NCBI GenBank assembly: GCA_021777105.1
Contig: JAIQZQ010000131.1
Span: 5,079-37,078 of the forward strand
Reading direction: 5' to 3'
DNA length: 32,000 nucleotides
From: Candidatus Anammoxibacter sp.
GTDB lineage: Bacteria; Planctomycetota; Brocadiia; Brocadiales; Anammoxibacteraceae
Shown here: positions 1 to 32,000 of the stretch, piece after piece
Position numbering within the stretch: the first letter of the stretch is position 1
Layout of the letters: each line of letters opens with the position of its first letter
Made by a program: the position numbers and the translations under genes
Notes under the pieces: model-generated
What the model was told of the DNA's origin: nothing
Database searches by the model: none
What the model saw: only the letters and a program-made list of their open reading frames with translations

Positions 1-861
1 AAACCCCAGGCCGAGCACAACTTCGCCTTTGCCCTGTGCCGATGCGGCGCCTTGCCTGATTTCGTGCCCGATTGCGACTTTGGCCACATCCTTGACCCGC
101 ACCGGCACGCCTTTGCGCGACTTTAGCACAATATTCTCAATCTGGCCGATTGTTTCAACGCGGCCAATCCCGTGCACAAGCAGCGATTGGCCCGACGATG
201 CTACCCTGCCGCCTCCGACATTTTTATTGTTTTGCTCAAGCGCTTTAAAGACAGTCTCTAATGTCAGATTATATTTCACCAACAATTCAGGCGATACAAT
301 TACCTGATATTGCCTCTCGTAACCGCCCCATGAATTAACCTCGGCAACGCCCGGAACCTTGCGCAGCTTTGGTTTTATAATCCAGTCATGAATGGTGCGA
401 AGCTCTTCAAGCGAGCGGTTCGGGTTGGTCGAACTCACCAGATAATGAAATACCTCGCCGAGCCCGGTGGCGATCGGCCCTAATTGAGGCCGTTCAATCC
501 CGTCCGGTAGATCGACCCCTATAAGCCGCTCTAAAATAAATTGGCGCGCGTCGTAAATAACAATGTCGTCGTCAAATGTCGCGACTACCTGCGAAAAACC
601 AAACTTTGACACCGAGCGCACGTTAATCAGGCCGGGAATGCCGGAGATGGACAACTCAACAGGCAACGTTATCTGCTGCTCTATTTCCGAGGGGTTAAGG
701 TTTGGGGCCACTGTGTTTATTTGAACCTGGATCGGCGTTGTGTCGGGAAACGCGTCAACCGGAGACCGCAATACCGCGCGCGCTCCCACGCCTATAAACA
801 CCACGAACATAAACATGATAAACAGCCGGTTTTTCAGCGCAAATCCAATAATATTACTCAT
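1..861 (-). CDS. Heavy-metal-efflux RND inner-membrane pump, CzcA/CusA family; N-terminal 287 codons only, gene runs off the left edge
   Basis: Absent from the ORF track because it is open at the window edge. My minus-strand translation from ATG 861..859 reads MSNIIGFALKNRLFIMFMFVVFIGVGARAVLRSPVDAFPDTTPIQVQINTVAPNLNPSEIEQQITLPVE...LGEVFHYLV...HDWIIKPKLRKVPGVAEVNSWGGYERQYQV. This is the characteristic N-terminus and first periplasmic loop of CzcA/CusA pumps. The start overlaps the adaptor stop (ATGAGTAA). Confidence 0.85.
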   Translation of the reverse strand, partial: MSNIIGFALKNRLFIMFMFVVFIGVGARAVLRSPVDAFPDTTPIQVQINTVAPNLNPSEIEQQITLPVELSISGIPGLINVRSVSKFGFSQVVATFDDDIVIYDARQFILERLIGVDLPDGIERPQLGPIATGLGEVFHYLVSSTNPNRSLEELRTIHDWIIKPKLRKVPGVAEVNSWGGYERQYQVIVSPELLVKYNLTLETVFKALEQNNKNVGGGRVASSGQSLLVHGIGRVETIGQIENIVLKSRKGVPVRVKDVAKVAIGHEIRQGAASAQGKGEVVLGLGF

Positions 862-2689
862 GCGCGCACCCCGCCCCCATGCGTGATTTAAGGAACTCCG
901 ACTTTAATGTGAAACTGCCGTTTACCACCACTTTGTCATGGCCGCTCAATCCCGCGACGATTTCAACCTTTTTCATGTTTTTGCCGCCCAGCTCCACTCG
1001 ACGCGCTTCATAAAGATCGTCCGATAATTTGACAAACACAAAAGGCTTCTCGTCAAAACGCTGTATTGAATCCGGCGAAACAAACAACCCATTTTTAGAT
1101 TCAGGCGCCAACACAATGCCGCCGAACATGCCGTCCTTTATTCGTAAATCATGATTTTTCACAACCGCGCGCGCCCGTAACATGCGGCTCTCCTCCTCAA
1201 TGTTTGAGGATAGCCAGGTCAACTCCCCATATATTTTTGCGCCGGGCAGGCTGTTAAAATGCGCTTCAATCTTGTCGCCTACGCTGAAAAAAGCAAACCC
1301 GCCTTCAGGTATGGAAATTTCAAGCCACATTGTCGATAGATCAGCCAGGGAAAAGATGGCGCTCCCCGGCTCAACCGCTTCGCCGATAACCGCGTGCCTC
1401 TCAATAACGGTGCCTGAAAACGGCGCGCGTACCGGCAGCGACGACGAGCTTGATTGTTTCGTGATAATCTCCGCTATCTCATGTTCCGTAAAGCCGTAAT
1501 TTAAAAGCTGTTGTCGTTTTGTGTTAGCGGTGTTTATAGCCATCCTGTGGCCGGCCAGAGCTTCCTGATACTCATGCTGCGAAGATATCCTTTTTTGAAA
1601 AAGCCCTTTCTCCCTCTCATAAATAATCTCTTTAAACGTTTTATCAGACAAAGCGGTTAAATAATCCGCCTTTGCCTTTGCTATCTCAGGCGAGACGATT
1701 TCAACCAAAACATCATTTTTTGAAACACTCTCCCCAAGGTCCACAAGAACATTGCGAATAACTCCTGAAGTTAAAGGCGTGATATGGGCCAGTAGATTTT
1801 GGTTGTAAGCCGCCCTGCAAAGCGCTTCGGGCCCGGCCGTAGCCTCGTCCACTTCCGGGACGGCGGTGGTCACCCCCGCTTTTGCCGCCGAGTTTTCAGA
1901 TTCAAGTCTTATTTTTAAACCCTTGCCCGGCTTAAGCCCGGCCGCTAATTCCGGATGGCATATCCCGCACTCGTTTTCATACATATCATGCTCGTTGCAA
2001 TAAAGCCTTACGCCGCCGGCTCCGTGATCATGACCGTGATCGAGTCCTTGTTCTTGTTCTTTGCCTGAACCTTTATCTTCCAACTCCGGGTGGCATATAA
2101 AACACTCGTCTTCATAAACGCCGTGCGCTTTGCACCATAGTCTTTCCGCGCTATGATTATGTCCGGAGCTTTTATCCTCCAGCTCCGGGTGGCATATAAA
2201 ACACTCATCCTCATAAACGCCGTGCGCCTTGCACCATAGTCTCTCTGCGCTGTGATTATGTCCGTCATTTTTAGCTTCCAACTCCGGGTTGCAGATATAA
2301 CACTCATCTTCATAAACCCCATGCGGCTCGCACCATAGCCGTCCCTCGTTGTGATTATGTCCTTCGCTTTTATCCTCCAGCTCCGGGTGGCATATAAAAC
2401 ACTCATCTTCATAAACCCCATGCGCCTTGCACCATAGCCGCTCCGCGCTGTGATTATGTTCTTCGCTTTTATCCTTCAACTCCGGGTTGCATATAAAACA
2501 CTCATCCTCATAAACCCCATGCGGCTCGCACCATAATCTGTTAGCGGATTTTTCGTCTTTTCCGGTTGTTTCATTATGCGTCGCGTCTCCATAACCGATA
2601 TCAACGCTACCCAATAAATAAAACAGCGCCCCTAATATCAGGCAGGACAAATATATCGGTTTAACAATCAAACTGTTTCTGCGTTTCAT
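854..2689 (-). CDS. RND efflux periplasmic adaptor (HlyD/CzcB family) with an N-terminal array of six Cys/His-rich modules
   Basis: ORF track gives 854..2752. I prefer ATG 2689 for three reasons: MKRRNSLIVKPIYLSCLILGALFYLLG looks like a signal/anchor, AAGGAAAT lies upstream, and 2731-2752 falls inside a 64-bp intergenic tandem repeat. The C-terminal ~360 aa has the adaptor layout (barrel-sandwich halves around a coiled-coil hairpin; APFSGTV motif). The gene sits between the outer-membrane factor and the pump. Confidence 0.85.
   Translation of the reverse strand: MKRRNSLIVKPIYLSCLILGALFYLLGSVDIGYGDATHNETTGKDEKSANRLWCEPHGVYEDECFICNPELKDKSEEHNHSAERLWCKAHGVYEDECFICHPELEDKSEGHNHNEGRLWCEPHGVYEDECYICNPELEAKNDGHNHSAERLWCKAHGVYEDECFICHPELEDKSSGHNHSAERLWCKAHGVYEDECFICHPELEDKGSGKEQEQGLDHGHDHGAGGVRLYCNEHDMYENECGICHPELAAGLKPGKGLKIRLESENSAAKAGVTTAVPEVDEATAGPEALCRAAYNQNLLAHITPLTSGVIRNVLVDLGESVSKNDVLVEIVSPEIAKAKADYLTALSDKTFKEIIYEREKGLFQKRISSQHEYQEALAGHRMAINTANTKRQQLLNYGFTEHEIAEIITKQSSSSSLPVRAPFSGTVIERHAVIGEAVEPGSAIFSLADLSTMWLEISIPEGGFAFFSVGDKIEAHFNSLPGAKIYGELTWLSSNIEEESRMLRARAVVKNHDLRIKDGMFGGIVLAPESKNGLFVSPDSIQRFDEKPFVFVKLSDDLYEARRVELGGKNMKKVEIVAGLSGHDKVVVNGSFTLKSEFLKSRMGAGCAHE
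1937..2539 (-). repeat. Intragenic tandem repeat: five 99-bp units plus a diverged sixth, encoding the adaptor's Cys/His modules
   Basis: The DNA recurs with a 99-nt period: CCAGCTCCGGGTGGCATATAAAACACTCATC(C/T)TCATAAAC(G/C)CC(G/A)TGCGC. At protein level the unit is RLWC(K/E)(A/P)HGVYEDEC(F/Y)IC(H/N)PELEDKSxGHNHSAE. Confidence 0.95.
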
Positions 2690-2730
2690 TTTTCTATTTC
2701 CTTTCAAAATACAACCAATTACCGATCTCC

Positions 2731-2858
2731 TAAATTGGGCGGTTATTATCACCCTCCCCTAACCCCTCCCATCAATGGAGGGGAAATAAGCGGTTAAATT
2801 GCGCGGTTATTATCACCCTCCCCTAACCCATCCCATCAATGGAGGGGAAATAAGCGGT
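2731..2858. repeat. 64-bp tandem duplication (family A) between the OMF and adaptor genes
   Basis: 2731-2794 and 2795-2858 differ at 2 positions. Each contains the hairpin CCCCTCC-CATCAAT-GGAGGGG. Confidence 0.95.
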
Positions 2859-2884
2859 ATACATTTTTTGCTATTTGTCATTGA

Positions 2885-2977
2885 TACCCAATACCCAATT
2901 ACAAATGACCAACACCCAACATCCAATTACTGATCACCAATAACAAATAACAAATAACCGATTACTGATTACCGATC
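2885..2977. repeat. Degenerate heptamer/octamer patch (CCAATTAC / CCGATTAC / CAAATAA units)
   Basis: ACCCAATACCCAATTACAAATGACCAACACCCAACATCCAATTACTGATCACCAATAACAAATAACAAATAACCGATTACTGATTACCGATCAC. This is the same core family as the other heptamer arrays, and it abuts the OMF stop codon. Confidence 0.8.
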
Positions 2978-4250
2978 ACAGAGCTCCAATCACCGATCCG
3001 GTTGCGGTTTCAAGATTAATAATGGCCTTGTTGTAGTTAAGCAACGCGTCCAGGTAAATTGCTTTGGTCTCTATAAGGTTGTTCTGAGTTGTGAGAAATT
3101 CGATAAAATTGATCTTGCCTTCAGTGTACGATATTTCATTAAGGTTTAAATTGTCGTCAACCTGCGGAATTATCTCATTGTTAAAAATGTTGATGGATTC
3201 AACCGCCGTCTTAAATGCGCGAAACGCGGACTCCACCTCATTGTGAATTTGACGCCGTTTGCCTTCTATATTTATTTCAGCTATATCCTTTGCGACTCCG
3301 GCCCTCTTGCGTTCAGACTGCTTCCTGTCCCATATGGGGATGGATATTGACATCTTGCCGCCCACAATATCATCCGAACCCTCCTCCCTGTCAAAAAAAC
3401 CAGACAGTTCAGGATTCGGTATAATTTCAGACCTGCGCAACGATATTTCAGCCGTTGCCGTTTCCCTTTCAAACTCAACAGCCTTAAGGTCAGGCCTTTG
3501 TTTGAAAGCGGCAACCGTTAAATCATCCAGATTTATATGAACCGGTTTATAGCTTAAATCCCCCATAATATTGAAAGGCGCGTCTTTTTCTAAACCAAGC
3601 GCCGACTTTAAATCCATCATGGTATTTTTAGCTTCATTTTTAGCGTTATTCAAGCGTTGCATGGCAAGGCCATATTGAATTTGTATAGAATTTAACTCAA
3701 ACGCTGAAATGGCCCCGGCCTTGTGCCGTTCCCTCATGGCGTCGCGCAGTCTCGCAAGTATGCCTGCTGCCTGATCCCCAAGTTTTACAACCTCAATATC
3801 GGTTAGAGCCTGGTAAAAGATAGATTTAACCTTGGCAATAATCTCTCTCTCTGAGTCCATTATTTTAAATTTAACACTTTCCATGTTCTTATTAGCCACG
3901 CGCAACCGTTTTCGCCTCTGGCCGAATATCTCAACTTCCTGCGACAATGATACGCTGTAATCCGTGTGCCTATCCTCCGGCGAATTTCTTGTCCCTATTT
4001 CCGTTTCAATCCTGGGGTTTGACGGGAAGCGTTGCGACGCCTTTAATAACCGGGCCTCCGCCTCCTCAAACCTCTTTCGCTCCGCCGCGATTTCCAGATT
4101 CTGTTGCAGCGCAATTTCAATAGCCCTGTTAATGCCAACCGGTTCGCCCGCGCCATAGCTGCGTGCGTTTTGCGCGGTTATTTGCAATAAAAGCAAGAAT
4201 GCCGTAATTAGAATATGTCTCAACTTGTGTGAATAATTTTTTAGCTTCAT
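2976..4250 (-). CDS. Outer-membrane efflux factor, TolC/CzcC family
   Basis: 424 aa with an N-terminal signal (HILITAFLLLLQITAQNARS) and long alpha-helical, coiled-coil-rich sequence with two-fold internal symmetry, typical of OMF proteins. It is the first gene of an OMF-adaptor-pump operon. Confidence 0.8.
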   Translation of the reverse strand: MKLKNYSHKLRHILITAFLLLLQITAQNARSYGAGEPVGINRAIEIALQQNLEIAAERKRFEEAEARLLKASQRFPSNPRIETEIGTRNSPEDRHTDYSVSLSQEVEIFGQRRKRLRVANKNMESVKFKIMDSEREIIAKVKSIFYQALTDIEVVKLGDQAAGILARLRDAMRERHKAGAISAFELNSIQIQYGLAMQRLNNAKNEAKNTMMDLKSALGLEKDAPFNIMGDLSYKPVHINLDDLTVAAFKQRPDLKAVEFERETATAEISLRRSEIIPNPELSGFFDREEGSDDIVGGKMSISIPIWDRKQSERKRAGVAKDIAEINIEGKRRQIHNEVESAFRAFKTAVESINIFNNEIIPQVDDNLNLNEISYTEGKINFIEFLTTQNNLIETKAIYLDALLNYNKAIINLETATGSVIGAL

Positions 4251-4498
4251 AGCTTTTTGTTTTAAGGGTTAAGGGCTCGAAAACAAATCAGGTTTTCAAA
4301 GAATAATGTTCGCGTATGTTTCTTTTATGCAATAAAAGAAAACCCTAAAGGGTAAATTCGAATAAACTCAGCATGTTGGAGTTAAGGCTTTAGCCTTTTA
4401 TTCATTAACAAATTTCGAAAACCTTATGCGTGATTAAATTTATAAATTTACCGGCCTGTTTTGGTCTGTTTCCAAATGTAAATACCGCTTTCAAACGC

Positions 4499-4528
4499 CA
4501 CGGCGCGAGGACGCGCCTACACTACATT
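4499..4528. repeat. 30-bp hairpin-containing repeat (family D), copy 1
   Basis: CACGGCGCGAGGACGCGCCTACACTACATT is the exact reverse complement of 10381-10410. The core GGCGCG-AGGA-CGCGCC is itself a hairpin. Confidence 0.9.
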
Positions 4529-4617
4529 TTATATATAGATGTAAATGGACGTTGAGCAAGGATCCACTTTCCACAAACATCGCGGGATAAAATGGATTGC
4601 CGGTAAAAAATTGGAGG

Positions 4618-5076
4618 TCAAATTTGAAGAACTACGTTTTGGATGGACGACAAGCGCGAAAGGTTTTCGGCTGTCAATTGAAATGTCTTTACCGCAGAGC
4701 GGTTGCCGGCATCGCCCGTGTCATGGACGTGTGGAGAGAGAGCAAACGTAAACATGTTTGTAAACGCCTCATAGGCCCTCTCATTTTGTGTTAAGCTTTT
4801 ATAAAGTGGTATTTTAAGGCATGTGCCGCACTCTTTATTCAGCGGAACCGCCCTGAAATTGAAAGATTGAAACAGTTTCGCCGCGTTGTTGGAATTGGTA
4901 CAACACTTCTCTCGGCTGCACAAGTTAACGCCGCTTTCAGCGCCTTTTGCAAAACACACAACAACGCCAGGCGCCAACGACTGCGCCGTAATTGCCAAAA
5001 GCAGCAAACAGACTATCCACCGTTTTGACAATCGTAAAGACCGCGCCGTTGAATTGTTTAAATATTTGATTCGCAT
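4618..5076 (-). CDS. Hypothetical membrane-anchored or secreted Cys-rich protein
   Basis: 152-aa ORF with one N-terminal hydrophobic segment (WIVCLLLLAITAQSLAPGVVVCFA) and several Cys (CSREKCC, ECGTC). No family recognised. It lies 368 bp upstream of the efflux operon on the same strand. Confidence 0.35.
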   Translation of the reverse strand: MRIKYLNNSTARSLRLSKRWIVCLLLLAITAQSLAPGVVVCFAKGAESGVNLCSREKCCTNSNNAAKLFQSFNFRAVPLNKECGTCLKIPLYKSLTQNERAYEAFTNMFTFALSPHVHDTGDAGNRSAVKTFQLTAENLSRLSSIQNVVLQI

Positions 5077-5265
5077 GTATCTCTGCGCCTTAATGAGGAT
5101 TGGTAAAATATCCAGAATCGTGTAATTAAGTTAACATTTTAGAAAGTTAACGGTTTTCTTGTCAAGTTCCAAGTTGAAATTCGTGGTATTTTTGCAAAAA
5201 AGGCAGGGGATTGTTGTAAAACCATAAGTCATAAAACATAGCGGGCCATATGCCATAAACTAATA

Positions 5266-5475
5266 TTATATCTTATCCCAATCCGGGACTCTTTTTTTGG
5301 TTTTTACTTTGTTTAGAACGGAATCAAAGTTTTTGGTTATTTTCTTTTCTTTGCGTTTAAGACCCACTTCCATTAGATATTTGCCAAAAGCGTGAGGATC
5401 ATTGTTAAATCTTTTAAATATCTGGTTACGTGTTTCTCTGATTTCTTCTATAACAGGATCTTTTGCGTATTTCAT
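5266..5475 (-). CDS. Small partner protein of the PIN toxin (putative antitoxin)
   Basis: 69 aa, with a 4-nt overlap with the upstream PIN gene. The N-terminal DPVIEEIRETRNQIFKRFNNDP motif is the pattern I recognise in small proteins encoded immediately downstream of this PIN subfamily. Confidence 0.6.
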   Translation of the reverse strand: MKYAKDPVIEEIRETRNQIFKRFNNDPHAFGKYLMEVGLKRKEKKITKNFDSVLNKVKTKKRVPDWDKI

Positions 5476-5960
5476 ATTCCAGACTCCGTATAATTAGTTA
5501 ATAATTGCCCTGGAGCGCTTAAAATAGGCGTTTCTAAATGCATTCCAGCGTTAATAACGCTCATGTGTTTAAATTTATTTGGATTTGCAAGATGGTTGCA
5601 GTTCCATGTCAGCAAAAAGTCGATGCTGTAATAAGAAGCGTAAGCAAGGTGGTATGCATCGCCGCCGGCTTCATTCGGTAATAGTTTGTTCTTGATATAT
5701 GTCATAACAATATCGTCAATAATAGGCAGATGGTCAAGGTATTCAATATCCTTGATCAACGATATTTTTCTCTTTTGATTTGGGTGTTTGCCTTCTTGTA
5801 GTTCTACACAAACCAGATCGCTGCAAACAAGTTGGTAATATTGGCGATACTGTTTCCACCATAGCTTTGTTAAATTTTGCCATGCAATGGTTTTGACGTC
5901 TGTTCTTGTTTCATAATAGAAACTGGGCACAGACGTTTCAATATAAACAGTTTTTTTCAT
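5472..5960 (-). CDS. PIN-domain protein, VapC-like toxin
   Basis: 162 aa. The N-terminal VYIETSV (acidic residue after beta-1) and C-terminal DFLLTWNCNHLAN are hallmarks of a PIN/VapC-like subfamily (ETS...TWNxKHIAN). It is translationally coupled to a small downstream ORF. Confidence 0.7.
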   Translation of the reverse strand: MKKTVYIETSVPSFYYETRTDVKTIAWQNLTKLWWKQYRQYYQLVCSDLVCVELQEGKHPNQKRKISLIKDIEYLDHLPIIDDIVMTYIKNKLLPNEAGGDAYHLAYASYYSIDFLLTWNCNHLANPNKFKHMSVINAGMHLETPILSAPGQLLTNYTESGI

Positions 5961-6096
5961 ATATTTTAATATACATTAATTTACCCCTTATTTCCATGTT
6001 CAATATTGTAGTAGGCTAGGGCCATATATGACACTATTAAAATGTTAAAACCCCTGTGGGTTCAAGTCGCCTGTATTCGGTATTCGGTAATCTGTT

Positions 6097-6145
6097 TATT
6101 CCCCCTCCCTTGATGGGAGGGGGTAGGGGCGGGTGATAAGAATCG
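6097..6145. repeat. Family-A repeat, inverted copy
   Basis: The reverse complement TTATCACCCGCCCCTACCCCCTCCCATCAAGGGAGGGGGAA matches TTATCACCCTCCCCTAACCCCTCCCATCAATGGAGGGGAA at 2745-2785. Confidence 0.85.
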
Positions 6146-6273
6146 TTAAATTCAGGAAACAATAATCCATATGCTATAGTCATATATATCAAAGCTTGCC
6201 GTATGCCGTTAAACATATCAAACCATCGGCCATAAGCCGTTAAAAATTGTTACCATCAAACAAATCCATTGTG

Positions 6274-6279
6274 TATAAT
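6274..6279 (+). promoter_or_regulatory. Candidate sigma-70 -10 box (TATAAT) upstream of the Rpn-like gene
   Basis: TATAAT at 6274-6279, with TTACCA (4/6 match to TTGACA) 18 nt upstream at 6250-6255. It lies 138 nt before ATG 6417. Confidence 0.3.
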
Positions 6280-6310
6280 TAAACGTTGAAGGTTACAAAG
6301 CAAGCTTGAG

Positions 6311-6396
6311 TTAAGGAGCCGCGCAATGATAACTTGGTCCAGGAGCGCTTATCTGCATGCCGGCTTTGAACAATCTTCAATCAAAGAACATCTCAA
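6311..6396. repeat. Solo left-half copy of the MITE-like element
   Basis: TTAAGGAGCCGCGCAATGATAACTTGGTCCAG...CTTTGAACAATCTTCAATCAAAGAACATCTCAA aligns with 26760-26845 at roughly 75-80% by eye. Confidence 0.7.
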
Positions 6397-6416
6397 TTTG
6401 GCTAAAACTAATCCTT

Positions 6417-7259
6417 ATGGCAAAAACAATTAATTGGCATAAAATAGTACAGAATATACTTGAACAGCATTTAAGCTTGCTGTCCGGCAAAGTTGTTGCG
6501 GCAGGCAGCCGCGAACATCATAATATGATCAGGGTTGACTTCTTTTGCCATGTTAAAGGGGATATTCCAAAAGAGAAATTAAAACCAATAATGCGGCCTT
6601 TTAATCATCTTAAGGAGAGGAATTTAATAGAATATAAAAGTATGCATGACGTTGTTAATGAAAAAATGTTCAGGCATTATGTAAGCAGGGCCTTATATAT
6701 GGAGACTTGCGAAAAACTGCCGTATCAGGGCAAAACTACGTTAACAATTTTCACTACAAGAAGGCCAACGGCCCTTATTAACAAAAAGCGCTATTCTATT
6801 ACCCCTGTCAACGAATGGAAATATCAAAGCAGATGGATTAAAGATCTTGATGTTTTTATCATTGTTCAAAAAGATATGCGGGGAGTTAAAGGCGGCGAGG
6901 CTTTGGCTCTATTACAAATTCTGGAAGGTGAAAAGGGTAAACAGATAGCGTGTTGGGAAAAGCTGTTTGCCCAGGATTTAAACAATATTGATGTGTTACA
7001 AAATATTGCAAAACAGATTAATAAGGAGAAGATAATGAATTTAGTAGAGGAATTAAAGAAGGAAGGCATAAAGATAGGCGAAAAGAAAGGGGAAAAGAAA
7101 GGCGAAATTAAAACGTTTTTGAGAATATTAAGCCGCAAGTCTCCCGAACTTGCCAAGAAATATGAGAGAAAGATTAAATCATCTATAAAGAAGGGCGAGT
7201 TGGAAAAGGCCGAAGAAGAGATGATAAATGAGATTTATAAAGGAGGCAACGGGAAGTAA
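6417..7259 (+). CDS. Rpn-like putative PD-(D/E)XK nuclease with a DUF4351-like C-terminal module
   Basis: ORF track gives 6357..7259. I prefer ATG 6417 (MAKTINWHK) because 6311-6396 is a copy of the left half of the MITE-like repeat at 26763. A D...ExK candidate is present (IRVDFF ... NLIEYKS). The C-terminus EGIKIGEKKGEKKGEIKTFLRIL resembles the EGxxxGxxxGE + LLxxL tail of Rpn/YhgA-like proteins (compare EGRTEGIAEGFEKGKIE in the gene at 13826). Confidence 0.5.
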   Translation: MAKTINWHKIVQNILEQHLSLLSGKVVAAGSREHHNMIRVDFFCHVKGDIPKEKLKPIMRPFNHLKERNLIEYKSMHDVVNEKMFRHYVSRALYMETCEKLPYQGKTTLTIFTTRRPTALINKKRYSITPVNEWKYQSRWIKDLDVFIIVQKDMRGVKGGEALALLQILEGEKGKQIACWEKLFAQDLNNIDVLQNIAKQINKEKIMNLVEELKKEGIKIGEKKGEKKGEIKTFLRILSRKSPELAKKYERKIKSSIKKGELEKAEEEMINEIYKGGNGK

Positions 7260-7488
7260 TATAAGGAGAAAATAATGAATTTAGTGGAGGAATTAAAGAA
7301 AGAAGGCATAAAGAAAGGCAAACAGGAAGGCGAAATTAAAACGTTTTTGAGAATATTAAAAGATAGGTCTCCGGCTTTGGTCAGGAAATATGAGAGAAAG
7401 ATTAAATCATCTATAAAGACGGGCGAGTTGGAAAAGGTCGAAAAAGAGATGATAAATGAAATTAATAAAGGAGGCAATGGGAAGTAAT
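7021..7488 (+). repeat. Tandem duplication, about 240 bp x 2 (7021-7260 and 7261-7488)
   Basis: Both units begin ATAAGGAGAA(G/A)ATAATGAATTTAGT(A/G)GAGGAATTAAAGAA and end GGGAAGTAAT. They differ by a 12-nt indel and scattered substitutions. Confidence 0.9.
7275..7487 (+). CDS. Free-standing duplicate of the Rpn-like C-terminal module (70 aa)
   Basis: MNLVEELKKEGIKKGKQEGEIKTFLRILKDRSPALVRKYERKIKSSIKTGELEKVEKEMINEINKGGNGK aligns end to end with the last 74 aa of the preceding gene. It is preceded by the same AAGGAG-N6-ATG. Confidence 0.6.
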   Translation: MNLVEELKKEGIKKGKQEGEIKTFLRILKDRSPALVRKYERKIKSSIKTGELEKVEKEMINEINKGGNGK

Positions 7489-7541
7489 CACCCTGGGTAA
7501 CTATTCAGCGTATACTCACATGACTATACACACCCCTAAAT

Positions 7542-7603
7542 CCCCTCTTAAGAGGGGACTTTGTGGAAATAAATCCGATTTAATATCCCCTCTAAAAAGA
7601 GGA
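7542..7603. repeat. Two CCCCTCT-loop-AGAGGGG hairpins (family B) between convergent genes; likely bidirectional terminator region
   Basis: CCCCTCTTAAGAGGGG at 7542-7557 and CCCCTCTAAAAAGAGG at 7587-7602. They lie between the stop at 7487 (+) and the stop at 7628 (-). Related copies are at 27058 and 29576. Confidence 0.55.
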
Positions 7604-7627
7604 GAAATCCGCTCTCCGCATTTTGCT

Positions 7628-10150
7628 CTATGCGACCTGCGCCCCGCTATCCGCGCTTTGCGCCACCGCGCTTAGTTCATCCACAAGGGGCAATTCAATC
7701 GTGAATATTGCGCCGTGGTTTGGGCCGTTTTCAGCGCGGATGGAGCCTTTGTGCTCTTTTATCACGGTGTGGATTGAGGCCAGGCCTAAACCAAGGCCTT
7801 TGCCTTTGGTTGAAAAGAATGGGTCAAACACCTTGCCAATATTTTCAGGCTTTATGCCCGGGCCGGAGTCTGATATTGTTATCACTATTGTGTGCCGTCC
7901 GCCGACCACGCCTTTGCCGTCGCTGTTTGCCGGCTCAACCTTTGCCTCGATCGCAATCGCGCCCTTGCCGTCAATAGCTTCAACCGCGTTGGATAACAGG
8001 TTTATAAACACATGGCACATCATATCGGAGTCTCCGTTTATAGGCAATTTACCCTCGGGCAGGGTAGTGGTCTCTTCAATCCCGTTTTTGCGAAACGTGT
8101 TCTTAATCATGGACAGGGCGTCCCTTATCGTCTCGTTCAGATCCATTGGTTTCAGGTCCAATACCATTTCAGCGTGCTGTTGAAAACGTAAAATCCCGTT
8201 GACTATTTTTACCACCCTGTCGATCTCTTGCATCGCAGTCGCCATAAAATCGGTTCTAAACTCATGGTCGTCCAGCTTTTCAGGCAAAAGCTGGGCAAAC
8301 GTCTGAACAGCCGTCAACGGCCCGCGTATATCATGAACCATGCCCGCCGCCATTGTGGCAATCGTGCTTAGCTTATCAACAATTCTCTGGTCGTCTTCAA
8401 GTTTTTTCCGCTCCGTAAGGTCGTGCAGAACCACCAACGCCCCGATCACATTATCGTCATAATCTTTTAGCAACAATGTGTTTACATTTATGGGCAAACT
8501 CGCAATATTGTTTTTAATAGTGATCTCAACATTGCGCGTCTCGCCCCTGTTCCCAAGAGTATCAACAATAAAGCCGTTCAGCATGTCATTGATCAGGTCA
8601 ATGCCCTTGCCCACCGCGTCAGCTGATTGAACGTTGAAGATCCGTTCAGCCTCGGGATTAAACATAGATATGTTTCTAGCTCCGTCAACGGCAATTATCC
8701 CGCTTTTAAGCGTGTTAATAATCTTCTCCTGGTAAACCTTGCTTTCAGCCACCATAGTGTAAAGCTGCGAGTTTGTTATAGCCACCGCCATTTGATTCGA
8801 CAAAGTCAGAAACATCCTCATATCCTCGGCGGTAAACGGCCTGCCCGACCGCTTCTCCCCCAGGAAAATGACCGCAATCAAATGCTCCTCGGTAAACACG
8901 GGCGCGCATATCTCCATCTCAAGCGTGTTTAAGTCATCCCTTGCATCGCTTAATGCGGCCAGGGCGGGGTTGCGCCGCATCTCATCTTCCGTAACAACCC
9001 TTCTATTATCAGTTAACCACCTGATTAAAGCGTCTGTCCCGCGCAGGCTTGACCACGCCGCATGGGCGTTAATATTTCGCGACGAGCTTATTTCAAAACA
9101 GCCGCGCTCTTCATCTCTAACTATTATAAACGCCTTTTCAATGCCCATTGGCCCGCACAGGCGCAAAAGAGTCTGCTCCAACAGCTCCTCCATTGTTTTA
9201 ACCGAGGAGAGCGTCTTGCCCACATCCTGAATAACAGCGTGATGGTCGTAAATTTCAATAAATATCTTGTCCACAACCCTTTGCAGGACGCTTTTTAAAG
9301 GCACAAACGCAAAAGCTATAATAATAGACGCCGCCAATGCCGGCAGTACAGTCTTGTAATCGGTAAATTTGCCGAAACCGTAATTAAAAGCAACCACAAT
9401 AAGGATGTATGCCAGGGTTATTGAAAATGTGAGCAACGTGTAGACCGTGGTCTTTTTTACCACAACCTTGATATCCATTAATTGATATCTGACTATTGCG
9501 TAAGTTATAGAGCCCACAAAGATAATTGATGATGTTGGGACAAATTGTTCAAGCTGCCAAATGCCAAGTACAGGAAGTACACAGTTTGTTATAGTGCCAA
9601 AAGATATACCTATAAATGTGCCAAATAGCACATACTGAATTTGTAGTCTTTTAATTCCTCGATGGAACTTCAATTTTTTAAGTAAAGTTATAGACAAATA
9701 ACTCATAGATCCAAAAAAATAGATCCAATAAACAAGGAATAAAGCTCCGTAATAAGCGTGAATTTGCATATTCTCAAAAGTAACTTTTTTTACTATATAT
9801 GGTGAAGATATTGGGATAATAAAGATGAAGTTTATTATTAAGCACGCAATGCCAAAATATTTAGTTTTGGCTCTAAAATTTCGGTCTGGAAATACTTGCA
9901 GGAAATTAAAAAAAGAATATGGGAGAAAAAGAGCGACCCAGAAACCAACCCGTAACGCCTTTGTTGCTAGCTCTGTATTGTTGATACTTAATTGCATATA
10001 AAATATGCATAATGTCCATAATGCAATAACAAATGTGAAAATGCTAAAACGTCTATTTATGGAATTTGATGGATTTTTGTAAAATGTGTAAACGCCAAGC
10101 AGTAGGTTTAGGACAAATGCAATAAGGCTGACTATTGTAAATGAGTGCAT
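7628..10150 (-). CDS. Sensor histidine kinase: multi-pass membrane N-terminus, GAF, PAS, DHp, HATPase
   Basis: 840 aa with about 9 hydrophobic helices in the first 290 aa. GAF-like region: VKTMEELLEQTLLRL...FLGEKRSG. PAS-like region: IINTLKSGIIAVDGARNISMFNPEAERIF. H-box MVHDIRGPLTAV, N-box NLLSNAVEA, G1 DSGPGI, G2 GKGLGLGL. Confidence 0.9.
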   Translation of the reverse strand: MHSFTIVSLIAFVLNLLLGVYTFYKNPSNSINRRFSIFTFVIALWTLCIFYMQLSINNTELATKALRVGFWVALFLPYSFFNFLQVFPDRNFRAKTKYFGIACLIINFIFIIPISSPYIVKKVTFENMQIHAYYGALFLVYWIYFFGSMSYLSITLLKKLKFHRGIKRLQIQYVLFGTFIGISFGTITNCVLPVLGIWQLEQFVPTSSIIFVGSITYAIVRYQLMDIKVVVKKTTVYTLLTFSITLAYILIVVAFNYGFGKFTDYKTVLPALAASIIIAFAFVPLKSVLQRVVDKIFIEIYDHHAVIQDVGKTLSSVKTMEELLEQTLLRLCGPMGIEKAFIIVRDEERGCFEISSSRNINAHAAWSSLRGTDALIRWLTDNRRVVTEDEMRRNPALAALSDARDDLNTLEMEICAPVFTEEHLIAVIFLGEKRSGRPFTAEDMRMFLTLSNQMAVAITNSQLYTMVAESKVYQEKIINTLKSGIIAVDGARNISMFNPEAERIFNVQSADAVGKGIDLINDMLNGFIVDTLGNRGETRNVEITIKNNIASLPINVNTLLLKDYDDNVIGALVVLHDLTERKKLEDDQRIVDKLSTIATMAAGMVHDIRGPLTAVQTFAQLLPEKLDDHEFRTDFMATAMQEIDRVVKIVNGILRFQQHAEMVLDLKPMDLNETIRDALSMIKNTFRKNGIEETTTLPEGKLPINGDSDMMCHVFINLLSNAVEAIDGKGAIAIEAKVEPANSDGKGVVGGRHTIVITISDSGPGIKPENIGKVFDPFFSTKGKGLGLGLASIHTVIKEHKGSIRAENGPNHGAIFTIELPLVDELSAVAQSADSGAQVA

Positions 10151-10380
10151 AACGGTTTTTAAATGAAAGTTATAAAATTTCCATCAATAATAACGCAGCC
10201 GTGTAATCTTTACAAACAAAAAGAGCGTGATTAAACAAGGAAAACAATAGATGTACGGCTGGTTTTTTACACAGATGAACAATGCAAAGCTCTGTTTCGC
10301 CGGTTGGTTTTAGGGCCTGCGCAGCCCTTTAATGTTAACCAGGTTGTATTAACAGTTGAAATTCAAAACGACATCAAAAT

Positions 10381-10410
10381 AATGTAGTGTAGGCGCGTCC
10401 TCGCGCCGTG
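10381..10410. repeat. 30-bp hairpin-containing repeat (family D), copy 2, inverted
   Basis: AATGTAGTGTAGGCGCGTCCTCGCGCCGTG matches the reverse complement of 4499-4528 at 30/30 positions. Confidence 0.9.
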
Positions 10411-10560
10411 ACAGGCAAGTAAAGCCTATACGTTGAAATTAAGTAATCATGCATTGAAATCGTTTGCTAACGGCTCCCCGCCCAGTTGGCAAGTCTCCAG
10501 ACTTGAACCGCATCCGGCCTAAACTATGCTCCGTAAAGAATAAATCAAAAAATACCCCCG

Positions 10561-10590
10561 GTAGGTTCAAGTCGGGAGGCATGAACCTAC
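10561..10590. repeat. GTAGGTTCA...TGAACCTAC hairpin repeat (family C)
   Basis: GTAGGTTCAAGTCGGGAGGCATGAACCTAC. Related copies are at 16642-16675 and 16767-16797, with a fragment near 6055-6075. Confidence 0.8.
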
Positions 10591-10646
10591 ACGGGCTAAT
10601 ATTGTTTGATTCTAAAAAACCAGCCAAAAATCCCTGATTTTTACCG

Positions 10647-10757
10647 CCCAATTCCCAATTCCCAATTCCCAATTCCCAATTCCCAATTCCCAATTCCCAA
10701 TTCCCAATTCCCAATTCCCAATTCCCAATTCCCAATTCCCAATTACCAATTACCAAT
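10647..10757. repeat. Heptamer tandem array: CCCAATT x14, then ACCAATT x2
   Basis: Perfect 7-nt periodicity read directly. It explains the artefactual ORF 10439..10756 (GNWELGI repeats). Confidence 0.95.
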
Positions 10758-10781
10758 CCGTCCAGGCTTGTCTCGACTGCA

Positions 10782-10809
10782 TTGACATTAATAAATATAT
10801 TTGTATAAT
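10782..10809 (+). promoter_or_regulatory. Consensus sigma-70 promoter TTGACA-N16-TATAAT
   Basis: TTGACA at 10782-10787 and TATAAT at 10804-10809, both 6/6 matches. The first ATG (10816) lies 7 nt after the -10 box. Confidence 0.6.
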
Positions 10810-10815
10810 GTAAAG

Positions 10816-11139
10816 ATGCCTATAACTAAAGAGTTAAAAAACGTTAAAAACTTCGAATCAGCCGGTTTTACACATGAGCAGGCCGAAACCCTTGCCGAAG
10901 CCATTGAGGTGTCGCATGTTGATAGCCATGAAAGCCTTAAGGAGTTTATGCGAAATGAGTTTGAAAAACAGAGCAATGAACTCTCCAGCCAAATAGGAGC
11001 TCTTGACAATAAACTTAGCCAACGAATAAGCGATCTGGAAGTTAAAATGGTCACCTCCCAGAAAGACCTTCTTGTCAAAATATTCGCAATCATTGTTGGA
11101 ACCGTAGGCGTTGCCGTAACCATCTTGAAATTGTTCTAA
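10816..11139 (+). CDS. DUF1640-like coiled-coil protein with a C-terminal membrane anchor
   Basis: [19 protein letters not shown], then a coiled coil, then the C-terminal hydrophobic [23 protein letters not shown]. This is the DUF1640/CCDC90-like pattern. The ORF-track start at 10801 is a TTG inside the -10 box, so ATG 10816 is preferred. Confidence 0.6.
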
Positions 11140-11147
11140 TTAGAACC

Positions 11148-11180
11148 AACCGATCACCGATCACCGATTACCGATTACCG
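11148..11180. repeat. Heptamer tandem array, NACCGAT x4.5
   Basis: AACCGAT CACCGAT CACCGAT TACCGAT TACCG, located between convergent genes. Confidence 0.9.
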
Positions 11181-11187
11181 TGTCTAA

Positions 11188-12171
11188 CTACTCTTTAACA
11201 AGTATCAAAAAATTAAACATCCCCTTGTTGTCGCTTTTAATGATGATCATTTTTTTGTCTATTCCGGCCCATCTTGCCAATCTTCGCAACGCGCCTATCC
11301 CCCTGATATAAAGGGGCATATTCCATATCCATTCAAGCTCAAACTTGTTTTGAAAACAATTTGAAAGGCTTCCTATAACTATTGAACTCTTGTTATTTAA
11401 GAGTTTGTAGAGCAATTTCAAATATATCTCAAACTGCTCATCGTCCAGGCAATCAAACAGCTCCATGGAAATAATAATGTCCTGATTTAAAGGCAAATCA
11501 TGGTATTTATTTAAATCCTCCAATACCTTGTCGTTTAAAATTGGGGTCTTGGCGGTTGTATAGTCGATTATTGAGTTCATGCCGTTCGTTCCCCGATCGC
11601 CGTTATCAACAACAGTTAAATTAACAAGCTCTTTTGCCCCGGGTTGAGGAAACAGCTTTAAGGACTCCTTTACAATATGACTCGGGCCCAGGCTTATATC
11701 CAGAATGTTTGCGGGTTTACGATCCTTATGAAATTCCGCGAATCTCCTTCTAACCATACCCAACGCCTGGCTCTTTCGCCTCCTTATAGCCTTGCAACAA
11801 TCAAGCTTGAGCAGGTATTTACTCATAAATTTGTCTATGCCGTGCCCGCAGGTTCTGTAGTTGTGAAATTTATTTAAAATGGGGAGGTTGCGCGGATATT
11901 GAACACTTTTGCCTGAATAGGTATTTATACATTTGCATTTCATAAACAGTTTTTTGTGGAGATTGTCATAAGCTTCTTTGATAGCCTTTTTTTCCGGGTG
12001 TTTCTCATATTTGTTTTTTATAAACTTTTGAAAATCAAAGAAAAACCTGGCCAATGCCGAGTCTGTAAACACCTGAAGGTTTGGCATTGTCTCTGTTTGC
12101 TTGCTGCTCATATGATAGAGCGCATCCATGCACATTTCAAAATCTTTTAAGTGTATAAGCATATCTTTCAT
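11188..12171 (-). CDS. Putative class-I SAM-dependent methyltransferase-like protein with a Cys-rich N-terminal region
   Basis: 327 aa. Motif I is degenerate (ANILDISLGPS). An acidic residue follows beta-2 (LTVVDNGD). Motif II-like DIIISMELFDCLDDEQF and motif III-like LLNNKSSIVIGSL are present. The N-terminal 150 aa is unassigned (CKCINTY...TCGHG...DCCK). Confidence 0.45.
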   Translation of the reverse strand: MKDMLIHLKDFEMCMDALYHMSSKQTETMPNLQVFTDSALARFFFDFQKFIKNKYEKHPEKKAIKEAYDNLHKKLFMKCKCINTYSGKSVQYPRNLPILNKFHNYRTCGHGIDKFMSKYLLKLDCCKAIRRRKSQALGMVRRRFAEFHKDRKPANILDISLGPSHIVKESLKLFPQPGAKELVNLTVVDNGDRGTNGMNSIIDYTTAKTPILNDKVLEDLNKYHDLPLNQDIIISMELFDCLDDEQFEIYLKLLYKLLNNKSSIVIGSLSNCFQNKFELEWIWNMPLYIRGIGALRRLARWAGIDKKMIIIKSDNKGMFNFLILVKE

Positions 12172-12260
12172 TTTAAATTCAATCTCTCTTCAAAATATTT
12201 TGTTAAAATTAGTCACAATATTACTTATAAGATACCAACCCGGACAAGCCGAAAAAAACA

Positions 12261-12893
12261 AACCACAGATTGCACAGATAAAAGCAAAAAGCAAAAGCAA
12301 ACCACAGATTTCACAGATAAGAGCAAAAAGCGAACCACAGATTACACAGATTGCACAGATAAAAACAAACTACCGATTTCACAGATAAGAGCAAAAAGCG
12401 TATTAACCACAAATCTGCACAAATCCACACTAAAAAGAGCAAGATCAAAAGCAAACCACAGATTTCACCGATAACACAGATAAAAGCAAAAAGCGAACCA
12501 CAGATTACACAGATTGCACAGATAAAAGCGAACCACAGATTACACAGAAAAAGCAAAAAGCAAAAGCAAACCACAGATTGCACGGATAACACAGATAAAA
12601 ACAAACTACAGATTTCACAGATAAAAGCAAAATCGATGGTAAAAGCAAAAAGCAAAACAAACTGCCGATTACACAGAAAAAGCAAAAAGCGTATTAACCA
12701 CAAATTTGCACAAATCCACACTAAAAAGAGCAAGAGCGAACCACAGATTACACAGATTGCCCCCTCTGGGGATAATTTTCACTAGAGCAGGCAAGCTGCT
12801 CAGTGTTCATTTACATAGATAAAAGCAAAAAGCAAACTACCGATTACACAGATAAAAGCAAACCACAGATTGCACAGATTTCGCAGATAAAAG
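12261..12893. repeat. Degenerate satellite built on ACCACAGATTNCACAGATAAAAGC units
   Basis: Nine exact ACCACAGATT cores at 12261, 12301, 12334, 12455, 12497, 12531, 12569, 12739 and 12861, plus CTACCGATT / CTACAGATT / CCACAAATC variants, separated by AAAAGC-rich spacers. There is also a higher-order repeat: 12391-12443 and 12682-12734 match at 52/53 positions. Confidence 0.9.
12759..12812. repeat. Dispersed ~54-bp repeat (family I), copy 1
   Basis: The reverse complement AAATGAACACTGAGCAGCTTGCCTGCTCTAGTGAAAATTATCCCCAGAGGGGGC matches 24861-24913 at roughly 85% by eye. It contains the hairpin GAGCAG-CTTGC-CTGCTC. Confidence 0.8.
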
Positions 12894-13126
12894 CCCAAGT
12901 TATTTCTTTCCGAGCCCTTAAGCGCCGGCGCATAAACTACATAAGTTGTTATAAAATAAGACGTTGCTTTTCTTAGTGTCTTTGATTCTTTGTGGCTAAA
13001 ATAGCTTTTGATTCTATAATTTAAAGTTTATGCTGAGCTCTTAAAAATACTATTTATTAAAGAAACCAACTACTAGTCGTTTTAACGCAAAACACGTGGT
13101 TGATAAAAAGTAAAAACGCTTCTGAA

Positions 13127-13149
13127 CCCCTGAAATTCAGGGGGTTTTT
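13127..13149 (+). terminator. Intrinsic-terminator-like hairpin followed by a T-run
   Basis: CCCCTGA-AAT-TCAGGGG followed by GTTTTT: a 7-bp stem (5 GC pairs), 3-nt loop and T5 tract on the plus strand. No annotated plus-strand gene lies upstream. Confidence 0.5.
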
Positions 13150-13328
13150 AAAATATAGTTGTCCTGTTAAAGGTTACAAAGCAACAGTGTATGTATGTAA
13201 ATTGTAAACATGTTGATAGAATAATACTACGGGCAATGTTATTTGTCAAGTTAAAATGCAACTGATACGGGTATTTTGGGTGTTTTTGTGTTAAAACGCG
13301 AAGGGAAAAGCGTAAAAAGCATACGGAG

Positions 13329-13624
13329 AGAGCGGTAATTGGTAATTGGTAATCTGTGAATGGTGATTGGTGAATCATGGAGGAAAAGTAAAAGCAAAAG
13401 CGTGCCCACGAAAAAGCACGAAATGACACAAAAAGTAAATATTAAAAAGCGAAAAATTTCTAAAATAGCCTGAAAGGCTAAAATTATATTAGCCCATGGT
13501 AAGCGAGGCGCCACCCTGGGAATGAAGCGCGCCCACGAAAAGGCGCGAATAGACACGAAATTAAAAGCAGAAAGAAAAAAAACAAAAGGCAAAAAGCAAG
13601 AGCTATTAAGACAGGATAAAAGCG
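13329..13624. repeat. ~290-bp composite direct repeat, copy 1 (3' side of the Rpn gene)
   Basis: Colinear with 14807-15094 at roughly 90% by eye. Order of parts: a GGTRATY heptamer run, AAAAGC repeats, CACGAAAAGGCGCGAA, AGCCTGAAAGGCT hairpin, CCATGGTAAGCGAGGCGCCACCCTGGGAATGAAGCGCGCCCACGAAAAGGCGCGAATAGACACGAAATTAAAAGC, ending GCTATTAAGACAGGATAAAAGCG. Confidence 0.9.
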
Positions 13625-13825
13625 GGTAATCGGTAATCGTTAAAAAAGCGGGTAAAAGCAAAATCAAAAGCGAAAAGCGTGCCCACGAAAGGACACGAAA
13701 AGGCGCGAAAATTAAAAGCGTGGTCGCGAAAGGACACGAAAATATACCAAAGGAGCCTGAAAGGCTTAAAGTATTACAGCTCAAGGTCGGCGAGGCGCCT
13801 CCCTGAGGCTTAAATGTGGTTAATA

Positions 13826-14704
13826 TCAGAGATGTTCAATTGTTTTGCTTGGCAAACCGGTTACTTTAGCAATTGTTGTTATGTCAATTCCATTTTGTTT
13901 CATTGCTTTTGCCATTTCTATTTTTCCTTTTTCAAATCCTTCGGCTATCCCTTCTGTTCTCCCTTCCGCTTTTCCGTCTGAAAATGAAGTGTCTATACAA
14001 TTTTTAAGATCGCGGTAGGCTTTAAGGCTCTCTTCGTATTCAGTGTATTCTTCGTCGCTATAATTTGCAATTTCAGCTTGCTCAAAGAGTTTTTTAAACA
14101 CTTTTTCCTGAAGTATGGCGGGTCTTTTGGTTAGATCTTCCAAATTTTTTAGCACAAAAAGCCATTTGTCAAAATGTGTTTCAAGTTCATTTTCTGTTTT
14201 TTGAAATTTTGGCATTTCAAGATAAACATAGGTTAGTTTATCATAAAAGACTTTTTGTGTCTGCTTATCAAAGAGTTGAACTTCATGGTGGAATACTTCT
14301 TTATCATCTTTGTCTTCGTTAAATATAAAATCAAGTATGCCGACTGTATAAACGGATTTTAGCTGAAAATTCCAGTTTCCTTTTGCCGCTTGTTGCTGTA
14401 TTGGGAAAGTTGAGTAATATATGCTTCTATCCTTGAAATAATTTTGTTTTGCTTTTTGTATTTCAACAATAAATTTCTCGCCTTTTTCATTTTCACAGTA
14501 GATGTCGAAAATAGCTTTTCGATCATTTATGGCTCGGCCTAACTGTTCTTTTGATAGATAGCTAATGCTTGTTATTTCACCTTCGTCTTTTCTTAGCAAT
14601 TCATTCAGAAAATCTATCAAAATATCCTTATTTGTCTCTGTTCCAAATAATTTATTAAAACCAAAGCCGGTAAAAGGTATTATATATTTATCCTGAACTC
14701 TCAT
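13826..14704 (-). CDS. Rpn-family recombination-promoting nuclease / putative transposase (PDDEXK_2 type)
   Basis: The N-terminus DKYIIPFTGFGFNKLFG matches the family signature (KYINPFTDFGFKKLFG). The nuclease core is FDIYCENEKGEKFIVEIQKAKQ (D...ExQ/K). The C-terminal tail is EGRTEGIAEGFEKGKIEMAKAMKQNGIDITTIAKVTGL. The ORF-track start at 14716 is a TTG, so ATG 14704 (MRVQDKY) is preferred. Confidence 0.85.
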   Translation of the reverse strand: MRVQDKYIIPFTGFGFNKLFGTETNKDILIDFLNELLRKDEGEITSISYLSKEQLGRAINDRKAIFDIYCENEKGEKFIVEIQKAKQNYFKDRSIYYSTFPIQQQAAKGNWNFQLKSVYTVGILDFIFNEDKDDKEVFHHEVQLFDKQTQKVFYDKLTYVYLEMPKFQKTENELETHFDKWLFVLKNLEDLTKRPAILQEKVFKKLFEQAEIANYSDEEYTEYEESLKAYRDLKNCIDTSFSDGKAEGRTEGIAEGFEKGKIEMAKAMKQNGIDITTIAKVTGLPSKTIEHL

Positions 14705-14806
14705 GTTATGTTCCAAGTTAAATTAAGCGATTATGTTGTAATTTTTAAAGCATAATTGTACACAAAGTGGTTATTTGATGGTAGCAATTTTTAAAGCAAG
14801 GCGAAA

Positions 14807-15094
14807 AGAGCGGTGATCGGTGAATAGTAATTGGTGATTGGTGAATCATGAAGGAAAAGCAAAAGCAAAAGCGTGCCGGCGAAAAGGCGCGAAATACCAC
14901 AAAAAAATAAATATTAAAAATCAAAAAATTCCAAAATAGCCTGAAAGGCTTAAATTATATTAGCCCATGGTAAGCGAAGCGCCACCCTGGGAATGAAGCG
15001 CGCCCACGAAAAGGCGCGAATAGACACGAAATTAAAAGCGGAAAGAAAAAAACAAAAGGCAGAAAGCAGAAGCTATTAAGACAGGATAAAAGCG
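14807..15094. repeat. ~290-bp composite direct repeat, copy 2 (5' side of the Rpn gene)
   Basis: See 13329-13624: same order of sub-modules and same orientation. Confidence 0.9.
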
Positions 15095-15220
15095 TATAAA
15101 CGCGGATAAAAGCCAAAATATTGGGTAGGTTGGGTAGAGGCACGCAAACCAACAACATGGTAATCTGTGGTTGGTTTGCGCTCAGTTCTCGGCGCCTTGC
15201 GTTCTGCGAATGGTTGGCGC

Positions 15221-16594
15221 CTACATGTTTTTTATGATTCCGCCTGAAAGGGGATGGATTTTGTGCCGCACTGTGCGATTGAAGAATATATTACCATTAA
15301 ACGTATAACGGTATGGTTGAATATTTGTTCCCCATTTAAGTATGTTTGAAAAACGATATAGTATGCTGTTAAAGCTGTAAAACTTTTTGTAACAACTCCA
15401 ATACAGCTCTTCCAGCTCCTCAGGCTCAAAATTTTTCGGTTTAAAAACAACGTGAGCTCCATCGTATAGGGAGTAATTTCGATGCAATATCCTGCCCTCT
15501 TCTGACAATTTTTCAAACAATCTAGTTTGTGGAAACGGCGTAAGTATAGAAAATAACGCTATATGAACTTTGCGCTGTTTTAAGAAGTCAATGGTACGCT
15601 CAAGTGATTGTGGCGTGTCGTTGTCAAAACCAACCATTATCCCTACGTTTACGTCTATGCCTGCATTTGTATACACGCGCAGTATTTCCGGCAATGGGTG
15701 TTTTTTGTTGTGAGTTTTGCCCACTGCGGCAAAGTTGTCTTGAGAGATGCTTTCCAATCCTATAAAGGCGCTGATGCAGCCTGCCTTTTGCGCCAGTTCC
15801 AACATGTCCGTGTGTTTTAATGATTTTGTGCTAAATTGGCCATACCACTTTATATTTAAAGGGATCATTCGTTTAAACAGCTCTTTTGCCCTGGCCGGAT
15901 CTGCGTTAATATTGTCATCAACAAAAAAGAAGAAGCTATCCTGGAGCTTGCTTAATTCCTCTATTACATCGTCAATAGGCCTTTGCCGAACCTTGTGTCC
16001 AAACATGAAATTGGTGTAACAGTATTCGCATTTATGCGGGCAGCCTCTTGCAGTTTCAACAGGTACTCGCGGAAGTTGGCTGTCACTTACACCCTTTACT
16101 TTCAGATATTTATCTGTATTTAAAAGGTCAAACCGGGGCAAAGGCAGATGGTTAAGGGCGTTATCTTTCGTTGACGTATATACCTTTTGCAGTTTGCCGG
16201 CTTTGAAATGGTCAAGAGCCAAGGGCCAGGTGTCTTCAGCTTCACCTATAATAATTGAGTCAAAATGGGACTCAACTTCGCTCTTAACGCAACTTATGCC
16301 CACGCCTCCGGCTATGACTGTGACACCTCGTTTTTTGAACTCTCTGCTTATTTCAATAGCTCTTGGCACCTGAGCCAACAGAGTTGTAATGCCCACCAGG
16401 TCCACTTTTATATCAAAATCAATATCATCTATAAATTCGTCCACAACCTCAACATCAAATTCAGGAGAAGTAAGCGCCGCTAAATAAGGCAGCGCGAGCG
16501 CTAGTTGGAGGGCTTTGTCAAATTTAATTAATTTACCGTCTTTTCCAAATTTAGATGCTTTAATAAGAAGCAATTTATAGGTTTTATTAATCAT
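15221..16594 (-). CDS. B12-binding-domain radical SAM protein
   Basis: The N-terminal cobalamin-binding-like Rossmann region is LVGITTLLAQVPRAIEISREFKKRGVTVIAGGVG. The cluster motif ARGCPHKCEYC is a canonical CX3CX2C. The C-terminal helical region is typical of this class. I prefer ATG 16594 (MINKTYKLLLIK, with AAGGA upstream) over 16624. Confidence 0.85.
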   Translation of the reverse strand: MINKTYKLLLIKASKFGKDGKLIKFDKALQLALALPYLAALTSPEFDVEVVDEFIDDIDFDIKVDLVGITTLLAQVPRAIEISREFKKRGVTVIAGGVGISCVKSEVESHFDSIIIGEAEDTWPLALDHFKAGKLQKVYTSTKDNALNHLPLPRFDLLNTDKYLKVKGVSDSQLPRVPVETARGCPHKCEYCYTNFMFGHKVRQRPIDDVIEELSKLQDSFFFFVDDNINADPARAKELFKRMIPLNIKWYGQFSTKSLKHTDMLELAQKAGCISAFIGLESISQDNFAAVGKTHNKKHPLPEILRVYTNAGIDVNVGIMVGFDNDTPQSLERTIDFLKQRKVHIALFSILTPFPQTRLFEKLSEEGRILHRNYSLYDGAHVVFKPKNFEPEELEELYWSCYKKFYSFNSILYRFSNILKWGTNIQPYRYTFNGNIFFNRTVRHKIHPLSGGIIKNM

Positions 16595-16641
16595 GTTTTT
16601 TTGTGTCCTTGTTTTTATAGTCAAAAATTATAGATTTACGG

Positions 16642-16675
16642 CTGTAGGTTCAAGTATCCTGACTTGAACCTACAG
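16642..16675. repeat. Perfect 14-bp-stem hairpin (family C) between the ketosynthase and B12-rSAM genes
   Basis: CTGTAGGTTCAAGT-ATCCTG-ACTTGAACCTACAG. A second family-C unit lies at 16767-16797. Confidence 0.9.
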
Positions 16676-16829
16676 GTAATTAGTGATTGGTTTGCATTTG
16701 TCAACAATCACCGACATTACTCCGCGTTCCGCTTTTTGCGCTCAGCTCTCCGTTCCTTGCGCTTCGCGTTTCAAGTCAGGAGGCTTGAACCTACATAGTA
16801 TTTGGCACACTCCATAAGCCATAATGTAA

Positions 16830-18104
16830 CTAATACTTGCACAAAACAAGCGCAGCGTGTGTTCCGCCGACACTGTGCGTGTTTATGAGCGCGACGTCTA
16901 CATTGTTTACCCTTGCTGTGTGCGGAACGTAGTCAAGATCGCATAACGGGTCCGGATTGTCAAGATTGATGGTTGGCGGGATAATACTGTTTGAAATGCT
17001 CATGGCCGTTGCAACAGCCTGAAAACCTCCACCGGCGGCAAACGGTTGTCCTGTCATTGATTTTATTGAACTTACAGGTATTTCATAAGCTAAATCTCCA
17101 AAAAATCTTTTAAACGCTATAGTCTCTGCAATGTCATATTGAGGCATTGCGTTGCCGTGGGAGCAAATGTAATTAACGTCGCGTTTGTCGATCCTTGCGT
17201 TTAACAAAGATTGATTCAACGCCTTATCCAGACCGCGCGCGTTTAAATCTATTTTTACAACATCGTTCCCGTCCGAGGTAGAAGCGTACCCTGCTATCTC
17301 CGCATATATATTCGCCTTTCTGTTAAGCGCATGGTTAAGGTCTTCAATTACCAGGGCAAATCCGCCCTCGCTGGGCACCATGCCGTCGCGTTCAGCATCG
17401 TAAGGCCTTGAAGCTTTTTGCGGATCGCTATTCCGCGTTGATATGATCTGAAGTTGCGATAGCGCGGATATTGAGAATGGAAACACGGGCGTGTCTGCGC
17501 TGCCGACAATAGTCACGTCGGCTTCGCTTGCCTTTATTTTTGCAAGCCCCCATGCTATTACATCAAGGCCGGTGGAGCAACCTGAACTAATGCTTGCGTT
17601 TGGCCCGCATATATTGTACTTAGTTGCAACATGCCCTGTTATTATATGAGGAGAGAACTCTACTGCGGTAAATGGGCTTACTCCGGTAATTCCTTTTTCC
17701 ATAAAATTTTGATATTGGCGCGCAAACAGATGGTTTTGCGCGCCTATGGTTGTGCCAAAGCATACGGCGCATCTATTGCCGTTTTCATTATTAACGCATA
17801 AACCAGAGTCGTTTACCGCCATAGTTGCTGCGCCTATGCTGAAGTGCGTAAACCGACCGCTTCTATTAACCAGACTTTTGCTCATGTATTTAGTTGCGTC
17901 AAAATCCTTAACTTCCCCGGCTATTTGAGTTGTGTATTTCGTTGGGTCAAACGCTGTTATTTTGGCAATACCTGATATCCCGTTTGTTAATGAATGCCAG
18001 TATGAATCTTTGTCAATGCCGTTAGGCGCGATAATGCCTAACCCTGTAATAACAGCTCGTCGTCTCGTTGTAAACATATTGAATTTACTATTAATTAAAA
18101 ACAT
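16830..18104 (-). CDS. Beta-ketoacyl synthase, FabF/KAS-II-like, with a Cys-His-Gln active-site pattern
   Basis: [15 protein letters not shown]; active-site Cys in [10 protein letters not shown]; first His in [23 protein letters not shown] aligns with E. coli FabF VSSTKSMTGHLLGAAG, and the C-terminus [20 protein letters not shown] aligns with FabF [20 protein letters not shown]. An alternative start is ATG 18077 ([12 protein letters not shown]). Confidence 0.85.
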   Translation of the reverse strand: [424 protein letters not shown]

Positions 18105-19869
18105 TTGTAGATGCCAATTTAGAGCTCTGGTGGTTTACTTTGCATTGCACAGTGTTTAAAAAATTGTAATTAGCGGTTAATAGGGAGAGCGTTGACTGTT
18201 GTTTAAAATCTACAAGTCCTTGCATGCCGTAAAAGCCCGCGCTTCTGGCAACAAGACACTGCTCGTCGGTAACGTTTACGGTGTAACCGAGCTTTTTAAC
18301 CTCACTTTCCATTAGTGTTGTCAAGTTTGCAATGCCTTTAAAATCTACTTTGTTCAGGGTTAATTCAAGTTTTGGCCAGGTTGTGGGATCTTGTGTTAGC
18401 ATAAATTCATATCTCAAACCTTGTTGAACAAAGTCTTTTCCAAACGTGTAGTTAAAATTTTCATTGGGATTCCACCATTTTGTGCCGGGCAGAGGCACTG
18501 CCGGATTGATCATGATTGAATCAGGTTGTATGTTGTCTGCCTTAAGTGTGTTTAGAAACTCTAAATTATCTTTTAAAACCTGATCCATGGTTATATCTGT
18601 TGAGCTTGTGGGGCATGGGTAGATAAAGCTCAGGCCTACGTCAATGTGTTTGCCTGTGTTGTTGGATGCGGCCTTGATTGCCTTTACGGTGTGGTAGACG
18701 TCGTATATTGTGAGGCCTTTGTTCATTGTCTGGTTAAGGATAGTGTTGTTTGCGGATTCAACGCCCATGAACACGGCTTTGAGGCCGGAGTTTATTATGG
18801 TTTCGTAGTGGGGTATTAATGAGTCTGATTTATCTTTGGCTCCTTTTTCAGGTCTGACAAACATGCTGTACTCTATGTTCAGGCGTTCAAAAATTATCCT
18901 TTGGGCAAGTCGCGATGCCAGTGTCATGGGTGTGGTTGAGCCGGCAAAGCGGAAAAGGGCGGTTTGTTGATGTTTGATCATATGTTTGATTTCGTTAATT
19001 GTTTTATACTCGTCCCTTTTTCGATACGGGCCTGTTATTTGTGGGTGGGTGCAGAAGTTGCATTTGCCGTAATGACAGCCGGATGACTCGAGGATGACGC
19101 CGATCTTAAGTTTGTGGTCTATGTTCTCATAAAGGGGGGCGGGCTTTTCGTTTAAGGGGACTCTGACTGTTTGTGTCTGTTGTATGGAGCCTGCGGCCCT
19201 GTATATGAGGTTGAATATTGCGCCTTGTTCGGCCATGGCGGTTACGCGTTTAACAATGTCGGCTTTTGCGGCGCCGGTTGAGGCCATCTCTTTTGCGAGT
19301 TTGACTATGGTGATAAGGGCGACTTCGCCTTCGGCGTCTATGCAGAAGTCGAATGGGCTGAAGCGCAGGCTCTCTGACTTAAACTGGTTGACCTGGGGGC
19401 CGCCGGCTATTATTAATGTTTGTGGGCTTATTTGTTTGACTTTATGGGCAAGTTTCTCTGAATAGACAAATCGGTTGCCAAGCCAGGTCTTTATGCCCAG
19501 TACTGTGACGTTGCGCTCTTTAACCTTGTTTGCAAGGGCGTTTATATAGCCGGCCATTCGCTGGGCGATGAGACTTGAGAGTTGGTTTTGAAGGGCGTCA
19601 AACCTGGCTGTTAACTCGTCTTTGCCGGATGTGGGGCCGGGATCGGCAAGTTGCATTGCTACTTCGGACAGCTCGGGGGAGATGTCGTTTTGGGTAAATT
19701 CGTTGTAAAACGGGATGTTTGCGGGGTCTTCAATCAATACGCTCAGGCCCGCGTCCTGCGCGGCGCGGTTTAAGACGGCAAGGCCGTTTTCCATAAATGC
19801 GTCGCTTATGGAATATGCTTTGCCCATAAATGAGTTCCATATCATTAGGTCGATGTTTTTGTTTGTCAT
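18091..19869 (-). CDS. Radical-SAM-type protein with a B12-binding-like N-terminal domain and a CX4CX2C motif
   Basis: 592 aa. The Rossmann-like region is VTVLGIKTWLGNRFVYSEKLAHKVKQISPQTLIIAGGPQV. The Cys motif is ESSGCHYGKCNFCTH. VFMGVESANN resembles the rSAM GxES motif region. The gene abuts or overlaps the ketosynthase gene. Confidence 0.7.
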   Translation of the reverse strand: MTNKNIDLMIWNSFMGKAYSISDAFMENGLAVLNRAAQDAGLSVLIEDPANIPFYNEFTQNDISPELSEVAMQLADPGPTSGKDELTARFDALQNQLSSLIAQRMAGYINALANKVKERNVTVLGIKTWLGNRFVYSEKLAHKVKQISPQTLIIAGGPQVNQFKSESLRFSPFDFCIDAEGEVALITIVKLAKEMASTGAAKADIVKRVTAMAEQGAIFNLIYRAAGSIQQTQTVRVPLNEKPAPLYENIDHKLKIGVILESSGCHYGKCNFCTHPQITGPYRKRDEYKTINEIKHMIKHQQTALFRFAGSTTPMTLASRLAQRIIFERLNIEYSMFVRPEKGAKDKSDSLIPHYETIINSGLKAVFMGVESANNTILNQTMNKGLTIYDVYHTVKAIKAASNNTGKHIDVGLSFIYPCPTSSTDITMDQVLKDNLEFLNTLKADNIQPDSIMINPAVPLPGTKWWNPNENFNYTFGKDFVQQGLRYEFMLTQDPTTWPKLELTLNKVDFKGIANLTTLMESEVKKLGYTVNVTDEQCLVARSAGFYGMQGLVDFKQQSTLSLLTANYNFLNTVQCKVNHQSSKLASTNVFN

Positions 19870-19892
19870 TTGTGATTTGTCACTGGTAATTA

Positions 19893-19961
19893 GTAATTTG
19901 TAATTTGTAATTTGTAATTTGTAATTTGTAATTTGTAATTTGTAATTTGTAATTTGTAATT
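19893..19961. repeat. Heptamer tandem array, GTAATTT x9.9
   Basis: Perfect 7-nt periodicity, starting 24 nt upstream of the rSAM start codon (19869). Confidence 0.95.
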
Positions 19962-20099
19962 GCGCTTCGCCGACATTTGTTAATTGTTATTAGAGCCCCG
20001 GCGCTTCGTTTCGCCGGCCCTGGGCTGGTATAATTGAAGCCTTTCAGGTTGTTTTGGGTATTTCAATTTTTGCCGGTTGCGAACAGCTTGTGGTTTTTA

Positions 20100-20134
20100 C
20101 CAATAACCAATAACCAATAACCAATTACGAATTG
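20100..20134. repeat. Heptamer tandem array, CCAATAA x3 plus variants
   Basis: CCAATAA CCAATAA CCAATAA CCAATTA CGAATTG. Confidence 0.9.
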
Positions 20135-20418
20135 CTTTTATGGGCCGGGATTTTTCCTGTTGGGGTTTGCTTTGGTTTGGGGGAGCCTGGGTTTTGGTTG
20201 TTATTGAAATACAGGCGAAGGGGCGGCTGTATTTTCAAATCTTTTGGGATATTAGGCGCGCGGAGGAATTAAAACATCCTATCTCGCATCAGTCTTCAGG
20301 GAGTTCCCTGTTTGCGCGAGGACAAGCTTTTGCTCAATCAGATTGATCAAATTTTGCTTAAATCTGAACGCGATTTAGGACATTTTATCTCTTCCGCGTT
20401 GCGCGCTGCTTTGTTGAA

Positions 20419-21777
20419 TTACAGTTTATCCAGTTTATACCGCAGCCTGCGTTCGGTTATGTTCAGTAACTTGGCTGCCGATGCGATGTTGCCGTCGGCT
20501 TTCAGGATAGCTTGCGATATCAGCTCTTTTTCAAATTCAAAGACTGATTCGCCGAACGTTTTAACTGCTGTGCTGTCTAAATCAGACGCGGGGTCGTAGA
20601 CTGGAATATTGGTTATAGCGCTTAACAGACAATCCTCCGTGATTATTTCAAGATGGCCGTTTAATGATAATGCCCTTTCAATGATGTTGCGCAACTCTCT
20701 GACATTGCCGGGCCAATTGTAATCAATAAGCGCATCAATCGCTTCGTATGAGAACCTGATTGCCTTGCAATTGATGGATTTCTTAAGCACGGCGATAAAG
20801 CGATCAACCAGCAGTGGTATATCCTCTTTGCGATCGCGCAACGGGGGCAGTGAAATCGGGATTACATTTAGCCGGTAGTAAAGATCCTCGCGAAACGCGC
20901 CGTTTCCAATCGCGTTCGTCAGGTTCCTGTTGCTGGCTGAGATTATGCGCGCTTCGGTTTTAACTACCGCTGTGCCGCCTACTCTTTGAAACTCTTTCTC
21001 CTGAATTACGCGCAGAAGTTTTGCCTGCAGGGTCAACGGCATTTCAGTTATTTCGTCAAGAAATATTGTGCCGTCGGCGGCGATCTCGAATTTGCCCCTC
21101 CGTTTTTCGTCGGCTCCTGTAAACGCGCCTTTTTCATGGCCGAAAAGCTCGCTGTCGATTAGCTCGGTATGCAGGTTTGGGCAACTTACCGCTATAAACG
21201 GTTCGTTGCTTCTGCTGCTTCGGGAATGAATTGCTCTGGCAATAATCTCCTTGCCGGTGCCGCTTTCGCCTGTGAGAAGCGTGTTGGAATCAATGGCGGC
21301 GGCTTTGTTTACAAGTTCTATAACAGAGCACATTGCCTGGCTTTTGCCCACGACCTCATCAAATTCGGAATTTTGCTCTTTCAGTACTGCGCGGAGGTGT
21401 ATTACATCGCGTAGCAGTTCGCGTTCCTCAATGGCTCTGGCGGCAAGCAGTCGCATCTCGGTAACATTCGGCGGTTTCATAATAAAGTTTGACGCGCCTA
21501 AATGTATGCCTTTGATGGCGGTTGATATATCTTGTATTCCCGTGACAATCAATACCGCTGCGTCTATTGACTCCTCTTTCATTCTTTGCATTAGTTCTAT
21601 GCCGCTGATTTCCGGCATGAGCAGGTCAAGCACTACTAGAGCAATATTGGTGTTGCTCAATATTTCCAATGCTTCCAGGCTACTGGTCGCAGTGAAGATG
21701 TTGTAGCTGTCGTTAAGAATCATGCTGAATGACTGGATCGTTCCCGGTTCGTCATCCACTATTAATACGGAATACAT
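20419..21777 (-). CDS. Sigma-54-dependent response regulator (NtrC family): REC, AAA+, Fis-type HTH
   Basis: REC domain: [21 protein letters not shown]. Walker A GESGTGKE, an intact GAFTGA loop, the ELRNIIERA sensor region, and the C-terminal [25 protein letters not shown] prefer ATG 21777 (MYSVLIVDD), which has GGGGGA 7 nt upstream. Confidence 0.9.
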
Positions 21778-22134
21778 GATTTGATCCCCCAAACCGGCAA
21801 ACTAAATGCCGGTTTATCTAAATTGTATTTTCTATATAAATTCACAGGACTCTATATGTTGTTGAATTGGCTCGCAAGTAGTTAGAGACACATCCTTAGT
21901 TGCTTAAGCGCAACTAGCTGGATGCTCTTTTGTTAAAACTACAAATGCTATTTGTGGTTGTATTTGTTAGTATACAATACAACTTTGCCGAGAGCAACCT
22001 GGAATTCTATTTTTACATAAAGTTCTCCTTTTTCAAATAAAAAGTAAAGGGTGGCAAGTATTAAGTAATATGTAATCCGGATAAACCGGCAGAGTGACTA
22101 AAGTGAGCTAAAGTTTTTGTAAAAATCCATGATT

Positions 22135-24234
22135 TTAATTGCCGCTTTCAAAGCTGTTTACAAAGTTGTTTTCAACTTGTGGCAATGTGGAGTTTGGGGC
22201 GTTGACGGGCAATAATATGTTTATTGCGCACCCTTCTCTATCTTTGCTTGTAATGCTCAACGCGCCGTTGTTGCTTTCAATAATGCGTTTTGCCACCGGC
22301 AGCCCAAGCCCGAGGCTTGACTGTTTTGTTGAATAAAATGGCGTAAATATATGCGGCCACACGGTTGTGGAGACGCCTACTCCTGTGTCTTTTATAAGTA
22401 AATCGATAAACTCCGGGTCGGTGGCGGGCCCGGTGTTGGTTGCTTTTAGCGTTAATGTTAATCCGCCGCCGTCCGGCATTGCATCGGCGGCGTTGTTGAT
22501 AATGTTTGAAATGGCCAGTATTATTTGATCGGGGTCGATATAGACTTGCTGATCACGGCATTTGTACTGTTTGGTTATTGCTATTTTGTTTTTTTTGAAT
22601 TTGTCGGCGTGCTCGCAGAGTAGGCTGTCTATAAGCGCGATAATCTTTATATTTTGAGGCCGGGGTTGAGTCTGCCGGCTAAAAAGGGTTAGTTTGTCAG
22701 TTACTTCTTCAAGCCGTTTCAACTCGCTTATTAAAACTTTATAATATTCAGTTTTAAACTCGTGATCGTTGTGTTTTTCAGGGAACAGTTGGGCAAATGT
22801 GTTCACGGTTACAAGCGAGTCGCGCATTTTTGTGGACATGCACGAGGCGAGGTTTATCCAGAATGCTTTGTCTTCAAAGTATTTAAGTTGGGTCTCCATC
22901 TTTTTGCTTTTTGTTAGGTCCTGGAGGGTGATGACAACACCGGCGATGTTGTTAAAGCCGTCTTTGAGCTGCGAGGCGCGGACGCCGAAGGTTGCTTTGG
23001 TTGCGTTGTCTGTAATTTCGCGATCGCGGCATTCTTTTTCGTCCATTAATGCGCGCAACATGACATCCGCTATTTTAGAGCCGGCTTTTTGAACATCCTT
23101 GCCGATAACATCTGCCGCGTTTAAGCCGAGCATGTTTGCGGCCTTGATGTTGCAAGTGGTGATCTTGCCGGCTTTGTCAATGACAATAATGCCGGAATTT
23201 ATGTTGTTGATAATGTTATCGTGATAAATGCTTTTTGACATATATGCGCTATAATTTACGGTATTTTGAATAACTGCGCTTAAATACACAGCCAATGCCG
23301 GGAGCAGATCAAGCTCTTCGACGCTAAAGCCGTTGCCTATCATTTTATCCCCAAGGGCTATTGCGCCGATCAACGCGCCGTGCATTGATAAAGGGGCGCA
23401 TATGCCGGCGTTCAGGATGGCCATATCCCGTCTTACATCGCTGTCGACTATGGCTCTTTCGTATATCGGGTTGCTGAGGCGCAATATCTTCCTGTGCTTT
23501 GACAACCATAACGTTAACCCTTTAAACATGGGGAATGCCGCTCTTTTGATCAGTTTATTGTCGATGCCCATATGGCCGCGGACAACATTTTCGCCGTTGA
23601 GGCTGTCTATAATCAGCAGGCTCGCGCTGTTGACTTTAAATATTGCGGCCAGGGCTTCGGTAATAGCAAAACATAGCTTATCGGTATCGGCGATATTTGA
23701 TATTGATCTGGAAAAGGCGTGGAATACCTCTTTGTAATTTAAGCTGTTTTGATCGTAAATGACATTATTAATGCGCTCGCCGTATGCGCCTGGAAACATA
23801 GGGTTGTTTTTAAACCGGTCGGCAAAAGGTTGATCGTCTATGTCGTTGCGCATTTTGTCCAGTTCACGGGCCATCTCCTGCCTATCGGCGACTTTGTTGA
23901 CGAACCTCCTTAGCTCCAGGCGTTGCAAAGGCTTTTCAATGACGTCAAACGCTCCATCGCAAATGTATTGATCGGTTTGTTCGCGTTCAAGCTTTGATAT
24001 TAAAAAGATGACGGCCGCTTTATTTGCGTGTTTTTGCAGATCGTCGAGCAAAGCGTTGTTTGAAGCGTATGCAAGACGGCTTTCAACAAACACAATATCA
24101 ATGGCATTGTATATTAAAGCCGTTGCCGCATCCTTTTGTTTTGGCGCCGTTAAAACAAAATGTTGATCGTTAATATGTTCTAAAAAGCAATCTATAGTCG
24201 CAGATTCGTCAGATATTACTAAAATTACAGCCAT
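22135..24234 (-). CDS. Histidine-kinase-like protein: pseudo-receiver (Glu at the acceptor site), GAF, PAS, His-less DHp, HATPase
   Basis: 699 aa. The REC-like N-terminus has ILVISDES, DIVFVESRL and IEKPL. The DHp aligns with the kinase at 7628..10150 (TFAQLFPEKHNDHEF vs TFAQLLPEKLDDHEF), but MSTKMRDSL replaces MVHDIRGPL. N-box NIINNAADA, G1 DTGVGV and G2 SLGLGLPVA are intact. Confidence 0.85.
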   Translation of the reverse strand: MAVILVISDESATIDCFLEHINDQHFVLTAPKQKDAATALIYNAIDIVFVESRLAYASNNALLDDLQKHANKAAVIFLISKLEREQTDQYICDGAFDVIEKPLQRLELRRFVNKVADRQEMARELDKMRNDIDDQPFADRFKNNPMFPGAYGERINNVIYDQNSLNYKEVFHAFSRSISNIADTDKLCFAITEALAAIFKVNSASLLIIDSLNGENVVRGHMGIDNKLIKRAAFPMFKGLTLWLSKHRKILRLSNPIYERAIVDSDVRRDMAILNAGICAPLSMHGALIGAIALGDKMIGNGFSVEELDLLPALAVYLSAVIQNTVNYSAYMSKSIYHDNIINNINSGIIVIDKAGKITTCNIKAANMLGLNAADVIGKDVQKAGSKIADVMLRALMDEKECRDREITDNATKATFGVRASQLKDGFNNIAGVVITLQDLTKSKKMETQLKYFEDKAFWINLASCMSTKMRDSLVTVNTFAQLFPEKHNDHEFKTEYYKVLISELKRLEEVTDKLTLFSRQTQPRPQNIKIIALIDSLLCEHADKFKKNKIAITKQYKCRDQQVYIDPDQIILAISNIINNAADAMPDGGGLTLTLKATNTGPATDPEFIDLLIKDTGVGVSTTVWPHIFTPFYSTKQSSLGLGLPVAKRIIESNNGALSITSKDREGCAINILLPVNAPNSTLPQVENNFVNSFESGN

Positions 24235-24340
24235 TGTTTTACGATGATGAATATATACATGTTCCGTTAATGTTAACCATTGGGCGCTGCCTTATTTGTA
24301 AATTGAGGCAATTTTGCGGGGGCGCTATATTGGCCCCTGT

Positions 24341-24787
24341 CTAATACTTCTTTTTCGCAAAACTTTTTATTAAAAACATAAGGCCTCTTCTAATATTGTT
24401 ATCTTTTATTGCATTAAAGGCTTTAAGCAGATCTGATTCCGATTTTGTGAATTTTGCGCCTTTGAGCGATTTTGTTAATAGTTCGAATCTTTCGTCTTTT
24501 TCGCTCTCTTTTTCGCTCTCTTTTTCCGTTGTTGCTCTCTCTATTGGGGGCTCTTCGGACGACCTTTCAAGGAAATATCCGATCTGCACGTCAAGCGCGG
24601 AGGCGATCATTATTAGCTTTTCAACTGTAAGCAGTGTATCGGCTTTCTCGTATTTTTGTAACTGTTGATATGAGATGCCGATATAATACGCCAGCTTTGT
24701 TTGTGAAAGACCTAACTCTTTTCGCCTTTTTCTGATTTTACTTCCGATTTCAGCGTTTGAATAATATTCAGGTTTTATAATAGTCAT
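24341..24787 (-). CDS. XRE-family helix-turn-helix transcriptional regulator
   Basis: IRKRRKELGLSQTKLAYYIGISYQQLQKYEKADTLLTVEKLIMIASALDV is a classic Cro/C1-type HTH. The C-terminal half is acidic and low-complexity (EKESEKESEKDE). Confidence 0.85.
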   Translation of the reverse strand: MTIIKPEYYSNAEIGSKIRKRRKELGLSQTKLAYYIGISYQQLQKYEKADTLLTVEKLIMIASALDVQIGYFLERSSEEPPIERATTEKESEKESEKDERFELLTKSLKGAKFTKSESDLLKAFNAIKDNNIRRGLMFLIKSFAKKKY

Positions 24788-24860
24788 GATAAATGAAATG
24801 TTGTTTTAAAGTAAAAAAAACTATAACATACGATTTAATAAGTTATCCCCTTTTGAGAAT

Positions 24861-24913
24861 AAATGAACACTGAGCGGCTTGTCTGCTCTGGTTAGAATTA
24901 TGCCCAGGGTGGC
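24861..24913. repeat. Dispersed ~54-bp repeat (family I), copy 2, inverted
   Basis: AAATGAACACTGAGCGGCTTGTCTGCTCTGGTTAGAATTATGCCCAGGGTGGC, located just upstream of the XRE gene start. Confidence 0.8.
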
Positions 24914-25120
24914 TAATAATGAGTAAAGGCGTAAAAGCGCCCGGCTGTTAGCCTGATTCATCCGCTTAACTCAAGCGCTAAAAAACGGGTTCGGCGCGCC
25001 TCGATTTTGTGTCATTATTTGTTGGCGACAGTGAAACTAAAGCGTTGTAAAATGAAAAAAAATAGTTAAAATTGTGCTTTTATAAATTAATTAAAACTTG
25101 CAGTTGGTAAAATATAAAAT

Positions 25121-25135
25121 AACTGTTTGTTGGCG
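25121..25135 (+). promoter_or_regulatory. Candidate sigma-54 (-24/-12) promoter, TGGCGC-N5-TTGC
   Basis: TTGGCGCTGTTATTGCG against the consensus TGGCAC-N5-TTGC: exact GG/GC spacing and one mismatch in the -24 element. It points toward the SGNH hydrolase gene, 414 nt downstream. Confidence 0.4.
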
Positions 25136-25548
25136 CTGTTATTGCGTTAATATTTAATGGTTATTTGCAAAATAGGCGCCAAAAATCCTTTGTCGATTAA
25201 CAACGAAAACATGCAGTATGACGGGCAAAATGCGCTTCTCTTTATATTGGAGGCTTTTAAAAGATGTTAATAATGCGTTTAAATTCTGCATTTTATTTAT
25301 TCATGAGAGCGATTCCTGATTAGTACCGTAAAGCGATTACAAGATTGTAATAAAATCACGTAGAGTTACAATAAAAATGTTATGAATAACCGGTTGAAAC
25401 TTCTTTAAAGGAAGAATTAGGCGCCTTTGACGAGTATGTTGTTGTGAATTAACATAAATGTGTCAATTTTTGCGCGCCTGACAGCCCGGGATCCGGTAGT
25501 CGGTAATCAGGGGCAAGCGAAGCGCAACCCTGGGAATCGGAAACAATT

Positions 25549-26754
25549 ATGGAATCAAAAGAACAGGATTTATCAAAGCCGTTGGCGGAAAAAGCGGATG
25601 AAATTGCGGCGCTCGGCAAAAACTTAGGGGCTGACGAAACTAAGTTGCGCTGGGGCAAGCGGGCCATATTTTACGCGGCTCCGTTTTTGATTTTGGCGTT
25701 AATATTGTTGTGCGTTGAGGGGGGGACGCGTTTGTGCGCGCCGTATATAAGCCCTTTGGAAGCTTTTGTGAGGGTTGCTTCGCCGGAGGTTGCAACCAAG
25801 GATAAGGAGACCGGGGTTTACGAAGGTGATCCGTGGCTTGGGTGGAAGTTAAAGCCTGATTTAAAGAGCGCTTATTGGGATTACACTATGTTTTCCACAA
25901 ACAGGCTTGGCATAAGGCACGGCAGGCCGCTTAGGACAAAGCCTCGCGGATTGTTCCGGATTATTTGCCTGGGCGATTCGGTGACGTTTGGTTACCGTGT
26001 GCCGGTTTGTTTTCCGCCGAAAATGACACACAATCCTAAAAATATTCCATATCCAATGCAGATTGAAAAGAGGCTGCGCAATCTAAACGCCGGCCGAGAG
26101 ATAGAGGTGGTTGCGATGGGCGTTCCCGGGTATACAAGCTATCAGGGGGTGGAGTGGCTTAAGAGGGATATAAAAATGTTAAAGCCCGATCTTGTTACTG
26201 TGTGCTATGGATGGAACGACACTGATGTAAGATACCTGCCTGATAGCAAAACCATTGAAAACAGTTGGTTTAGCGTGTTTCAGCGCAGGATTATGCGGCA
26301 TAGCCAGGCGATGATGTATATATCGCAGTGGAGGGAATCAATTAGAAACAAGGGCGGCGGGGCTAAGAAACTTTCCCGGTCGGTTCCGCGTGTATCTAAA
26401 GATGAGTATATCGGCAACATTCTTTCAATAATAGAGCTTGCCGCCCATAACGGCTCAAAAGCCGCTGTAATTGGCCAAGTGTACCGCGACGCTAAAACAA
26501 ACCCGCCTCAAGCTAATCGAATAAAGATTTATCGCGAACTTCTTGCTGAAACTATGAAAAAAAACGGCGTTCCATATCTGAAAATTGATAAACTGGTCGA
26601 GACTGCAAACCCGGGCAACGCGCATTTGTTTGGTGAACTGATACATCCGGGTTATGAGGGGCACGTGGTGATGGCGGATGAAATATTGGAGTTTCTTGAT
26701 AAAAAAGGCTTGTTGGCCGGCATGTCGGCGGCGGCTGAGGTGGTTAAAGATTAA
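25549..26754 (+). CDS. SGNH/GDSL-family hydrolase with an N-terminal membrane anchor
   Basis: TM segment AIFYAAPFLILALILLCV. Block I RIICLGDSVTFGY, block III VCYGWNDT, block V-like GELIHPGYEGH. Confidence 0.8.
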   Translation: MESKEQDLSKPLAEKADEIAALGKNLGADETKLRWGKRAIFYAAPFLILALILLCVEGGTRLCAPYISPLEAFVRVASPEVATKDKETGVYEGDPWLGWKLKPDLKSAYWDYTMFSTNRLGIRHGRPLRTKPRGLFRIICLGDSVTFGYRVPVCFPPKMTHNPKNIPYPMQIEKRLRNLNAGREIEVVAMGVPGYTSYQGVEWLKRDIKMLKPDLVTVCYGWNDTDVRYLPDSKTIENSWFSVFQRRIMRHSQAMMYISQWRESIRNKGGGAKKLSRSVPRVSKDEYIGNILSIIELAAHNGSKAAVIGQVYRDAKTNPPQANRIKIYRELLAETMKKNGVPYLKIDKLVETANPGNAHLFGELIHPGYEGHVVMADEILEFLDKKGLLAGMSAAAEVVKD

Positions 26755-26762
26755 TGGGGTTA

Positions 26763-26942
26763 AGGGGCTGCGCAAAAATAACTTGGTCTAGCCACGCTCA
26801 TCTTCAGGCCAACATTGAACTATCTTCAATCGCCGAATCCTCAACGCAGCTATGGCTGCGCATCCGGTTCGGCTCAATCAGATTGTCCAAATTTAACCCA
26901 AATCTAAACGCATCTAGACCAAGTTATTTTTGCGCAGCCCCT
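26763..26942. mobile_element. MITE-like element / long hairpin: 29-bp perfect terminal inverted repeats around a 122-bp core
   Basis: AGGGGCTGCGCAAAAATAACTTGGTCTAG at 26763-26791 matches the reverse complement of 26914-26942 at 29/29 positions. No coding capacity. A diverged left-half copy lies at 6311-6396. Confidence 0.7.
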
Positions 26943-27057
26943 AAGGATGTTGTTTCCGCATTTTTCCTTTATCACGGCAATCCTGCATATGCTCTCGCGA
27001 CCTGCCTTTAATAGGCGCTAATAATCCGCGGCATACCGGAAAGCCTCTGACAATCGG

Positions 27058-27099
27058 CCTCCCCTATAAAAAGAGGGGAACGAGAGGTGTGTAAAAGGC
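27058..27099. repeat. Family-B hairpin repeat between convergent genes; likely terminator
   Basis: CCTCCCCTATAAAAAGAGGGGAACGAGAGGTGTGTAAAAGG is near-identical in layout to 29576-29616. Confidence 0.8.
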
Positions 27100-27107
27100 T
27101 CAAGCCC

Positions 27108-27482
27108 TTAGCAAAACGCAAACTTTTCAACTACGCTCTTTATCTGTATATGGGAGGCTTCAGGGATGTCCAGAAATTGTAATCCATAGAATTTGTCGCT
27201 ATTTGTGTGCCTAACCAATGAGGCAAACGTCTGCACCGGATTGTCGTTTGTGTTTAAAGTGAAGTTTACGCGGGCTTTCATCTTGCCGTCGTCAAGCATG
27301 CTTAAAGTCGGTTCGTCCACGTTTTTTGCCAATCTCAGGCCTATTCCGTTAACGCTGATGTCTACAATGTCGGCCTTGATGCCGGGGCCGGCGCATTTAA
27401 AGTCGGCTTCATGCGCGTCGACAAAGTCTATTCGCGCCTTTTTATTAAGTTTGATTCTGGGCGCAAGCCTTTTGTTATCAAT
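27108..27482 (-). CDS. Single-domain PilZ protein (c-di-GMP-binding type), apparent ATT start
   Basis: The ORF track reports only 27108..27332 (TTG start). Extending the same frame upstream to the in-frame TAA gives IDNKRLAPRIKLNKKARIDFVDAHEADFKCAGPGIKADIVDISVNGIGLRLAKN... This contains both PilZ signatures, RxxxR (RLAPR) and D/NxSxxG (DISVNG). AGGAGG (27494-27489) lies 6 nt before ATT (27482-27480). No ATG, GTG or TTG occurs in frame upstream of 27332. Confidence 0.7.
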   Translation of the reverse strand: MDNKRLAPRIKLNKKARIDFVDAHEADFKCAGPGIKADIVDISVNGIGLRLAKNVDEPTLSMLDDGKMKARVNFTLNTNDNPVQTFASLVRHTNSDKFYGLQFLDIPEASHIQIKSVVEKFAFC

Positions 27483-27937
27483 GACGAGCCTCCTTCTTTA
27501 TAAAATAGGGGTTGAGAAACCCAGGGTTGCGCTTCGCTGCATCTGGATTGGTATAATTTAAGCCTTTATTTTGGTATATTTTTAATTTCCGTGCCTATTC
27601 GTGTCTTTTCATGGGAGCTCTTTTGCTTTTTATTCAAAATTCATCATTCGCTTTTGCTCTTCGCTCGGAGTTTATACTGAGTAATTACGAAGTGCGCCAT
27701 GCTCTGCGCGCTTATTATTGCTTTTAAAAATTAAGCAGTCAATAATAAAATAAGCCGGCGTCTGAACTTAAAAACAGGTTAATTTGCCTTCCGCGTCTGT
27801 TATATTTATTTCTCTTCAAATTTTCCAATTTTTGTTTTGTTCGATCTTGCCGTTCGTGGTATTATTTCAGGTTATAAATATCTCTGTTATTTATATTTAA
27901 TATAGTTGCCAAAAAGTTATGCGGGCATTATCCGGGC

Positions 27938-28309
27938 ATGTTAAAATTCGTTAAAATAGCCGATTTCTCAAAAAAGGAATTCATAGTTGTTTTGACCCTC
28001 TCATTTGCTTTAATAGCGTGCATTGGTTTGCGTTTTGCCAGGGATAATCATTGGAATCTTGACCCTGTCAGAATAATTTCAGCTGAAAATGAGGGGAAAA
28101 GTTACCAAATTGATATAAATTCGGCTGATTGGCGCGAGCTGACGTTGATACCCGGAGTCGGGCAGAAAAAAGCTATAGATATAGTTAAATACCGGGCTAA
28201 ACACGGGAATTTTCACTCAACTGATGAACTGCGCAATGTTGAAGGGATAGGCAATTCGATTTTAGACGCGATAAAAAACATGGTTGTTGTTAATAACACG
28301 GGGGAGTAA
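27938..28309 (+). CDS. comEA: ComEA-family helix-hairpin-helix DNA-binding protein
   Basis: N-terminal TM segment, then DINSADWRELTLIPGVGQKKAIDIVKYRAKHGNFHSTDELRNVEGIGNSILDAIK, the ComEA HhH signature. Confidence 0.8.
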   Translation: MLKFVKIADFSKKEFIVVLTLSFALIACIGLRFARDNHWNLDPVRIISAENEGKSYQIDINSADWRELTLIPGVGQKKAIDIVKYRAKHGNFHSTDELRNVEGIGNSILDAIKNMVVVNNTGE

Positions 28310-29586
28310 TGGACGGCAAAAATCAGAAGCTTTTGGAAAATGTGTGGATCAGGGCTATATTAATAGCGTGCTCGATTTGCGCTTTTTTTTTCGTCTGTAA
28401 TTTCCTGCGCGGCATCCTCATTTCACTATTTCTTGCCTTTACTATTGCGTACATCTTTGATCCTGTTGTGGATTTTATTGAAATGCGCAAAAGGATACTT
28501 CCCGGAATAAGGATAAAACGCTCGTTGGCCATTTTCGTATTGATATTAGGGTTATTGTTAATCGCGGGCGGAGTTCTGTCGTATGCGTTGCCTAAGACAA
28601 TTAACGGCGCGCAACAGGTTGGAAACACACTTAAACAACGGTTTCCTAAATTTCGGACAAATGTGGAAAAAATAATTAAAGGTTACGGGGAGAACCAGTT
28701 TGCTCTGTTTTTAAAAGATAAAATCGGCGCCGGCGACAAGGCCGTTTCAAATTTGCGCGAAGAGACCGGGGAGGCTCCCGCGTCCGGCATTGCCGCGGGC
28801 GATGGGGGGAAAGTGGAAGGCTTAAAGAAACGCGTGATGAAACCCCTGATCAATATAAAGAAGTATTCGCCGCAGATTATGAAATTTGGGTCGAGTATTG
28901 CCAACGAGGTATTTAAAAGCTTCGGCATGATAATAAACTTTTTCATTTTCGGGGTTGTGACCGTATATCTATTAAAAGACTTTGATCATATAACCGCAAA
29001 GATACGCGACTTGATTCCAGAGGCTAATCGCGGCAAGGTGGGCGAGGTATTTGCGAAGATCGACGTCAATTTAAAGGAGTTTTTCAGAGGACAAATAGTT
29101 GTCTGCCTGATTCTTTCAACAATATACAGCATCGGGCTGACTATAGTCGGGGTGCCGTTGTCGTTTGTATTGGGATTTGTAGCCGGATTCGGCAATGTTA
29201 TTCCATATGTGGGCACTGTGGTTGGGTTGGGGCTTGCAATGGTTATAGCCTTTTTTCAGTTTCATGATGTTCAGCATCTTGCGTTTGTCGGCATTGTTTT
29301 CGGTGTCGGGCAGTTTCTTGAAGGCACGGTGATAACGCCGAGGATAATCGGCGGCAAGCTGGGGCTGAGCCCTGTGGCTATAATTATCTCTATTCTGATT
29401 TGGAGCCAATTGCTTGGTTTTTTGGGGCTTCTACTTGCCGTGCCTATAACATCGGCGGCAAAGGTGTTGATTGACGAGGGAATAATAAAATACAAATCAT
29501 CTAAACTTTTTAAGAAACAAGCCCCGCTTAGCGCGGAGAGCTTAGCGGGTAGCGAAGAAAACAAAAATGTTGAACCTCCCCTCTAA
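28309..29586 (+). CDS. AI-2E family transporter (PerM/YhhT-like, UPF0118)
   Basis: Multi-TM protein. GFGNVIPYVGTVVG and ITPRIIGGKLGLSPVAIIISILIWSQLLGFLGLLLAVPI are the family's conserved C-terminal motifs. The start overlaps the comEA stop (TAATG). Confidence 0.85.
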   Translation: MDGKNQKLLENVWIRAILIACSICAFFFVCNFLRGILISLFLAFTIAYIFDPVVDFIEMRKRILPGIRIKRSLAIFVLILGLLLIAGGVLSYALPKTINGAQQVGNTLKQRFPKFRTNVEKIIKGYGENQFALFLKDKIGAGDKAVSNLREETGEAPASGIAAGDGGKVEGLKKRVMKPLINIKKYSPQIMKFGSSIANEVFKSFGMIINFFIFGVVTVYLLKDFDHITAKIRDLIPEANRGKVGEVFAKIDVNLKEFFRGQIVVCLILSTIYSIGLTIVGVPLSFVLGFVAGFGNVIPYVGTVVGLGLAMVIAFFQFHDVQHLAFVGIVFGVGQFLEGTVITPRIIGGKLGLSPVAIIISILIWSQLLGFLGLLLAVPITSAAKVLIDEGIIKYKSSKLFKKQAPLSAESLAGSEENKNVEPPL

Positions 29587-29616
29587 AAAGAGGGGGACGA
29601 GGGGAGTGTAAGGGCA
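29576..29616. repeat. Family-B hairpin repeat overlapping the 3' end of the transporter gene
   Basis: CCTCCCCTCTAAAAAGAGGGGGACGAGGGGAGTGTAAGGGC. The last three codons and the TAA stop of the AI-2E gene lie inside it. Confidence 0.8.
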
Positions 29617-29689
29617 TCGCGCGAAGAACAAAAACTATATGCTAACTAATAACTTATATAACTGATTGCCGAATTAACTGGAGGAATAT

Positions 29690-30877
29690 ATGAAATTTTC
29701 AAGAATGGCGCGGGAGGTGCAACCGTCTGCCACGATTAAGATAAGCACAAAAGTTAAAAATATGCGAGCCGAGGGTATAGACATTATTGGGTTTGGAATG
29801 GGCGAGCCAGACTTCACCACCCCTGATAACATTAGGGAAGCCGGGGTTAAAGCCATTTGGGACGGTTTGACAAAGTACACGCCGACTTCAGGAACCATGG
29901 AGCTTAAAGAGGCCATATGCGATAAATTGTTAAAGGATAACGGTTTAAAATACTCGCCGGGGCAGATAATGACTTCGTGCGGGGCAAAGCAGTCTGTTTG
30001 CAACGTGATACTTGCGCTTTGCGACAAAGGAGATGAAGTTATCATACCTTCGCCGTACTGGGTGAGCTATTCTGAACAGACAATTATGGCCGGCGCAAAA
30101 CCCGTGCTTTTGCATGCAACGGACGACGCGGATTTCAGGATAACACTTAAACAGTTTGAAAACGCAATAAACGACAACACTAAACTTATGATTTTAAACA
30201 GCCCATGCAATCCAACCGGATCTGTTTACAGCGAAGCAGAGTTGCGCGAAATAGTGGGTTGCGCGGTGAAAAACAATATATATGTCATTTCCGATGAGAT
30301 TTATGAAAATATCTTATACGATGGAGCAAAACATTGCAGCCCGGCCGGTTTTGGCGACGAGTTTCTGGATAAAGTGATAACTGTAAACGGCTTTTCCAAA
30401 TCGTTTGCAATGACGGGGTGGCGGCTGGGTTACGCTGCCGGCAATAAGGAAATAATATCCGAGGCTATAAAATTGCAGGATCATTTTACTTCAGGCACAA
30501 GCTCTATTACACAGGCAGCCGGAATTGAGGCGTTAAAGGGCAAGCAGGACTTTATAAAGGATATGGTCGCCGAATTTGACAAAAGAAGGCGGTTTTTAAT
30601 TGATAAATTAAACAGTTTGGACGGCGTAAGTTGCGTAATGCCGAAAGGCGCGTTTTACGCGTTTCCAAATATTTCCGGCCTGTTTGGGCGGTCGATTGCC
30701 GGTGAAACGGTTAACGATTCAGACGGCCTGGTGAATCTCCTTATTGAAAAGGCAAGGGTGGCATTTGTGCCGGGCAAATCATTTGGATCAGACGACCATT
30801 TGCGCATCTCATACGCAACCTCAATGGATAATATTAAAGAGGGGATGGCAAGGCTTGAGGCCTTGCTTGCCGGTTAG
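29690..30877 (+). CDS. Class-I pyridoxal-phosphate aminotransferase (aspartate aminotransferase-like)
   Basis: GEPDF, NSPCNPTG and the PLP-lysine motif NGFSKSFAMTGWRLGY. GGAGG lies 7 nt upstream of the ATG. Confidence 0.9.
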   Translation: MKFSRMAREVQPSATIKISTKVKNMRAEGIDIIGFGMGEPDFTTPDNIREAGVKAIWDGLTKYTPTSGTMELKEAICDKLLKDNGLKYSPGQIMTSCGAKQSVCNVILALCDKGDEVIIPSPYWVSYSEQTIMAGAKPVLLHATDDADFRITLKQFENAINDNTKLMILNSPCNPTGSVYSEAELREIVGCAVKNNIYVISDEIYENILYDGAKHCSPAGFGDEFLDKVITVNGFSKSFAMTGWRLGYAAGNKEIISEAIKLQDHFTSGTSSITQAAGIEALKGKQDFIKDMVAEFDKRRRFLIDKLNSLDGVSCVMPKGAFYAFPNISGLFGRSIAGETVNDSDGLVNLLIEKARVAFVPGKSFGSDDHLRISYATSMDNIKEGMARLEALLAG

Positions 30878-30916
30878 CAAAACCTGTTTAATAATTAAAC
30901 AACAACATCATCCCGC

Positions 30917-30941
30917 GCCGCCGGAAACAACGTCCGGCGGC
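30917..30941 (+). terminator. Hairpin downstream of the aminotransferase gene (weak terminator candidate)
   Basis: GCCGCCGGA-AACAACG-TCCGGCGGC has a 9-bp GC-rich stem but no clear T-tract. Confidence 0.3.
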
Positions 30942-31267
30942 ACGCGGATTTCTCAAAAAAGCAGATTTAAACTCTATTTGGCTTTTATCCTGTAGTTCCT
31001 GTAAATCCCGTCTATAATAGCTTTTGCTTGCGTTATTAAAGAATTAAGCATTCCAAAAATCGCATATTTTTTTCTAAACTATATCCCCCTTTAAATCTTA
31101 GTTTAAATTTGGCGCTTATTTTGCATTTCTTCCCTTTGCAGGCATTAATAATATGCTGAAAAATCCCCAAAAAATGCCGATACTTACTATGTATCCAATG
31201 ATTTACTTTATTAATATTAAATGTAAATTTTAATCAATTATTAATAGAGAAAAGGCGGTTTTTTTAT

Positions 31268-31711
31268 ATGAAACTATCACATCACATAGCAGCTTCAACT
31301 GTTTTGGGCGGTGGGATGTACGCCTCATCCGGTTCTCCGGTTTTAGCGATTTCCGCATTTATAAGCGGAGTTCTGATTGACCTTGACCATGTCGTTGATT
31401 ATTTGTTTTTTGCAAATGACAAATTCACGGTCAGAAACTTCTTTACCTGGTATCATAAAAATCTTTGGGACAGATTTGCCGTGGTATTGCATTCATGGGA
31501 GCTGATGTTTCTGCTTACGGTTTTGAGCTGTTTGTTTCAGCATCCTGTTATTATAGGCATTGCCTCGGGCGCGTGTTTGCACATGTTGATGGATCAGATT
31601 GCGAACTCCAGAACCGTGCCGTTACATAGATTTTTCTATTTTTTTGCGTTCAGAATGTCAAAAGGATTTCAACGCAAACTTATTCTGGTTGAATCAGGCG
31701 CGTCAATTTAA
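31268..31711 (+). CDS. Membrane-bound metal-dependent hydrolase-like protein (YdjM/DUF457 type)
   Basis: 147 aa with 4 hydrophobic helices. The N-terminus HHIAAS...GVLIDLDHVVD and the later LHMLMD resemble the His/Asp pattern of the DUF457 family. Confidence 0.55.
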   Translation: MKLSHHIAASTVLGGGMYASSGSPVLAISAFISGVLIDLDHVVDYLFFANDKFTVRNFFTWYHKNLWDRFAVVLHSWELMFLLTVLSCLFQHPVIIGIASGACLHMLMDQIANSRTVPLHRFFYFFAFRMSKGFQRKLILVESGASI

Positions 31712-31782
31712 CGGAGCCTGACTTTGAAATGTTTTTCCTTGAGTATTTAGAAAAGGACGTTTATTGAAAGGGGGGCGGGATT

Positions 31783-32000
31783 ATGAGAGAAAATTATGCT
31801 ATTAAAATGGACATGATGAGCACAGGGCAAAATAGCGCTGATTTGAAGCCTCTTGAGTTGAGCGATATTTACGACCTCGGCATTGAGGCTTGCAACGCAA
31901 AAGACTCCATAAAAGTGCGCGACATAATTAATACGTTGAAGGAGTTGTGCAGCGATCAATATACAGGAGTGGCGGACGGAATAACCAGACTATATGATTT
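31783..32000 (+). CDS. Hypothetical protein, N-terminal 72 codons (open at the right edge)
   Basis: My translation from ATG 31783 (GGGGGG upstream) is MRENYAIKMDMMSTGQNSADLKPLELSDIYDLGIEACNAKDSIKVRDIINTLKELCSDQYTGVADGITRLYD, with no stop before the window end. It looks more protein-like than the antisense ORF 31747..31959. Any resemblance to FliS-type helical chaperones is weak. Confidence 0.4.
   Translation, partial: MRENYAIKMDMMSTGQNSADLKPLELSDIYDLGIEACNAKDSIKVRDIINTLKELCSDQYTGVADGITRLYD

Follow-up and report, generated by a model that had tools for sequence, protein, structure and literature searches.

The closest described systems are those of the Rpn proteins. Zhong et al. (PNAS 2023) have already described RpnL, RpnS and downstream RpnSs copies, including copies that differ in repeat number (PMC10400941). 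RpnS carries hypervariable four-amino-acid repeats that start 8-20 residues after the internal methionine (PMC10400941). The number of repeats governs RpnS/RpnL specificity in E. coli, and a mismatch of one repeat abolished RpnC neutralisation (PMC10400941). In RpnA, the residues K240, E241 and M244 were mutated to abolish RpnAS (PMC10400941). Tails copied out as genes of their own have been published as rpnSs (rpnE-ypaA and rpnCSs), and standalone RpnS genes are frequently annotated as DUF4351 (PMC10400941). In E. coli rpnE-ypaA the gap is 12 nt, the copy begins at KERLM and there is one KLEG repeat of difference. Rpn (recombination-promoting nuclease) systems are characterised by an L protein that is a toxic DNA endonuclease, by an S protein that binds and neutralises L, and by protection from phage. 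Their in-frame internal SD and start codon stand before the last ~60-80 residues, a tail of HTH_Rpn_C (PF27070) or DUF4351 type that folds as a three-helix bundle whose first helix is long.

Organization of the locus

We analysed a 32,000-nt stretch of DNA (the window) from Candidatus Anammoxibacter sp. (contig JAIQZQ010000131.1). It contains a locus that is likely, in our judgement, to be a divergent member of the Rpn-type systems in which a toxin gene carries an intragenic antitoxin. The locus comprises the following features.

6417..7259, + strand: long gene L, 280 aa, with a predicted PD-(D/E)xK-type body (residues 1 to ~200) and a C-terminal tail (ORF, alignments A1 and A2, AlphaFold2)
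7023..7028, + strand: internal Shine-Dalgarno (SD) sequence AAGGAG, codons K203-E204, 6 nt before ATG 7035 (sequence, codon-level conservation)
7035..7259, + strand: intragenic small ORF S, 74 aa, from Met207 and in frame with L, a putative antitoxin (alignments, K-E-x-x-M spacing)
7059..7107, + strand: array of 12-nt (4-aa) repeats in helix 1 of S and L, four units, KKEG-IKIG-EKKG-EKKG (Tandem Repeats Finder, period 12, 4.1 copies)
7263..7268, + strand: SD sequence AAGGAG of Ss, 3 nt past the L/S stop codon and 6 nt before ATG 7275 (sequence)
7275..7487, + strand: standalone small gene Ss, 70 aa, a diverged copy of S with three repeat units instead of four and 13 substitutions (ORF)

The NCBI gene call for the L protein begins at 6357 (300 aa, P0001), but the N-termini of homologues favour 6417 instead. 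The NCBI source assembly also has a gene call for Ss (P0178). The L family is rare, with 51 cluster representatives among 1.84 billion. It was aligned as A1 and as A2, and conservation was counted in 26 divergent representatives. A locus scan of genome contigs recovered three loci only, A2 is too divergent for pattern scans, and the scan of metagenome contigs found no relatives.

The standalone copy Ss

The substitutions in Ss are concentrated in two places, the repeat and the beginning of helix 2. In a word-index search, which is insensitive, the 70-aa protein matched only itself in a large protein set. A survey of homologous loci for the same duplication, called for in the first-pass annotation, turned up a second case. 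In the relatives L021/L022, a 58-aa HTH_Rpn_C gene lies 5 nt past the stop codon, with 76% nucleotide identity to the tail of its own long gene, minus four repeats. We read this as a second, independent duplication in the same family. Of the roughly nine family loci that could be assessed, two have a downstream tail copy.

Support for the retention of Ss by selection is weak. Between S and Ss, dN/dS is 0.40-0.50 at a dS of 0.22-0.26, a ratio that is not significantly below 1 (p=0.09). When neutral drift was simulated to the observed divergence, the ATG, ORF, stop codon and SD all stayed intact in 10-30% of trials. There is a small but real chance that the internal start and S are genuine and that Ss is a functionless by-product of the duplication, drifting and still unbroken. 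Both figures would fit such drift, as would the small share of loci with a downstream copy and the RefSeq labelling of E. coli ypaA as a pseudogene. However, the SD hexamer, its 6-nt spacing, the ATG and the stop codon have all survived a dS of ~0.25, and the sole indel is an exact repeat unit. The independent L021/L022 copy is also intact, in two assemblies, and the YpaA/RpnESs protein has been detected in E. coli (PMC10400941); these observations argue against drift.

Repeat number and possible exchange of tails

Across the family, the number of xxxG units spans 0-9 and the array begins ~9 residues past the internal Met. Orthologues that are 94.6% identical differ by one repeat unit, and S has four units where Ss has three. 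The hypervariable four-residue repeats after the internal Met that mark Rpn are therefore found in this family as well.

These counts bear on what Ss might do. The copied-out tail had been put forward as a new twist that decouples antitoxin dosage from the nuclease. The arrangement is already published as rpnSs (PMC10400941). The dosage idea is doubtful: Ss is one repeat short, and it was a mismatch of this size that abolished RpnC neutralisation (PMC10400941). Given that RpnS/RpnL specificity depends on repeat number in E. coli, it is improbable that Ss simply supplies more of the cognate antitoxin. It could be a partner of shifted specificity, an idea that we hold to be rather unlikely. Such an Ss may fail on its own L and might instead heterodimerise with S, neutralise another Rpn-like allele, or donate a cassette that switches repeat number or tail. 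Tails are swapped within the family: either HTH_Rpn_C or a second helical module stands behind the same helix 1 plus repeat, on bodies that are ~50% identical. Such a pattern would fit a repeat array that acts as a recombination joint at which antitoxin modules are exchanged between nuclease bodies.

The nuclease-like body

The body contains one candidate active site.

6537..6638, + strand: candidate active site, D41 (6537-6539) on beta2, E72 (6630-6632) and K74 (6636-6638) both on beta3 (alignment, models)

A D...ExK candidate had been noticed from the sequence, and the alignments and models strengthen it. D41 and E72 are invariant among the 26 divergent representatives, E33 is likewise invariant across the family, and K74 is kept except in four distant members, which have E. 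The AlphaFold2 model of L (pLDDT 89.7, pTM 0.78) has an alpha-beta-beta-beta-alpha-beta core (core pLDDT 93-98). Its best geometric matches in the PDB are PD-(D/E)xK nucleases (EndoMS, probability 0.90, rmsd 4.1 A, 129 columns). The structure prediction proposed in the first-pass annotation thus returned a PD-(D/E)xK core for the body, but the structural matches are weak, and Foldseek gave none at E<=0.001. The body is modelled with confidence as a PD-(D/E)xK-type core with a conserved D ... E-x-K on beta2/beta3.

It is quite improbable that this body is an inactive or non-toxic PD-(D/E)xK-like domain in a system that is regulatory or DNA-binding and not a toxin-antitoxin pair. The annotation of RpnE reads 'inactive recombination-promoting nuclease-like protein', and the four distant members with E for K74 point the same way. 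Yet the window protein has D41, E72 and K74, E33, D41 and E72 do not vary across the family, and its homologues adjoin Rpn, Phd-antitoxin and Cas4/Cas1/Cas2 genes.

Proposed kinship to Rpn

Curated models do not recognise the window's L protein. It matches none of PF04754 (Transposase_31), PF12784 (PDDEXK_2) and TIGR01784 even at E<=10. Pfam, NCBIfam and PADLOC scans of L and of the tail gave no meaningful match and reached no curated Rpn, PDDEXK or DUF4351 model. Pfam at E<=10 on the 26 family members gave no PDDEXK or Transposase_31 signal, and PDB sequence searches with the family and tail profiles returned nothing relevant. The profile-HMM search suggested at the outset gave Rpn-type matches on relatives and not on the window protein itself; the only tail-domain hit of the window's tails was to DUF4351 (E=0.16-0.17). 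Nine of the 26 members match TIGR01784, the best at E=7.7e-13 with protein residues 132-267 collinear with profile positions 133-272. Even P0025, the highest-scoring relative, falls short of the TIGR01784 cutoff (48.9 vs 52.1 bits); its match reaches ~70 residues upstream of the iTIS. Some relatives carry the PF27070 HTH_Rpn_C tail; the window's own tail is not HTH_Rpn_C.

With hhalign, the full-length family aligns to Rpn with a probability of 91.6% (E=8e-7, 243 columns) in a tail-anchored alignment that places D41, E72 and K74 in register with the Rpn 'FDIYC' and 'IEHQS'. Compared on bodies only, the family reaches a non-significant E of ~0.2-0.6 against Rpn, a test of little power because the positive control (Transposase_31 vs PDDEXK_2 bodies) itself reached only E=0.05. 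The tail had been said to resemble that of the Rpn gene at 13826. A faint likeness is there, but it is weak: the window tail aligns to the classical Rpn tail at E=0.002-0.007, and the DUF4351 hit, the sole tail-domain match of both window tails, has 12.4 bits vs a gathering score of 25. Other type-A tails of the family have no DUF4351 match, and the tail model, with its long helix and two others, yielded no structural match to RpnAS.

A conserved candidate internal start

As the first-pass annotation noted, ATG 7035 is an in-frame internal Met (Met207 of ORF 6417-7259) preceded at 6 nt by AAGGAG. All A1 sequences have M207, as do at least 90% of those in A2. In 13 of 13 loci the internal Met is preceded at 6 nt by an xAG-GAG or AGGAG-like motif, across K/E/Q/R substitutions. 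The K-E-x-x-M spacing of L is identical to that of E. coli RpnA, RpnB and RpnE. No internal promoter on the + strand was predicted before 7035 in the promoter scan. In the AlphaFold2 model, the S region forms one long helix (203-241) and two further helices. The conservation of the SD and ATG in 13 loci and the K-E-x-x-M signature of Rpn agree with the proposal that the tail can also be made as a separate protein.

The K, E and M stand at the start of the long helix in the model, and they could in principle be conserved for protein structure only, with no internal initiation and a single product. This is very improbable. Position -4 can be K, E, Q or R, yet its nucleotides remain xAG, and the K/E/Q codons that encode the SD end in G in 23 of 24 cases, vs 34% elsewhere in the same genes (Fisher p=4e-10). 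Furthermore, the surviving duplication carried exactly this SD, and the spacing is identical to that of the experimentally verified RpnA iTIS.

Tandem duplication of the SD-to-stop unit

The copied unit has the SD at one end and the stop codon at the other.

7021..7260, + strand: duplication unit copy 1, SD to stop codon plus T (repeat search, Tandem Repeats Finder, nucleotide alignment)
7261..7488, + strand: duplication unit copy 2 (same evidence)

The tandem duplication is confirmed. Copy 1 opens with ATAAGGAGAAGATAATG at 7021 and copy 2 with ATAAGGAGAAAATAATG at 7261, and the immediate repetition of the 240-bp unit, noticed in the first-pass annotation, is borne out by all three methods. 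The copies have 86% nucleotide identity (Tandem Repeats Finder period 228, 1.8 copies, 86% matches, score 656), or 83% across 208 nt without gaps in the direct repeat search. TAAT occurs at 7019-7022, 7257-7260 and 7485-7488 and, in the nucleotide alignment, marks the exact ends of the SD-to-stop unit. Both copies have AAGGAG and, after 6 nt, an ATG (7035 and 7275). As had been described, copy 2 encodes the tail module alone with a four-codon indel and the frame kept; the alignment counts 26 substitutions in 225 aligned positions, 13 amino-acid changes and a single 12-nt indel equal to one unit of the internal 12-nt repeat. The exact L/S/Ss locus was found in one assembly only, but an assembly artefact can be dismissed almost outright, because artefactual duplications are identical or nearly so and these copies have diverged (~14%, with the 12-nt indel and 13 amino acids).

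Neighbourhood

Upstream of the operon there is one promoter-like site.

6250..6279, + strand: promoter-like site TTACCA-18-TATAAT, 10/12 matches (consensus scan only)

The Rfam scan of the window found nothing. A PIN toxin pair had been placed immediately upstream of L. The larger protein of 5266-5960 (- strand) shows no PIN domain in Pfam (E<=1), NCBIfam, PADLOC or PDB sequences, and the claim loses its support; the one toxin-antitoxin-like trait there is that two small genes overlap. We also considered a transposon and rejected it, since the gene is not flanked by terminal inverted repeats and rpn genes are reported to encode no conventional transposases (PMC10400941).

Proposed explanation and significance

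We propose that the product of L is nuclease-like, of PD-(D/E)xK type, and that its last ~74 residues form a helical oligomerisation tail. Ribosomes would also initiate at the conserved internal SD and ATG (7023-7028, 7035) and produce the tail alone as S. By analogy with RpnS, S may bind the tail of L and hold L inactive. A tandem duplication bounded by the TAAT microhomology copied the exact SD-to-stop unit into the separate gene Ss (7275-7487), which has diverged and now has one 4-aa repeat fewer and substitutions in the repeat and early helix 2. Nuclease activity, toxicity, neutralisation by S, any role in phage defence and the action of Ss are inferred. The original reading of the locus, an Rpn-like gene with an intragenic start and a tandem copy of its tail, is supported by the SD/ATG conservation, the repeats, the tails of relatives and the PD-(D/E)xK model.

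Since Zhong et al. describe RpnL, RpnS and RpnSs (PMC10400941), the L/S/Ss arrangement was already known and only the divergent clade is new; the locus is a fresh example and no new principle. Its interest is that the Rpn design of an antitoxin inside the toxin gene would reach a rare clade missed by current Pfam and NCBIfam models, so that Rpn surveys built on those models will overlook such genes. The traits extended to this clade are the K-E-x-x-M internal start, the hypervariability of dodecamer repeats and the recurrent copying-out of the tail. In addition, the two natural L/S/Ss triplets, with repeat numbers of 4 vs 3 and 6 vs 2, are usable for testing how repeat number sets antitoxin specificity.

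Comparison with known systems

Other PD-(D/E)xK nucleases (EndoMS/NucS, XisH, type II restriction enzymes and the Cap4 nuclease domain) share the core topology with L and give weak Foldseek matches; they have no tail in common with L and no internal start, and the E-values are non-significant. Standalone DUF4351 (PF14261) small proteins are matched by the window tails only far below the gathering score. Classical Rpn/PDDEXK_2 proteins (TIGR01784, PF12784), such as that of the window gene 13826-14716 (- strand), resemble L in total length and collinear organisation, in the D...E-x-(K/Q) on beta2/beta3 and in the EG-type repeats followed by a helical tail. L differs from them in an insertion of ~30 residues between D41 and E72, vs ~14 in classical Rpn.

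The closest counterparts are rpnE-ypaA and rpnC-rpnCSs. Unlike in these pairs, the window body is unrecognised by PF04754, PF12784 and TIGR01784 and belongs to a rare family, and the window tail closes with the other helical module ('SPELAKKYE...') and not with HTH_Rpn_C. The locus shares with both pairs a long gene in which an internal SD and start, with the K-E-x-x-M signature, would give the tail as a small protein, and a hypervariable 4-aa (12-nt) repeat shortly after the internal Met. It also shares with them a second tail gene 12-15 nt downstream that begins from the SD-coding K-E codons and differs by one repeat.

A duplicated tail with its own start signals

The long gene and its tail comprise three reading frames:

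6417-7259, forward strand: long gene, 280 aa
7035-7259, forward strand: putative internal small ORF, from Met207 of the long gene (ATG 7035)
7275-7487, forward strand: standalone copy of the internal ORF, 70 aa, gene call P0178 in the source assembly

Read directly, the repeated unit starts at 7021 (ATAAGGAGAAGATAATG) and again at 7261 (ATAAGGAGAAAATAATG), and the ATGs at 7035 and 7275 are each preceded by AAGGAG at 6 nt. Tandem Repeats Finder (TRF) reports a period of 228 nt (86% matches, 1.8 copies, score 656), an ungapped comparison gives 83% identity over 208 nt, and nucleotide alignment of the copies shows that the duplicated unit runs exactly from the SD through the stop codon. The tandemly repeated unit with its own SD and ATG described in the first-pass annotation is confirmed. 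TAAT occurs at three places (7019-7022, 7257-7260, and 7485-7488), and its position at the unit borders is consistent with a tandem duplication mediated by microhomology. Of 225 aligned positions, 26 differ between the copies, which changes 13 amino acids, and there is also a 12-nt indel that corresponds to one unit of an internal 12-nt repeat seen by TRF within each copy. Given this divergence, an assembly artefact is ruled out as the source of the duplication.

Conservation of the probable internal start

We analyzed the DNA of 13 family loci. Codons -4 and -3 before the conserved Met read xAG-GAG in all 13 (counting one CAA-GAG and one AAG-GGG), which places an AGGAG-like motif 6 nt ahead of the ATG in every locus. 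The residue at position -4 changes (K, E, Q, R), yet the nucleotides are kept: 23 of 24 K/E/Q codons at -4/-3 end in G, versus 34% elsewhere in those genes (Fisher p=4e-10). Because synonymous sites are expected to be saturated at 35-60% protein identity, this bias indicates that selection acts on the nucleotide sequence at the internal SD codons. The K-E-x-x-M spacing is common to the family and to RpnA (HKESLM), RpnB (EKEKLM), and RpnE (QKERLM) of E. coli, and mutating exactly K240, E241, and M244 of RpnA abolished RpnAS (Zhong et al., PNAS 2023; PMC10400941). The codon conservation and the shared motif both back the proposal that 7035 is a probable internal translation start.

A rare family with a predicted nuclease fold

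No curated model recognizes the long gene; scans of Pfam, NCBIfam, and PADLOC gave no significant match, and DUF4351 (E=0.16-0.17) is the sole suggestive match of its tail. The family is small: a search of 5.8 billion sequences found 10 proteins, and a set of 1.84 billion clusters at 50% identity contained 51 representatives. Across 26 divergent representatives that were aligned, E33, D41, E72, P117, W134, Q167, and W180 never vary, conservation of E204 and M207 reaches at least 90%, and K74 is kept save in four distant members. In those four (P0025, P0031, P0043, and P0053) the E-x-K lysine is replaced by E (e.g., 'FELEG', 'VEIEG'), implying either a lysine that moved to another position or a loss of activity.

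The AlphaFold2 model built from this alignment is confident (pLDDT 89.7, pTM 0.78, body 93-98). Its core follows the order alpha-beta-beta-beta-alpha-beta and places D41 on beta2 and E72-x-K74 on beta3, the predicted arrangement being that of PD-(D/E)xK enzymes. Foldseek found no significant match to the model in the PDB. The geometrically sensible matches, none significant, are PD-(D/E)xK nucleases (EndoMS, NucS, EcoO109I, XisH, and the Cap4 nuclease domain), with EndoMS at probability 0.90 and rmsd 4.1 Å over 129 columns. The modelled tail consists of a long helix (203-241) and, after it, two shorter ones, which agrees with how PMC10400941 describes the RpnAS crystal structure.

Relationship to Rpn

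PF27070, named HTH_Rpn_C, is precomputed on several family members, and genuine Rpn proteins carry it together with PF12784. By curated criteria the family falls outside Rpn: TIGR01784 (Rpn family) is matched by 9 of the 26 aligned members, every one under the 52.1-bit cutoff. These matches are collinear, position for position, and that of P0025 (protein 132-267, profile 133-272, E=7.7e-13, 48.9 bits) extends ~70 residues into the body. Aligning the whole family with a mixed Rpn alignment in hhalign gave a score anchored by the tail (probability 91.6%, E=8e-7, 243 columns) and paired 'RVDFFC' of the long gene with Rpn 'IFDIYC', and 'IEYKS' with 'IE.Q(K/S)'. Body-only profiles reached only E ~0.2-0.6. 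This negative has little power: in the positive control with equally shallow profiles, the bodies of the two recognized Rpn subfamilies (E. coli Transposase_31 type and the window's PDDEXK_2 type) matched at no better than E=0.05. The weak local body alignments pair the same motifs as this control. Most probably, this family represents a strongly diverged branch of Rpn.

The family tail opens MNLVEELKKEG, followed by 0 to 9 xxxG units; the 94.6% identical orthologues P0003 and L014 are exactly one unit apart, and in the window the long gene and internal ORF have 4 units and the standalone copy 3. This array matches the published hallmark of RpnS, strain-variable four-residue repeats of one hydrophobic plus charged residues or glycine, which begin 8-20 residues past the initiating Met (PMC10400941). 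Behind a shared helix-1-plus-repeat, bodies that are ~50% identical end in distinct C-terminal modules (the 26-member alignment; loci L014, L015, L018-L021), as follows:

HTH_Rpn_C tail: P0003, P0005, P0008, P0010
'SPELAKKYE...EEL' module: the window gene, P0002, P0004, P0006, P0009
third tail type: L015

This distribution suggests that modules are swapped at the repeat array.

Genomic neighborhood

The long gene sits in a low-GC stretch (35-39% versus 43-52% in the flanks), flanked by a minus-strand two-gene cassette and a convergent GAF/PAS histidine kinase gene.

5266-5960, minus strand: a pair of small genes, of 162 aa and 69 aa, that overlap by 4 nt (5472-5475), in the same low-GC stretch
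6250-6279: promoter-like site
13826-14716, minus strand: classical Rpn gene (TIGR01784 E=2e-35, PF12784), 6.3 kb away

The layout of the small gene pair is toxin-antitoxin-like. Its earlier label as a PIN toxin pair is unsupported, as neither PIN nor any other family was matched in Pfam, NCBIfam, PADLOC, or PDB sequences. An upstream ORF of 35 codons (6326-6433, forward strand) has a strong SD (TAAGGAG, 6312-6318) 7 nt before its ATG at 6326 and ends 17 nt into the long gene in another frame. Because it overlaps the start of the long gene, whose ATG at 6417 has no obvious SD, the two could conceivably be coupled in translation. NCBI places the start of the long gene at 6357 rather than 6417. 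Between the standalone copy and the histidine kinase gene are two related palindromic hairpins (7533-7566, CCCCTCTTAAGAGGGG; 7585-7617, CCCTCTAAAAAGAGG) and a terminator-like stem.

The closest relatives of the classical Rpn are Beggiatoa, Thiomargarita, and Candidatus Venteria proteins. It has EG-type repeats with no SD plus ATG visible ahead of them, and since the nearest candidate ATG (~13915) follows the repeats, any internal start would be placed differently. Elsewhere, homologues of the long gene lie in defence or mobile neighborhoods, adjoining a Transposase_31-type Rpn gene (L002, 1197-2204) or a Phd/YefM antitoxin with Cas4, Cas1, and Cas2 behind it (L003, 1109-3649).

The window also contains near-perfect heptanucleotide arrays of CCCAATT (10647-10757, x15.9, 99% matches) and TTTGTAA (19862-19961, x14.3, 91% matches). 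A 99-nt x4.7 tandem repeat (2072-2539, 33-aa units) lies in the N-terminal part of an HlyD-like gene, with a 64-nt x2 repeat (2731-2858, 96% matches) just upstream of that gene. A-rich degenerate repeats 'AAAAGCAAACCACAGATTACACAGAT' (12442-12632 and 12828-12879; units ~26-73 nt, AT skew 0.31) overlap ORFs without family matches.

The standalone copy and its precedents

Second, free-standing RpnS genes are known downstream of rpnE (ypaA, now called rpnESs) and of rpnC; the two have separate origins, each in the gene that precedes it, and YpaA has been detected as a protein (PMC10400941). In E. coli K-12, ypaA begins 12 nt past rpnE, opens KERLM, and is one KLEG repeat off the rpnE tail; the window copy has a 15-nt gap, opens KEKIM, and likewise differs by one repeat. 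A survey of homologous loci for the tail duplication revealed a second case at the P0010 locus in two independent assemblies (L021, L022), where a 58-aa HTH_Rpn_C gene lies 5 nt past the stop. As this gene is 76% identical in nucleotides to its own gene's tail, with four repeats fewer and another left boundary, its sequence indicates an event independent of the window duplication. No downstream tail copy was found at the remaining assessable family loci.

Between the internal ORF and the standalone copy, dS is 0.22-0.26 and dN/dS 0.40-0.50, not significantly below 1 (p=0.09), and under simulated neutral drift the ATG, ORF, stop, and SD all survive in 10-30% of trials. On these values maintenance of the copy is plausible and not proven; the recurrence of such copies and the precedent in E. 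coli speak for it. Substitutions between the two concentrate in the repeat and residues 29-37. Adding one repeat to RpnCS abolished neutralization unless RpnCL had an equal extra repeat (PMC10400941); the standalone copy, one repeat shorter, may therefore not be the cognate antitoxin of the long gene. This precedent weakens the earlier idea that the copy decouples antitoxin dosage from the nuclease.

The central reading, an Rpn-like gene with an internal antitoxin-like ORF and a copied tail, is supported by the comparative evidence, and Rpn precedent suggests nuclease, toxin, antitoxin, and defence roles for the locus. The RpnL/RpnS/RpnSs arrangement is already known; new here are its occurrence in a rare divergent clade missed by curated Rpn models and the presence in that clade of at least two tail modules behind the same helix-1-plus-repeat.
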